NCBI GenBank assembly: GCA_043806315.1 | Contig: JAZDHF010000017.1 | Span: 1-58,021, forward strand | Direction: 5' to 3' | Length of the DNA: 58,021 bases | Origin: Planctomycetota bacterium | GTDB taxonomy: Bacteria > Planctomycetota > Phycisphaerae > UBA1845 | Shown: positions 1 to 58,021 of the stretch, piece after piece | How the letters are laid out: the number at the start of each line of letters is the position of its first letter | Position numbering within the stretch: the first letter of the stretch is position 1 | Made by a program: the position numbers and the translations under genes | The notes under the pieces: generated by a model | Seen by the model: the letters and a program-made list of their open reading frames with translations, nothing else | The model's database searches: none | What the model was told of the DNA's origin: nothing

Positions 1-486
1 GGGCCGTGGATTCGTAATCAACTGCTGAAACACCTCAAGAAGCTGAATGCCACGCTGCTGGACTTCTATCATCTCAGCGAACACGTGTGGGACACGGCCA
101 GGGCCTGCTGGGGCGATGGCGAGGAGGCCAAAGCCTGGGCCTCGAAACAACTACACGACATCAAACACCTCGGAGGGCGTCCGGTGCCGGCGGCCATCGA
201 GGAGGCGAAGAAGAAGCTTCGCTCTCCGGGCAAACAGGATGCCCTGCGATTGCTTCGGAATTACATCGTGGAACGCTGGGAGATGGTGGAGTACCCGGCG
301 GCGTTGGCCAGGGGCTGGGACATCGGCTCCGGCCCCACGGAGGCCATGTGCAAGAACCTCACGCTGCGGCTCAAACGTCCGGGCATGAAATGGGATACGG
401 ATAACGCCGCGGCCCTGATGAACCTCGTCGCCCTCCGCGAGGCCGGGCAGTGGGAGCAGTACTGGCAAACTCGAAAAACCGCCTGA
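1..486 (+). mobile_element. ISKra4/UPF0236-type DDE transposase, C-terminal part (5' truncated by window edge)
   Basis: Frame 1 is open from base 1: GPWIRNQ...LDFYHLSEHVW...IGSGPTEAMCKNLTLRLKRPGMKW. The (D)GxxWI, DFYH and IGSGxxE...R(L/M)KxxGMxW motifs are typical of this family. Probable right end near 510 (…GGCCAGACCCC). Confidence 0.85.
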
Positions 487-612
487 TGCCAAAATCCGTG
501 GCCAGACCCCTCGTGGGGAATACCCGAAGAATTGCCTTGACGACGGGAGGAACGTCGGGTATACACGGGTTCGTCGGCAAGGGCTGCCGATTCTTTGACA
601 AGTGAAGAGGTT

Positions 613-812
613 GCGATTGCCGGTGTCCGGCTTGGGCCGGACGAAAGGGAAGGTGGTGCGAATCCACCGTGGACCCGCCGCTGTGATCGGGGACGAACGC
701 CGCACAAGGCCATTCGTGGGGCCGCGCGTTGCACATCGTGCAGGGCGCGGAAACGCGGAGAAGGCGCGGCTAGTAGTTTGATCCGTAAACCAGAAAACCT
801 GCCGGTAATCGC
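613..812 (+). ncRNA. Cobalamin (B12) riboswitch
   Basis: P1 GCGATTGCCGGT (613-624) pairs with GCCGGTAATCGC (801-812). Also AAAGGGAA-GGTGG-TGCGAAT-CCACC, CCCGCCGCTGTGA, GGCCATT...GAGAAGGC and B12-box AACCAGAAAACCTGCC. Confidence 0.92.
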
Positions 813-932
813 TGTTCGTTGATGTGGTGCCTTCGAGGTCGGGGCGCTGCGATCAGTGACGGCAACCGGAACCCCGCGTTTGCGGGATCTCCTGACGGCG
901 CAAGTCAGCGCCCGGCTGTGACGACTCTGAAT

Positions 933-974
933 CCCGGCTCCCCGCCCTCGTGCGGCGCCGGGTTTTTTCTTTTT
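933..974 (+). terminator. Intrinsic terminator in riboswitch leader (probable expression platform)
   Basis: CCCGGC...CCGC-loop-GCGG..GCCGGG stem followed by TTTTTTCTTTTT, lying between the riboswitch and the first ATG (1026). Confidence 0.65.
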
Positions 975-1025
975 ACCGGCGGCAGGTCGCGAGGTCGATC
1001 CTGCTCCGGGAGAGGAGTCGCAGCA

Positions 1026-2156
1026 ATGGATCATGCACGCAGAAGATGGTTCGGATTCGGGGTGTTTGCAGTAGCACTGTGTCTATCGCACGGGCGTGGG
1101 GTGTGGGCTGATGGATTTCCCGGTTATCAGTATCTGCACGCATTCAATTTGCCTGCCGGAGCGAGCGTATTCGACGTTCTAAATGATGGTCGCTTGATCG
1201 TACTGGTCGGAGACGATGTCTACGTCGAGACCGCCGCAGATTCACGTAGCTTCGCCCAGACGGGAACGCTGCCCGCCGCCGATTTCCCTTCGTTCGGCGC
1301 CGCCTTCATACGGGTCTCGCCTGATGGAACTCAGATCGCCGTGGGCAATAACGGAGGAACGTCATTCTCCAATTATCAAGTGGGGGTATTCGACGTCAAT
1401 TCGCTGATGGGGAATTGGTTTGCCGCAAACCATTTCGACGCTGAATGGATCGACAGCGCGCATATCGCTCTGACGGCCGGGGATTTCGTGAATCCGAGTG
1501 TGGTGACGGTGTTGGATACCACCAGTGCACATCCGCCGAGCCCGACGAATACCACGATCATCGACAACATCGGCGGCGCTTCCGGGGGCATTGCATTCGA
1601 CTCGGCCGGCAATCTGTACACGGGCAACGGTTTCCAGACTAGCGGTCCAAGCGAGACCGGCGCGGTGAAGGCGTTCCTCCATGCGGCGTGGACGGCGGCC
1701 CTGACAGGCGGGACTCCGCTCGATTTCGAAGCGGGCGGTGTTCTCGTGGTTGATGTCCTATCCGCATCTCCACTGGCGTTCGATCGTCAAGGGAATCTTC
1801 TTGTCGGCGGCGGAGACTTCTCCAGCAGTGGCGACACTGACTTCGTGGCGTTGGTTCGGGCGTCCACCGTTTCGAGCGCCCTAAGCGGCATGGGACCGGC
1901 CGATTCCAACAACCCGGAGCAAGTGCGACGTCTTGACCCTGATGCCGCCAACGATTTCAACTATTTCTCCGTGAATTGCGATCCGGCGCTCGGGCGACTC
2001 TATGTACATGACAGTGGAAGCGCCACGCTGCACACCTACATGGATGTGAGCATCATTCCGACCCTCTCGCAATGGGGCCTCGCCTCTATGACGCTGTTGT
2101 TGTTGACGGCCGCCACGCTGGTCATTCGCCGCGCGGAAAACGGAGGCGGACAATGA
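1026..2156 (+). CDS. Secreted beta-propeller-like protein with IPTL-CTERM sorting tail
   Basis: AGGAG RBS then ATG at 1026; signal peptide MDHARRRWFGFGVFAVALCL; blade-like motifs VSPDG, GGIAFDSAGNLY, LAFDRQGNLLV; C-terminal IPTLSQWG + TM helix + RR. Confidence 0.8.
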   Translation: MDHARRRWFGFGVFAVALCLSHGRGVWADGFPGYQYLHAFNLPAGASVFDVLNDGRLIVLVGDDVYVETAADSRSFAQTGTLPAADFPSFGAAFIRVSPDGTQIAVGNNGGTSFSNYQVGVFDVNSLMGNWFAANHFDAEWIDSAHIALTAGDFVNPSVVTVLDTTSAHPPSPTNTTIIDNIGGASGGIAFDSAGNLYTGNGFQTSGPSETGAVKAFLHAAWTAALTGGTPLDFEAGGVLVVDVLSASPLAFDRQGNLLVGGGDFSSSGDTDFVALVRASTVSSALSGMGPADSNNPEQVRRLDPDAANDFNYFSVNCDPALGRLYVHDSGSATLHTYMDVSIIPTLSQWGLASMTLLLLTAATLVIRRAENGGGQ

Positions 2157-3286
2157 ACCGTTCGTGGGTGGGATTCGTCGCATGGTGTTTGACGTTCTCG
2201 GTCAATGCTGTGGTAGGCAATCCGTACCCATTTGCGGTACGAGTGTTGGAGTTCGCGCCCGCGCCCGGGCAATTCGTAAATTACGCCGATTTCGACGATC
2301 CGGCCCGTGCGTTGGGGCCGCCGTCGGGCGGAGGCACGTCGGCCCCGAACAACACGTCCGTCGTCAGCTTGGGCGGGTTCGGCGGCTACATTGTGCTGGG
2401 GTTCGACCATACGGTGGTCGATGACCCGCTCAATCCATTCGGTATGGACGCGATCGTTTTCGGCAACGCCTATTGGGTCGGCGGCGATCCCCAAAGACAT
2501 TGGGCTGAGTGCGCTACCGTAGAAATCAGTTTAGACGTGAATGGCAATGGGTTGGCCGACGATCCTTGGTATTTAATTCCCGGTTCCCATATTACCGACG
2601 CCAGTGATCAGCTTGCCATCGAGCACTGGGATGACGACGTCAACGATGACCGTTTTCCTCCGGACGAGGAATCCTGGATTCCGCCAGGATATTCGGGCGC
2701 GTGGGATACCCAGGCGTTCGCCTTGCCGACGGCTATATTCGGGACGCCGGTAGTGACTAATCCTGACTCCGGTGGACACTCGGAAGGGATATTCGGTTAC
2801 GCCGATTATTCTCCAACGTTGGTCTTAGGTGATCTCAATGGGGACAACGTCGTCGATGACCCGGAAATCGCCGCGGAAGAATTCTATACGAGGCCGGACG
2901 ACCCGCGAACGGTCGGCGTGACTCAAGGTTCCGGGGGTGGGGATGCCTTTGATATTGCATGGGCCATCGACCCACTGACCGGCGACCCGGCAGGTCTTTG
3001 CGGGTTTGATTTCATTCGTCTGACAAGCGCCGTCGATAGCGTATCCCCCATATTCGGAGAAAAGTCGGCGGAGATTGACGCCGTGGCCGACGTCGCCCCC
3101 GATCCCTTTGGTGACGCCGACGACGACGGCGACATCGACCTGAGGGATGTTGCGAAGCTGCTCAACTGCTTCGGGGACGATTCCGACCTCACACCGGTGT
3201 GTGAGCGAGTGGATCGTGAGCCGAACGGAACCATCGGCCTCGAGGACGCGGCCGCCTTCGTCGGGCGAATGACGGGACCGTTATGA
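2153..3286 (+). CDS. Secreted 'cell surface protein' (APGQFVN/SLGGFGG domain, possibly BtuH-like) with C-terminal dockerin-like repeat
   Basis: ATGA overlap with the previous gene; signal peptide; motifs APGQFVN, VSLGGFGGYIVLGFDH, GNA, DVNGNGLADDPWY, FDIAWAID, FDFIRL; C-terminal GDADDDGDIDLRD...NGTIGLED. Confidence 0.75.
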   Translation: MNRSWVGFVAWCLTFSVNAVVGNPYPFAVRVLEFAPAPGQFVNYADFDDPARALGPPSGGGTSAPNNTSVVSLGGFGGYIVLGFDHTVVDDPLNPFGMDAIVFGNAYWVGGDPQRHWAECATVEISLDVNGNGLADDPWYLIPGSHITDASDQLAIEHWDDDVNDDRFPPDEESWIPPGYSGAWDTQAFALPTAIFGTPVVTNPDSGGHSEGIFGYADYSPTLVLGDLNGDNVVDDPEIAAEEFYTRPDDPRTVGVTQGSGGGDAFDIAWAIDPLTGDPAGLCGFDFIRLTSAVDSVSPIFGEKSAEIDAVADVAPDPFGDADDDGDIDLRDVAKLLNCFGDDSDLTPVCERVDREPNGTIGLEDAAAFVGRMTGPL

Positions 3287-4065
3287 AGATCGGAAACAGG
3301 GACGAACCCGCGGGCTTTTCCCTAGTCGAACTGCTCGTGTCGGCGGGAATTGTGGTAATTCTTGTGGGAGTTCTCCTCCCCGGGCTTAGCCATGCGCGCG
3401 AGCAGGCGAAGGCGGCCTGTTGCCGATCGAACATCCGACAGTTGGCTTTGGCCAATGGACTCTATGCGCAGGAATCGGGCGGCGTCTATGTCCCCGGCGC
3501 GTCCGACTTTCTGTCGAATTTGCACCGTTGGCACGGCGAGCGATCGTCCCTTTATGAGTCATTCGTCTCAGGACGCGGGCCGCTCGTCCCGTATTTGGGA
3601 CCCGAGGGAGCCATCCGTGATTGTCCGGCGTTTTTTCCCGACTCCAAAGGGTTTGAGACGGGCAATGGAGGTTACGGCTACAACAACGCCTATGTTGGCG
3701 TTCGGACGGCGACCGACCGACATGGGAAGGTGATCGTCGTGAGCGACCTTGCCGGCGCGACGGCCGACCGGGTGAAACATCCCGGCGAAACGGTGATGTT
3801 CACCGACAGTGCGTTCGCCGACGCCAGCCTGATCGAGTACAGCTTCGCCGAGCCGCGTTTCCATCCGTCCTACGGATCCCGCGCCGATCCATCGATCCAC
3901 TTCCGCCACGCCCGGACCGTCAATGTTGCGTGGTGCGACGGTCATGTCAGCGGCGAGAGGCGCACGTTCACCTGGTCCAGCGGAACCTACACCGGAGACC
4001 CAGCTAGACTGGGCCTCGGTTGGTTCGGCGAGACGGACGACAACGGTCTGTTCGACCTACGGTGA
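3283..4065 (+). CDS. Prepilin-type N-terminal cleavage/methylation protein with H-X9-DG motif (DUF1559-like)
   Basis: GFSLVELLV...LLPGLSHAREQAK..CRSNIRQL at the N-terminus; GYGYN; HFRHARTVNVAWCDGHV near the C-terminus; ATGA overlap. Confidence 0.9.
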   Translation: MKIGNRDEPAGFSLVELLVSAGIVVILVGVLLPGLSHAREQAKAACCRSNIRQLALANGLYAQESGGVYVPGASDFLSNLHRWHGERSSLYESFVSGRGPLVPYLGPEGAIRDCPAFFPDSKGFETGNGGYGYNNAYVGVRTATDRHGKVIVVSDLAGATADRVKHPGETVMFTDSAFADASLIEYSFAEPRFHPSYGSRADPSIHFRHARTVNVAWCDGHVSGERRTFTWSSGTYTGDPARLGLGWFGETDDNGLFDLR

Positions 4066-4069
4066 GATG

Positions 4070-4160
4070 TGAATTGCCAATTGTCAATTGCCAATTTCCA
4101 ATTGAACAGCGAGCTTAGCCCCCTTTTCAATCGGCAATTGGAAACTGGCAATCCCCAATG
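4070..4160. repeat. Inverted heptamer-repeat element (CAATTGC/CAATTGT-like units)
   Basis: AATTGCC-AATTGTC-AATTGCC-AATTTCC-AATTG...TTCAATCGGCAATTGGAAACTGGCAAT. Confidence 0.6.
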
Positions 4161-4207
4161 GTCGCCGGTATCATCGCAGTGGGTTTTGTTGATGAAGGGA
4201 AACGTAA

Positions 4208-6433
4208 ATGACGCTACGACTGGGGTTTGGGTTGCTCTTTGTTACCGGTTGTCTTGCGGGCGGACCGCGAGGCAGCTCCAGGACATCGGGCGTCATCGCC
4301 GATCCGGCATTTCTTGAACAGTACGCGGCCACACGACGCTTTTCCGCCGGTCAGCCGACGGCCATCAGGCTCGCGCCAGACGGCAGCGCCGTCCTGTTCC
4401 TCCGCTCTCCCCCCCGCAGTTTCGTTCAGGACCTCTATGAGTTCAACACGCAGACGGGCCAGGAGCGCCGGTTGCTGACTGCGGAGCAGATTCTGAAAGG
4501 CGCGGAGGAGAATCTGTCCGTCGAAGAGCGCGCCCGCCGCGAGCGAATGCGGATATCGGCCCGCGGCATCGCCTCGTATCAACTCAGTAAAGACGGTACG
4601 AAGATCCTGGTTCCGCTCTCGGGCCGACTCTTCGTCATCGAACGCGCTTCCGCCAGGGTTCGGGAGTTGGTCAGTGACGCAGGCTACCCTCTTGATCCGC
4701 GTTTCTCGCCGGACGGGCGTTTTGTAGCGTGCGTCCGCGAGAAGGAACTGTATGTGATGGATCTCGCCTCGGGTTCGGAGCGGAGACTCACCACGGGTGC
4801 GGGTGCGACGCTCTCTCACGGAACGGCGGAGTTCGTCGCCCAGGAGGAGATGGGCCGGACGGAAGGCTATTGGTGGTCTCCGGACGGCAAGATGATCGCC
4901 TGCCAGGAAACCTCGACGGAGGGGATGGAGATGATGCACATCGCCGACGCGATCCATCCCGATCGAAAGCCGCAGGCCTGGGCCTACCCGCGGCCCGGCC
5001 AGAAGAACGCCGACGTCCGCCTCGGTCTCATTTCCGTCGACGGAGGGGAAACGCGATGGGTAATGTGGGATCGGGAGCGCTATCCCTATCTCGCGACGGT
5101 GCGCTGGAAGGACCAGGCCCCGCTGACGATCCTGGTCCAGAACCGTCAACAGACGGAGGAAGCGTTGCTCCGTGTCGACCTCGAGACCGGACATACGTCG
5201 CCATTACTGATCGAGAAGGATGAGGCGTGGATCAACTTGGATCCATCCATGCCCAAGTGGTTCCCGGACGGCAGTGCATTCCTCTGGACCACAGAGCGCA
5301 ACGGGGCGTGGCAATTGGAACTGCACAGTGCGGACGGACAGTTGGTCCGTGCGCTCACCGGAACCGATTTCGGGTATAAGGGATTCGTCGACCTCGATCC
5401 CGACAGCAGGACTGTTCATCTATCCGGCAGCGACGATCCCACGCAAACCCATGTCTACCGGCTGTGGATCGATGGCAGTCATACGGCGCCTGTTCGAATA
5501 ACGATGGAGCCTGGAATTCACTCCGCGACGTTCTCGGAAAACCATCGAGTTTTTGTTCATGCCTCCTCGACCATGGACGGGCGGCGCGCGCAGGCCGTGC
5601 GGAGCATGGACGGGCGCAAACTCGGCCTGTTGCCGTCAGTGGGCGAGCAACCTCCGTTCGTTCCCCATATCGAGTTAACGACGGTCGGTTCGGAACCGTC
5701 CTTCCATGCAGTCCTTGTCAGACCGCGCAACTTCGATTCACGTCGTCGTTATCCCGTGATCGTATCCGTGTACGGCGGTCCCCATGCCCAGACGGTCGTC
5801 GCCGCGCCGTCGGCTTATCTCCTGCAGCAATGGATCGCCGACCACGGGTTTATCGTAGTCTCCGTTGACGGACGCGGCACGCCGGCGCGCGGCCGGAGTT
5901 GGGAGCGGGCCCTCAAGGGGAATCTGATTGACGTTCCGCTCGGCGATCAAGCGGCAGGGTTGAAGGCCCTTGGTCGGAAGTACCGCGAACTCGACCTCGA
6001 TCGGGTCGGGATCTACGGCTGGTCGTTCGGGGGCTACTTCTCCGCCATCGCGGTGATGCGCCGCCCGGACGTATTTGATGTGGGGGTCGCCGGGGCCCCG
6101 GTTGCGGAGTGGCTCGACTACGACACGCACTACGCCGAGCGCTACCTCGGTCTGCCCGAGGACAATCTCAGCGGCTACGCGGACTCGTCCGTGCTGACGT
6201 ACGCGAAGGATTTGGAAAAGCCGCTCCTCATCATCCACGGCACGGCCGATGACAACGTCTACTTCAGTCACAGCCTGAAGATGTCCAGCGCCCTTTTCCG
6301 GGCTGGAAAGCCTCATGACTTCCTAGCTCTGAGCGATTTCACGCACATGGTGGCCGATCCGTTGGTGACGACGCGGCTTTATCAGCGGATCGTCCATTAT
6401 TTCCGGGATCATCTGATCCCGGCGGCCCAATGA
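4208..6433 (+). CDS. S9 family dipeptidyl peptidase IV-like protein
   Basis: DPP-IV N-terminal propeller (SPDG repeats, EFVAQEEM); catalytic GWSFGG, DDNV and His; N-terminal signal/lipobox-like segment. Confidence 0.93.
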   Translation: MTLRLGFGLLFVTGCLAGGPRGSSRTSGVIADPAFLEQYAATRRFSAGQPTAIRLAPDGSAVLFLRSPPRSFVQDLYEFNTQTGQERRLLTAEQILKGAEENLSVEERARRERMRISARGIASYQLSKDGTKILVPLSGRLFVIERASARVRELVSDAGYPLDPRFSPDGRFVACVREKELYVMDLASGSERRLTTGAGATLSHGTAEFVAQEEMGRTEGYWWSPDGKMIACQETSTEGMEMMHIADAIHPDRKPQAWAYPRPGQKNADVRLGLISVDGGETRWVMWDRERYPYLATVRWKDQAPLTILVQNRQQTEEALLRVDLETGHTSPLLIEKDEAWINLDPSMPKWFPDGSAFLWTTERNGAWQLELHSADGQLVRALTGTDFGYKGFVDLDPDSRTVHLSGSDDPTQTHVYRLWIDGSHTAPVRITMEPGIHSATFSENHRVFVHASSTMDGRRAQAVRSMDGRKLGLLPSVGEQPPFVPHIELTTVGSEPSFHAVLVRPRNFDSRRRYPVIVSVYGGPHAQTVVAAPSAYLLQQWIADHGFIVVSVDGRGTPARGRSWERALKGNLIDVPLGDQAAGLKALGRKYRELDLDRVGIYGWSFGGYFSAIAVMRRPDVFDVGVAGAPVAEWLDYDTHYAERYLGLPEDNLSGYADSSVLTYAKDLEKPLLIIHGTADDNVYFSHSLKMSSALFRAGKPHDFLALSDFTHMVADPLVTTRLYQRIVHYFRDHLIPAAQ

Positions 6434-6552
6434 CGAAGGTCTTTCGCTGGCGCCCCGCGACCCCGTCGAAGCCGCCGGGGCGCCTGGACTCCCTAACGTT
6501 TCCCGAATATACTCCTATGACGTTGGCCCTCGGGTGAACGATCGGGCGTACG

Positions 6553-7647
6553 ATGCAGCTTCGTCGCGTTGACAATCCGCCGAACCCATACCTCTCCCAG
6601 CACGCGGAGTGGTTGGAACCGCCGCCGCCGGCGCGGCTCGAAATCTACGAAGAGACCTCCGGCTCCATCCTCTCCCGCAATGACAGCCCCGACCTGCCGT
6701 TCACCTGGTCGGCCAACCCCTACCGCGGTTGTCAACATGCCTGCGCCTATTGCTACGCCAGGCCGTACCATGAGTACTTGGGTCTGGGAGCGGGCACGGA
6801 CTTCGATACCAAGCTCATCGTCAAGCGCAACGCGGCCGAGCTTCTGCGTGAGGCGTTTCGCAAGCGGACGTGGACACGCGAGTTCGTCAACTTTTCGGGC
6901 ATCACCGACTGCTATCAGCCGATCGAGGCGAGCTATGGGATCACGCGGGCGTGCCTGCAAGTCTGCTTGGAATTCGCCAACCCGGTCGCGGTGGTAACGA
7001 AAGGCTTCCTTGTGGTGCGCGACGCGGACGTACTCCAAGCTCTTCACCAGACCGCGGAGGCGACGGTTTGCGTCAGCATCCCCTTCGCCGACGCAGAGAC
7101 GACCAAGCTCATCGAGCCGCAGGCGCCGCCGCCCGCACGACGGTTCGAGACCGTGCGGCGGTTGAGCGACGCGGGCATCCCTGTGACGGTCTTCGTGTCG
7201 CCGGTGATCCCCGGCCTGAACGATCGCGACATCCCGCGCATTCTTGAGCAGGCGGCGGCGGCCGGAGCGCAATCGGCGAGCTACACCGCCCTGCGACTGC
7301 CCGGAAGCGTGGAGAGCGTGTTCGTCTCCCGCCTTCGCGAAGTGCTACCGCTGCGGGCCGACCGTGTCCTCAACCGCCTGCGCGATATCCGCGGCGGGCG
7401 ACTCAGCGAATCTCGCTTCGGCAAGCGGATGCGCGGCAGCGGGACCTACTGGAAGAGCATCGACGACCTGTTCCAGATCTCGAAGAAACGCTTCGGACTC
7501 GATCGGGATGGCGCAGGCTCATCGTGCGAGTGCCGCGTCGGGCCCGCAGAGGTCCGCACGGACGCACGACCGCCCGGAGCACGCCCCGCCGACTCTGCGC
7601 CGTCGGCAACGCCGCTCGTCCAACTCTCGTTCGACTTTCAACCGTGA
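6553..7647 (+). CDS. PA0069/Rv2578c-family radical SAM protein (SPL-like)
   Basis: NDSPDLPF..SANPYRGCQHACAYCYARPYHEYLG, TDCYQPIE, PVIPGLND. Confidence 0.92.
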   Translation: MQLRRVDNPPNPYLSQHAEWLEPPPPARLEIYEETSGSILSRNDSPDLPFTWSANPYRGCQHACAYCYARPYHEYLGLGAGTDFDTKLIVKRNAAELLREAFRKRTWTREFVNFSGITDCYQPIEASYGITRACLQVCLEFANPVAVVTKGFLVVRDADVLQALHQTAEATVCVSIPFADAETTKLIEPQAPPPARRFETVRRLSDAGIPVTVFVSPVIPGLNDRDIPRILEQAAAAGAQSASYTALRLPGSVESVFVSRLREVLPLRADRVLNRLRDIRGGRLSESRFGKRMRGSGTYWKSIDDLFQISKKRFGLDRDGAGSSCECRVGPAEVRTDARPPGARPADSAPSATPLVQLSFDFQP

Positions 7648-7699
7648 GGGTGCTCCGGTGGTTTGACGAGACCGTGCTCCCATGCGAGCCTAGCCGCGT

Positions 7700-9406
7700 A
7701 TGACTCCACTCCAATTCACCCGCGGCGTACGCAGCTTGAACCGGCTGCGGCAGATCGCTCAGGTGCTCACCCGGCACGGGTTTGGCCACATCGTGACCCG
7801 CGTCCACCTCGGCCGGTTCGTGCCGGTTTGGATGCTTCGTCACAAGCCGGCGGGCGAATCAACCGAGGGCGCTGAAACGTCGGTCGGTCGCCGCCTCACG
7901 ATGGCCGCGAGCGAATTGGGCCCGACTTTCGTCAAGCTCGGGCAGATGCTCAGCACCCGGCCCGACATCGTCCCCGAAGCCGTGCTCCGGGAACTCCGCA
8001 CACTCCAAGATGACGTGCCGCCGTTTGACACTTCCATCGCTATGGCCACGATCGCCGAAGAGCTGCACCAACCCGTCGGGGATTGCTTTGCGTCAATCGA
8101 CGACAAACCGATCGCCAGCGCCTCGATCGGGCAGGTCTATCGGGCAGTGGGAAAAGCGGGCGAGCAGCTCGTCGTCAAGGTCCGGCGTCCGGACATCGCG
8201 GACGTGATCCGCCTGGACCTCGAGGTCCTCGAATGGCTGGCCCAGTCGTTGGAGACGCTGATGCCCGAGCTGCGCATCTACCGTCCGACGATGATCGTCG
8301 CCGAACTGGGGCAACTGCTCACGCGGGAGTTGGACTACATCAACGAGGCCTCGACCACGTCCCGTTTCGCCGCGGCCTTCGCCGGCGACCCCGGACTACG
8401 CATCCCCAAAGTGTATTGGGACCTGTGCGGACCGCGGGTCCTCACCCTGCAAGCCCTGCCCGGCGTGAAACTGGAAACGCTGCTGAGCGGGCGCGAACCG
8501 CCGGGGATCACCGTGGACCGCCGCCTCGTCGCCCGGCGATTGGCTGATTGCTACCTCAAGCAAGTCTTCGAGGTCGGCCTGTTCCACGCCGATCCGCATC
8601 CGGGCAACATCCTCGTCGAACCGATCGCCAACGTCGGCTTGATCGACTTCGGACAGGTCGGGTCGATCACCGACGAGTGGCGGACCGAGCTTCTGGTGAT
8701 GGTCTACGCCGCGGTAAACCGCGAGATCGGCGTGGTTATCGACGCCCTGGCCGACATGGGTGCGTTGGGTGCGGAAACCGACCGCCGCAGCCTTCATCGC
8801 GCTCTGGGAATCCTCCACGACAAATACTACGGCCTGCCGATCAAACGCTTCGACCTGGGCACGCTGCTGACGGAGTTCTCCGACGTCGTGCGCCGCCACG
8901 ACGTGGTCGTGCCGCGGGACCTGCTAATGCTCATCAAAGCCCTGAGCACCGTGTCCGCGGTCACCTCGCGGCTCGATCCCGAACTCGATCTGCTCGAATT
9001 GGTCAAGCCTCGACTGCGGCAAGCACTGGCCGAGCAGCTCTCACCCGCCCATCTCGCGCGTGGGGCGACGCGGTTCGGGTGGCATCTGCTGAGCATCGCC
9101 CGCCAGGCCCCGGGACAGTTGCGAGAAGGCCTGCGTCGCCTGGCGTCCGGCGGCTGGCGACTGTACGTGCGGCACGAGAACATCGATCGACTGACCAACG
9201 AACTGGACCGCTCGAGCAATCGTCTGGCCTTCTCCATTGTCATCGCCGCGATCATCGTGGGCAGCTCCGTCGTGGTCAGCGCCAATACCAACATGAAGGT
9301 CCTGGGATTCGGCGTTCAGACGCTGGGGATGCTCGGGTATCTCATCGCCGGCGTTCTCGGAGCGGGCCTCCTCTGGGCCATCTTCCGTAGCGGGCGTCTT
9401 CACTGA
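7700..9406 (+). CDS. AarF/UbiB/ABC1 family kinase
   Basis: LGPTFVKLGQMLSTRPD, IASASIGQVY, VVKVRRP, FHADPHPGN, IDFG; C-terminal TM helices. Confidence 0.93.
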   Translation: MTPLQFTRGVRSLNRLRQIAQVLTRHGFGHIVTRVHLGRFVPVWMLRHKPAGESTEGAETSVGRRLTMAASELGPTFVKLGQMLSTRPDIVPEAVLRELRTLQDDVPPFDTSIAMATIAEELHQPVGDCFASIDDKPIASASIGQVYRAVGKAGEQLVVKVRRPDIADVIRLDLEVLEWLAQSLETLMPELRIYRPTMIVAELGQLLTRELDYINEASTTSRFAAAFAGDPGLRIPKVYWDLCGPRVLTLQALPGVKLETLLSGREPPGITVDRRLVARRLADCYLKQVFEVGLFHADPHPGNILVEPIANVGLIDFGQVGSITDEWRTELLVMVYAAVNREIGVVIDALADMGALGAETDRRSLHRALGILHDKYYGLPIKRFDLGTLLTEFSDVVRRHDVVVPRDLLMLIKALSTVSAVTSRLDPELDLLELVKPRLRQALAEQLSPAHLARGATRFGWHLLSIARQAPGQLREGLRRLASGGWRLYVRHENIDRLTNELDRSSNRLAFSIVIAAIIVGSSVVVSANTNMKVLGFGVQTLGMLGYLIAGVLGAGLLWAIFRSGRLH

Positions 9407-9420
9407 CTCGCGGACCACCC

Positions 9421-10017
9421 TCACATCGACGAGCCGGCGTGATGTTCGGCCGCGAAGCGAGTTCCGAGACGGACGTAATCGACCAGAGCCGCGATGGCCG
9501 CGGCGCTCGCCAGCCACCATAGGATCGGCCAGGGACGGTGGAGCCACGGCGCCATGTCCGGCGCCGCGAGGCAGTAACCGATCATCAGCAATTGGATCAA
9601 CGTGCAGGCCTTGCCCAAAACGCGCGGCTGGAGGACGAACTGATCGGTCGTCGCGTATACCAAAAGAAAACCGATCACGGTCAACACGTCCTTGCCGATG
9701 GCGATCACCGGCACCCAGCTCGGCAGGCGAAACCCCGGCACGGCCGTGGCGTCGATGGAGAGAAGGATGACCGAGGAGACGATGAGGAGCTTGTCGCCGA
9801 CGGGATCGAGGAAGCGCCCGAGCGGCGTCGATTCTTGGAGGCGTCGAGCGAGGAAGCCGTCGAGAGCGTCGCTCAGACCCATGGCCACAAAGAGCGCGAT
9901 CGCCAGGTAACGCCATCCTACCCAAGGCTCGTTGAGATTCAGCAAACAGATGACAAACGGAACGACCAGGACGATCCGACCGATAGTGATGCGATTGGGC
10001 CAGTTCAGCCAAGCCAT
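9421..10017 (-). CDS. CDP-alcohol phosphatidyltransferase (PgsA-like)
   Basis: PNRITIGRI; SDALDGFLARR...GRFLDPVGDK signature. Confidence 0.9.
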   Translation of the reverse strand: MAWLNWPNRITIGRIVLVVPFVICLLNLNEPWVGWRYLAIALFVAMGLSDALDGFLARRLQESTPLGRFLDPVGDKLLIVSSVILLSIDATAVPGFRLPSWVPVIAIGKDVLTVIGFLLVYATTDQFVLQPRVLGKACTLIQLLMIGYCLAAPDMAPWLHRPWPILWWLASAAAIAALVDYVRLGTRFAAEHHAGSSM

Positions 10018-10020
10018 GGT

Positions 10021-10135
10021 CGAATTACGAGTTACGAGTTACGAGTTACGAACGCCCTAGGAGGGACGCGGTTCACCTCGGTGGGCTCAGACTCGACGAT
10101 CCAGTCATACGTCACTCGTAACTCGTAACTTGTCA
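10021..10135. repeat. Inverted heptamer-repeat element (TTACGAG)n...(CTCGTAA)n
   Basis: TTACGAG x3-4 at about 10025-10051, inverted CTCGTAA-CTCGTAA-CTTGTCA at about 10115-10135. Confidence 0.75.
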
Positions 10136-11017
10136 TTTCTCTCCTGATGAGGGTCCGACAGCAGCAGTGGAGGTTGCAGACGCGCTGCCGCCTGTCGCGC
10201 GGGCGCGGTCCGCGAAACGGACGACGGCCTCATAGGAGGTGGGCAGTTCCAACACCTGATGCGCACCGTCCGGATGGAGAATCACCAGTGCGGGTAAGTT
10301 CACGACGCCGAAGCGGGTGATGGACTTATCGGTCGGCCCCCAGATCGACCCAGGACGACAGTGCACCATGTCCGCGAAACGGCTGTAGACCTCGCGATGT
10401 TCGAGAAGTTTTTTCAGTTTTCGCCGGTCGCCCGGCCACCAGCGGTCCAGTACGATGAGGATCGACTGCCCTGTTTTTCGGGCCGTAGTCTCGGCGGATT
10501 CCAGCGAGCCGTGCCAGACATAATTGGGCTCACGGGGAATATGGGGATTGACGACGGGCGGCGCTCCCGGCGCTTTTGCGGCGGCGAGAAACTCGGCGAT
10601 CTGCGTGGCGGACATGTCGCCGGTCCGCGCATGGTAGGTTCCGTCGCGGTGCACGACGATCAGGGCCGGCGCCCGTTCCACGCCGAACTGGGCCGCGTAA
10701 CGACGGTCCCGTTCATAGGAACGAAACAACGAGCAGAGGACAAAGGGAGCGGTCTGTTGTCGGAGGGGGCCGCTCCGCAGGGCGTCGAACGTCGGGTCAT
10801 GCAGGCCTTGATCGGTGGGGTGATAGTAGATGAGCCGTTCGCGGCCGGATTCGCGCACGCGGGCTTCGGCCGTGTCGTAATCCGCGGCCCACCCGTTGGG
10901 CCGTAAACGATCCCATGTCGTAGAACATCCCGCGGTCAGCATCCACGCAGCGCCGAACATGATCCACGCGCGACCGGGACCGGGGCCGGCGAAGTGCCAC
11001 GGCTTGTCACTCATCAT
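10133..11017 (-). CDS. Hypothetical lipoprotein with two thioredoxin-like (non-CxxC) domains
   Basis: Likely start MMSDKPW at 11017; lipobox LTAGC; repeated pattern W..DY..AEA...QFGVERAPALIVVHRDG and WHGSLESAE...RFGVVNLPALVILHPDG. Confidence 0.6.
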   Translation of the reverse strand: MMSDKPWHFAGPGPGRAWIMFGAAWMLTAGCSTTWDRLRPNGWAADYDTAEARVRESGRERLIYYHPTDQGLHDPTFDALRSGPLRQQTAPFVLCSLFRSYERDRRYAAQFGVERAPALIVVHRDGTYHARTGDMSATQIAEFLAAAKAPGAPPVVNPHIPREPNYVWHGSLESAETTARKTGQSILIVLDRWWPGDRRKLKKLLEHREVYSRFADMVHCRPGSIWGPTDKSITRFGVVNLPALVILHPDGAHQVLELPTSYEAVVRFADRARATGGSASATSTAAVGPSSGEK

Positions 11018-11399
11018 CCCTTCGACCTCACGTTCCGGCGCCGTCGGCGCTGGGGCCGTCGTGGACGGCTGGGTCCGAGTCCTATTGCAGGCCGCTTCCA
11101 ACTGCTTACGATCATATATTGGACCGGCGGTCGTTGCCAGACTACGGCATGGCAACGCTTGACGGAAGTACGTGGCGCCCTGGGGAACAAACGGTCTCGC
11201 GGAGGAGCCGAGGACTCGTCACGGCGATTCAACAACGATTAGACGCGGCTGTGGTCTTGCCGCGATGGCCTTCTTTTTGGGCCTGACCGCATGTCGTGGG
11301 GCGGAGGGCACTGCGGCGCGGCACGGCGGGCGCCATCCTGACGCCCACGAGCCGCACGAAAATCTCGACGAGTTGGAAAAGGTGCGTCAACGACACACT

Positions 11400-12356
11400 C
11401 TACCGGGTGATTCGCGTGCCGATGCGGCCCGCGACGGCGTCGACGGCTCGGTGAAGCGGGCCGATGATGACCGAGGCGTCGCCGTTGCGCGAAGCTTCGA
11501 GGAAGTTGACCGCTCCCTGGACTTTGGGGCCCATCGAGCCGGCGGGGAATTGACCGGCCTGAAGATATTGGTCGGCCTGGGAGAGCGTCATGCGGTCGAG
11601 TTGCCGCTCGGTCGGCTTGCCGTAGTCGATGCTGACGCGATCGACGTTGGTGAGGATCATCATCATGTCGGCCTCCAGCTCAGCCGCCAGGAGCGCGCTG
11701 GCGAGGTCCTTGTCGATGACGGCGCGGACGCCGCGCAGGCCCTCGACGGGGTCCTGGACGACCGGAATGCCGCCGCCGCCGCACGCGACGACGAGGTCCC
11801 CGGCTGCGACCGCACGACGGATGGTCTTGATCTCCATGATGTGCCGCGGGATCGGCGAAGCCACCACCCGGCGGTACTTGCCGGGCGAGACTTCCTTGAT
11901 GGCCCAGCCTTCGCTGCGAGCGAAGCGCTCGGCGTCCTCTTTGGGTAAGACGCGTCCGATCGGCTTGGTCGGGTCGCGAAACGACGGGTCATCGGCATCG
12001 ACGCGGACGGTGGTGACGATGGCCGTCGCCATTCGATCGAAGCCGCGGGCGTTGAGTTCGTTGGTGAGCGCCTGGGCGATCATGAACCCCATGCCGCCTT
12101 GCACGTGGGCGACGGCGACTTCCATCGGCAGGGGATAAATCGCCCCCGCGGCGGCCTCGTTGCGGAGCAGGAAGTTTCCGATCTGCGGTCCGTTGCCGTG
12201 GGTGATGACGAGCTGATGGCCCTGTTCGATCAGGTCCGCGAGGGCCCTGGCGGTGGCCCGCGAGTTGTCGAACTGCTGGTCGACGTTGCCCTCCTCCTCG
12301 GGACGGGAGATGGCGTTTCCGCCCAAGGCGACGACGATCAAGGATTGATGCTCCAT
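11400..12356 (-). CDS. arcC: Carbamate kinase
   Basis: VVALGGNA, THGNGPQIG, PTKPIG, RRVVASP, GGGGIPV, AVIDKD, GSMGPKV. Confidence 0.95.
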   Translation of the reverse strand: MEHQSLIVVALGGNAISRPEEEGNVDQQFDNSRATARALADLIEQGHQLVITHGNGPQIGNFLLRNEAAAGAIYPLPMEVAVAHVQGGMGFMIAQALTNELNARGFDRMATAIVTTVRVDADDPSFRDPTKPIGRVLPKEDAERFARSEGWAIKEVSPGKYRRVVASPIPRHIMEIKTIRRAVAAGDLVVACGGGGIPVVQDPVEGLRGVRAVIDKDLASALLAAELEADMMMILTNVDRVSIDYGKPTERQLDRMTLSQADQYLQAGQFPAGSMGPKVQGAVNFLEASRNGDASVIIGPLHRAVDAVAGRIGTRITR

Positions 12357-12518
12357 AACGATCACGGATTCCGCGTGAGTAGCTTGGTGCCTCTTGTGGC
12401 CCAGCCGCCCCCGGCTGGGCGAGCACAGCGGTGGGCCGCTGTGCCACATTCGCACATTATAGGCTGTCGGCCGACCGTCCGAACCTCAGCTTAGCTATCG
12501 ACCGTCGGCCCGCTCGTC

Positions 12519-12779
12519 ATGCACTTGCGACGGGTCACCTTCGACATGTTCGCCAAAGTGTCGGTGAAGGGCGAAGACCAGTGCCCACTCTATCGCTACC
12601 TCACGAAGCACCCGGACAAGGCCATCGCCGGCGATATGCCCTGGAACTTCACCAAGCATCTGATTGGCCGCGACGGGACGGTCCTCGCCAAGTGGGGGCC
12701 CAAGACGCTCCCCGACGACAAGACGATCGTCGACGCCGTCGAAAAAGCCCTGGCCGCCGAACGACCCAAGAGTCGATGA
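12519..12779 (+). pseudogene. Glutathione peroxidase C-terminal fragment
   Basis: VTFDMFAKVSVKG...PLYRYLT...PWNFTKHLIGRDG matches the GPx C-half. The N-terminal catalytic Cys/Sec region is absent (in-frame TAG at 12492). Confidence 0.75.
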
Positions 12780-12792
12780 CGGGGCTACCGGG

Positions 12793-12951
12793 GATCCGAA
12801 CCCCGAGCGCGAGCGACGGGCCAAAGTAGCGCCACCCCTTGTGGGTGGCGCGCGGGAGGATGCGGAGGGCGAGCGGCAGTGACACGACGCGCTCCGCCCG
12901 CTCGCCTGCGCTCGCGGCTCTGATCGCGCCATCCACAAGGGGCGGCGCTAC
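12793..12951. repeat. Composite REP-like palindromic element
   Basis: Inverted pair GTAGCGCCACCCCTTGTGGGTGGCGCG (12826-12852) and CGCGCCATCCACAAGGGGCGGCGCTAC (12925-12951), plus GATCCGAACCCCGAGCGCGAGCGACGGGCC, which recurs at 42673. Confidence 0.7.
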
Positions 12952-12980
12952 ATTTCGTTATCGCGCGGTACAATACCTGA

Positions 12981-13811
12981 ATGAAGTTCACCAAGATGCA
13001 CGGGCTGGGCAATGACTACGTGTACGTGAACGGGTTCACGGAGCACGTGACCGAACCGTCGAAGCTATCCCGCATCATTTCTGATCGACACACAGGCATC
13101 GGCAGCGACGGGCTGATTATCATCCACCCCTCCAAGCAGGCCGACGTGCGAATGGAGATGTACAACGCCGACGGGTCGCGGGGGGAGATGTGCGGCAACG
13201 GCATTCGATGCGTGGCCAAGTACGCCGTCGAGCGCGGATTGGCCCCGGGACCGAAGCTTCGCATCGAGACGGATGCGGGGGTCAAAACGGTCGAATGCGG
13301 GATGGAGGGCGGCAAGGTTGCGTCGGTTCGGGTGGACATGGGTCGACCGGAGTTGAGCGCGAGAGCGATCCCCACGACGATCGCCGCCGATCGAGTCATC
13401 GACCATCCGTTGCGGATCGGCGGCGTAGGTTATCGCGTCACGTGCGTCTCGATGGGCAATCCCCACGCCGTGGTATTCGTCCGCGACTTACACAAGGTGG
13501 ATTTAGTGGAGATCGGCCCGAAGTTTGAGCACGCTCCCGAATTCCCCAACCGCATCAACGCCCATTTCGTGCGGGTGGATTCACCGACCCATGTCACCAT
13601 GCGGACCTGGGAGCGGGGCAGCGGAGCGACGCGGGCCTGCGGGACCGGAGCCTGTGCGGTCTGCGTGGCCGGTGTCCTCACCAAGCGAACTCAGCGTGCC
13701 ATTACCGCGTCACTGCCGGGCGGGGAATTGCGCATCGAGTGGGCCAAGGACGACCATGTCTACATGACCGGCGAGGCCGTGGAAGTCTTCACCGGCGACT
13801 GGCCCTGCTAA
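12981..13811 (+). CDS. dapF: Diaminopimelate epimerase
   Basis: MKFTKMHGLGNDY, NADGS..EMCGNGIRC, MGNPH, WERGSGATRACGTG. Confidence 0.97.
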   Translation: MKFTKMHGLGNDYVYVNGFTEHVTEPSKLSRIISDRHTGIGSDGLIIIHPSKQADVRMEMYNADGSRGEMCGNGIRCVAKYAVERGLAPGPKLRIETDAGVKTVECGMEGGKVASVRVDMGRPELSARAIPTTIAADRVIDHPLRIGGVGYRVTCVSMGNPHAVVFVRDLHKVDLVEIGPKFEHAPEFPNRINAHFVRVDSPTHVTMRTWERGSGATRACGTGACAVCVAGVLTKRTQRAITASLPGGELRIEWAKDDHVYMTGEAVEVFTGDWPC

Positions 13812-13850
13812 TCCGCCGAATCGGTCGCCGAGGCGATGAGGGCGCGTTGC

Positions 13851-14984
13851 TTAGCGATGCACCGGCGCGCCGGTGATGTTGGGATCGGGAGTGCGGACGC
13901 GGCCTCGTTTGGGAATGTTCGCCGGTTTTCCGCCGTTGGGCAGAAGGACGATCTTGCAGGCGTCGCCGCGGGCGAGCATCTCCATGGCGTCGTTGACCTC
14001 GTCGAAGCCGATCGTCTTGGTGATGAGCGGTCGCAGGTCCACCACTCCCCCCTCCAGCAGCCAGCGGGTCTTATACCAGGTGTCGAAAATCCGCCGCCCG
14101 TTTAGGGCCAGCACGGTGAGGTTCTTGAAGATCATGTTCTCCGCGACGTCAATCTCCACGGGTTTGGCCGGAATGCCGAAAAGCACAACCGTGCCGCCGT
14201 TACGCACGACGCGAAAGGCGGTCGTGATCGCCGCCGGTGCGCCGCTCATCTCCAACACGATGTCCACCCCGTACCCGCCGTTGGCCTCCACGATTTGTGA
14301 CACGGTGTCGGCCGGACCGTCCGTCGGTTTGAACACCTGGGTGGCGCCCATGACGCGGGCGAGATTGATGCGAAATGGATGCACGTCGGAAGCGAAGATG
14401 CTCTTGGCTCCGACGGCCTTGCAGATCCCGATGGTGAAGAGGCCGATCGGTCCGCAGCCCAGCACGGCGATGGATTGCCCCGACAGATTCTGATTCATCG
14501 TGGCGAACACGGCGTTGCCGAACGGCTCCTGCAACGTAGCGATCTCCGGCGGCAGCTTCGCCCGGTCGTTCTGCCAGATCACCTTTTCGGGGACCACGAC
14601 GTAGGGAGCGAAGGCCCCGGCGCGGTCCACGCCGAGGATTTCCGTGTTGGGACACATGTGCGCCTGTCCCGTGCGACACTGATAGCACATCCCGCAGGTG
14701 ACGTGCGACTCGGCCGACACATAATCCCCCACTGCCGCGTGCCGCACCTTGTCACCGACCGCGACGATCGTCCCGCAGAACTCGTGACCCAGGGTGAGGG
14801 GCGGCTTGATGCGCCGCTGCGACCACGGATCCCATCGCCAGATATGCAGGTCCGTACCGCAGAAGCTCGCCGCCTCGACGTAAACGAGCACATCCTCCGG
14901 GCCGGGTCTCGGACGCGGCACTTCGCGCACCTCCAGCCCGGCGTCGGCCTTCGTCTTACAAACGGCCAGCATCGTCTCAGCCAT
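13851..14984 (-). CDS. tdh: L-threonine 3-dehydrogenase (Zn-dependent MDR)
   Basis: CGTDLHIWRWDPWSQ, GHEF, SAESHVTCGMCYQCRTG..HMC, EPFGNAV, GCGPIG, GRRIFDTWY. Confidence 0.9.
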   Translation of the reverse strand: MAETMLAVCKTKADAGLEVREVPRPRPGPEDVLVYVEAASFCGTDLHIWRWDPWSQRRIKPPLTLGHEFCGTIVAVGDKVRHAAVGDYVSAESHVTCGMCYQCRTGQAHMCPNTEILGVDRAGAFAPYVVVPEKVIWQNDRAKLPPEIATLQEPFGNAVFATMNQNLSGQSIAVLGCGPIGLFTIGICKAVGAKSIFASDVHPFRINLARVMGATQVFKPTDGPADTVSQIVEANGGYGVDIVLEMSGAPAAITTAFRVVRNGGTVVLFGIPAKPVEIDVAENMIFKNLTVLALNGRRIFDTWYKTRWLLEGGVVDLRPLITKTIGFDEVNDAMEMLARGDACKIVLLPNGGKPANIPKRGRVRTPDPNITGAPVHR

Positions 14985-15004
14985 GAACGTGCGATCCCCA
15001 GTCC

Positions 15005-15862
15005 TTACGGCGATCCGTCGTCGGGGACCAATTCCTCGACGACCTCCTTGTATTTCTTCCACGCGGCGGGCTTCTCGAAATCCGTCGGCTTCACTCCGGC
15101 ATTGATGGATTTTTCGGAGAGATCGGGAAAGTCGGCCGTATTGATCTCATATCCATTGTTTTTCGTAACGACAATCCGACTGGGCAGATGGACGTCCCGG
15201 TGTACGAACAGTTCGAGCCGCTCGTACTTACGATGGAGACGACTGTCCGCCTTAGGAACGCAAATCAGGTGATCCGTCTTTGGCGGGTCTCCCGGTGTGG
15301 GCGACGCGAGCGTGACATTGAAGTTCCGCAGAATGGTCTCTCGCTTCTGTCCAAAGGGAACGGGGAACGGCGCCTTTTCCAGGTCAAAGAGGTCGAATTC
15401 CATACCCGGCCGCGCGACTTCCTGTTTGGTGACCTGGGCGATCCTCTCGACAGCCTGATAAAGCCACTGTCCGTCGAACAAGTACCATTCCTGTTTTCCC
15501 AATACGCCGTCCGCCTCGGTTTTCTCAAAGTGGATCAAGAAATGGGGATTGGGTTTCGTCATCAGAAACAAGATGCCGCCGAACTTCGTCCGCTGCGTGA
15601 GGTTGATCCGATCATCTTCGACAAACCGGACTTCGCAGCGAATGTCCTGCAGCCCGTCACTGCGTTGTTGCAACTGCGTCAGGATTTCGTCGATGCGCAC
15701 GGCATTGGAAGCCGGGCGCTCCGCTGAATCCTGGGAAATCGCCGGTTGGACGCCGGCGGCGGCGACGATGATCGCCCACACCGGCCATTTCGATGGAGCC
15801 TGGGTCCGTAGTCCCGGTTTCCCCCCGCGCGGACTGACGCCCGCGGCTCGGTTGAGGATCAT
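15005..15862 (-). CDS. LolA-like outer-membrane lipoprotein carrier-fold protein
   Basis: Signal-like segment; FDGQWLY, PFPVPFGQKRETILRNF, beta-rich LolA-type pattern. Start codon uncertain. Confidence 0.55.
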   Translation of the reverse strand: MILNRAAGVSPRGGKPGLRTQAPSKWPVWAIIVAAAGVQPAISQDSAERPASNAVRIDEILTQLQQRSDGLQDIRCEVRFVEDDRINLTQRTKFGGILFLMTKPNPHFLIHFEKTEADGVLGKQEWYLFDGQWLYQAVERIAQVTKQEVARPGMEFDLFDLEKAPFPVPFGQKRETILRNFNVTLASPTPGDPPKTDHLICVPKADSRLHRKYERLELFVHRDVHLPSRIVVTKNNGYEINTADFPDLSEKSINAGVKPTDFEKPAAWKKYKEVVEELVPDDGSP

Positions 15863-18702
15863 GATCCGACCTTGTCCCCGCGGACGTTGACTTCGATCGG
15901 CGCCGGCAGTCCCAAGTCCTTGATTTGTTCCATGATCTTCTTCTTGTCGCCGACCAAGACGAGCACGCCGTTATCCAGCGGAAGCCCCGGGCCGGCGATC
16001 TTGTTCAGTTCGTCCGTCGAGGCCGACTGCATCGTCGCCATGTCCCGAAGAAGACTTTCATAGGGCATGTCCGCCCCGGTCCGCTCAATCGCCTCCTGCA
16101 ACACGCCGTTCAATCCGGCGAACGACTGAATCACCTCCGTCCGCAAGGTCTCCCGGGCTTTCACCGTCTCTTCCTCGGAAATATCTCCGCCGCGGATCCT
16201 CTTGAACTCCTTTAAGAATTCCTTGAGCGATTCCCCGGTCACATCAGCTCGGACGCTGGACGAGGCCGTGACATATCCCAGCCCAGGCCGCATCACGAAC
16301 GAGGACCGCGCTCCATAGGTATAGCCGTGCTGCTCGCGAAGGTTCATATTCAGTCGACTGGTGAAGCTGCCGCCGAGAAGGGTGTTCAACAACCGATATT
16401 GCACCCGATATTGGTCGGTGTATTTCACCCCGGGCATGATGAACTGAATGACGGTCTGCACGGCATCGGGCCGGTCAACGAGGACCAGCTTCAGTTGCTT
16501 GATGGCGGGCGTTTGCGGCTGTTCGCTACGGGGGCCGATCAAGGGCACGGGCTTCCACGCGCCCAAGGTGTTGTCCAATACGGCCTTCGCCTCATCGGCG
16601 GTCACGTCCCCGGCCATGAAAACGGTCGCGAACTTCGGTTGGACGTACGAGAGATACGGCAGCTTCGCATCATCGAGGATCATCTTCCGCACGGCCTCAG
16701 GCGTACCGACGACCGGCCACGCATAAGCGTGCGTGTCTCCGAACAACATCCGCGAGGCGACACGCGCCGCCACCAGGGTCGGCTGATCGTCCTGCTGTTT
16801 GAGCTCCTCGAGATGCAATCGCTGAACCCTCTGCCAGTCGTTCTCGTCGAACTTCGGTCGGCGGATCGCGTCGGCGGTCAGGGCGGCGGCCTTGGCGAAA
16901 TTGCGCTTCAACACGGTGAGCGACACACGGATAGACTCACGGTCCGCCCCGGGCGAGAACACCGCTCCCAACGACTGCATCGCGTCGCTGAAGTCCAAGG
17001 CGTCCAAATCTCCCGCCCCCTCGTCGAGCATGTCGGCGGCTAAGTATTCCGCCCCCGCGTGTCGGGTGTCGCCCAAGATGTGACCCGGACGAAATACGAC
17101 CACCATTGCGATGAGCGGAAGCTCGGTTTTCGGCCACAACATGACTTGGATGCCGTTGGCCAGCTTGAACGGTTCAGGCGACTGGACCTTGAACGGCTCA
17201 GCGGACATCGCCTTGGGTTGGGCGTCGCGCGCCGACGCCGGTCGCGGCGCAGCTTCGACCTTGGTCGCGGGCGCCGCCGCCGTTGTGGGCTTATCTTCCG
17301 TACCCGCGGGACCACCCGCCGCCCCCGCCTTGGACGGTGCCGTGACGGCCTCCGACGGCTGACCCGCTTCCGCGGATGCCCCCGGAACGATGCGCACGAT
17401 CACCCGGGCGTTGGGCGTCAACACCTGCCTCGCCCACTTCTTCACGGACTCCGCCGTCGCCGTCCGATACCGGTCCAGATTTCGCTTGAAGGAGTTCGGC
17501 TCGCCCCAGAAGTATTCGTACGCGTTGAGCTGATCCGCCTTGGCTTCGATGGTCTGCAAGCGCGTGAGCATGTTCAACTCGAAGGTCGCCTTCCGTTGTT
17601 CCAGCTCCGCCGCCGCCGGGCCCGTTTCGACGAGCTTGGTCAGTTCCTCATCCACCGTCTTCTCGATGCGGTCCAGGTCGGCCTCCGGTTGGGCCATCAC
17701 GTCGATGCGAAACACCGACCCCAACTGCGAGGAATCCTGGAACGCGCTCACCTCGGAGGCGATCTTGTCGTCGTACACCAGCTTCTTATAGAGTCGGCTG
17801 GTTTTGCCCTCGCTCAGCACCGCGGCGACGAGGTCCATTTCCGCGTCCCCCTCCATGAATTGCGCGGGACTGTGATAAGCAAAGATGATCTTGCGGAGTT
17901 GCACTTTGTCCGGAAGCGTCACCCGTTTGACCTGGTCGAGCTTTACCGGCTCGGCCTTACGGTGCGGCGAGTCCGCGCGCCGCGGAAGCGTCCCGAACAA
18001 GTCCGCGATCAACGGCTTGATCTTCGCGGGATCGAAGTCACCGGCCACGCAGAGGCTCGTGTTGTTCGGCACGTAGTACGTTCCGAAGAAATCCTTCACG
18101 TCCGTGACCGCCGCGGCCTCAAGGTCCTCGTGCGTTCCGATCACCGGGATGTGGTAGGGGTGCCCTTCGGGGTAGAGCATTTGCGGCAGCTTCAACTCCG
18201 CCTTGCCGTACGGGCGATTCTCGTAGCTCTGTCGCCGTTCATTGCGGACCACGTCGCGTTGCTTATCGAGCTTTTCCTGGTCCATCGTTCGGGCCAGGTC
18301 CTCTAGCCGATCCGCGTCGAGCCAAAGCAACGTGGGCAGAAGCTGCGCCGGCCCGGATGAGAAATAGTTGGTCCGGTCGGAACTGGTGCTGGCGTTGTTG
18401 GCCCCGCCGCCCGACTCCATGATCGTGTCGAACTTGTTGCCCGGCACGCGCTCCGTCCCCATAAACATCAGGTGCTCAAACAGATGCGCGAAACCGCTGC
18501 GCCGCACGGGTTCATCCTTCGACCCCACGCGGTACCAGAAGTTGATCGCCGCCACCGGAAGGCTGTGGTCCTCGTGGAGGATCACGGTCATTCCGTTGTC
18601 GAGCTTGTACTTCTCATAGCGGACGTCCTGTCCTTGCGCTGCGGGGACAGCCCCCGCGAGGCCCAACCCACACGCCAACGAAACGGTCACACGTCGCGTC
18701 AT
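15859..18702 (-). CDS. M16 family zinc metallopeptidase (pitrilysin/PqqL-like, two-half fusion), secreted
   Basis: GGAGG RBS, signal peptide, GFAHLFEHLMF (HxxEH), GGSFTSRLNMNLREQHGYTYG; Ala/Pro-rich linker. Confidence 0.93.
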   Translation of the reverse strand: MTRRVTVSLACGLGLAGAVPAAQGQDVRYEKYKLDNGMTVILHEDHSLPVAAINFWYRVGSKDEPVRRSGFAHLFEHLMFMGTERVPGNKFDTIMESGGGANNASTSSDRTNYFSSGPAQLLPTLLWLDADRLEDLARTMDQEKLDKQRDVVRNERRQSYENRPYGKAELKLPQMLYPEGHPYHIPVIGTHEDLEAAAVTDVKDFFGTYYVPNNTSLCVAGDFDPAKIKPLIADLFGTLPRRADSPHRKAEPVKLDQVKRVTLPDKVQLRKIIFAYHSPAQFMEGDAEMDLVAAVLSEGKTSRLYKKLVYDDKIASEVSAFQDSSQLGSVFRIDVMAQPEADLDRIEKTVDEELTKLVETGPAAAELEQRKATFELNMLTRLQTIEAKADQLNAYEYFWGEPNSFKRNLDRYRTATAESVKKWARQVLTPNARVIVRIVPGASAEAGQPSEAVTAPSKAGAAGGPAGTEDKPTTAAAPATKVEAAPRPASARDAQPKAMSAEPFKVQSPEPFKLANGIQVMLWPKTELPLIAMVVVFRPGHILGDTRHAGAEYLAADMLDEGAGDLDALDFSDAMQSLGAVFSPGADRESIRVSLTVLKRNFAKAAALTADAIRRPKFDENDWQRVQRLHLEELKQQDDQPTLVAARVASRMLFGDTHAYAWPVVGTPEAVRKMILDDAKLPYLSYVQPKFATVFMAGDVTADEAKAVLDNTLGAWKPVPLIGPRSEQPQTPAIKQLKLVLVDRPDAVQTVIQFIMPGVKYTDQYRVQYRLLNTLLGGSFTSRLNMNLREQHGYTYGARSSFVMRPGLGYVTASSSVRADVTGESLKEFLKEFKRIRGGDISEEETVKARETLRTEVIQSFAGLNGVLQEAIERTGADMPYESLLRDMATMQSASTDELNKIAGPGLPLDNGVLVLVGDKKKIMEQIKDLGLPAPIEVNVRGDKVGS

Positions 18703-18932
18703 GTCCATGCCTCCTACACTGAATCCATCGCGGCTTCGATCTCCCTCGCGGTCAGAACCTTGCCGAACCTGCCGCGAGCCGGCCGCCCCGCGACGAGTAT
18801 CGTTCCCTCCGCGATCCACGGCAAGGGTCGCCGCAGCGCGACCGTCCGCCGGGACATTGACCCCCGTCGCCGCCGCGACCATACTGCCGATCGTGAACGA
18901 AACCGAGCATTCGTAAGAACATGTAATTCCTT

Positions 18933-19019
18933 GGAGAGGTGCCCGAGCGGCTGATGGGGCTGGTTTCGAAAACCAGTGTGCGGGAAACTGTACCGGGGGT
19001 TCGAATCCCCCCCTCTCCG
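18933..19019 (+). tRNA. tRNA-Ser(CGA)
   Basis: GGAGAGG acceptor; anticodon arm CTGGT-TTCGAAA-ACCAG; long variable arm; GGTTCGAATCC T-arm; G discriminator; CCA not encoded. Confidence 0.95.
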
Positions 19020-19180
19020 ATGGTTTTTGGACGGCAATAACGCGGTTTGATATTGTTCTGAGTTATTGCACCAAGTCCTCAAGGATGGTGATTCGCTTCC
19101 CCCTTTCGCCCTGCAACAGAGTTTTTTGGGGTTGTGTACGCATCGCAGCGAACCGCAACTTCAACATCAGCCGAACAACG

Positions 19181-20242
<1,062 letters not shown>

Positions 20243-20339
20243 TCGCACCGCTCGCCGGAAGCCCCCTCGAACGGGGTGCAGCATGCAGACTCTATCGCCC
20301 GTCGTCTCGGCGAACGAATGTTCGTTGAGAGAACATAAA

Positions 20340-20420
20340 AGCGTGTATTGCTGTATTGCTTATAATACGACGTTTTACAGAACGATCGCCTTGACAAAGG
20401 GCTGTTTATATGATATATGT
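20340..20420. promoter_or_regulatory. AT-rich divergent promoter region (mtnA / lrp)
   Basis: TATAAT at 20361-20366 and TTGACA at 20391-20396 in an AT-rich gap. The exact -35/-10 pairing is not resolved. Confidence 0.45.
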
Positions 20421-20444
20421 TCTCAATAGACGGAGTTTATCAGA

Positions 20445-20924
20445 ATGATCGACGGAACGGACCGGACGATTTTGATGATGTTGCAGGAGAACGCGCGGGT
20501 TTCCAACGCGGAGATCGCGCGGCAAGTGGAAATGGCGCCTTCGGCGATTTTGGAGCGGATTCGCAAGCTGGAGGACCGGGGCGTCATTAAGAATTATGCG
20601 GCGCATCTCGACCCGCGAGCGCTCGGGCAGGGGCTGCTTGCTTATGTCCTGGTGCGAACCGATAGCGGGGCGTGGCAGGCCGACCCGGCGGCGAAGATCG
20701 CGGCCATCCCCGAAGTGCAGGAGGTGCATCACATCGCCGGCGAGGACTGCTTCTTGGTGAAAGTGCGGACGCGGGACACGGCCGCACTGGGGTCCTTGTT
20801 GCGGGATCGGGTGAGCGCTATCGAAGCGGTCCGATCGACCCGGACGACAATCGTGCTGGATACGGTCAAGGAGACGACCGAGATCGATCTTCGGGAAGCA
20901 GCGGGAGCGGAGGGCGTTCCATGA
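20445..20924 (+). CDS. Lrp/AsnC family transcriptional regulator
   Basis: DRTILMMLQENARVSNAEIARQV...ERIRKLEDRGVI HTH; AsnC C-terminal domain (IAGEDCFLVKV). Confidence 0.95.
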   Translation: MIDGTDRTILMMLQENARVSNAEIARQVEMAPSAILERIRKLEDRGVIKNYAAHLDPRALGQGLLAYVLVRTDSGAWQADPAAKIAAIPEVQEVHHIAGEDCFLVKVRTRDTAALGSLLRDRVSAIEAVRSTRTTIVLDTVKETTEIDLREAAGAEGVP

Positions 20925-21958
20925 TGAGCAACCGTGCGAAACAAGAGCCGTCACGGATGGGCGTCATCGCCGCGTTCGCATCGGTCTACGTCATCTGGGG
21001 TTCGACGTATCTGGCCATCCGGTATGCGTTGGAGACGCTGCCGCCGTTGCTGATGGCAGGCGCGCGTCACACCGTAGCCGGCGGGATTCTGTACGTTGCT
21101 CTGCGTTTGAGCGGCGGAGTACGTCCGAAGCTGCTGCACTGGCGATCGGCCGCAATCATCGGAGCGCTGCTGCTGCTGGGCGGCAACGGAGGCGTGTGTT
21201 GGGCCGAGCAGACGGTGCCGTCGGGCCTTGCGGCCTTGCTCGTCACCAGCGTCCCTATCTGGATGGTGTTGATGAACTGGCTGCGACGCGACGGCGTACG
21301 TCCCGGAATTCTGGAAATTGTCGGGGTCGCACTGGGTCTGGTGGGCGTGGCCATCCTGATCGGTTCGGAAAATCTCGTCCATGGCGGGCCGGTCAATCGC
21401 ATGGCAGCCTTCGTACTGATTGCGGCATCTCTGTCCTGGGCGATCGGATCGATCTACTCGCGCCACGCACCGCTCCCGGAGTCGCCGCTCAGCGCAACGG
21501 CCATGGAGATGCTGTGCGGCGGCGTGCTGTTGCTTCTGTCGGGCGCAATCAGCGGCGAGGGGGCGAGGCTCGCCTTGGAGAACGTGTCGCTGCGTTCCGT
21601 GCTTTCGCTGGGGTATTTGACCTTCTTCGGGTCGCTGGTGGCGTTCAGCGCCTACGTCTGGCTGTTGCGGGTGAGCACGCCGGCGCGGGTCTCGACGTAC
21701 GCGTTCGTAAACCCGGTGGTGGCGGTCGTGCTAGGCTATGTGCTTGCGGGCGAACCGCTGGCGCCGCGAACGATGGTAGCCGCGGCGGTGATCGTCACGG
21801 CCGTCGTTCTGATCACGCGTCGACGGGGGACGGCGCCCGTTCGGGTCGAGGTCGAGGAAGCGGTGTCGATCGCAGAGGCCCGAATTCGCCAGCGTGGGTC
21901 GCCGTCGGACGCCGAAGGCTGCGACCTGAGGATCGCGGCAGGCGCGTGCTCGGAATGA
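20921..21958 (+). CDS. EamA/DMT family exporter (YedA-like)
   Basis: VYVIWGSTYLAIR, SGLAALLV, STYAFVNPVVAV; about 10 TM helices. Confidence 0.92.
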   Translation: MMSNRAKQEPSRMGVIAAFASVYVIWGSTYLAIRYALETLPPLLMAGARHTVAGGILYVALRLSGGVRPKLLHWRSAAIIGALLLLGGNGGVCWAEQTVPSGLAALLVTSVPIWMVLMNWLRRDGVRPGILEIVGVALGLVGVAILIGSENLVHGGPVNRMAAFVLIAASLSWAIGSIYSRHAPLPESPLSATAMEMLCGGVLLLLSGAISGEGARLALENVSLRSVLSLGYLTFFGSLVAFSAYVWLLRVSTPARVSTYAFVNPVVAVVLGYVLAGEPLAPRTMVAAAVIVTAVVLITRRRGTAPVRVEVEEAVSIAEARIRQRGSPSDAEGCDLRIAAGACSE

Positions 21959-23028
21959 CCGAATCTCTGTTCGACCTCACTTTCGACTCCTTGCGCGAAC
22001 GGCTCGCCTCGTGGAACGAGCCCTCGTTCCGCGCGGCGCAAATCCTGCGCTGGGTCTATCAAGACGGCGCCGGCTCGTTCGGGGACATGTCCAACCTTCC
22101 CAAGCCGCTACGCGCACGGCTCGAAGGCGAGCTTCCGCTCTACGAGTCAACGATCGCCGCCCAGCAGGAGTCACACGACGGGACGATCAAGCGGCTGCTG
22201 CGTTGGCCGGACGGTGCGACGTCGGAATGCGTGCTGATCCCCGACGAACACCGGCTGGAAGCCGGTGCCACACGCCGCACGGCCTGCATCTCCACCCAAG
22301 TCGGATGCCCGGTCGGGTGCGTCTTTTGCGCCAGCGGTCTGAACGGCCTGCAACGCCAACTCTCCGCCGGGCAGATCGTCGAGCAGGCCATGCGCATTCG
22401 CGAACTGTGCGAGCCGTCGGCGCGGCTCTCCAACGTCGTGTTCATGGGTCTGGGCGAGCCGCTGGCCGACTACGCCGCGACGGTCCACGCCATCCGCACC
22501 ATCAACGCCGAGTGGGGCATGGGCATCGGCGCCCGAAAGATCACCGTCAGCACCGTCGGTCTGCCCACGCCGATGCGACGACTCGCCGATGAAAAGATGC
22601 AAATCACCCTCGCCCTTTCGCTGCACGCCCCGACGGATGACCTTCGCAAGCGACTCATCCCCTGGGCGGAACGCGTCACCATCGACTCACTCGTCGAGGC
22701 CGCCGGTTATTACTTCGAACAAACGGGGCGGGAGATTACCCTCGAATACATCCTGCTCGCCGGCGTCAACGATTCGCGGGAGCACGCCGTCTCCCTCGCC
22801 GCCGTAGCCAAGCGGATGCGCAGCAACGTCAACCTTATCGCGTACAATCCCGTCGTCGGATTACCCTACGCCCGTCCGGCCGACGATGCGGTGGTGGGCT
22901 TCTTGGACGCCCTCCGCGCGCGGGGAGTCAACGCCCACGTCCGCAAGAGCCGCGGACTCGACATCGACGGGGCCTGCGGACAACTGCGCCGCCGCGAGAC
23001 AACGACGCTTTCGCTGAACCGATCGTGA
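21955..23028 (+). CDS. rlmN: Dual-specificity RNA methyltransferase RlmN
   Basis: CISTQVGCPVGCVFCASG, VFMGLGEP, SLHAP, IDGACGQL. Confidence 0.96.
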   Translation: MTESLFDLTFDSLRERLASWNEPSFRAAQILRWVYQDGAGSFGDMSNLPKPLRARLEGELPLYESTIAAQQESHDGTIKRLLRWPDGATSECVLIPDEHRLEAGATRRTACISTQVGCPVGCVFCASGLNGLQRQLSAGQIVEQAMRIRELCEPSARLSNVVFMGLGEPLADYAATVHAIRTINAEWGMGIGARKITVSTVGLPTPMRRLADEKMQITLALSLHAPTDDLRKRLIPWAERVTIDSLVEAAGYYFEQTGREITLEYILLAGVNDSREHAVSLAAVAKRMRSNVNLIAYNPVVGLPYARPADDAVVGFLDALRARGVNAHVRKSRGLDIDGACGQLRRRETTTLSLNRS

Positions 23029-23861
23029 CGACGGAACTTCCCATCGGCGTCTGCGGCTGGTGCATCGACCGTCACGATCCGCGCGGAAGCATCAAGATCG
23101 CCGGGCGCGACCTCGGATTGCGCGTCGTCCAGATCGGGTTCTTCACCCAGGATTCCGTGCGAAACGCGAATCCGGCCGCGATCGTCGAAGCGGCACGCGC
23201 CGCAGACGTCACCCTCGCCGGGGCCTTCGTCGCCTTCGAGGGCGAGGACTACTCCTCGATCTCGCGTATCGCCGAAACCGGCGGTTTTACGCCGAATGAA
23301 GCCTACGCGCCGCGCTTGGCCGTCACGCGATCGGTCGCCGATCTCGCCGCCGCAGCGGGATGTCCATCGCTTTCGGTCCACGCCGGAACCATCCCCGCCG
23401 ACGCGTCTTCGGCGACGTACGCAAAACTTCTCGTCCGCCTGCGGGAGGTCGCGGATATTGCCGCTCAGTCGGGCCTGCGACTACTGCTCGAAACCGGCCG
23501 CGAATCAGCCGACGCCCTGTTGCGATTCATCGACATGGCGGACCGGAGCAACGTGGGCGTCAGCTTCGACTCCGGCAACTTCATCATCTACAGCACGGAC
23601 GACCCGGTGGCCGCCGTGACCAAGCTCAGGGACCGGATCGAGTTGGTGCACGTCAAAGACGCCGTTCGATCCTCGCAACCCGGCGTGGATTACGGCCGCC
23701 CGGCGCCGGTCGGCGCGGGCGACGTGCAGATCGCGCGGGTCGTCAGCAAGCTCCGCGCCACGGGCTACCACGGGCCTTTGCTGATCGAGTGTGACACACG
23801 CGAAGCGGGACTGGGCGCCATCCGCAACGCCGCCGACTATCTCCGCACCCTGGTCAGCTAA
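23025..23861 (+). CDS. Sugar phosphate isomerase/epimerase (AP endonuclease 2 TIM barrel)
   Basis: LLETG.E, FDSGN, HVKDA, GYHGPLLIE metal-binding pattern. Confidence 0.85.
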   Translation: MTTELPIGVCGWCIDRHDPRGSIKIAGRDLGLRVVQIGFFTQDSVRNANPAAIVEAARAADVTLAGAFVAFEGEDYSSISRIAETGGFTPNEAYAPRLAVTRSVADLAAAAGCPSLSVHAGTIPADASSATYAKLLVRLREVADIAAQSGLRLLLETGRESADALLRFIDMADRSNVGVSFDSGNFIIYSTDDPVAAVTKLRDRIELVHVKDAVRSSQPGVDYGRPAPVGAGDVQIARVVSKLRATGYHGPLLIECDTREAGLGAIRNAADYLRTLVS

Positions 23862-23867
23862 GTCGCA

Positions 23868-23922
23868 GTGTGCCACTGCCGTGTCGGCAGTGGCGACCAC
23901 GGCTGACACAGCCGTGGCACAC
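23868..23922. repeat. REP-like double hairpin between convergent genes
   Basis: GTGTGCCACTGCC..GGCAGTGG and CCACGGCTG..CAGCCGTGGCACAC; same architecture as the element at 49464-49585. Confidence 0.65.
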
Positions 23923-23928
23923 ACTCGT

Positions 23929-24822
23929 TCATCTGACAGCCGCGGATCGGTCGACGCCCGGCTCGATGTGCACGAGCACGTCGGCGACCTCGCGACGCCC
24001 CGCCATGATGCCGTCCTTCACCAGATGACCGATGCGGTGGGCCTCGCGCACGGGCAGTTCGGGATCCACCTCCAAGTGCAGATCGACGTACAGTTGCGGC
24101 CCCATCTTTCGCACCAGCACCTTCTCCACATAGCGGGCCCCCTCCACCTTCAGGGCGGCCCCTCGGATCGACTCGACAAAGGCCGCTTCGGGACGGGCAT
24201 CCATCAATTCGCCGACCGCGGTCCGTACGAAGTGCACCGCGTTGACCACGATGACCAGGCACGCCGCCATCGCCGCCCAATCGTCGGCTGGTTCGTAACC
24301 CGGCCCGCCGACCAAGGCGATGGTGATGCCGATCGCCGCGGCGCCGAAACTGATCGCGTCGCTGCGATGGTGCCAGGCGTCCACCATGACCGCCGTGCTC
24401 CCGCTCTTCCGAGCGGCGCGCGCTTCGTAGCGGTACATGACCTCTTTCACGACCACCACGCCCAACAGAACGAAAAGGGTATACGCCGCGGGGGTGTGGT
24501 GCGGCGTGTGGATTTCGTGAACGGCCTGAGTTGCGATCGTGGCGGCGGCGGCCACGAGCATGAGGGCGACCAACAACGCCGCCAGCGGCTCGGCCTTACC
24601 GTGACCGTAGGGATGATTGGCGTCCGCGGGGCGGGAGGCGATCACCAACCCGCTCCACACGATCGCGGAGCTGAAGATGTCGCCCAACGATTCGATGGCG
24701 TCGGCGATGAGAGCGTACGAATTTCCCGCGATCCCGCAGACGAGCTTCACGACGCCCAGTGCGCCGTTCAGCCCGACGCTGATCGTCGTAGCGCGGTAAC
24801 CCGGCGCGAGACGGTCGTCCAT
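23929..24822 (-). CDS. Cation diffusion facilitator (FieF-like)
   Basis: SYALIADAIESLGD, PADANHPYGHGKAE, DAWHHRSD, VLVHIEP. Confidence 0.93.
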   Translation of the reverse strand: MDDRLAPGYRATTISVGLNGALGVVKLVCGIAGNSYALIADAIESLGDIFSSAIVWSGLVIASRPADANHPYGHGKAEPLAALLVALMLVAAAATIATQAVHEIHTPHHTPAAYTLFVLLGVVVVKEVMYRYEARAARKSGSTAVMVDAWHHRSDAISFGAAAIGITIALVGGPGYEPADDWAAMAACLVIVVNAVHFVRTAVGELMDARPEAAFVESIRGAALKVEGARYVEKVLVRKMGPQLYVDLHLEVDPELPVREAHRIGHLVKDGIMAGRREVADVLVHIEPGVDRSAAVR

Positions 24823-25064
24823 GCGCCTAGCGTACCACGCCGCAGGTCCGACGCCACGGCGATGCGGATGTCGCCCATTCGACAGGGCCGGCGGGGAAGT
24901 TTATCGTGGACTGTGCCCGCGACGAGGACGACGATCCGACGTGTGGCACGGCCAAGTTCCGGCGCGCCGGGATCCAACCGCCGATCCGAACCGGGAGCGC
25001 CGGCGGCCGGCCCAATAGCCCCGTGCCGGCGTTGAGGTTCGGAGTGCAATCGACAATCGGCAAT

Positions 25065-26693
25065 TCAACGCGTATTGCGGAACCAGACCAGGGCGTCGTT
25101 GCTGAGGCCGCTGAGACCGGACCGGTCGAACGTCGCCACCAAGTCGTTGGCCCCGTCGCCGTCGAGATCGACCACCAAGATCGAGTTGATGAAGGTCGTT
25201 CCGGCGACCTCTTGCGGCGCTACGTTCGGGTCGGTCGTGGGCGGTGCATCGCCGGGTTGCCCCGGGGGTTGATCATCAACAATCAAACGTTCGACCCATT
25301 GATCGAAGACGCTCAAGGCTACCTTGGCGTCAAAGAAGGCCAGTCCGCCTGCCGCGGACGCAATGACCTCCGGTTGACCATCTATGTTCAAATCTCCCAG
25401 GGCTATGGCTTCCGGGACTCGCTCGCTGTATTCAGCTAGGGTGTAGACCCGCCAAGGAATATTGCGCACGATGCAATCAGGGTTCGCCGGATCCGGCGTA
25501 GTAGCCTGAAAGCCGGGGCCCTTGAGCCACTGGATGACCTTCCCGCCAGAGGAACGCACGACCACGTCCAGCAAACCGTCGCCGTCCACGTCGCCGACGT
25601 GAATCATGTCGGCCCCGCCGAGGTCCTCGAAAGGCCCCGGAAACTGCGAATTCTTCGGTGAAATCTGGCCCGCCGCGCCAGTGAGCCAATCCGTGCTCGA
25701 ACAATGATAATCGTCCGGAATGTCAATTGCTGGATTGCGGTGCCAGCGAACGTTCATGCTCACCGCATCCGGATAGGTCGCGATGACGTCCAGGTCGCCG
25801 TCGTTGTCGACGTCGCCGACGGCCACGTTCTTGATTCGGATCGGATCCAATCCACCTTCATCGAGCAGTCGCGGTCCCTTTTCAAAGGGATCGAGCATGG
25901 CCGTGACCGACCAGGTGCCGTCGCGCACGGCGCCGAAGCCATCGTTGTTGAAGATGAGCACCTTGGGATTCGATGCGTCGCACGGATCGTTGAGCGCCGC
26001 CAGGAGCTCCGTGTCGCCGTCGCCGTCGAGGTCGCCAAGAGCGAGGCTGGTATAACCTTCTTCTTCCGGCGGTCCCGCAAATGCCGGCCTCTCTGTTCCC
26101 AATAGGCGAGAGCTTTCCACCGGCTGTTCAGTCCAGGCCAGCGCCTGGTTGGTTTGGGCGGGGTCAACGGGAGCGAAATAGACGATGATCACGCCGTGGT
26201 AGCCTTCCCCGACCGCACCTCCGAAACAGGTGGTGGAAATTTGGTCTCCCGTCTCTTTGACGAGCACAGCCACGTCCGGGGCGCCGTCTTGGTCGAAGTC
26301 TGCGACGCCCAACCCGGCCACGCGCACCACGGGAATGTTGCCTGCGAGTGTAATGGTCTCAAAGCTGATGGCGGCGGCTGCGTTGCGTCTCTGGAAATGG
26401 ATTTGCACCGGCTGGGATTGATTCCACGCCGAGACAAGGTCCATCAGACCGTCCCCGTCGATGTCCGCCGCAGTGACGAACTGCGGACCGGCGGAGTCCT
26501 CGCTGCGCGGATCGACCTGGATCGCGGTGAAGAAGCTCAGCGTCCGCCCGGTGGCCAGGAAGTCGTCGCTCGTCGCACCGACGTCGGAAGTTCCATAGCG
26601 TCCGTGGCAACCCACGAACGTTCCCAGCGCGACGAGGGTCGCAGCCGAAGCCACAGCGAGCATAACAGCGGTCGTACGCAGTCGAACCTTCAT
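25065..26693 (-). CDS. FG-GAP/VCBS repeat beta-propeller protein, probable lipoprotein
   Basis: Multiple DxDGDGxxD repeats (DIDGDGLMD, DFDQDGAPD, DLDGDGDTE, DVDNDGDLD, DVDGDGLLD, DLDGDGAND); N-terminal hydrophobic segment ending FVGC. Confidence 0.85.
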   Translation of the reverse strand: MKVRLRTTAVMLAVASAATLVALGTFVGCHGRYGTSDVGATSDDFLATGRTLSFFTAIQVDPRSEDSAGPQFVTAADIDGDGLMDLVSAWNQSQPVQIHFQRRNAAAAISFETITLAGNIPVVRVAGLGVADFDQDGAPDVAVLVKETGDQISTTCFGGAVGEGYHGVIIVYFAPVDPAQTNQALAWTEQPVESSRLLGTERPAFAGPPEEEGYTSLALGDLDGDGDTELLAALNDPCDASNPKVLIFNNDGFGAVRDGTWSVTAMLDPFEKGPRLLDEGGLDPIRIKNVAVGDVDNDGDLDVIATYPDAVSMNVRWHRNPAIDIPDDYHCSSTDWLTGAAGQISPKNSQFPGPFEDLGGADMIHVGDVDGDGLLDVVVRSSGGKVIQWLKGPGFQATTPDPANPDCIVRNIPWRVYTLAEYSERVPEAIALGDLNIDGQPEVIASAAGGLAFFDAKVALSVFDQWVERLIVDDQPPGQPGDAPPTTDPNVAPQEVAGTTFINSILVVDLDGDGANDLVATFDRSGLSGLSNDALVWFRNTR

Positions 26694-26901
26694 GGGCGAT
26701 TCCCTCAAAACCGACGGTCCAGCAGTCTCCGAGTCAGCGCAGCCGTGCGCCGCCTGAGTTATCGGCACAGTTAGAAGGGGTCTTTTGGAAGCCGCGGCCC
26801 CACGGCTTTATCAAAGGGCTGTCCGATAACGCCGCACCGACGGAAGGGATGTCGCCTTGGGTGGGACGCCTTCAACTGCGGCGCCTGCCAAGAAACGCGG
26901 T

Positions 26902-27852
26902 TTACAGAAGCCCCGGAGTCTTGCTGAGGGCCTCGATCATTTTGAGGGCCGCGGGACCGGCCAGCACCACCAGAATGGCCGGGAAGATGAACAGAATGAG
27001 CGGGGCCATCAGCTTGACCGTCGTCTTCTGAGCGCGTTCCTCGGCGGCCTGGCGGCGCTTGATCCGCAACGCGTCCGACTGATTGCGCAGCGCCTTGGCA
27101 ATGCTGGTGCCAAACCGCTCGGTCTGGTTGATCATCGCCACCAGCGAGCGGACCTCGTCCAGACCGGTCCGGGTGCTGAGGTTACACAACGCCTCCGCGC
27201 GAGGAATGCCCATTTGGCTTTCGAGGGTCACGAGTTGCAGTTCTTCGGCCAGCGTGGGGTGGACCTTCTTCATCTCGTCGCCGACCCGTTGAAAAGCCGC
27301 GTCCAGACCCAGACCGGATTCCACGGAGATCACGATCATATCCAGCGTGTCGGGCAGCCCGTTGCGAATCTTCTCCCCGCGCTTGGCGATCGCCGAGCTG
27401 AGCCACAGGTTCGGGGCCAGGAAGCCCACTCCGGCGGCGATCATGGTAATGCCGATGGCGTTCTCCAGGTGCGTCCCCTTCGCCCACACGTACGCCGCGG
27501 CGGCTATCCCCACCAGCACGGCCATCATCGTCTTGCTCGCCAGGAAGGTGGTGGGGGCAGTCTCGGAGCGCAGACCCGCCATCGCCAGCTTCATCCGCAG
27601 CTTGGACATCTGCGCCGCGTCGTTCTTCATCGACGAGCGGACGGCCATCGGGGTGAGCGTGTCGAGGACCCGCTTAGCGACGGACTCCTTGGCCTGACGA
27701 CGCATTTCCTGGACCGCGCTCTGCGCCCGTCGCCCGGTCATACGCCGCTTGATGGCCTCATCGTCTTCCGTCGGCTTCGGCCAAAAGGCGTAGACGATCA
27801 GCATGACGCCGACCACCGCCATCGCGCCCAGTAGGTACATCGTTGCATTCAT
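26902..27852 (-). CDS. tadC: Tad pilus assembly protein TadC (T2SS F family)
   Basis: LPDTLDMIVISVESGLGLDAAF, GTSIAKALR, KRRQAAEERAQKTTVKLMAPL. Confidence 0.92.
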   Translation of the reverse strand: MNATMYLLGAMAVVGVMLIVYAFWPKPTEDDEAIKRRMTGRRAQSAVQEMRRQAKESVAKRVLDTLTPMAVRSSMKNDAAQMSKLRMKLAMAGLRSETAPTTFLASKTMMAVLVGIAAAAYVWAKGTHLENAIGITMIAAGVGFLAPNLWLSSAIAKRGEKIRNGLPDTLDMIVISVESGLGLDAAFQRVGDEMKKVHPTLAEELQLVTLESQMGIPRAEALCNLSTRTGLDEVRSLVAMINQTERFGTSIAKALRNQSDALRIKRRQAAEERAQKTTVKLMAPLILFIFPAILVVLAGPAALKMIEALSKTPGLL

Positions 27853-27864
27853 AGCGAAGACCTC

Positions 27865-27958
27865 GACGAATTACGAATTACGAGTTACGAATTACGAAAG
27901 TGTCGCTCTCTGCCGTCGTCGTTTTTGTAATTCGTAACTTGTAATTCGTAATTCGTCA
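27865..27958. repeat. Inverted heptamer-repeat element (TTACGAA)n...(TTCGTAA)n
   Basis: CGAATTACGAATTACGAGTTACGAATTACGAA...TTTGTAATTCGTAACTTGTAATTCGTAATTCGTCA. Confidence 0.8.
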
Positions 27959-28957
27959 TACCTTGATGTTCACGATCCATCGAATCATGGCGATGCCCAT
28001 GAGCTGCATTCCGATGGCGATCATCAGCATGATCTGCCCCCGCGGATCCTCCAGCAGGATCCGCGCGTAGTTCGGATTCAGGTACATCGACGCCACGAAC
28101 ACGAGCGTCGGCAGGGCGAAAAGGACCCACCCGGACAACCGCCCTTCGGCGGTCAGACCGCGGACCAGCCCGGCCAACTCGATGCGCTCGCGGATGACGC
28201 CGCTGATGTTGTCCAGGACCTCCGCCAGGTCCCCGCCCGTCTGCCGTTGGATCATCACCGCGGTCACAAAGAATCGTACATCGAGCGAGTCGACGCGGTC
28301 GGCCATCGACTGCAACGCCTCCTCGACTTTGATCCCCAGGTTCTGCTCGTGGTAGACTTGGGCGAACTCGGTGGCGATCGGGGGGGGCATCTGCTCGTAG
28401 ACCAGTTGGATGGCCCCGGCGAGGGAGTGTCCGGCGCGCAAGGCCTGGCTCATCATCTCGAACACATCGGGCAACTGGTTCATCAGCTTGGTCATCCGCC
28501 GTTTGCGGCGGAAGTTGAACGCCACCAGTGGCAAGACCATGACGGCCCCGCCGCACCCCAGGGCGACGATGAGCTTGACCTGCACCGCCCACAGCACCAA
28601 CGTGACCAAGACGGCCACCCCGCACAGATTGAGCGACGTCTGCGACGCCGACCAGTCCACGTCCGCTTGATCGAGCAGCGTCTGCAGCTTGGGGACGAAC
28701 CTGAACTTCCCCACGAGCATGTCCGCGAAGGACCCCGCCTGTCCGATGGCGCCTCGCCGCATGATCGTGGCCGTGGCCTTATCCCGCTTGACGCGGTCGC
28801 CCCGAAGCCGCTCCTGCATCTTCCGCGATTCGGAGGATTTACTTTCCGCGAGCACCTGGTAGATGCCGTAGAACAGCAGCATCGATCCGACCGTGGGCAA
28901 AACGTACACCCAGATTTCGGACTCGCCTAGCAGCATGGGCGTGGTCAGTTCGAGCAT
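27956..28957 (-). CDS. tadB: Tad pilus assembly protein TadB
   Basis: QLPDVFEMMSQALRAGHS, IQRQTGGDLAEVL, LTAEGRLSG. Confidence 0.92.
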   Translation of the reverse strand: MLELTTPMLLGESEIWVYVLPTVGSMLLFYGIYQVLAESKSSESRKMQERLRGDRVKRDKATATIMRRGAIGQAGSFADMLVGKFRFVPKLQTLLDQADVDWSASQTSLNLCGVAVLVTLVLWAVQVKLIVALGCGGAVMVLPLVAFNFRRKRRMTKLMNQLPDVFEMMSQALRAGHSLAGAIQLVYEQMPPPIATEFAQVYHEQNLGIKVEEALQSMADRVDSLDVRFFVTAVMIQRQTGGDLAEVLDNISGVIRERIELAGLVRGLTAEGRLSGWVLFALPTLVFVASMYLNPNYARILLEDPRGQIMLMIAIGMQLMGIAMIRWIVNIKV

Positions 28958-29000
28958 GAAAGAATCCCCCGATGGCGGCGTCGCGTCGCTCCCGCCTTGG

Positions 29001-30404
29001 TCACGCCGCGTCCCCCTCGTCGGTCATGAGCACTTGCCGCTGAAAAAGGCCTGGATCCACGTCGCACCCGGAAGTCTTCAGCCGTTCCAAGAACGAAGGG
29101 CGAATCCCCGTGGCGATAAAATGTCCCTGCGCTCGGCCGGTAGCGGTCACCCCGATCTGCTCGAAGGCAAAAATGTCCTGCATCGTAATGATATCCCCTT
29201 CCATGCCCGTCACCTCCGTGACGGCGACGAGCTTTCGGGACCCGCCGGTCATCCGTTGGGCCTGGACCAGCACGTGGATGGCGGAGGCGAACTGTTGACG
29301 AATGGCCTTCACCGGGAGTTCGAACCCGGCCATCATGACCATGGTCTCGACGCGGGCCACGGCGTCGCGGGCGGAGTTGGCGTGGACGGTGGTCAGGGAG
29401 CCGTCGTGCCCGGTGTTCATGGCCTGGAGCATGTCCAGGGTCTCCGGCCCGCGGCACTCGCCGACCACGATGCGGTCCGGTCGCATCCGCAGAGCGTTGA
29501 TGAGCAAATCGCGGATGGTGATCCGTCCTTTGCCTTCAATGTTGGCCGGGCGGGTCTCCAGGCGGACGACGTGGGGCTGTCGCAACTGCAACTCCGCCGC
29601 GTCCTCGATGGTAACGATCCGATCGGTATCCGGGATGAACGTGGACAAGTTGTTGAGCAGGGTCGTCTTGCCCGATCCCGTTCCGCCGACCACGAGAATG
29701 TTGAGATGGGACTTCACGCAGGCCGACAGAAAGTCGCGCATCTCCGGCGTCACCGACTTGAAGTTGATATAGTCGTCCCACGTCAGGGGGTCGGCGCCGA
29801 AGCGGCGGATGGACATGCTCGCCCCGTCGATGGCCAGCGGCGGGATCACGGCGTTGACCCGGCTTCCATCCGCGAGGCGCGCGTCCACCAGCGGACAGGT
29901 CTCGTCGCATCGCCGACCGACGGCGCTGACGATCTTGTCGATCACGTGCATCAGATGAGCGTTGTCGCGGAACTCGACCTCGGTCAACTCGAGCTTGCCG
30001 TGCCGCTCGACGTAGACCTGCTTGGGCCCGTTCACCAGGATGTCGCTGATGGTCGAGTCCGCGAGGATGACTTCCAACGGCCCGAGACCGAAGGTCTCAT
30101 CCAGAACCTCGCTGATGAGCCGCTGCCGCTCGTTGAAGTTGAGCAGCGTGTTCTCCTGGTCGGCGAGTTGCGAAACGACCTCCTTGACCTGTTGGCGGAG
30201 CGTCTCGTCGTCGCCGACCATGCGGGTGAGATCGAGCTGGTCGATGAGCTTGCGATGCAAGTGCATCTTCAGGATGTTGAATTGCTCAACCTTATCCTTG
30301 GAGACCTTGGGCTTTCCCGGCGCGCCGGGAGAGATCGGCTTAGGCACGCTGGGCGCCGGCGCGGGCGGCGCCGCTACGTTACTGGATGACCGCTTACCAA
30401 ACAT
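29001..30404 (-). CDS. cpaF: Tad pilus ATPase CpaF/TadA
   Basis: [15 protein letters not shown] Walker [41 protein letters not shown]. Confidence 0.96.
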
Positions 30405-30434
30405 CCGCACACTCCCCCGTTCGCAATCTGCGAT

Positions 30435-30505
30435 GGGGTCTGGGGTTTGGGGGTTGGGCATTGCACTCTCAACCCCATACCCCAATCCCCAATCCCCAAT
30501 CCCCC
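30435..30505. repeat. Inverted heptamer-repeat element (TGGGGTT-like ... CCCCAAT)
   Basis: GGGGTCTGGGGTTTGGGGGTTGGG...CCCCATACCCCAATCCCCAATCCCCAATCCCC. Confidence 0.7.
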
Positions 30506-30554
30506 GTCCCTACACCCCGCACACGAAAGGCCCACAAGACGACCGGCACACGCC

Positions 30555-31745
30555 TTAGCTCTGGGCGAACATGCGACCGACAAAGCCCTTCTTGTTGCGC
30601 GCATCCTTATCATCGGTCGGGGAGTCGCCCCCATGCAGCCGCTCGGCGATTTCCTGGATGGCGCGACGGACCTTCGTTTTCGGACCGTGCGTCAGCAGCG
30701 GCTCACCGAGGTTGATCGCTCCGCTGACCGCCGGCCAATCGTCCGGGATGGACGCGAACAGCTCCAGCCCCAACGTCTCCGTGACGTTGGCGATGGATAA
30801 GTGTCCCGCCTCGCGTCCGACGCGGTTGCAGACTAACTTGGTTCGATCCAGGTTGTAGCCGTTGGCCCGCATGTTCTCGATTACCCGTAGCGCGTTCCGC
30901 ACGCACGGCACCAACAGTTGCACGACCAGGAGGTTCACGTCCGATAGCGCCAGGATCGACTTCGCCCCGATGTCGGAGCGCAACGGTCCGTCGGCGACGA
31001 TGTACTCGCTCATGGGCAGGAGCGTGGAAAACACGCCCATGCACGCGGCCGCAGTGATGTTGTCCGCCTCCGCGAGATTCGAGGGACGACTCAACACCTG
31101 TACGCCGGTGGCGTGCTTGGAGAGCGCTCGTCCGACCACTGACGGTTCCAAGTGTTCCGGGGAACCGCACAGGTCCGCCAGGGTGTAGATCGGCTCGACA
31201 TCCAAGAAGGTGGCGACCTGCCCGAAGCGATAGTCGAGGTCGACGACGGTCACGTGCCCCGACGCGAGAGCGGCCAGCTCCACGCCGAGATTGGCCGCGA
31301 GCATCGTGGCCCCGACTCCCCCGGCCGTCCCGACGACGGTGATGAGCCTACCATGCGTCACCGACGCAACGCGGTGACTGGCCATCCGGTTGATCGCCTC
31401 GCCGAGAGCCTCTCCGTCGATGGGTTTGGGGAGAAACTCCTTCACGCCCAGGCGCATGACCTTCAGAATCAGGGGTCCGTCGGTGCACTCCGAAGCCGCG
31501 AAAATGGTGAGATTCCGGTTGGCGCCCGCCACGTCGCCGATGATCGGCAGGACGGCCTCCGGGTTCGGGTCGAGGTTGACCAGCAGGATATCGACGGGGA
31601 ATTGACCGACCGCCTGGGCGAGCAGCGCCGGCTCGTCCACCTCCGCGAGGATCTTCACCCCCTCTAACTTCAGGAGCATGGCGCGGAGTTGCAGCGCGAA
31701 CTCTTCGTTCTCGTTCAGCACGATGAACTTGAGGTCTTGCCCCAT
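30555..31745 (-). CDS. cpaE: Tad pilus localisation protein CpaE/TadZ (pseudo-receiver + MinD-like ATPase)
   Basis: N-terminal receiver-like domain (FLPKP); deviant Walker A GTAGGVGAT; VDLDYRFG. Confidence 0.88.
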   Translation of the reverse strand: MGQDLKFIVLNENEEFALQLRAMLLKLEGVKILAEVDEPALLAQAVGQFPVDILLVNLDPNPEAVLPIIGDVAGANRNLTIFAASECTDGPLILKVMRLGVKEFLPKPIDGEALGEAINRMASHRVASVTHGRLITVVGTAGGVGATMLAANLGVELAALASGHVTVVDLDYRFGQVATFLDVEPIYTLADLCGSPEHLEPSVVGRALSKHATGVQVLSRPSNLAEADNITAAACMGVFSTLLPMSEYIVADGPLRSDIGAKSILALSDVNLLVVQLLVPCVRNALRVIENMRANGYNLDRTKLVCNRVGREAGHLSIANVTETLGLELFASIPDDWPAVSGAINLGEPLLTHGPKTKVRRAIQEIAERLHGGDSPTDDKDARNKKGFVGRMFAQS

Positions 31746-31750
31746 CGACT

Positions 31751-32078
31751 CTCCCGGCGCGCCGGGACTCCTCCCCTCGTTGGGGAATGTCGAATGCGGA
31801 ATTGGGAATGCTGAAAACATGTGGTGGGCGGTCCGCTCGGCGCCCTTCCGCATTCCGCATTCACCATTCCGAATTCATGCCTTTCGCTCCCGGCGCGCCG
31901 GGAGTGGCTGCCTGATCTATCTATCGGCTTGCGGGAGCGAGACTTTGCGAGTTCCGGCGCGGGGGAGTCGCAGCGTCCTCATAACGCGGGATGCCAACCG
32001 TAGGCAGGATGTGGTACCGGCGCGCCGGGAGCGGGACGCAAAGCCGTCCCATAAGTTTCAATCCCGGCGCGCTGGGAG
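31751..32078. repeat. Cluster of CCCGGCGCGCCGGG palindromes
   Basis: Copies at about 31751, 31885, 31951 (degenerate), 32017 and 32062; another at 30315. Confidence 0.65.
31785..31876. repeat. Inverted heptamer-repeat element (GAATGYG-like ... TTCCGCA)
   Basis: GAATGTC-GAATGCG-GAATTGG-GAATGCT...TTCCGCA-TTCCGCA-TTCACCA-TTCCGAA. Confidence 0.75.
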
Positions 32079-32081
32079 AGT

Positions 32082-33665
32082 TCAGCGTACGTCACTTCCG
32101 CCCGCATGTCCCCACGGACCGTGGACCGAAAGCTCATCCGGCGCCGACTCGATCCCCGGGCCCTTATGCCTCTTGCACTTCGACGGGCAGTTGGCTCCCT
32201 CGCACGGACACTTCCCCGAGCCTTCCAACAACCCCATCGCGTACAACTCGATATCGTTGGGATCGATGCGGTCGTCCTGCGGCAAACGCACCTTCTGGTG
32301 GGCATCGAGCGGGGCGACGATTTCCGGCGTCACCAGGACCACCAACTCCGTGAGCGAACGGCGGAAGTTCACCGAGCGGAACAAGGCCCCCAGGATCGGC
32401 ACGTCGCCGATGCCCGGAACGCGTGACGACAACCCGCGTACCTGCTCACTCAGGAGCCCCGCGATGGCGATCGTCTGGCCGTTCCCCAGTTCCACCGTCG
32501 TCTCCATCGACCGCGACGTGAGACCCGGCACAATGAACCCTTGAAACTGCACGCCTGCGGTAAAGTCCAGTTCGGAGACCTCCGGGGAGACGCGGAGGCG
32601 AATCCGCTGCTGCCCCTGCACAACGGGCGTGAAGTTCATCCGCACGCCGAACTCTTTGAACTCCACAGTGACGCGGAAGTCGCCCTGCGGGACCAGGATG
32701 GGGAACTCGCCGCCCGCAAGGAAGGTCGCCGTCTCGCCGCTGATCGCCACCAAGTTCGGCTCCGCCAGCACGCTCAACAGCGAGTTGTTCGCCATGGCCC
32801 TGATGAACAGTTGCATTTGTGCCCGCGGGAATCCCAGTGAGAGCGTCGAGTTTTGCCCCAGCGGAATCCCGTTTGTGCCGGTGACAAAGGGGAGGTTCTG
32901 GGTCACGGGCGCGCCGGCGGCGGCGCCGATGTCGATCGGGTTGATGCCGCCCAGTTGGTTGACGATGAAGCCGTCGCGGAAGTTCTCGCCCGCGAGGAAG
33001 CCATTGATGCCCAGTTCCCGCGCCGCGGCCCGACTGACCTCGGCCACCACGACTTTCAAGAGAACCTGCTGCTCGCCGGCGACTTCGAGGTGGTTCTGCA
33101 CCTTGGTCATGGCCTTGCCTTCGGTCGTCGAGGGGATGAACAACGCCGCCAGCTCTTCGATCCGCCGAGCCCGCTCCGCGCTGCTCACCGTGCCGACCAG
33201 CACGATGTTGCCCCGGACCGACGTCGCCTTGGCGCTGGATTGCGGATCGATGCCCTTCAGGGCCTCGTTGAGCTTCTCCAGGTCCAACTCCACGGTCACC
33301 TCGAACACGTACTCTTTACCGTCCGTCCCGCTCAGCACCACGGTCGTGCTGCCAAACGCCCCGCCGGTGATGAGCATCCGTGTGGGGCTCACCACCTGGA
33401 CGTCGGCGATCTGCTTGGCGACGACGTCGGCCCGCTGCGCCTCGACCGTGGTCTCGACGGTCACGCTTCGGTGGATCGGAATGGTGATCCGCTGCGAACT
33501 GGCCGCTAAGTCCAGAACGGAGGCGCGGAACTCCTTGCCCCCGGGCTTGGCCTCCGGTTTGCCCTGACCCTGCGCTTCCGCGCCGGTCAGCAGGAGCGCT
33601 CCCAGAGCGAATGCGACCCAACCCGAACGGCTCCGACGGCTCGCGCGATTCACCCGATTGGCCAT
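32082..33665 (-). CDS. cpaC: Tad secretin CpaC/RcpA
   Basis: N-terminal pilus-formation and BON-like domains, QVLLKVVVAEV, LAEPNLVAISGETATFLAGGEFP, VPGIGDVPILGALF, ELVVLVTP. Confidence 0.93.
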   Translation of the reverse strand: MANRVNRASRRSRSGWVAFALGALLLTGAEAQGQGKPEAKPGGKEFRASVLDLAASSQRITIPIHRSVTVETTVEAQRADVVAKQIADVQVVSPTRMLITGGAFGSTTVVLSGTDGKEYVFEVTVELDLEKLNEALKGIDPQSSAKATSVRGNIVLVGTVSSAERARRIEELAALFIPSTTEGKAMTKVQNHLEVAGEQQVLLKVVVAEVSRAAARELGINGFLAGENFRDGFIVNQLGGINPIDIGAAAGAPVTQNLPFVTGTNGIPLGQNSTLSLGFPRAQMQLFIRAMANNSLLSVLAEPNLVAISGETATFLAGGEFPILVPQGDFRVTVEFKEFGVRMNFTPVVQGQQRIRLRVSPEVSELDFTAGVQFQGFIVPGLTSRSMETTVELGNGQTIAIAGLLSEQVRGLSSRVPGIGDVPILGALFRSVNFRRSLTELVVLVTPEIVAPLDAHQKVRLPQDDRIDPNDIELYAMGLLEGSGKCPCEGANCPSKCKRHKGPGIESAPDELSVHGPWGHAGGSDVR

Positions 33666-33743
33666 CGACAGGCCGTCTTCCCTGACTTTCGTTGACATTG
33701 GCGGCGTTCTCCTAGCCTTCAACCCTTCAACCCTGCTACGCTG

Positions 33744-34850
33744 CTACTCACCCGCGCCGGGCGCCGGGCTCCCGCCTTGGTCGCCCGGTGTCTCATCGAC
33801 GTTATCGACATCGCCGGGTTCGGCGGGTCCCTGCGCGGCGCCGGTCGATTGGGGCGCCGGTGCCGGACTGCGGCCCTTCACGCCGCTCATCATGGCCGAG
33901 GCCCGCGTAGGCCCGCCCTGCGACATCTCCAGGATTCGGGCGGAATGGGCGCTCTCAAACGTGATCCGTTCCACCGACCTCGCTTGGTTCGTCATCGAAC
34001 CGCGGAAGACCAGAACCGGGTGCGGTTCCGGCTCCGGCGGGGCGGTAGCTCTCCTGGTGACCGGCGGCGGAGGAGGCGTCGGGGCGGGGGGCGCCTTATC
34101 CGCTGCAGCGCTCCTCATCGAGTTCATGATTTCGCTTTCGTAGGCCCTCGCGGGCAACGTCGGCGTCTTGTCGTCCTCCCCGCGCATCGCCAGTGTGATC
34201 TTGCCCCGGGTGCCCGCCAGGTGCAGCTTGGGCACCTCGATTTCGGGAACCAGGAGCGTCGCCGACTTGGCCGGCTTCATCTGTGCTCCCTTCGCCGGCT
34301 CCGGCTCGGAGCCGGTCCCTTGACCGATCGCCGCGACCTGCACATGCTGCAGGATGACTTCCGCAATCGTCTCCTTCTTGCCCCGCGCCCCCGTCTCCAC
34401 GTCCATCACCACGATCACGTCCACCCAATCGCCGGGCTGGACCTGGTAGGCGACGCCGGAGACTTCGTCGATCTTGACCGACACGGCGCGAAACCCGGGC
34501 GGGATTCGACCGACCATCCCCGCTCGGGTTCCCGGCGGGGCGAGCATGGACAGCAACACGGGCGTGTTCTTCGGAATCGGCTTCGACGCCACGCGCCCGA
34601 TCGCTAGGTCCACCTTGTCGAGCCGCTCGTTCGCCGGAGCAAACAGGCTGTCGGCCGTCTCGACGGTCTCCACCATGTCCTTCTGAATTTCCTCGTAGCC
34701 CGCGATGTCCTGCTTGGCGCGAACCACGGTGACCGTCTGCCGCGCTGCGTTGGAGGCCTGGGCCCTACGGATCGAGTCCACGCCGAACTTCACCGCCAGA
34801 AGCCCGATCCCCAAACCGAGCACCAACGGTATGATTGCCTTTCGCTTCAT
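33744..34850 (-). CDS. cpaB: Flp pilus assembly protein CpaB/RcpC
   Basis: SAF-like domain, IPPGFRAVSVKIDEVSGVAYQVQPGDWVDVI, GKITLAMR. Confidence 0.92.
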   Translation of the reverse strand: MKRKAIIPLVLGLGIGLLAVKFGVDSIRRAQASNAARQTVTVVRAKQDIAGYEEIQKDMVETVETADSLFAPANERLDKVDLAIGRVASKPIPKNTPVLLSMLAPPGTRAGMVGRIPPGFRAVSVKIDEVSGVAYQVQPGDWVDVIVVMDVETGARGKKETIAEVILQHVQVAAIGQGTGSEPEPAKGAQMKPAKSATLLVPEIEVPKLHLAGTRGKITLAMRGEDDKTPTLPARAYESEIMNSMRSAAADKAPPAPTPPPPPVTRRATAPPEPEPHPVLVFRGSMTNQARSVERITFESAHSARILEMSQGGPTRASAMMSGVKGRSPAPAPQSTGAAQGPAEPGDVDNVDETPGDQGGSPAPGAGE

Positions 34851-35021
34851 GATCGTTCGTCCTCTTTCTCGTTGCACGCCTGGCGAGGCGCCGGTTCGGT
34901 CGGGGGTCCCTGACTCCTCTGGGCGTCAGGTCCGGGAGTACCCGCCTCGCCGCCCCGTAATCCCAATCTCGTCTGTTTATCGGATGGTTTTCGGCGACGT
35001 TCGACCTAAGAAAAGAAAAAT

Positions 35022-35105
35022 GCAAAGTTCGAAGTTCGAAGTTCAAAGACAGGACCGCCGACCGATCCGATGCTCTTTGGACTTGAAACTTCGAACTTTG
35101 AACTT
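35022..35105. repeat. Inverted heptamer-repeat element (AAGTTCG/A)n...(GAACTTT)n
   Basis: AAAGTTCGAAGTTCGAAGTTCAAAG...CTTTGGACTTGAAACTTCGAACTTTGAACTT. Confidence 0.75.
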
Positions 35106-35114
35106 AACCAGAGG

Positions 35115-35576
35115 TTACATCCCCTCTTTGCGCATGCTGCAGCTCCCGCCCAGATCGTAGGCGTGGGTGCCGAAGAACCCGCCCATCAGCGACACCTCGC
35201 TGTAGGGGACGGTCACCGTGATCGTCTCGACCGGGTCCGCCACCGTGGCGTGCGTCATGCTGACGGAATAGCCGGTCAGCCCCGTCGGCTCCATGACCTC
35301 GGCGACACGCGTCAGTACCGACGTGTACGGCGATGTGGACGTCTGCAGGATCGCGATGCGGGTTCCCTCGCGGGCCGCCGTCTGCAGCGTCTGTCGAACC
35401 ATGAACACCCATCCGTATTCCATGATCCCGAACAGAATCGTCAGAAGCAGCGGCAGAACGACGGCGAACTCAACTACGGCCGCAGCCCGGCGAAATGGTG
35501 AAGTCCGCGGCCCAACGTTCGAAACAGGGAATGTCCCCCTCTTTAACTTTTGAACTTTAATGTTTGAACTTCTCAT
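35115..35576 (-). CDS. tadE: TadE-like minor pilin
   Basis: AAAVVEFAVVLPLLLTILFGIMEYG...LQTAAREGTR. Confidence 0.9.
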   Translation of the reverse strand: MRSSNIKVQKLKRGTFPVSNVGPRTSPFRRAAAVVEFAVVLPLLLTILFGIMEYGWVFMVRQTLQTAAREGTRIAILQTSTSPYTSVLTRVAEVMEPTGLTGYSVSMTHATVADPVETITVTVPYSEVSLMGGFFGTHAYDLGGSCSMRKEGM

Positions 35577-35577
35577 C

Positions 35578-36132
35578 CTATACCCCCCACCATCCGAACA
35601 TTTTGGCCGCCAAGATCAGCAACGTTCCGGCCGTGAGCGGCACACCGTAGGGAAGCAATTGGGACGTCGTCCCGAAGCTCCTGGCCGACCCGACCTCACT
35701 GAATGCCGCTTGCGGGGTGGAGACCTTCGCCAGAATCACCCCGATGTTGACACAGGCCATCCGCAGACGCCCCGTCGACAAAATCATTACCACGGCCGCA
35801 ACTCCGCCGATCACCGCGCCCAGTGCGAAGGAATACAGCGTCAGCAGCGGACCTAACCAGACGCCGATCGCGGCCATCAACTTCACGTCGCCCGCGCCCA
35901 TCCCGTGCATCAACCACGGAACGATGAGCAGTCCGAACCCCGTCAGCAGACCCCAGAATCCGACGGTCAGTCCGGAAGTTCCGAAGTAACAACCCTGGAC
36001 GACCAGGCCAACCGCGATCAGCAGGGCATTGAGCCAGTTGGGCACGCGCTTCTGCGAATAATCAATCCATGAGGCCAGTAGAATACCGGGTATAAGAATC
36101 GCGCAAGTCGTGTGCCAGAAACCGAATTCCAT
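35578..36132 (-). CDS. cpaA: A24 prepilin peptidase CpaA/TadV
   Basis: IDYSQKRVPNWL, MGAGDVKLMAAIG, LPYGVPL. Confidence 0.93.
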   Translation of the reverse strand: MEFGFWHTTCAILIPGILLASWIDYSQKRVPNWLNALLIAVGLVVQGCYFGTSGLTVGFWGLLTGFGLLIVPWLMHGMGAGDVKLMAAIGVWLGPLLTLYSFALGAVIGGVAAVVMILSTGRLRMACVNIGVILAKVSTPQAAFSEVGSARSFGTTSQLLPYGVPLTAGTLLILAAKMFGWWGV

Positions 36133-36227
36133 AGGAAATTACTCCAGCCCCAAACGGGCAATGCCGGCGAACCCGGTAGAAGTCTACGATATGCAACCTC
36201 GCTGCGACGGAACGTCTGAGAACCTCG

Positions 36228-36306
36228 TTTCAAAGTTCAAAGTTCAAAGTTCGAAGAACCGGCCCGTCGCGTCAGAGTTCTTTTGAACTTTGAACTTTGA
36301 ACTTCA
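36228..36306. repeat. Inverted heptamer-repeat element (TTCAAAG)n...(CTTTGAA)n
   Basis: TTCAAAG x3-TTCGAAG...TTTGAACTTTGAACTTTGAACTTC. Confidence 0.8.
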
Positions 36307-36308
36307 GG

Positions 36309-36354
36309 AAAAAGCAGGCCGGTGGGCGCCGCCGCATCCGACGGCGCCCACCGG
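36309..36354 (-). terminator. Intrinsic terminator after the major flp pilin
   Basis: 13-bp stem CCGGTGGGCGCCG/CGGCGCCCACCGG, followed on the minus strand by CCTGCTTTTT. Confidence 0.75.
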
Positions 36355-36425
36355 TTCCCCCGTCCTGGCCTTTCGAACTCGCGGGCGTTAGACGTGACTC
36401 AGCGCCCCGCGAGGCGAACCGAGGC

Positions 36426-36614
36426 TTAGGTACTGGTGCCCGTCGGCAGGCTGCTGTCCACGTTCGTGAAGATCGTATCGACCGTGGTGCCGAGCCCGGT
36501 AATCGCGCCGAGGGCGACGATAATAATCAGGGCAAGCATCACGGCGTACTCGGTCGCCGTCGGGCCGTCTTCAGACCGCAGAAAGTTCTTTGCACGGTTC
36601 AGGAAATTACTCAT
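36426..36614 (-). CDS. flp: Flp family type IVb pilin 1
   Basis: Strong RBS (AGGAGAGGAG); MSNFLNRAKNFLRSEDG|PTATEYAVMLALIIIV. Confidence 0.95.
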   Translation of the reverse strand: MSNFLNRAKNFLRSEDGPTATEYAVMLALIIIVALGAITGLGTTVDTIFTNVDSSLPTGTST

Positions 36615-37014
36615 ACGTTGACTCCTCTCCTGTAGGGGGCTGCTCGCGGCAGCCCAAGGTAAATTCGAAGGTTGCTCAGGCGCCGCGACCGGGCCTGACC
36701 CCTCCACTTAACCGCTCGAACCTCCTAAGGGCACGAGCTTGAACCACTCGATTGGACTTACTTCGCGTCTGAGGGAGTCGGATCGGAAGGGATGAATCGC
36801 CTCCTCCCCCGCCGACCGACGACGTACAACCGTCGTCTCCCCCTCCACTAGTCAAACCTACGAAACAAAGGCTTCGCGGGCAAACGGTTTCCGTGAATCT
36901 CTTGGCCTCGCACTGCGAATCTGGACGCCGGCGATCTTCGTCACCGGCTCATCGCGGCGCGAAACCCGGCTGCCACGCACTGCGGACGCCCTCAACTGTG
37001 CTACGTTTCTCATG

Positions 37015-37200
37015 CTACGAACCGCTGGCGGGCACGGTGCTGGCGATGCTCGTGTATAAGTTGTCCATGTGCGCACCGAAGCTGCTTAGCGCCCCGATGA
37101 CGGCCACACAGATCACCGCAATCAAAACGGCATATTCCGTCGCGGTCGGACCATCTTCGGATCCCACGAACCGCCGCAGTCTTTGGCAAAACGCATTCAC
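37015..37200 (-). CDS. flp: Flp family type IVb pilin 2
   Basis: RBS GAGAGGAG, GTG start; FVGSEDG|PTATEYAVLIAVICV. Confidence 0.9.
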   Translation of the reverse strand: MNAFCQRLRRFVGSEDGPTATEYAVLIAVICVAVIGALSSFGAHMDNLYTSIASTVPASGS

Positions 37201-37444
37201 GGTCGCGCTCCTCTCCCGAACTTCCATCAGCGGCGGCGCGTGACGCGCACTCCGCCGCTTCAGAAGTATCCAATCTCAGCATCGAATACGTTCACCCCCT
37301 CCGCAAGCGAAAACCGCCGGCCGATCCGGAAAAAACCGACCAGCCCGCACTGAACGCGGTTATCGGAGCCGCGCCTGCGTCAGAATCGTGTCGTACCTTG
37401 TAGGCGGCTTCAAGCAGTTCTGATATGCGGACGATAGGTGCGCG

Positions 37445-38353
37445 ATGCGCATGAATTGGCCGGTTGCCGTACTTGATCGCCTCACCGCCGCGGCCCACGT
37501 CGACGGCGGGTGGGGATATCTCGCGGGCGCCGCGCCATGCACTGAGCCGACTTGTCTCGCCTGTCTGGCGCTATCGGCCTATAAGACCGACACAGAAACC
37601 TACGCACGAGGACTGGCGTGGCTCGCCCGACTGCAACGTCCCGACGGCAGTGTCCCGGTTGCCTCGAACGTCACGTCTCCCTGTTGGACCACGGGGCTGG
37701 CTGTATTGGCCTGGTCTGCGTCCATCGGCGAAACCGCCGTAGACTGCCACGCGCAGATTGAGAAAGCCGCCGCTTGGTTACTCCGAACTTATGGCAAAAC
37801 GATTGCACCCAACCCACGAGTCTATGGCCACGACCCTACCTTGACAGGATGGGGCTGGGTCGAAAACTCCCATTCCTGGGTCGAACCAACCGCGTACGCA
37901 GTCCTCGCTCTCCGTGCCGCCGGAAAGGAAAAGCACCCACGAGTACGGGACGGCATTCGACTGATCTTGGATCGCGCCATTCCGACTGGCGGGTGGAATT
38001 ATGGGAATACCCGTGTTTTCGCAAACACCCTGCGGCCATTTCCCGGTCCCACGGGGATCGCTCTCACGGCGCTGGGAGGAGAGCCGTCCGATTCGCGCAT
38101 TGATTCGGGCATCGCCTATTTAATCCCTGAACTGCCACGCGTGCGTGCTCCACTCTCGTTGAGTTGGGGATTAATGGGACTTTCCGCCCGGGGCAAGCGC
38201 CCGGACGAATCTCCGCAATGGCTTGAGGAGTGCGCCCGGCGCGTTCTTCGCAGCACGCCCAACGCCATGAACGACGCCCTCCTGCTCTTGGCCGACGCGG
38301 ATCATTGCCCGATCACCCATCGTTCACTGGAGGTTGCGACGACCAATGGATGA
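37445..38353 (+). CDS. Prenyltransferase/squalene-oxidase repeat (alpha/alpha toroid) protein
   Basis: DGGWGY, WLARLQRPDGS, GWGWVENSHSWVEPTAYAVLAL, GGWNYGN. Confidence 0.8.
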   Translation: MRMNWPVAVLDRLTAAAHVDGGWGYLAGAAPCTEPTCLACLALSAYKTDTETYARGLAWLARLQRPDGSVPVASNVTSPCWTTGLAVLAWSASIGETAVDCHAQIEKAAAWLLRTYGKTIAPNPRVYGHDPTLTGWGWVENSHSWVEPTAYAVLALRAAGKEKHPRVRDGIRLILDRAIPTGGWNYGNTRVFANTLRPFPGPTGIALTALGGEPSDSRIDSGIAYLIPELPRVRAPLSLSWGLMGLSARGKRPDESPQWLEECARRVLRSTPNAMNDALLLLADADHCPITHRSLEVATTNG

Positions 38354-39383
38354 CGCAGTCTACAACTCCGTCGCAACTGCCGCGAGTCGGAAACTGTCGC
38401 GCCGCGAAATGCTCGGCGTCGGCGGTGCGCTGCTCCTGGGCGGCGGGATCGCAACCGGATTTCGCTGGGCCTCAGGGCATGAACGTGGAATGCGCGCCGA
38501 GGTCTTCATCGGCAAGGCGCGCGACTATCACGCCGATTTCACATTTATCATTCAAGAGGGATTCGCCGCACTCGGGATCGGACGGGGGGATATCCAAGGA
38601 AAGCGGATCCTGCTGAAACCGAACCTGGTCGAGACGGCCCCGGGTCAGGCCCACATCAACACCCATCCGGCGGTGATCGTCGGCGCGGTCGAAGCCCTGC
38701 GCCGTCTCGACGCCCGTGCCGTCATCGTGGCCGAGGGACATGGACACCACCGCGACAGTCGGCTGATTCTCGATGAATCCGGAACGGGCGCGGCCTTGGA
38801 AGAGGCCGGCGCGGACTTTGTCGATCTGAATCACGACGAGTTCGTCGCCGTGCCCAACAGAGGCGGCTGGACGAACCTCGCACCGCTCTACCTCCCGAAA
38901 ACGCTGCTCAGCGCGGATTGGGTGATCTCCGTTCCCAAACTGAAAACCCATCATTGGGCCGGCGTCACCTGCTCGATGAAAAACCTCTTCGGGGTGATGC
39001 CCGGCGTGGTGTACGGCTGGCCCAAGAACGTCCTGCACTACGCGGGCATCCCGGAGTCCATCCTCGACATCAACGCGACCGTCAAGCCCTCGCTCGCCAT
39101 CGTTGACGCCGTCGTGGGCATGGAAGGCGACGGGCCGATCATGGGCACGCCGAAGGAGGTCGGCTGCATCGTCATGGGCCGCAATCTGCCCGCCGTCGAC
39201 GCCACCTGCGTGCGAATGATGGACCTCAACCCTTACGGCGTCCCTTACCTCGCCCAGGCCTCCGGACGCCTCGGTCCCATCCACGAATCCAACATCGCTC
39301 AACGCGGCGAGCCGATCGCCGCCCTGCGTACCCGCTTTCAACTCCTCGACGCCCCACACCTCAAATCCGTCGCCTCGAGTTAG
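38346..39383 (+). CDS. DUF362 domain protein with Tat-like N-terminus
   Basis: SRREML + hydrophobic stretch; LLKPNLVE, INTHP, PKLKTHHWAGVTCSMKNLFG, GMEGDGP. Confidence 0.87.
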   Translation: MDDAVYNSVATAASRKLSRREMLGVGGALLLGGGIATGFRWASGHERGMRAEVFIGKARDYHADFTFIIQEGFAALGIGRGDIQGKRILLKPNLVETAPGQAHINTHPAVIVGAVEALRRLDARAVIVAEGHGHHRDSRLILDESGTGAALEEAGADFVDLNHDEFVAVPNRGGWTNLAPLYLPKTLLSADWVISVPKLKTHHWAGVTCSMKNLFGVMPGVVYGWPKNVLHYAGIPESILDINATVKPSLAIVDAVVGMEGDGPIMGTPKEVGCIVMGRNLPAVDATCVRMMDLNPYGVPYLAQASGRLGPIHESNIAQRGEPIAALRTRFQLLDAPHLKSVASS

Positions 39384-39489
39384 AGTGAAGTGAGGCCCTG
39401 GACGAGCCGCACTAATCTCGATACATAGGCGGAAACAAGCATAAGAAAGCCCTTGACATGGCGTTAGTCGCAAGGTAGGAGTTGTGTGC

Positions 39490-39942
39490 ATGGTCGCAAA
39501 ATACTCGCCGCCGTTCATCTCGCTGGCACTCGTGGTCCTTCTGACCGGGTGTTCGGCCCGTCACCACGCTCAAGACGTACAGTCCGGTCTGGAGGGCGAC
39601 CGTCTCACGGTCGGCGCCGTCCAGCGCGAAATCCATAAGGGCATGAGCGGGAGCGAGGTTCTGGAGACCCTGGGGAGTCCCAACGTCGTGTCCACGGATG
39701 AGGCCGGTCGCGAAGTCTGGGTCTACGACAAGTTCGCCACCGACGTCGTCGCTTCCGGCAGTAGCTGGTCGATCTTCGGCCTGGGCGGCGGATTCGGACA
39801 CAGCGGCGCGGGCGGAGGAGGAATCGGGGCCGGGGGCAGCGCCGGTGCGGCTTCCACGAGCCAGCGGACGCTCACCATCATCATCAAGTTCGACCAAGAG
39901 AAGAAGGTGCGCGACTTCGCGTATCACTCGTCCCGTTTTTAG
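39490..39942 (+). CDS. SmpA/OmlA (BamE)-like lipoprotein
   Basis: Lipobox LTGC; IHKGMSGSEVLETLGSPN...EVWVY...LTIIIKFD. Confidence 0.7.
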   Translation: MVAKYSPPFISLALVVLLTGCSARHHAQDVQSGLEGDRLTVGAVQREIHKGMSGSEVLETLGSPNVVSTDEAGREVWVYDKFATDVVASGSSWSIFGLGGGFGHSGAGGGGIGAGGSAGAASTSQRTLTIIIKFDQEKKVRDFAYHSSRF

Positions 39943-39951
39943 AAGCCGAAA

Positions 39952-40491
39952 ATGTCCCGACGGTCGATCACTTCCAAGGTGTGGATCGGCGGACTTCTGG
40001 CGACGGGTGACCTGTGCGGTTGCGCGCCGCACATCCCGCCGAATGCCCTGGCCATGCGCCCCCAGTCGCTGGAGTGGCGTCAGCGCAGCACGCGGCGGTT
40101 CTTCACCACCGATGAAAAGCAGATTCTGGCCGCGTCCGCCGGAACACTGCAAGACCTGGGCTTTACGATCGACAATACCAGATCGGAGCTGGGCCTGATC
40201 GTCGCCTCCAAAGACCGTACGGCCGTCGAAGGCGGACAAGTCGCGGGCAAGGTGGTCATGGCCATCGTCTTCCGGGCCGACGTGCCCATCGACCGCAACC
40301 AGAAGTTCCGTGCCTCGGTCGTGACCCATCCGAGTGGAAACGAGATCGCCGTGCGGGTCACCTTCCAACGAATCGTCTGGAACGACCGCAACGAGGTTTC
40401 CAAGTTGGAATTGTTGGACGACCCCAAGATGTACCAGGAGTTCTTCGAGAAACTGTCGCAGGCCGTCTTTCTGGAGGCGCATCAGATATGA
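39952..40491 (+). CDS. Hypothetical lipoprotein (paralog of the next gene)
   Basis: LCGC lipobox-like; TRRFFTTD..TLQDLGFTID...YQEFFEKLSQAVFLEA. Confidence 0.7.
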   Translation: MSRRSITSKVWIGGLLATGDLCGCAPHIPPNALAMRPQSLEWRQRSTRRFFTTDEKQILAASAGTLQDLGFTIDNTRSELGLIVASKDRTAVEGGQVAGKVVMAIVFRADVPIDRNQKFRASVVTHPSGNEIAVRVTFQRIVWNDRNEVSKLELLDDPKMYQEFFEKLSQAVFLEAHQI

Positions 40492-40913
40492 CACGGAGCG
40501 GCGTCGGCTTCGGTTTGTATTGCCTTTGCGTCTGCGCCGTGCCGGCGTGTCAATCCTCGAAGGCGGAGCTTCTCAAGGCCGACTCCAGCGCCGTCAAGCT
40601 CCGCAGCATCCAGACCCGGGCGTTCGACACCACCGACAAGACGGCGACGCTCCGCACGGCGATGGCCACGCTGCAGGACCTCGGCTTCGTAATCGACAGC
40701 GCCGACGACGTCATCGGAACGGTGAGCGCCACGAAGCTGGACCGATACGCCTTACGGATGACGGTTACGGTGCGTCCTCGCGGGACGACGCAACTGCTCG
40801 TTCGAGCCAACGCCCAATACGGCCTTCGCGCCGTGGAAGACCCCCAACCCTACCAGCAGTTCTTCGATGCCTTGGGCAAGGCCATGTTCCTCGCCGCCCA
40901 GGAAGTTGACTAG
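40488..40913 (+). CDS. Hypothetical lipoprotein (paralog of the previous gene)
   Basis: VPAC lipobox-like; TRAFDTTD..TLQDLGFVID...YQQFFDALGKAMFLAA. Confidence 0.7.
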   Translation: MTRSGVGFGLYCLCVCAVPACQSSKAELLKADSSAVKLRSIQTRAFDTTDKTATLRTAMATLQDLGFVIDSADDVIGTVSATKLDRYALRMTVTVRPRGTTQLLVRANAQYGLRAVEDPQPYQQFFDALGKAMFLAAQEVD

Positions 40914-40919
40914 TCGATC

Positions 40920-41627
40920 TCATCGCGTCCAAAGCGCCTTCGCCCGGGCGTAGTCTTCCGGCGTGTCGATCTCCACCGCCCGCAGATTCCCGATCGGGGC
41001 GGCCACGAACACGTGTCGATCCAGAATGTCATTCAGCGCCGACTCAAAGAAGAGGTCCCGTCGCGCACCCTCTTCGTTATAGCGCCGTAGCGACTCGACC
41101 AGGCCCGCACACGCCGATGGATCAAACTTGGCGACTCCGATGAACTCCCCCAGCGCGTCCTGCGGAGGAACATCTTTGCCAATGCGTGTAATCCGCCCGG
41201 CTCGGTCCACTTTGACCTTCACCTCCTCCGCTCCGCAGGGCTTGGTGTCCACCGCGAGCGCCGAGTCCGACCGCCGCAGCAGCAATGAGAGCAGCGGCCG
41301 CTCAAACCAGACATCGCCGTTGAAATAGAGAATCCCCTCGTCCAGATAGTCGCGGGCCAGCCACAAGGAATGCACCGTGTTGGTGGCGGCATAATCCTCA
41401 TTGACGACGAGCCGGCAGCTCACGGCCTCACCGAGAACGGCGCGCTCCACCAACTCCCGCCGGTATCCGACCACGATGACCACGTCGTGAATGCCGTATT
41501 CGAGAATGGATTGGAGGATGTTCCCGAGCAGTGTCCCCTCAGGGCACGGCAGAAGGCACTTGGGCCTGTCCCACCCCGTCGACGCGAGCCGCCGCCCCTG
41601 CCCCGCTGCCAGGATCACCGCTTTCAT
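40920..41627 (-). CDS. Phosphocholine-cytidylyltransferase (LicC)-like NTP transferase
   Basis: ILAAGQGRRL, PKCLL, NEDYAATNTVHSL, NGDV, GEFIGVAKF, VEIDTPEDY. Confidence 0.87.
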   Translation of the reverse strand: MKAVILAAGQGRRLASTGWDRPKCLLPCPEGTLLGNILQSILEYGIHDVVIVVGYRRELVERAVLGEAVSCRLVVNEDYAATNTVHSLWLARDYLDEGILYFNGDVWFERPLLSLLLRRSDSALAVDTKPCGAEEVKVKVDRAGRITRIGKDVPPQDALGEFIGVAKFDPSACAGLVESLRRYNEEGARRDLFFESALNDILDRHVFVAAPIGNLRAVEIDTPEDYARAKALWTR

Positions 41628-41635
41628 GGACCGGA

Positions 41636-42619
41636 CTAGATCGACGCGATCAGGCCCGCGATCTCCCTCCGCAGGTCGCAGCGCCGGCCGCGCAAAATCG
41701 CGTTCACCATATGAAAAAGGGGAATCGAAACGTCCAACGCCCAGAGGGTCTCGATGGTCTGCGACATGGCCACTCCCTCCACGGTCATTCGCACTTCGTC
41801 CAGCGCTTGGGGCAACGTCCTCCCCTTGGCCAGCAACGTCCCCAACTGCCGATTGCGACTGTCCGGGCTGATGCAGGTGGTAATCAAATCGGCGGCCCCG
41901 GAGATGCCGAAGGCCACGCTCTCCGGAATCCCAAAAAACGACGCCACCGCGGCGAGCTCCTTCAGTCCCTCGGTCATGAGCACGCCCTGGACGTTGGCCC
42001 CCAACTCGAGTCCTTCCGCCAGACCCGCCGCGATCGCCACGATCCCCTTCAAGGCCGCACAGATCTCGTGGTGCTGCGGATTGCGGCTCACCTCGAACGA
42101 GATCACGTCGTTGCGCAGCGTATCCTTGACCAGGGCGAGGTGCATCAGGTCCTCGCAGGCGAGGATGGCTTTGGTCGGCTTTCCCTGTGCCACCTCATTG
42201 GCAATGGTCGGGCCGGTGAGCACCACCACCGAAGCGCCGGGGATTTCGCTGCGGATGACCTCGCTCATGGTCCGTTGCTGTTCGGCGTCGAAGCCCTTCG
42301 ACACACTGAGGACCAACGGACGGACCGCGTGCTGCCCAAGTTCTTTCGCCACGGTCCGCACCTGCCCCGACGGCACGGCGAGAACCAACAGCGTCCGGTT
42401 GGGATCGAAGTCGGTCGCGTACTTTTCCTCGACGATCATGGACACCGGAATCGGGCGTGGGTCGATCGGCGACGGGCCGCTTCGGTTTTCGTTGAGCTGC
42501 TTGGCCGTCGCGGCGTCGATCGTCCACACCCGCGTCGGACGGTTCTTCGAAAAAAGCGACGCCAGCGTCAGCCCCCAGTTCCCCGACCCGATGACGATGA
42601 TCGCCTCGATCGAACGCAT
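41636..42619 (-). CDS. gpsA: NAD(P)H-dependent glycerol-3-phosphate dehydrogenase
   Basis: IGSGNWG, AVPS, SKG, GPTIANEV, ALKGIVAIAAG, DLITTC..SRNR, VEG. Confidence 0.85.
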   Translation of the reverse strand: MRSIEAIIVIGSGNWGLTLASLFSKNRPTRVWTIDAATAKQLNENRSGPSPIDPRPIPVSMIVEEKYATDFDPNRTLLVLAVPSGQVRTVAKELGQHAVRPLVLSVSKGFDAEQQRTMSEVIRSEIPGASVVVLTGPTIANEVAQGKPTKAILACEDLMHLALVKDTLRNDVISFEVSRNPQHHEICAALKGIVAIAAGLAEGLELGANVQGVLMTEGLKELAAVASFFGIPESVAFGISGAADLITTCISPDSRNRQLGTLLAKGRTLPQALDEVRMTVEGVAMSQTIETLWALDVSIPLFHMVNAILRGRRCDLRREIAGLIASI

Positions 42620-42672
42620 CCGCGCATCGTACGCTTGATATTGCGCGCCCGCAAGTTTGCCCGACGGCGCAT

Positions 42673-42748
42673 GATCCGAACCCGGAGCGCAAGCGACGGG
42701 CCAACGGCCCAAGCGAACGGGCCCCGCGCTCGCGCTTGGGGTTCTGAT
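42673..42748. repeat. REP-like inverted repeat (family shared with 12793)
   Basis: GATCCGAACCCGGAGCGCAAGCGACGGGCC...GCCCCGCGCTCGCGCTTGGGGTTCTGAT. Confidence 0.7.
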
Positions 42749-42971
42749 GAACGCGCCTTGACTCCGCCCAACGAACCGTGAACCCGCTTGCCACTCGCGC
42801 AACGGTTCACGCCGCTGGTACACACCGAGTTGCTCCTTACGGCGGCCAGTGGTCGCGTCCGTTTTCACCCGGGAGGCGCCAGCCCACGGACACGCGCGTC
42901 CCCACGAGGTAACGCATCCTGGAGTGTCGCCGGGCTCGCGCCCGGTGCTCTGACCCAGCGCTCTGAGGCCA

Positions 42972-43014
42972 CGCGCAGAAAAAGGGCCTGGTGAGCAATC
43001 GCCCACCGGGCCCC
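42972..43014 (-). terminator. Intrinsic terminator, copy 1
   Basis: Minus strand GGGCCCGGTGGGC..GCTCACCAGGCCC-TTTTT. Confidence 0.7.
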
Positions 43015-43053
43015 GTCGGATCTCACGTTGTCGGGTCGATGCCCCGACGTAGG

Positions 43054-43320
43054 CTACTGGCCTTTCTCTCGTCCGTCGCCCGTTTGCATCGGTTGCCCGT
43101 TCAGGTCCTCGACGCGGACGATGTGCAGCAATGTGCAATAAATCACTCGGTCGGCAATACGCACTCCTTCCCTTTCCGATAGGCCGATCTCGACCGTGGA
43201 ACGGGTCAAAAACGCCATCTCCGGGTGCCGAATGTCATAGGCGGTCCCGTCGCTGAAATACAAGCGAACCGGAACGAACGGGCGCCGGTCTAGAAGCTGT
43301 CTCAACTCTTCTGCACGCAT
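43054..43320 (-). CDS. Small hypothetical protein (planctomycete-type RPFxPxR..DG..Y..RHPE family)
   Basis: MRAEELRQLLDRRPFVPVRLYFSDGTAYDIRHPE...LLHIVRVE. Confidence 0.75.
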   Translation of the reverse strand: MRAEELRQLLDRRPFVPVRLYFSDGTAYDIRHPEMAFLTRSTVEIGLSEREGVRIADRVIYCTLLHIVRVEDLNGQPMQTGDGREKGQ

Positions 43321-43388
43321 GACAACAAGAATGATACCTGTCCTATGGGAAGTCATCAACTCGCGATCTGACGCCTCCCCCCAAAAGC

Positions 43389-43432
43389 CGCGCAGCAAAA
43401 GGGCCCGGTGAGCATCGCGCCCGCCGGGCCCC
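43389..43432 (-). terminator. Intrinsic terminator, copy 2
   Basis: Minus strand GGGCCCGGCGGGC..GCTCACCGGGCCC-TTTT; near-duplicate of 42972-43014. Confidence 0.7.
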
Positions 43433-43437
43433 AGCCG

Positions 43438-44058
43438 TTAACGCAATCGCACGCCGTCAGAGCCGTGGACGGAACTTGTCCCGGCGCGCTGAGAGACAGT
43501 CGCTCCCACAAGAGCAATGCGTTTTTCAACGGGCGGTTGGCTTTCCCCGCTGACGAGTTTCCGGGTGTTGCTTTCGAGCTTCTTCACGTCGCCGGAGCCC
43601 AAAGCGACGTCCACGACGACGCCCGCGCGATCGATCCACAAGGCCGTGGGAATGATCCCGTCCGGGACGCCGTACTGCTCGATGGTTTTCCCGCCATCGA
43701 GGAGTACCCGTTGGTTGAGCTTGTTTCGCTCGACGTACTGCTTGAGGATTTCCTTGTCCTCGTCCCAGGCGTTGACGGCCAGGACCACCAATCCGTCCTT
43801 CTTGTACTGCTCGGCGATGCGACTGACGTGCGGAGCCTCCGCACGGCAGGGAGCTCAGCCATCGGCGAAGAAGGCCACCAGAACGGGTTTGCCGCGTTGA
43901 TCGCTGAGGCGGACCTTCGCCCCATCGAGGGCGGTTAACCGAAAGTCCGGCGCGGGCTTGTCCTTCACCTGGGCGACGAACCGACGTTCGGCCGCCCCCG
44001 CGCACCCGGCCAGACCCAGGACGGTCAAAACCGCCGCGGCATACCAAACTCCTCGCAT
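43438..44058 (-). CDS. Putative selenoprotein: TlpA/ResA/peroxiredoxin-like thioredoxin-fold lipoprotein with UxxC
   Basis: ORFs 43855-44058 and 43438-43791 share one frame, separated only by TGA at 43855-43857: LAGC lipobox...APDFRLTALDG...VLVAFFADG-U-APCRAEAP...GIIPTALWIDRAG. Confidence 0.85.
43823..43849 (-). promoter_or_regulatory. Bacterial SECIS-like hairpin
   Basis: Minus strand CTG-C-CGTGCGGA-GGC-TCCGCACG-T-CAG beginning 5 nt after the UGA; G-initiated apical loop 17 nt from the UGA. Confidence 0.7.
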
Positions 44059-44384
44059 CGAAGAAGTCCCCTTCGGCCGTTCGGCGGCGCTAACCCGAAT
44101 TATTCATACCGCTCCGATTGAGCGTGGTTGAGGCTTGGCGTGCATCGGGCGTGAGGCGTTGTGCACAAGGGGAACGCGATAGGCGCAAACCCCCCCCCTT
44201 ATTCGCACTGACATCCGATAACACGAAAAGACGCCGAAAAGCACCCATTTGCCAGGAACCAGCCAGGAAGTGAACGTGGGTAGACGCGCGGGGGAAATCG
44301 CCCCCGTCCCATGTCTCCGACAGGCGGCCCTCACGCAGCCGGTGGCGAGAACTCGCGCACGAAAGTGTAGAATGTCGTGGCGGA

Positions 44385-44782
44385 TATCCGCAGCGCCACG
44401 ACTGGGCCGGGTTGCGAACCTTCGTGTGCGTGGAGAGCCAGCGAACGATCGACGGCCAAACCTCGACTGATCGCCGGTACTCCATCAGCGACCTGAGCGG
44501 CGTGGACGCCCGGACCATGCTGGAATACGTTCGCGGACACTGGGGCATCGAAAATCAACTCCACTGGTCGCTGGACGTGACCTTCCGGGAGGACACCCTC
44601 CGCAACCGCGTCGGACACTCCGCTGAAAACTTCTCGCGGATTCGCCGCCTGGCCCTGAATCTCCTGCGACGGGATCAGACCTGTAGGGCGGGCCTCAAGG
44701 GAAAACGCCTTCAGGCGTGCCTGAAGGAGGACTACTTACTCAGGATACTCGCCCAGGGGGTGATTTAGATGCGATTGCCCTG
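44385..44782 (+). mobile_element. ISAs1-family transposase remnant (C-terminal) with right terminal IR
   Basis: DWAGL...RYSISDL...VRGHWGIENQLHWSLDVTFRED...RRLALNLL; ends in GATGCGATTGCCCTG (44768-44782). The N-terminal part is missing. Confidence 0.85.
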
Positions 44783-44886
44783 GGCGCCCTGCCGACGGGT
44801 GAGCACGGGGCGTGACAGGCCGCACACAGGCGAATACAACTCACGGGTAGCAAGTCGCCGGTCGCCACCGGCGCGGAGGTTGGCCC

Positions 44887-46149
44887 ATGACGGACGGGAA
44901 GCAGATCGGCTTCCGGAAGCTGACGGCAGCCGGAACTCTCAAAAGACTGCTGGCCGAGCACTTCTATGAGTTGGACCGGGCGGCGAAGGCAGGCGCTCCG
45001 AAAGTAGCTTGGTGTACGAGCGTCGGCCCGGCCGAGTTGCTGCGGGCACTGGGTTTCCTCGTGTATTTCCCCGAGAACCACGGGGCGATGCTCGGCGCCT
45101 CGCGGGTGGCAACGGAAACGATCCCCGCCGCCAACGCCATCGGCTACTCGCCCGAGGTCTGCTCATACATGACCAGCGACATCGGCGCGTTTCTGCAGAA
45201 GCGCACGCCGCTTTCCGACGCCTACAAGGGCATTGAGGGCATTCCCAGGCCCGACGTGCTGGTCTACAACACGAACCAATGCCGGGAGGTTCAGGATTGG
45301 CTTGCTTGGTACGGTCGGCATTGGGACAGGCCCGTGCTCGGCATCGAGTGCTACCGCGGGGTCGGCAATGTGACCGACGTGCACGTGGCGGGCATCGCGG
45401 GCCAGCTCCGGGCGCTGGTACCCCCGCTGGAGAAGATCGCCGGCCGGAAGCTTGACCCGGCGCAGTTGCGCGAGGCGGTGCGGCTCTCGCGAGAATGCTC
45501 CGACCTGTGGAAAGAGGTGCTGGAGACGGCGGCGGCGAGGCCTTCCCCGCTGACTTTCTTCGACAGCACTGTACACATGGCCCCGGCCGTGGTCATGCGC
45601 GGCACCCAGGCGGCCGTCGACTATTACCGGGAACTGCTGCCGGAGCTGAAGCAGCGGATCTCCGACGGCGTGGCGGCGGTCGAAGGCGAGCGTTTCCGGC
45701 TCTATTGGGAAGGCATGCCGATCTGGGGTCGCTTGCGGGATCTGGCCACCATGCTGCTCGAACTGCGCACCTGCGTCGTGGCCAGCACCTACGCGAACTC
45801 CTGGATCTTTGCCGCCCTTGACCCGGACGACCCCTTCGACTCCATGGCCCGGGCGTACACCGAGTTGTTCATCGTGCGGTCCGACCCCTATAAGGAGGAG
45901 TATCTCGCGGAGATGATCGATCGGTTTGCCGTGGACGGCATCGTGTTCCACGATTCCAAGACGTGCCCCAACAACACGAACTGCCGGCACGGCATGCCGC
46001 AACGAATCTTCGAGCATCTGAGCGTGCCCTCGATCACCGTGGCCGGCGACCTGAACGATCTGCGTTGCTACTCGGATGAGCAGGCGCGCACGCAAATTGA
46101 GGCCTTTGTCGAGCAGCTCGGGGAAGCGACGTCGCCGCGCCGGCCTTAG
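44887..46149 (+). CDS. 2-hydroxyacyl-CoA dehydratase subunit (HgdAB/FldBC/BcrBC family)
   Basis: PAELLRALG..YFPENHGA, GYSPEVCSY, NQC, LYWEGMPIW, VDGIVFHDSKTC, IEAFVE. Confidence 0.9.
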   Translation: MTDGKQIGFRKLTAAGTLKRLLAEHFYELDRAAKAGAPKVAWCTSVGPAELLRALGFLVYFPENHGAMLGASRVATETIPAANAIGYSPEVCSYMTSDIGAFLQKRTPLSDAYKGIEGIPRPDVLVYNTNQCREVQDWLAWYGRHWDRPVLGIECYRGVGNVTDVHVAGIAGQLRALVPPLEKIAGRKLDPAQLREAVRLSRECSDLWKEVLETAAARPSPLTFFDSTVHMAPAVVMRGTQAAVDYYRELLPELKQRISDGVAAVEGERFRLYWEGMPIWGRLRDLATMLLELRTCVVASTYANSWIFAALDPDDPFDSMARAYTELFIVRSDPYKEEYLAEMIDRFAVDGIVFHDSKTCPNNTNCRHGMPQRIFEHLSVPSITVAGDLNDLRCYSDEQARTQIEAFVEQLGEATSPRRP

Positions 46150-46329
46150 AGCGTGTGTGCGTCGGGTGGCACTGGCAGCTTGCTGCCGGCGGGATGCGTC
46201 CCACAGCGGACAACGCGGGCGGACAACCCGCCCGTGGCATTCAGCACGTCAGGTTGTGGAGCTACTCAGCTATGCTGTTCGCGGAGGGGGCAGCTTGATG
46301 GCAGGAGCAGTCCGGCAGAGGATCGGGAA

Positions 46330-47103
46330 ATGACGCAGCGTTGGTCAGTGGGTGTCGACGTCGGCGCCTCGGCCACGAAAGCGGTGTTGCTGAACGCCGA
46401 GGGGCGGGTATGCGCCCGGGCGGTGCGGAAGTCCGGAGCGGACTTCGCCGCGGCTGCCGATGCCTGCCTCGCGGAAGTCCTGGCGGCCGCCGGCATCGAC
46501 GCGGCAGTGATCGGTCGTGCGCTGGCTACCGGTTACGGCCGGCGCAACGTGCGCTTCGCGCACGCCATCGCGACCGAAATCACCTGCCACGCCCACGGCT
46601 GCCACGCGAACCTGCCGAAGGCCATGACGATTGTTGACATCGGCGGCCAGGACAACAAGGTCATAGTGATCGACGACAGCGGCGCGCGCCGCCATTTCAA
46701 GATGAATCGCAAGTGCGCCGCGGGTACGGGAGCTTTTCTGGAGGAGATCGCGGCTCACCTGGACATCCCGTTGGCGACGCTGAACCCGTTGGCCAGGCAG
46801 GCGACCGGCACCCTCCAATTAGGCTCGTTCTGCACGGTCTTCGCCAAGACGGAACTCCTGAAGCTGCTCGCCCAGGGCGCGCCGCTGCCTGAGATCGTCA
46901 AGGCCGCCTTCCGTTCTGTGGTGAAGCGCATTCTGGAAATGGACCCGTTGAGCGGGCAGGTTGTGATGACCGGCGGCGTCGTGGCCCACAATCCGGTCAT
47001 CGTGGAATTGCTTTCTGAGGCACTGGGTCGGGCGGTGCTTGTCCCGGACCATCCCCAATACACCGGCGCACTGGGGGCGGCCCTGCTCGCCGCAGACGCC
47101 TAA
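46330..47103 (+). CDS. Acyl-CoA dehydratase activase (HgdC/BadFG family ASKHA ATPase)
   Basis: GVDVGASATK, TGYGR, EITCHA, DIGGQDNK, MNRKCAAGTGAFLE, CTVFA, TGGVAHN, GALGAAL. Confidence 0.93.
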   Translation: MTQRWSVGVDVGASATKAVLLNAEGRVCARAVRKSGADFAAAADACLAEVLAAAGIDAAVIGRALATGYGRRNVRFAHAIATEITCHAHGCHANLPKAMTIVDIGGQDNKVIVIDDSGARRHFKMNRKCAAGTGAFLEEIAAHLDIPLATLNPLARQATGTLQLGSFCTVFAKTELLKLLAQGAPLPEIVKAAFRSVVKRILEMDPLSGQVVMTGGVVAHNPVIVELLSEALGRAVLVPDHPQYTGALGAALLAADA

Positions 47104-47163
47104 TTCCCGCGGCCGCGAAGATGCCCCTTGGCGCGCGGCGGTGGAACCGCTGGAGACTGGATC

Positions 47164-49245
47164 ATGACGCTCGAGGCCTTGTTCTCACCCCGTGCCGTAG
47201 CGGTCATCGGCGCTTCCAACCGGGAGCTGACGATCGGCTACCGCATCATCCAGAACCTGCTGGATTTCGGCTATCGCGGGTCGATCTACCCGATCAACCC
47301 GAAAGGCGGCGAAATCCGCGGGCTACCGGCCTATACCTCCATCCTCGACGCGCCCGAGCCCGTGGACGTCGCGCACCTCGTCATCAAGAACACGCTCGTC
47401 CCGGCCTGTGTCGAGGACTGCGCCCGCAAGGGGGTGCGGGCAGTGATCGTCAATACGGCCGGCTTTCGCGAGATCGGGCCGGAAGGCGCCCGGCTCGAGG
47501 ACGAACTGGCCGGCGTCGCCATGAGGACAGGCATCCGAGTGTTCGGCCCCAATTGCCAGGGCATCATCAACACCGACCCGGCTGTGCGCGCCTACTGTAA
47601 CTTCACCTTCACCAGGCCGGTGCCCGGGCACGTCTCCATCGTTGCCCAGAGCGGCGGCGTGGGTGAGGTGATTCATCAGCGCATCACCGAACTGGGCGTC
47701 GGCGTCCGCCAGTACGCCAGCAACGGCAACGCCTGCGACGTGTCCATCCCGGAGATTATTCAGCACTATGGTCAGGACGCCGAGACGACGGTCATCGTCG
47801 TGCACATTGAGAGCCTGGCGGACCCCCATGCCTTCCTGGAGGTGACCCGCGACGTCGCCCGCCGCAAGCCGATCCTGGCCATGAGTGTCGGCCGCACGGC
47901 CGAGGGCGCCAAAGCCGTCTCGTCGCACACCGGCAAGATGATGAAGCTGCATCGGGCCGTCGATCTGGTATTCGAGAAGGCCGGCGTCGTCGCGTTGCAC
48001 AACATCGAGGATCTCTGTCAGTCGGCCATCGGCTTCGCTGCGCAACCTGTGCCGAGAGGTAACCGCGTGGGGATGATCACCAACACGGGCGGGCCGGCCA
48101 TCATCGCCACCGACGAGTTGATTGAGGGCGGGATGGTCATGCCGCCCCTGGCGAAGCAGACCGAGACGATCCTGCGTGACAAGCTTCATCCTGAAGCATC
48201 CATAAGCAACCCGGTGGACGTGCTGGCGACCGCCGGCCCTGAGCACTTCGCGGCCGCCATCGACGCCATGCTACAAGACGACGGCATCGATGCGATCTAT
48301 CTGAACTTCATCACGCCGTTCTTTGCGGACACCTTGGGCATCGCGCGAGAGATTGCCGCCGCTAACGGCCGCTCCGCCAAGACGATCGTCGCCACCGTGA
48401 TGACGCAGAAGCAGATCTGGGCCGAGACCTTGCAACTCATCCGTGTCGCCGGCGTACCGACCTACGATATGCCTGAAACCGGCGCTCGCGTCCTGGCGGC
48501 GATGGGACGCTATGCGACGTTCCGGCAGCGACCCCGGCCGCGTCCCCTTTCATTCCCCAACGTAGCCACCGACATGGCCCGCGCCCTGCTGAAGTCGGCC
48601 CGGCAAGCCGGCCGAAAGTCGCTGAGCGCCGGCGATGGCTTCGAGCTCCTGACCTGTTACGGGATTCCCGTGGCGCGCTACGCTTGGGCCGGCAGCGTTG
48701 ACGAATGCGTCGCCTGCGGTGACGAGCTCGGCTACCCAGTGGTGCTCAAGGTCGATGCAGAGTCCTTAGTCCATAAGACGGACGCCGGGGCCGTGGTCCT
48801 GGACATCCGCGACCGCGAGGCGTTGCACGCCCGGGCGAAAGACCTTGCCGCCCGTTTCGCCGAAACCTCGCCCCGGTTCCTCGTGCAGGAACAACTGCGC
48901 GGAGGCCGGGAGGTCATCGTCGGCGCCCAGGCGGTGGCTGGCTTGGGACATGTAGTCATGTTCGGTCTGGGCGGCATCTTCGTCGAAGTGCTGAAGGACG
49001 TGAGCTTCCAGCTCACCTCGGTGAGCGGACCGGAAGCGCGCGAGATGATCGAGTCGGTCCGGGCACACGCGTTGCTCGCGGGTGTGCGCGGTCAGCCGGG
49101 CGTCGATGTGCGGGCCCTGGCGGAGATCATCCAGCGCGTCTCACACATGCTGACTGACAACCCCGATATCCAGGAACTGGACATCAATCCGGTCTTCGCC
49201 CTGGCGCGCGGCGCGGTAGCGGCCGACGTGCGGGTGACGCTCTGA
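47164..49245 (+). CDS. ADP-forming acetate/acyl-CoA ligase (fused alpha-beta)
   Basis: PRAVAVIGAS, FGPNCQG, QSGG, SSHTG (phospho-His), NPVD, C-terminal ATP-grasp (YPVVLK, HKTDAGAV, ELDINP). Confidence 0.92.
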   Translation: MTLEALFSPRAVAVIGASNRELTIGYRIIQNLLDFGYRGSIYPINPKGGEIRGLPAYTSILDAPEPVDVAHLVIKNTLVPACVEDCARKGVRAVIVNTAGFREIGPEGARLEDELAGVAMRTGIRVFGPNCQGIINTDPAVRAYCNFTFTRPVPGHVSIVAQSGGVGEVIHQRITELGVGVRQYASNGNACDVSIPEIIQHYGQDAETTVIVVHIESLADPHAFLEVTRDVARRKPILAMSVGRTAEGAKAVSSHTGKMMKLHRAVDLVFEKAGVVALHNIEDLCQSAIGFAAQPVPRGNRVGMITNTGGPAIIATDELIEGGMVMPPLAKQTETILRDKLHPEASISNPVDVLATAGPEHFAAAIDAMLQDDGIDAIYLNFITPFFADTLGIAREIAAANGRSAKTIVATVMTQKQIWAETLQLIRVAGVPTYDMPETGARVLAAMGRYATFRQRPRPRPLSFPNVATDMARALLKSARQAGRKSLSAGDGFELLTCYGIPVARYAWAGSVDECVACGDELGYPVVLKVDAESLVHKTDAGAVVLDIRDREALHARAKDLAARFAETSPRFLVQEQLRGGREVIVGAQAVAGLGHVVMFGLGGIFVEVLKDVSFQLTSVSGPEAREMIESVRAHALLAGVRGQPGVDVRALAEIIQRVSHMLTDNPDIQELDINPVFALARGAVAADVRVTL

Positions 49246-49259
49246 ACAATGCCCGTGTC

Positions 49260-49585
49260 CGTCCCACGCTACACGAGTTTGTCGTGGCCGGGTCTTCACG
49301 CGGAAGGAGAATACCACTGCTCAAGAGCAGTGGCACACATCGTCAATGGCACTCCGGCCGCCGTTTCCCGTTTGATGCGTTCCGCGAGGCCTTGCCGTCG
49401 ATGACTCGTGCGCCGGTCATGGTCCCTGCATACCGCGCCGAATCAGCGGACGCCAGCTTGGGGGTGTGCCACTGCTCTTGAGCAGTGGACAACACACGAA
49501 TGGTTCGTCCCACGCCACACGAGTTTTTCGCGGCCGGGTCTTCACGCGGAGGGAGAATACCACTGCTCAAGAGCAGTGGCACACA
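49260..49585. repeat. About 80-bp direct repeat carrying REP-like CCACTGCTCAAGAGCAGTGGCACAC palindromes
   Basis: 49260-49339 and 49506-49585 are near-identical; inverted arm GTGTGCCACTGCTCTTGAGCAGTGG at 49464-49488. Confidence 0.8.
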
Positions 49586-49640
49586 ACCACGCATCCACAT
49601 TCACAGGACAACAGTGCCACCCGGCCCATTCCCACGGGCG

Positions 49641-51167
49641 TCACGGAAAGTCCCCCCTGGACGCAGCCGGAACACCGCTCAGACACACGTTGATGTCGTA
49701 GATGTACGCCGAACCGGAACTACAGAACGGATCCCCAGAGCAAGCGTCGTCCGTGCCGGAAGCACCGACTATGGCTAGGTCCACTCCCAGGGACACCGCG
49801 CCTCCGAACCCATCGGATGCTTCGCCGTCGGAAGGAATCAGCTCCAGACTCTCAACCCATTCCGCGCCCCTGAGGGTATAAAGATACACCGCTCCCGAAG
49901 CAGGACCGGGAGTGCCTGCGCCGGTGGCCCCCACGAAGAGGCGATCTCCAAGCACGGAAACGCTATATCCGAAGGAACGGTATCGGACCTCGGTCGGCGG
50001 ATTCAGTTTTTGTTCGTCGCCCCAGGTCGACCCGTTGAAGCGATAGACATACGCCTTTCCCGACCCGACAAACGCGCCGTCGGCAGAATAGGCACCGACT
50101 ACGAGAACGTTCTGGTACGTTGCGACCGAGCGCCCAAAGTTAGCTGGAGACGCGCGATCGGACGCAGTGAGCTTCTGCTCTTGGACCCATGAAGCTCCGT
50201 CCCAGCGGAAGACGTACGCCGCGCCGCCCCCGCCCGTTCCCGGTGCTCCGCCCACGATCACACCTGCGCTTACGGCAACAGAGGTTCCGAAGCGATCGAA
50301 AACCCCTACTTCAGGCGGCGCGAGCCTTTCCTCCTGGAGCCAACTGGAACCGTTCCAACGAAAGACGTAGATCGCGCCTGGTCTGGTCTTCCCGAAGAAG
50401 ACGTCGCCCATCAGTCCAATTGCGACTACATCCTCATTGATCGCAACAGATACCCCGAAGCCGCCGGCCACCACGGGATCAGTCGGCAATAGCTTTTGAT
50501 GTTGAGCCCATGTTGCCCCATTCCACCCGAACACGTACACGGCCCCGGCCCCGCTGTCGTTAGGAGCGGTGACCATGGCGACGTTACCATCGATGGCCAC
50601 TTTCCACCCGAAGCTGGAGCCTGGTTGCAGATCCGAGGGGACCAGCTTCTGCTGTTGCACCCAGTTCGATCCGTACCTGCGGAAAACGTAAGCGGCCCCG
50701 GGATCGCCCCCAAGGAAAACGCCCGCCGCGCCGACGACCACAACGTCGCCGGTGATGCCTACGGACGCCCCAAAGTGCTGCTCCCTGGCGGCGTCGGCGG
50801 CGGTGAGTTTAGCCTTCTCACATTGCGTGAGCGTCACCTGGAGTACAGCAAAGTCCGCAAGGTCCACATCGCCATCCCCGTCGAAGTCAAACGCTTCGCA
50901 ACCGTTCGGGTACGGGCCACCTTGCGGGCCCGTCAGGCACGTGACCCACCCCGCCAAATCCAGAGCCTCGTAGGGAAGTTTCACAGCGGGTTCAAAGGAG
51001 AGCTGCGAACGCTGTTCCACTCCGTTCGCGTGCTCGACCCAGTTCGGCCCGGGGCGGCAAAACACGTGGACCACACCAGGCTCCGGGAGCACGTCGTCGT
51101 CCGCCCCTGCGCCGACGGGAACCGACAGCAAAACTGCGATGCTCCATGCGATCCGACCGGGTTTCAT
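49641..51167 (-). CDS. Secreted FG-GAP repeat beta-propeller with internal dockerin-like motif
   Basis: Signal peptide; DFDGDGDVDLADFAVLQ; about 7 repeats of KL..D....FG.SVA..G..VVGA...GA.Y.F. Confidence 0.87.
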   Translation of the reverse strand: MKPGRIAWSIAVLLSVPVGAGADDDVLPEPGVVHVFCRPGPNWVEHANGVEQRSQLSFEPAVKLPYEALDLAGWVTCLTGPQGGPYPNGCEAFDFDGDGDVDLADFAVLQVTLTQCEKAKLTAADAAREQHFGASVGITGDVVVVGAAGVFLGGDPGAAYVFRRYGSNWVQQQKLVPSDLQPGSSFGWKVAIDGNVAMVTAPNDSGAGAVYVFGWNGATWAQHQKLLPTDPVVAGGFGVSVAINEDVVAIGLMGDVFFGKTRPGAIYVFRWNGSSWLQEERLAPPEVGVFDRFGTSVAVSAGVIVGGAPGTGGGGAAYVFRWDGASWVQEQKLTASDRASPANFGRSVATYQNVLVVGAYSADGAFVGSGKAYVYRFNGSTWGDEQKLNPPTEVRYRSFGYSVSVLGDRLFVGATGAGTPGPASGAVYLYTLRGAEWVESLELIPSDGEASDGFGGAVSLGVDLAIVGASGTDDACSGDPFCSSGSAYIYDINVCLSGVPAASRGDFP

Positions 51168-51257
51168 GGCGTGCCCTCCGTAACGGCGTTGCGAGGCGAT
51201 TTTTACAGTGTATCAGAAGTGGTGAGACTCGTCAACCGAGTTGTGACTGTTGGTTTT

Positions 51258-52760
51258 TCAGCGGGGTGGGGGAACGACCGTCCAGTAGTAAATGAAGAAA
51301 ACCCCGCCGAGAACGGCCGCCGCAAGGAGCGTGGTTTTGATGCGGTGGATCAGACGTTCGAATCGCCTGGCTCTGCCCGGATCGCCCGCCAACGAAATGA
51401 GGAATCGTATTCGGCTGCCGATCGAGGAATGCCGCCAGCTCCGTTCCTCCGCGGGGATGCCGTTGAGGATGGCCACACGTTGCAGCGCCGACGCGAAGAT
51501 CGCCGCCGCCGTCGCGCAGACGCGTCCGTCCTCGGTCCGCGCGCTCCGCGGACCGAGGTGAACGCTGCACGGGCGGTCGCAGTCCGATTCCGCGGGAGTG
51601 ACGCAGCGAGCGCCGAACAGATCGGCCTGCCGCTCGAACCGCCGCGAGACCCATCCGAACCCGATGCCCCAAAAGAGGACGGTCGCAGCCAACCCGATGC
51701 CCTGGATCGCCGCCGACGAGAGACCGCCCGCGGCGCGTGACCCCGCCGTGGCCTGGGCCAGCCCCTCCATGAGGCCGGCGACCACCAACCAACCGACCAC
51801 GGCGAAAACCAGAAAGTGCTGAATGTGCCGATGCCGAACGTGTCCCGCCTCGTGCCCGAATACGGCTTCGATCTGCCTCGGGCTTATCGTCGCCAGCAGG
51901 GCATCGGAAAGGAGAACGTACCTCACGGGGGCGAAAACGCCCATGACCGCGGCGTTAATCATGATCCCGTCGCTCTTCCAGACGAGAATGTCGCGACAGC
52001 GCAGCCCGATCCGATCGCAGAGGGTTTCAAGGCGCTCGCGCAACGGGCCGGCCTCCAGCGGCATCGTGCGCCAAACCCGGCAGAGCATCACCGGTGCGAC
52101 GACGAAAACTCCCGCGGCGACGACGCCGAGGAGCGCGTCGGGCGTCCAGACCCACCCACTCCATCGTCGAAGCGCGGCGTCGTACCCCCGCGTCATGTCC
52201 GCCGCGAAAAGGATCAGCATCATCGGGGCGGCGACGACCAGAAGGTGATGGCGGAGATTGAAATCGAGATAGACGCCCAGCCGCCAGCGCGGAGCGCTCG
52301 TCAGGTGCGCACCGTCGGATCGCGGATCGCCGAACAGGCGGAGCGCTCGCTCCGCCGGGTAGGCCGCCACCCACAACGCCACCGCGCCGGCAAAGAAGGG
52401 CGAAAGAACGATCGCGTCGCCGAAGATTTGCAGCGCAGGCGTGATGCGCCCGAAGTCGAACCAATCGGCCCAGCGTGTGAGCAACACTGCGGCGGCGAAA
52501 GCAACGAGGAGCGCGGTGCGGAGAACGAAGACCGCCCGATGGTGAAACTGTTGGGCGACGTGAGGCGCGTCGGGGTGCTTGTGATGCAGCCTGCGGGCGC
52601 GGCTCGCCGCCCATGCAGCGGCCAGGCCCAACAGCAACGGTTGGCTTAAAACGGTGAGCAGCGTCCTTGAAACGTCGTCACCCGGAACGAGCCGCCACTC
52701 GCCGGGGGCCTCGGCTCGCCAGAACAGGACCGCAAACGCAAGAATGGCAAATAAGTGCAT
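51258..52760 (-). CDS. M48 family (Ste24/HtpX-like) membrane metalloprotease
   Basis: Multiple TM helices; NAAVMG, HEAGH (HExxH), RRFERQADLF, HSSIGSRI. Confidence 0.9.
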   Translation of the reverse strand: MHLFAILAFAVLFWRAEAPGEWRLVPGDDVSRTLLTVLSQPLLLGLAAAWAASRARRLHHKHPDAPHVAQQFHHRAVFVLRTALLVAFAAAVLLTRWADWFDFGRITPALQIFGDAIVLSPFFAGAVALWVAAYPAERALRLFGDPRSDGAHLTSAPRWRLGVYLDFNLRHHLLVVAAPMMLILFAADMTRGYDAALRRWSGWVWTPDALLGVVAAGVFVVAPVMLCRVWRTMPLEAGPLRERLETLCDRIGLRCRDILVWKSDGIMINAAVMGVFAPVRYVLLSDALLATISPRQIEAVFGHEAGHVRHRHIQHFLVFAVVGWLVVAGLMEGLAQATAGSRAAGGLSSAAIQGIGLAATVLFWGIGFGWVSRRFERQADLFGARCVTPAESDCDRPCSVHLGPRSARTEDGRVCATAAAIFASALQRVAILNGIPAEERSWRHSSIGSRIRFLISLAGDPGRARRFERLIHRIKTTLLAAAVLGGVFFIYYWTVVPPPR

Positions 52761-53001
52761 TTGTTACAAACAATTTACGGATGCCAAGCCGTCCATCGAC
52801 GTTCCGCGCCTTGTGAAACACTGTGCCTTCAGCCTACTATTAGGCATGTTGAACGAAGAGGTCACGAAACGGCCCAACGGACTTTTTCCGATACGTTTGG
52901 GCGGCTCGAGTAGAGCGACCGCCCGACCGTAACGGCGGTGTCCGTCGCGCTTTGGGCGAGCGTCCCAACACGACCGGAACTTGTACCCGGAGAGGATACG
53001 T

Positions 53002-53988
53002 ATGAACAGCACACGAACGACCATGGGTTGCATCATCGCTCTTTCGATGGTCGTGGCCGGGTTTGCGAACGCGCGGCCCGCGTTCGCCCGACACGACGCG
53101 AGCAGACCGACCAAGACGGCGCAGGTTGTCGCCGACGACACCAAAGCGGGAGGTGGGGCGGCGACCCAAGCGCCTGCCGCGGCCCCGAAAGCCCGATCCT
53201 CCAAGACCCTCGCCAGGGCGCCCAAACCAGGGGTGCGGATGCAGGCGAGGATTGTGCAGATCAACAAACTTCGTGAGATGATGGACGAAAAGGTCGAGTT
53301 GACGTCGACGCAGAAGAGGAAGGTCGACGGCCTGTTCAACTATTTCATTAAGACCGCCAAGAACGCCGTGCCCCAGAGGCAGTTGCAGACGCCCCCAGAG
53401 GCGGGCGACACCGCCGCGGTGGAGCGCGTCGGCGGCGAAATCAGGCCCCTGAAGAAGGAGCCTCTCCCCCCTACGGACGACCCTTCGGAGGTGCTGATCG
53501 AGAAGGTCAGGGCGCAACTGAATCCCGATCAGGTTCCGGCTTTTGAGAAGGTCGTCGAACGCTGGAAGGTGATCACGTCGCTTGGACCGCGGACGGGCCC
53601 GCTCCTGCAACTTCGGAGGGCGTTGCAGGATCCAGAAGTGGGCCTGTCAGAATCCGAGAAGGCGGACGCCGACAAGGTTCTTCGGGACACGCTCAAGTCC
53701 CTCCAATCGGATCCCGACTGCAACCCGGAGAAAATGGAGACGGCGGCCGATAAAGCGCGGTCCACCATCTGCGAGAAATTGACACCTTTGCAGCGTTCCA
53801 AGATCGAAGCGAACCTCAAAATGTTCAAGGCTGAGCAGAAAGAGTTAAACGATTCCACAAACCAAGGCCCGAACCGAGTTGACAAGCCCAAGACCGAGGA
53901 TGCAAAAGGGGCCGCCAAACCGGACTCCCCGGACAAGAAAGACGCCGCCAAACCAGACAATGACAACGGGAACAAGGATAACGAATAA
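53002..53988 (+). CDS. Hypothetical secreted alpha-helical protein
   Basis: GAGG RBS, signal peptide; L(T/N/S)PxQ-type helical repeats reminiscent of Spy/CpxP; charged low-complexity tail. Confidence 0.7.
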   Translation: MNSTRTTMGCIIALSMVVAGFANARPAFARHDASRPTKTAQVVADDTKAGGGAATQAPAAAPKARSSKTLARAPKPGVRMQARIVQINKLREMMDEKVELTSTQKRKVDGLFNYFIKTAKNAVPQRQLQTPPEAGDTAAVERVGGEIRPLKKEPLPPTDDPSEVLIEKVRAQLNPDQVPAFEKVVERWKVITSLGPRTGPLLQLRRALQDPEVGLSESEKADADKVLRDTLKSLQSDPDCNPEKMETAADKARSTICEKLTPLQRSKIEANLKMFKAEQKELNDSTNQGPNRVDKPKTEDAKGAAKPDSPDKKDAAKPDNDNGNKDNE

Positions 53989-54387
53989 CAGCACCCTCGG
54001 CGCAGTCGGGAGCCTCGTTCCGCAGTAGGTTTGCTGACGCCCAACTCGCGTCGCCCTTCCGCATCTCGCGGTCCGGTGAGTAGGCGAACGGGACCCGGCT
54101 GCGGGTCCGGTGAAGGCACGCCGGCGGCACGAACGGCGTGTTTTGCTACGTCTCGAGTTGGTCAACCCCGCACATCGAGTCCCTGCCCATCCAAATCGCC
54201 ACGGGCGCAAGTTCATCGTAAGCGCGTTCGAGTTCTCGACGACTTGCCGGCGTGCTCGACTTGCCGTATGAAGACCGGCTGTACGATCGTCCCCGGGGCC
54301 GTGCACCGGGACCCCGGGGCAATGCCGGAGTCGTCCAATCGCGACGGACGGGGCACAGTCACGATGGGATCGGCGGGAGGGACTGCG

Positions 54388-54996
54388 ATGATGCAATACG
54401 CTGTTTTCGACACTGCGTGGGGCGTCTTCGGCTTTGTGGCCCAAGATCAGCGCCTGGTCGCGACGTTCTTGCCGCGGGCACGGCGGGAAATCCTGACCGC
54501 GATTCGCGCCTCGTGGGCGGAGGCGGTCGAAACGCAGCGTTTGCTGCCGCGTTTCCAGCGGGACATCGTCGCCTATTTTGAAAGGAAGCCCGTCCACTTT
54601 TCGGTCGACATCGACCTGAGCGCCATGCCGCCGTTCCATCGCTTGGCGTTGGAGGCGTGTCGTCGGATTCCATACGGACGCACGGCCTCCTACGGCGACC
54701 TTGCGCGAGCGGCCGGAAAGCTGAGCGCAGCGCGAGCGGTCGGCGGCGCCATGGCGCATAATCCGCTGCCGTTGGTGGTTCCGTGCCACCGCGTCCTTCG
54801 CTCGGATGGGTCGATCGGCGGGTTCTCGTCGGCCCGCGGGGTCGCTGAGAAAATCAGACTTCTACGTTTGGAAAATGTGTCGCTCGACCTACCGACGGAC
54901 GGGTCTTCGGTCGACGCGACGACAGCGGCGTCCTTCGATGGGTTCGGGAGTCCCTCCCGCAAGCGTCGTGCCGCCGTGGCGGTGGGATGTCCATGA
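54388..54996 (+). CDS. ogt: Methylated-DNA--protein-cysteine methyltransferase
   Basis: IPYGRTASYG, AARAVGGAMAHNPLPLVVPCHRV. Confidence 0.93.
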   Translation: MMQYAVFDTAWGVFGFVAQDQRLVATFLPRARREILTAIRASWAEAVETQRLLPRFQRDIVAYFERKPVHFSVDIDLSAMPPFHRLALEACRRIPYGRTASYGDLARAAGKLSAARAVGGAMAHNPLPLVVPCHRVLRSDGSIGGFSSARGVAEKIRLLRLENVSLDLPTDGSSVDATTAASFDGFGSPSRKRRAAVAVGCP

Positions 54997-56066
54997 CCGA
55001 TCTTTCGCGACGAGACTTTCTACAATCCGCAGCCGCCGCGGCCGCCGTGGGGGCGTTGAATCCGGCCCTGGCCGAGGAGCCGACGCAAGCGGCGGTAACA
55101 CTGTCCGGCCCGGTCGTCGTTTCGAGCGCCAACGGTCTTCGGGCCACGGAAAAGGCGGCGGAGATGATTGCCGCCGGTGCGGATACGCTCGATGCGGTGA
55201 TCGCCGGCGTCAACATCGTCGAGGAGGATCCCAACGACTACTCCGTCGGCTACGGCGGACTGCCCAATGAGGACGGCGTTGTGGAGCTCGATTCGAGCGT
55301 GATGCACGGGCCGTCGTGTCGCGCGGGGGCGGTCGGCGCTCTTCGGAACATCAAGACGCCCTCGCAGGTCGCCAAGGTGATCATGGAGCGGACGGATCAC
55401 CTGCTCCTCGTCGGCGAAGGAGCGTTACGCTTCGCCCGAGCGCAGGGCTTCAAGGAGTGCGATCTTCTCACTGAGGAGTCGCGCAAGCTGTGGCTGGAGT
55501 GGAAAGAGCGGCATTCGGATAAAGACAACTGGATTCCGCCGGAAGTGCCCGATCCGAACAAACGTTCCGACGCAAGGCGGGACTTCGCGTTCACCTACGG
55601 AACCATTACCTGCTTGGGGTTGAATACGGCGGGGGACCTGAGCGGCGTCACGACGACGAGCGGATTGAGTTACAAGCTCCCCGGCCGGGTGGGCGATTCA
55701 CCGATCATCGGGGCGGGACTTTACGTGGACAACGACGTGGGCGCCGCAGGCAGCACCGGTCGCGGCGAGGCCAACATCAAAATCTGCGGCGCACATATGA
55801 TCGTCGAGGCCATGCGGCATGGGGCGACGCCCGCCGAGGCGACCCTGCAAGCGGTGCAGCGGGCAGTCCATCACACCACCGAGAAACGGCTGTTGCATCA
55901 AGACGGTCGGCCCAACTTCGACCTGAAGTTTTACGCCCTCGCCAAGGACGGTCGGTTTGCGGGAGCCTCCATCTGGTCCGGGGGCAAGTTCGCCGTTTAC
56001 GCCGACGGCCAAAACCGGCTCGAGGAGTGCGCTTTCTTGCTCCAGCGACCTGTCGTCAAACCGTAG
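54993..56066 (+). CDS. Tat-exported Ntn-hydrolase (glycosylasparaginase / isoaspartyl peptidase family)
   Basis: SRRDFL Tat motif; SVGYGGLP, GTIT nucleophile site, TTSG, GRVGDSPIIGAG, TGRGE. Confidence 0.9.
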   Translation: MTDLSRRDFLQSAAAAAAVGALNPALAEEPTQAAVTLSGPVVVSSANGLRATEKAAEMIAAGADTLDAVIAGVNIVEEDPNDYSVGYGGLPNEDGVVELDSSVMHGPSCRAGAVGALRNIKTPSQVAKVIMERTDHLLLVGEGALRFARAQGFKECDLLTEESRKLWLEWKERHSDKDNWIPPEVPDPNKRSDARRDFAFTYGTITCLGLNTAGDLSGVTTTSGLSYKLPGRVGDSPIIGAGLYVDNDVGAAGSTGRGEANIKICGAHMIVEAMRHGATPAEATLQAVQRAVHHTTEKRLLHQDGRPNFDLKFYALAKDGRFAGASIWSGGKFAVYADGQNRLEECAFLLQRPVVKP

Positions 56067-56093
56067 CGCGCCACTGACAAAGCACCAGGCATC

Positions 56094-56558
56094 ATGGGAC
56101 CGTACACCCGCGAGCGCATCGAAAACTGGGTCGGCGACTTTTACGCCTCCGACGCCATCCGCGGCGTTCCCGGCGGACTGCGTGAATACGCCCGCGACGT
56201 GCTGGTCCGATTCCTGACTGCTGCCTGTGAACATGGCGACGTCGAGCCGGAGGATGTGGAAGAGGCTGATGTGAGATCGGCCCTGCTGGGACCGGTAGCC
56301 AAGCTCAACCTGCCGGCGTCGGTCAAAGGCGAGGTCCCCGCGTTGTGTGGAGCGTTCTTGGTCGATCTGCAGGCGCAAGGTCGACTGGGGGGCGGCCGAA
56401 TGCTCGGAGCCTACGCCTGGGCGCTCAAGGATGCTTTCCAGGAGGCCGCGTCGGGCAAGCCCAAGCCGATCGTCAGACCCGGAAGCCGGTTGAGGCGCAA
56501 CGACCCGTGCCCCTGCGGCAGCGGCAAAAAGTACAAGAAATGTTGCCTGAATGAGTAG
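56094..56558 (+). CDS. SEC-C motif-containing protein
   Basis: C-terminal [17 protein letters not shown]. Confidence 0.85.
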
Positions 56559-57080
56559 GCGTGTGCCGCACCAAACAAGAACCAGAGCCCAGAGTCCCGG
56601 CACGCCAGGATGACGGGTCAAGCAAAGGCGCCTCACTGGCGCCCGGAGTTCGGATGCACAACCTGTCATCCCGGCACGGCCGTCAATTCACATTCGAAAC
56701 CCTACTCGGATGAATTGTAGATGTCGTGCAGGTCGCGCCGGCCGAACTGGCGAAACCCCAACCCGCGATATAAACGGTGGGCGTCGGTAGGGCGTGTGTC
56801 GCTCCCTACGGCTATGGGCGTGGAATGCCCAAGCCGCGGCAGATCTTCTCCACCAAACGGTTGGCGATCTCCGTGTGACGAGGCACCGTCTCAGACCGCG
56901 CCGGTCTGAGGGTCCATCCAAAGCGAGTGCTTGGCCCCCTCGCGCTTGAGCGCGCACCCGTTTCGGCGCAGATGCCGCAGCACGGCGTGGCATTTCACCG
57001 GACCACCACGGTCTCTTTGACCGCATCCGGTGGGACACCGGCCAACCCCTGTTCACGCCGATCGGTAAGGACCAACCTAA

Positions 57081-58021
57081 CCCGCATTTCTCACCGAGGG
57101 GATAGAAACAGGCTGCCCTCTGTGCGATAACACCTGTAGTTTCAAGGGCTTACCGTTTATGGAGGAGCAGCCTGTATGGAAACAGAGTGTACCCAAGAAT
57201 CGTTCGCCTTCCAAGCCTTGGGTGAAAGAGAAGTGGTGGCCCGGTTTGACGGGGGGAAGATTACCTCCGACGCCGGGGCGTTGCTGTTGCGGGAGACGGA
57301 GCGGGCCACGGGCATCATCGGGCAGTTTGCCGCCTGCTTTACCGATCACCGCGACCCGGACCTGATCGAGCACACCGTTGAGGAACTGATCGCCCAGCGC
57401 GTCTATGCCCTGTGCCTGGGCTACGAAGATCTCAACGATCACGACGCCCTGCGACACGATCCCTTGCTGGCCGTGCTGGTGGGGAAAGAGGATCCGCTGG
57501 GGGAGGATCGGGTTCGGGAGCGGGATAAGGGCAAGGCCCTGGCCGGCAAGAGCACACTGAATCGACTCGAGCTCACGCCGGTTCGGGCCAATGAGAACAG
57601 TCGCTACAAGAAGATCACCGTGGACCGCAGGGCGGTACAGGATCTATTTGTGAAGGTCTTCCTGCAATCCCATACGGCACCGCCGGAGCGGATAGTGCTG
57701 GATCTGGACGCTACCGATGATCCACTGCACGGGCACCAGTCCGGGCGGTTCTTTCACGGTTATTATGGAGATTACTGCTACCTGCCATTGTACATCTTCT
57801 GTGGGGACCACCTGCTCTGTGCCAAGCTGCGGCCCAGTAACATCGACGGTGCTGCGGGGGCCCTCAAGGAAGTGCAGCGTATCGTGGCCGCCATCCGCGA
57901 GAAGTGGCCGCAGGTTTCCATTGTGATCCGCGGCGACTCGGGATTCTGCCGCGAGGCGATCATGGCCTGGTGCGAAGGGAACGGCGTGGATTTCGTGCTG
58001 GGGCTGGCCCAGAACCCCCGC
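57081..58021 (+). mobile_element. IS1380-family element; transposase starts at 57176 and runs off the window
   Basis: Left end CCCGCATTTCTCAC; METECTQESF...FDGGKITSDAG...GYEDLNDHD..RHDP...LDLDATDDPLHGHQ...FHGYY..YCYLPL...RGDSGF. Absent from the ORF track because it has no stop in the window. Confidence 0.93.

Follow-up and report, generated by a model that had tools for sequence, protein, structure and literature searches.

We describe a gene that very probably encodes a genuine selenoprotein—an exported, lipid-anchored thiol-disulfide oxidoreductase of the ResA/TlpA/CcmG class, in which selenocysteine (Sec) would replace the attacking cysteine. The gene occupies positions 43438..44058 on the minus strand of the window, the whole 58,021-nucleotide stretch of Phycisphaerae DNA analysed here. 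Its standing as a new example of an already known kind of selenoprotein is well supported. We also put forward, as a tentative suggestion that may well prove wrong, that it belongs to an undescribed, order-wide Phycisphaerae clade of lipid-anchored periplasmic ResA-like selenoreductases, with Sec and Cys swapping repeatedly among close relatives that keep the Sec machinery.

Reading frame and redox site

Translated with TGA as U, the gene forms one frame of 206 codons that starts with MRGVWYAAAVLTVLGLAGC, passes through the redox-site stretch FFADG-U-APC, and ends in a TAA stop at 43440..43438. An earlier note on this DNA had given the correct coordinates, leaving the minus strand unstated, and had read the frame as open past a TGA standing at the first Cys of a CxxC motif, both of which hold: the sole in-frame TGA of the gene, codon 68 (43857..43855, minus strand), is the predicted Sec codon, and among 41 orthologous loci re-read in frame from related Phycisphaerae genomes (35–100% identity to the query) the codon at this column is TGA 36 times and TGC 5 times. 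These counts also dispose of the note's concern that the TGA might be unique to this assembly. The redox motif U68-A69-P70-C71 (43846..43857, minus strand) sits at the N-terminus of a modelled helix spanning residues 69–84, and column 68, P70, and C71 are invariant in an alignment of 23 rows (A3). Also invariant there is Pro137 (43648..43650, minus strand), just ahead of modelled strand 138–142, in what we take to be the position of the thioredoxin-fold cis-proline. A C-terminal extension of 33 residues (174–206; 43441..43539, minus strand) is seen in this genome only, codon 174 being CAA here and a TAA stop in the two nearest relatives; pLDDT in the AF2 model is 61–75 across this tail.

Read with translation table 11, the gene breaks into two ORFs of 67 aa (43855..44058) and 117 aa (43438..43791), and public gene calls truncate the Sec forms in the same manner, much as the note had expected of automatic annotation. 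In the public protein collection Sec forms occur only as N- or C-terminal fragments—P0020 stops immediately ahead of the TGA position, P0022 begins at EAPHL—and the full-length homologues are Cys forms; as a consequence, too few selenoproteins are counted for this sediment-dwelling Phycisphaerae lineage. The description of the protein as hidden is thus fair for its annotation, but goes too far for its kind, given that UxxC selenoproteins of the same fold have already been listed. None of the sequencing runs searched contained at least half of the stretch's sampled words (best, 0.20). Contigs from two DNA and two RNA-library runs, at 85% likeness or more and deriving from relatives, bridge 43855–43857, and none of the 40 differences listed, out of 85, for the contigs of these four runs falls on the TGA. 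The RNA-library contigs are no proof of transcription.

Fold, family placement, and export

The best Pfam family was AhpC-TSA (PF00578; 4.8e-23, 81.9 bits against a gathering threshold of 26), followed by Redoxin (3.2e-19) and a weak match to GSHPx; PF00578 also takes in ResA-like redoxins. Profile comparison with the PDB gave ResA (4nmu) as the best match at 2.1e-33, and the AF2 model (mean pLDDT 89.5) has 4nmu_D as its top Foldseek match (TM(target) 0.93, rmsd 1.3). The model thus predicts a ResA/TlpA-like fold, with a thioredoxin core, ResA-type insertions, and the redox motif at the start of helix 69–84. Scores fell short of the NCBIfam cut-offs for ResA (NF002854; 83.2 versus 170), TlpA (NF047696; 45.4 versus 230), DsbE (TIGR00385; 38.6 versus 123), and the WAxxUGC model NF041054 (49.3 versus 300), and the sequence accordingly places the protein in the superfamily and outside the named ResA, TlpA, and DsbE subfamilies. 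The residue before U in the 36 Sec forms is mostly G (28), otherwise S (3), T or W (2 each), or R (1), and all five Cys forms have G as well; the earlier remark that G replaces the usual W before the active site is therefore true, but describes a family trait without connection to Sec.

At the N-terminus, a signal peptide with the lipobox L16-A17-G18-C19 (44002..44058, lipobox 44013..44002, minus strand) bears out the lipobox LAGC noticed earlier, and the motif points to an extracytoplasmic location. Cys19 is predicted to be the first residue of the mature protein and to be lipid-modified. The combination expected of a bacterial lipoprotein is present, namely [LVI][ASTVI][GAS]C after a hydrophobic signal together with genes for Lgt (166.6 bits) and LspA (106.8 bits), which makes lipidation a reasonable prediction; judged by motif, the protein also has the N-terminal export or anchor element of the TlpA/ResA-like class. 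A strict lipobox regex matches 32 of the 41 orthologous loci, and inspection by eye of the nine misses found x-[AGS]-G-C in six and no such motif in three (L037, L057, and L039).

A conserved SECIS-type hairpin

Downstream of the TGA lies the hairpin CGUGCGGA-GGC-UCCGCACG (43845..43827, minus strand), with 8 bp and a 3-nt loop beginning with G, as the note had recognized; it overlaps the codons R72-A-E-A-P-H77-V. The distance of 17 nt that the note had assigned to the hairpin is right for the loop, but the stem begins 9 nt after the UGA. In the part of the bSECIS model description consulted (PMC13188914), the loop is 3–9 nt, the stem 4–16 bp, the UGA-to-loop distance 16–37 nt, and the MFE at most −7.5 kcal/mol, with G in the first two loop positions. 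The hairpin falls within every one of these limits, with the loop GGC of 3 nt, a stem of 7–8 bp, a spacing of 17 nt, and a 17-nt core that folds at −9.9 kcal/mol. The selD gene of the same genome has a hairpin with the loop CAU, so the rule of a G-first loop is not uniform in this genome.

Folding of the single sequence carries no signal: in this 63% G+C genome, the 71-nt fold has z = −0.26, with equally good folds in 68 of 200 shuffles, and the case for a hairpin beyond chance comes instead from comparison with relatives. Of the 36 Sec forms, 35 have the 7-bp core, always at the same spacing, and the remaining one (L046) has a weaker variant; the core is absent from all five Cys forms. Across 252 stem cells, 98.4% are paired, as against 29–69% when the partner is slid, and one stem pair covaries among the 36 Sec forms, being C-G in 28, A-U in 6, U-A in 2, and unpaired in none. 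The peptide CR[AV]EAPH is kept in 3 of the 5 Cys forms through different synonymous codons; amino-acid conservation is therefore silent on the RNA, and only synonymous sites speak. At these sites, the share of the top codon averages 0.94 over the six hairpin codons (minimum 0.78), compared with 0.53 (maximum 0.76) over 49 other columns with conserved amino acids.

Sec machinery and distribution across the lineage

The sel genes, which the note had named as a check, are all present: the genome encodes a tRNA-Sec (68.7 bits; called SeC by ARAGORN, anticodon tca), selA (574.8 bits) adjoining selB (357.2 bits), and selD (381 bits), the last with an in-frame TGA of its own, and all four exceed curated cut-offs. 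TGA serves as the ordinary stop in 14 of the 36 Sec-form genes, and hence is not reassigned genome-wide. Exactly one match to the combination of TGA, xPC, and hairpin was found in each of 65 of the 279 genomes of the order, and none in a backwards control; by our row count, the bases at the two free stem positions complement each other in all 65. Within the family, selA was matched in 96 of 101 genomes. Among the 47 family genomes positive for the pattern, four had no selA match at E ≤ 1e-30 (G004, G007, G091, and G094); three of these have a tRNA-Sec above the cut-off, the selB match of G004 covering part of the model, and G091 (83% complete) has neither tRNA-Sec nor selB above cut-off.

A tree of 61 sequences, poorly resolved with 30 of 56 inner branches left open, shows Sec and Cys forms interleaved. 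The labels require 17 changes, of which the starred branches force 2, and their clustering is hardly above chance (65 of 500 shuffles are as low). The public proteins in this tree are biased towards Cys because gene callers truncate the Sec forms.

The same genome contains further Sec candidates at known Sec positions. A genome-wide scan for a TGA with the frame open on both sides and a hairpin gave 523 candidates, reduced to 21 by a GC3-GC2 filter; this filter lost both the redoxin and selD, and the scan is consequently neither sensitive nor specific. Of six candidates scanned with Pfam, FloA and PilM (L167 and L168) were discarded as ordinary gene ends.

Gene neighbourhood and proposed mechanism

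Around the gene, the window contains a 114-aa ORF with no Pfam family, GpsA, a nucleotidyltransferase, an IS-like fragment 350 bp upstream of the gene, a 2-hydroxyacyl-CoA dehydratase with its activator, and an acyl-CoA synthetase, and none of these neighbours is a redox partner. We also clustered crude ORF calls from about 12 kb around 18 orthologues and the window. No conserved gene neighbourhood emerged from the 19 loci, in which shared neighbours are sporadic: large, loosely linked proteins with mixed or no Pfam family in six loci (three of these, when scanned, were a subtilase, a glucose/sorbosone-dehydrogenase-like protein, and one without a Pfam match) and a 792-aa glycosyltransferase-like protein in three. 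One further cluster was rejected as merely an antisense ORF over the redoxin gene. With no conserved partner, synteny offers no functional clue. Nor could a link to cytochrome c maturation be drawn from gene position: the redoxin gene is not beside resB or resC, and none of the redoxin paralogues (on contigs C143, C168, C55, and C197) adjoins ResB (on C259) or the three-domain DsbD that the genome encodes. Given the lack of both a conserved neighbourhood and a paralogue beside ResB or DsbD, the client and the reaction's direction are guesses from homology.

Under the mechanism we propose, SelB with Sec-tRNA(Sec) would bind the hairpin at 43845..43827 and deliver Sec at codon 68 in place of termination, and the precursor would be exported, lipidated, and cleaved at Cys19 by Lgt and LspA, as its motif suggests. 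The selenolate of U68 would then attack, on the periplasmic side, a disulfide or other oxidised sulfur of a client protein, C71 would resolve the mixed selenenylsulfide, and the oxidised U68-C71 pair could be re-reduced by DsbD. The client could be apocytochrome c, a Sco-type copper chaperone, or a methionine sulfoxide reductase.

Alternative explanations

Several features might suggest a pseudogene or split gene, in which the TGA either truly ends translation or results from an assembly error, with at most a 67-residue fragment made: the two ORFs under table 11, the public fragments P0020 and P0022, the nearby IS-like fragment, and the loss in this copy of the normal stop with the gain of a 33-residue tail. 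This explanation is hardly credible in light of a TGA kept at 36 of 41 loci, in proteins as little as 39% identical whose 100-odd downstream codons are conserved as protein, of a pattern with a single match in each of 65 of 279 genomes, and of the covarying hairpin, its frozen synonymous sites, and the accompanying Sec machinery. That the UGA is read through, though not solely as Sec—by near-cognate insertion of Cys or Trp, or with a selenium-dependent ratio of full-length to truncated product—would fit the use of Cys at this site by close relatives (P0002 at 73% and P0003 at 66% identity) and the interleaving of the two forms on the tree. Against such mixed decoding stand a strongly selected SECIS-type hairpin at the right distance, a complete Sec pathway, and the known Sec positions of the genome's other candidates, and we consider it very improbable.

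A different question is whether the selenoprotein would act as an envelope peroxidase or hydroperoxide scavenger, similar to a peroxiredoxin or GPx, and not as a reductase of protein disulfides. In redoxins, Sec is frequently associated with peroxide chemistry; AhpC-TSA is the best Pfam family and GSHPx a weak match, some Cys homologues are named 'peroxiredoxin' by JGI, and from rank 34 the structural matches include Bcp peroxiredoxins. We nevertheless regard this function as unlikely, as the top matches by both sequence and structure are ResA, DsbE, Etrx, and TlpA, and the aligned C-x-x-C-x-x-E-x-P is common to ResA and this protein. Moreover, the site is UxxC and not PxxxTxxC/U, the peroxiredoxin catalytic motif as given in the portion of PMC13188914 consulted: P58-V-L-V-A-F-F-A-D-G precedes U68, with Ala at −3 and no Thr.

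Relationship to known redoxins and selenoproteins

The selenoreductase that we favour has its closest solved relative in ResA of Bacillus (4nmu, 1st9, and 1su9; profile E-values of 2.1e-33 and 1e-29, Foldseek TM(target) 0.89–0.93, rmsd 1.3–1.8), which is likewise extracytoplasmic and membrane-tethered. ResA itself, however, has Cys and not Sec, carries W before the motif, and is anchored by a transmembrane helix rather than by a lipobox. TlpA of Bradyrhizobium (1jfu and 4txo) and CcmG/DsbE, periplasmic reductants of the same superfamily that are fed by DsbD or CcdA, are more distant than ResA (5.7e-18 and about 1e-16, respectively). Lipoprotein anchoring is found in the ResA-like redoxins Etrx1 and Etrx2 of Streptococcus pneumoniae (4hqs, 2yp6, and 4hqz; 3e-28 to 1e-22), which PDB titles call 'exposed lipoprotein thioredoxin' and whose client is methionine sulfoxide reductase, but these contain Cys instead of Sec and come from a Gram-positive host. 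Among curated ResA-like selenoproteins, the 'ResA-like WAxxUGC motif-containing protein' (NF041054) is the second-best NCBIfam match (4.1e-13); its model has 354 positions and a UGC motif, as opposed to U-x-P-C and about 170 residues in most members here.

TlpA-like and Prx-like selenoproteins with UxxC are listed in Table 1 of a 2026 review (PMC13188914), and the same UxxC kinds in Table 1 of Zhang et al. 2006 (PMC1794560). As described there, these families share with the present protein a thioredoxin/AhpC-TSA fold, Sec as the first residue of UxxC, and Cys homologues elsewhere; they come mainly from Deltaproteobacteria and marine metagenomes, whereas ours is a lipobox-bearing protein of Phycisphaerae, a comparison that is by description only. 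The parts consulted of PMC1794560, PMC4807772, PMC13188914, and PMC13326102 do not describe the Phycisphaerae clade, which may already be listed in S9 Table of PMC4807772, Table S2 of PMC13326102, or BSepDB.

If the proposed clade is real, exchanges between Sec and Cys would hint at ecological tuning of the envelope enzyme to selenium supply or oxidative load in sediments, not at trait loss, and its members would be among the few lipoprotein selenoenzymes, a natural system for learning what Sec buys a CxxC reductase. The finding leaves knowledge of Sec decoding and of protein folds unchanged; what it provides is a small enzyme that exists naturally in at least 36 Sec versions and several Cys versions, with sister sequences among them. 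All occur in genomes that retain the Sec pathway, and they can be used to ask what favours Sec over Cys in a thiol-disulfide reductase. The hairpin is uniform enough to be usable as a lineage-specific SECIS search pattern. In its minimal form, this SECIS comprises a 7-bp stem, a G-first 3-nt loop, and a 10-nt spacer, with almost invariant nucleotides, and sits inside the codons of the catalytic C-x-x-C-R-A-E-A-P-H segment.

An in-frame TGA shared by orthologous redoxins

The redoxin gene occupies 43438-44058 on the minus strand, the interval proposed in the earlier note, and forms a single 206-residue frame when its sole in-frame TGA (codon 68, 43857..43855) is read as selenocysteine (Sec, U); the product starts MRGVWYAAAVLTVLGLAGC, continues internally as ...KPVLVAFFADG-U-APCRAEAPH..., and ends at a TAA stop (43440..43438). 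Translation table 11 splits this frame into ORFs of 67 and 117 aa, the kind of split call that had been anticipated, and Sec forms appear among public proteins only as fragments (P0020 ends ...AFFAFG; P0022 starts EAPHL), the full-length homologues being Cys forms (closest P0002 and P0003, 73% and 66% identical).

When 40 relatives and, in a second round, the family's 101 genomes were searched in six frames, the best matches mostly contained one TGA (47 of the 57 listed places in the larger search). Among the 41 places returned as loci and re-read in frame, with identities to the query from 100% down to 35%, the redox-motif column—exactly the first position of xxC—held TGA in 36 and TGC in five (L034, L039, L041, L051, and L063), so that homologues of both expected kinds exist and the TGA is not peculiar to one assembly. 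No sequencing run contains the window's exact sequence; contigs of relatives, which are assemblies and not raw reads, span the TGA, with no change there among the differences listed. TGA also serves as the ordinary stop in 14 of the 36 Sec-form genes and the codon has therefore not simply changed its meaning.

The window's genome encodes all four components of the Sec machinery that were sought: tRNA-Sec (68.7 bits; ARAGORN SeC, anticodon tca), selA (574.8 bits), the adjoining selB (357.2 bits), and selD (381 bits), which carries its own in-frame TGA (...SCAG-U-AGK...). Across the family, selA was matched in 96 of 101 genomes, including the Cys-form genomes G044, G074, G049, G021, G083, G085, and G086; loss of the pathway therefore does not explain the Cys forms. 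In four Sec-form genomes (G004, G007, G091, and G094) no selA match reached 1e-30, although tRNA-Sec exceeded the cut-off in three of these; the selB match of G004 was partial (model positions 2-345), and G091, 83% complete, had neither tRNA-Sec nor selB over the cut-off. Because selA adjoins selB in the window's genome, an assembly gap could account for the missing selA. The window itself holds a below-threshold match to the tRNA-Sec model (18933-19018, plus strand; 43 bits vs a cut-off of 47) that probably comes from an ordinary tRNA with a long arm, the true tRNA-Sec being on contig C91.

A hairpin that accompanies the TGA

Downstream of the TGA lies the hairpin CGUGCGGA-GGC-UCCGCACG (43845..43827, minus strand). 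The earlier note had placed it 17 nt downstream, which holds for the distance from UGA to loop but not for the stem, which begins 9 nt after the UGA. Taken alone, this hairpin is unremarkable in a genome of 62.7% G+C: the 71-nt fold around the TGA gives z = -0.26, a stability that 68 of 200 shuffles also reach. It nevertheless satisfies the bacterial SECIS model as given in the available part of a 2026 review (PMC13188914)—loop of 3-9 nt, stem of 4-16 bp, G in the first two loop positions, UGA to loop 16-37 nt, MFE <= -7.5 kcal/mol. The G-first loop rule is not uniform in the window's genome, since its selD hairpin has a CAU loop.

Comparison of orthologues bears out the SECIS-like character: a 7-bp core, GUGCGGA-GGC-UCCGCAC (-9.9 kcal/mol), recurs at a fixed offset in 35 of 36 Sec forms and is absent from all five Cys forms. 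Three of the latter (L034, L051, and L063) keep the peptide CR[AV]EAPH through other synonymous codons (for example, CGC GCC GAA GCC CCC CAC), and are a natural control that parts RNA constraint from protein constraint. Aligned Sec forms (n = 36) pair in 98.4% of 252 stem cells; shifting the 3' partner by 1-3 columns lowers the figure to 29-69%. Covariation is limited to the fourth pair (C-G 28, A-U 6, U-A 2, none unpaired); three pairs are invariant, and in the other three the sole departures are unpaired cells, confined to one or two sequences. At the six codons of the hairpin the commonest codon takes shares of 0.97, 1.00, 0.97, 0.97, 0.78, and 0.94 (mean 0.94), vs a mean of 0.53 and a maximum of 0.76 over 49 other columns of conserved amino acid, and the codons retained, CGT and GCT, differ from the G+C-rich choices of the Cys forms.

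Across 279 genomes of the order, the search pattern TGANNNCCNTGYNNTGNGGAGNNTCCNCAY occurred exactly once in each of 65: 46/100 in family f1 plus the window's genome, 15/49 in f2, 2/5 in f5, and 1/2 in f11, with none in f6 (0/72), f7 (0/35), or f3 (0/7). This count is a lower bound, as the pattern misses G043 (U-G-A-C with the same hairpin); run backwards as a control, it matched 0 of 279 genomes. The two free stem letters were complementary in all 65 rows (C/G 52, A/T 7, T/A 6), and the loops were GGC (55), GTC (5), GGT (3), and GTT (2).

Exchange of Sec and Cys forms

A quick tree built from 36 Sec-form and 25 Cys-form sequences is poorly resolved, and its starred branches force just two state changes. 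Sec and Cys forms intermingle across it, and mixed sister pairs have support (L046/P0012, 99; L048/P0004, 94). Two genera are mixed, g38 (G043 Sec, G044 Cys) and g50 (G073 and G075 Sec, G074 Cys). These patterns suggest that Sec and Cys have been exchanged repeatedly, with no direction implied. L046 (G072:C43), whose sister is a Cys form, is the only Sec form with a degraded hairpin (GCGG/CCGC: GCGCGGAAGCACCGCAC; 4 bp, 5-nt loop, -6.0 kcal/mol), and may be in transition between the two states or may rely on a SECIS of another shape.

Fold, family, and predicted function

The redoxin matches Pfam AhpC-TSA (4.8e-23) and Redoxin (3.2e-19). Among NCBIfam models ResA scores highest, but its 83.2 bits fall short of the cut-off of 170; the scores for TlpA, DsbE, and WAxxUGC_long, a selenoprotein model, are likewise under their cut-offs. 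A profile built from 23 orthologues retrieved Bacillus ResA (4nmu, 2.1e-33; 1st9, 1e-29), the Geobacter thioredoxin-family protein 3kcm (1.7e-31), the pneumococcal lipoprotein thioredoxins Etrx (2yp6, 3.1e-28), and CcmG/DsbE; the TlpA-like fold first suggested was recovered too (1jfu, 5.7e-18), with ResA closer. The AlphaFold2 model (mean pLDDT 89.5) sets the redox motif at the start of helix 69-84 and, when superposed on ResA, gives a TM(target) of 0.93 at an rmsd of 1.3 A. On these scores, profile matches, and superposition, the protein is a ResA/TlpA-class thioredoxin-fold oxidoreductase outside all named subfamilies. Its 33-residue C-terminal tail (43441-43539, minus strand; pLDDT 61-75) occurs in no relative; codon 174 is CAA where the nearest two orthologues, L024 and L025, have a TAA stop.

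The N-terminus carries a signal peptide and the lipobox L-A-G-C previously pointed out. A strict lipobox regex matched 32 of 41 orthologous loci; of the nine misses, six showed by eye a similar x-[AGS]-G-C and three no lipobox. G18 and C19 are invariant in the 23-orthologue alignment, partly by selection, its rows having been chosen among loci with recognisable starts. Genes for Lgt and LspA are present elsewhere in the genome, as is a three-domain DsbD (DsbD_N, DsbD_TM, Thioredoxin_7).

By homology, the redoxin would be a periplasm-facing reductant: the U68 selenolate would attack a client disulfide, C71 would resolve the selenenylsulfide, and DsbD would re-reduce the U68-C71 pair, a mechanism that we favour moderately. 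Neighbourhoods were not conserved around the gene in 19 loci, and neither ResB nor DsbD adjoined it or its weak paralogues; candidate clients, by precedent, are apocytochrome c, a chaperone of the Sco type, or a methionine sulfoxide reductase of the envelope. A minor alternative is that the protein acts as a peroxidase; its redox motif is UxxC rather than the PxxxTxxC/U of peroxiredoxins (PMC13188914, available part).

With the TGA and hairpin conserved and the Sec machinery encoded in the genome, the hidden selenoprotein of the earlier note is well supported; we predict from sequence that the TGA is highly likely to be decoded as Sec, and overall the gene is quite likely a real selenoprotein gene. 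UxxC selenoproteins of the thioredoxin fold are already established predictions, judging from the accessible portion of Zhang et al. 2006 (PMC1794560), with eight sequences of a "Prx-like thiol:disulfide oxidoreductase" and three of a "Thiol:disulfide interchange protein". Selenoproteins are reported from other Planctomycetes (PMC4807772, in part), and this clade, which belongs to the Phycisphaerae (Planctomycetota), may already be in BSepDB (PMC13326102, in part). The kind of selenoprotein is thus known; what is missing is this gene's annotation.

Other selenoprotein candidates and neighbouring genes

Outside the window, the same genome has four further probable selenoproteins: an FdhA-like molybdopterin oxidoreductase with a twin-arginine signal (C290:10384-13131; ...ARN-U-HSATV), a DsbA-like protein with a signal peptide (C269:12758-13837; U-P-F-C), a CMD/AhpD-like protein (C5:16807-17388; C-H-Y-U), and SelD (C99:5833-6753; ...CAG-U-AGK). 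In both the FdhA-like and the DsbA-like gene the UGA is followed by a 6-7-bp hairpin with a G-first 3-nt loop (GUU, GUC) 12-13 nt downstream, closely resembling that of the redoxin, whereas SelD differs in its CAU loop. lgt lies ~2 kb downstream of the DsbA-like gene on the same contig (C269:12758-17092). More speculatively, a 631-codon read-through frame (C241:16743-18635; TGA at 17181-17183) with no Pfam family reads C-P-G-U-G-G-T-G then C-E-K-C-G-Q-G-S-G, followed by a 7-8-bp hairpin, and might form a pair of DnaJ-type zinc fingers (CxxCxGxG) in which one position is Sec.

About 350 bp upstream of the redoxin start, a 118-aa ORF (44412-44768, plus strand) is probably an IS remnant, with a weak, under-cut-off match to the PF01609 DDE transposase C-terminus (E 1.8e-4). 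Beyond it, a plus-strand cluster (44887-49245) encodes a 2-hydroxyacyl-CoA dehydratase D-component (HGD-D), a BcrAD/BadFG-type activator ATPase, and an ADP-forming acyl-CoA synthetase-like protein (CoA_binding, Succ_CoA_lig, ATP-grasp_5), a gene content that indicates anaerobic metabolism of the radical-dehydratase type.
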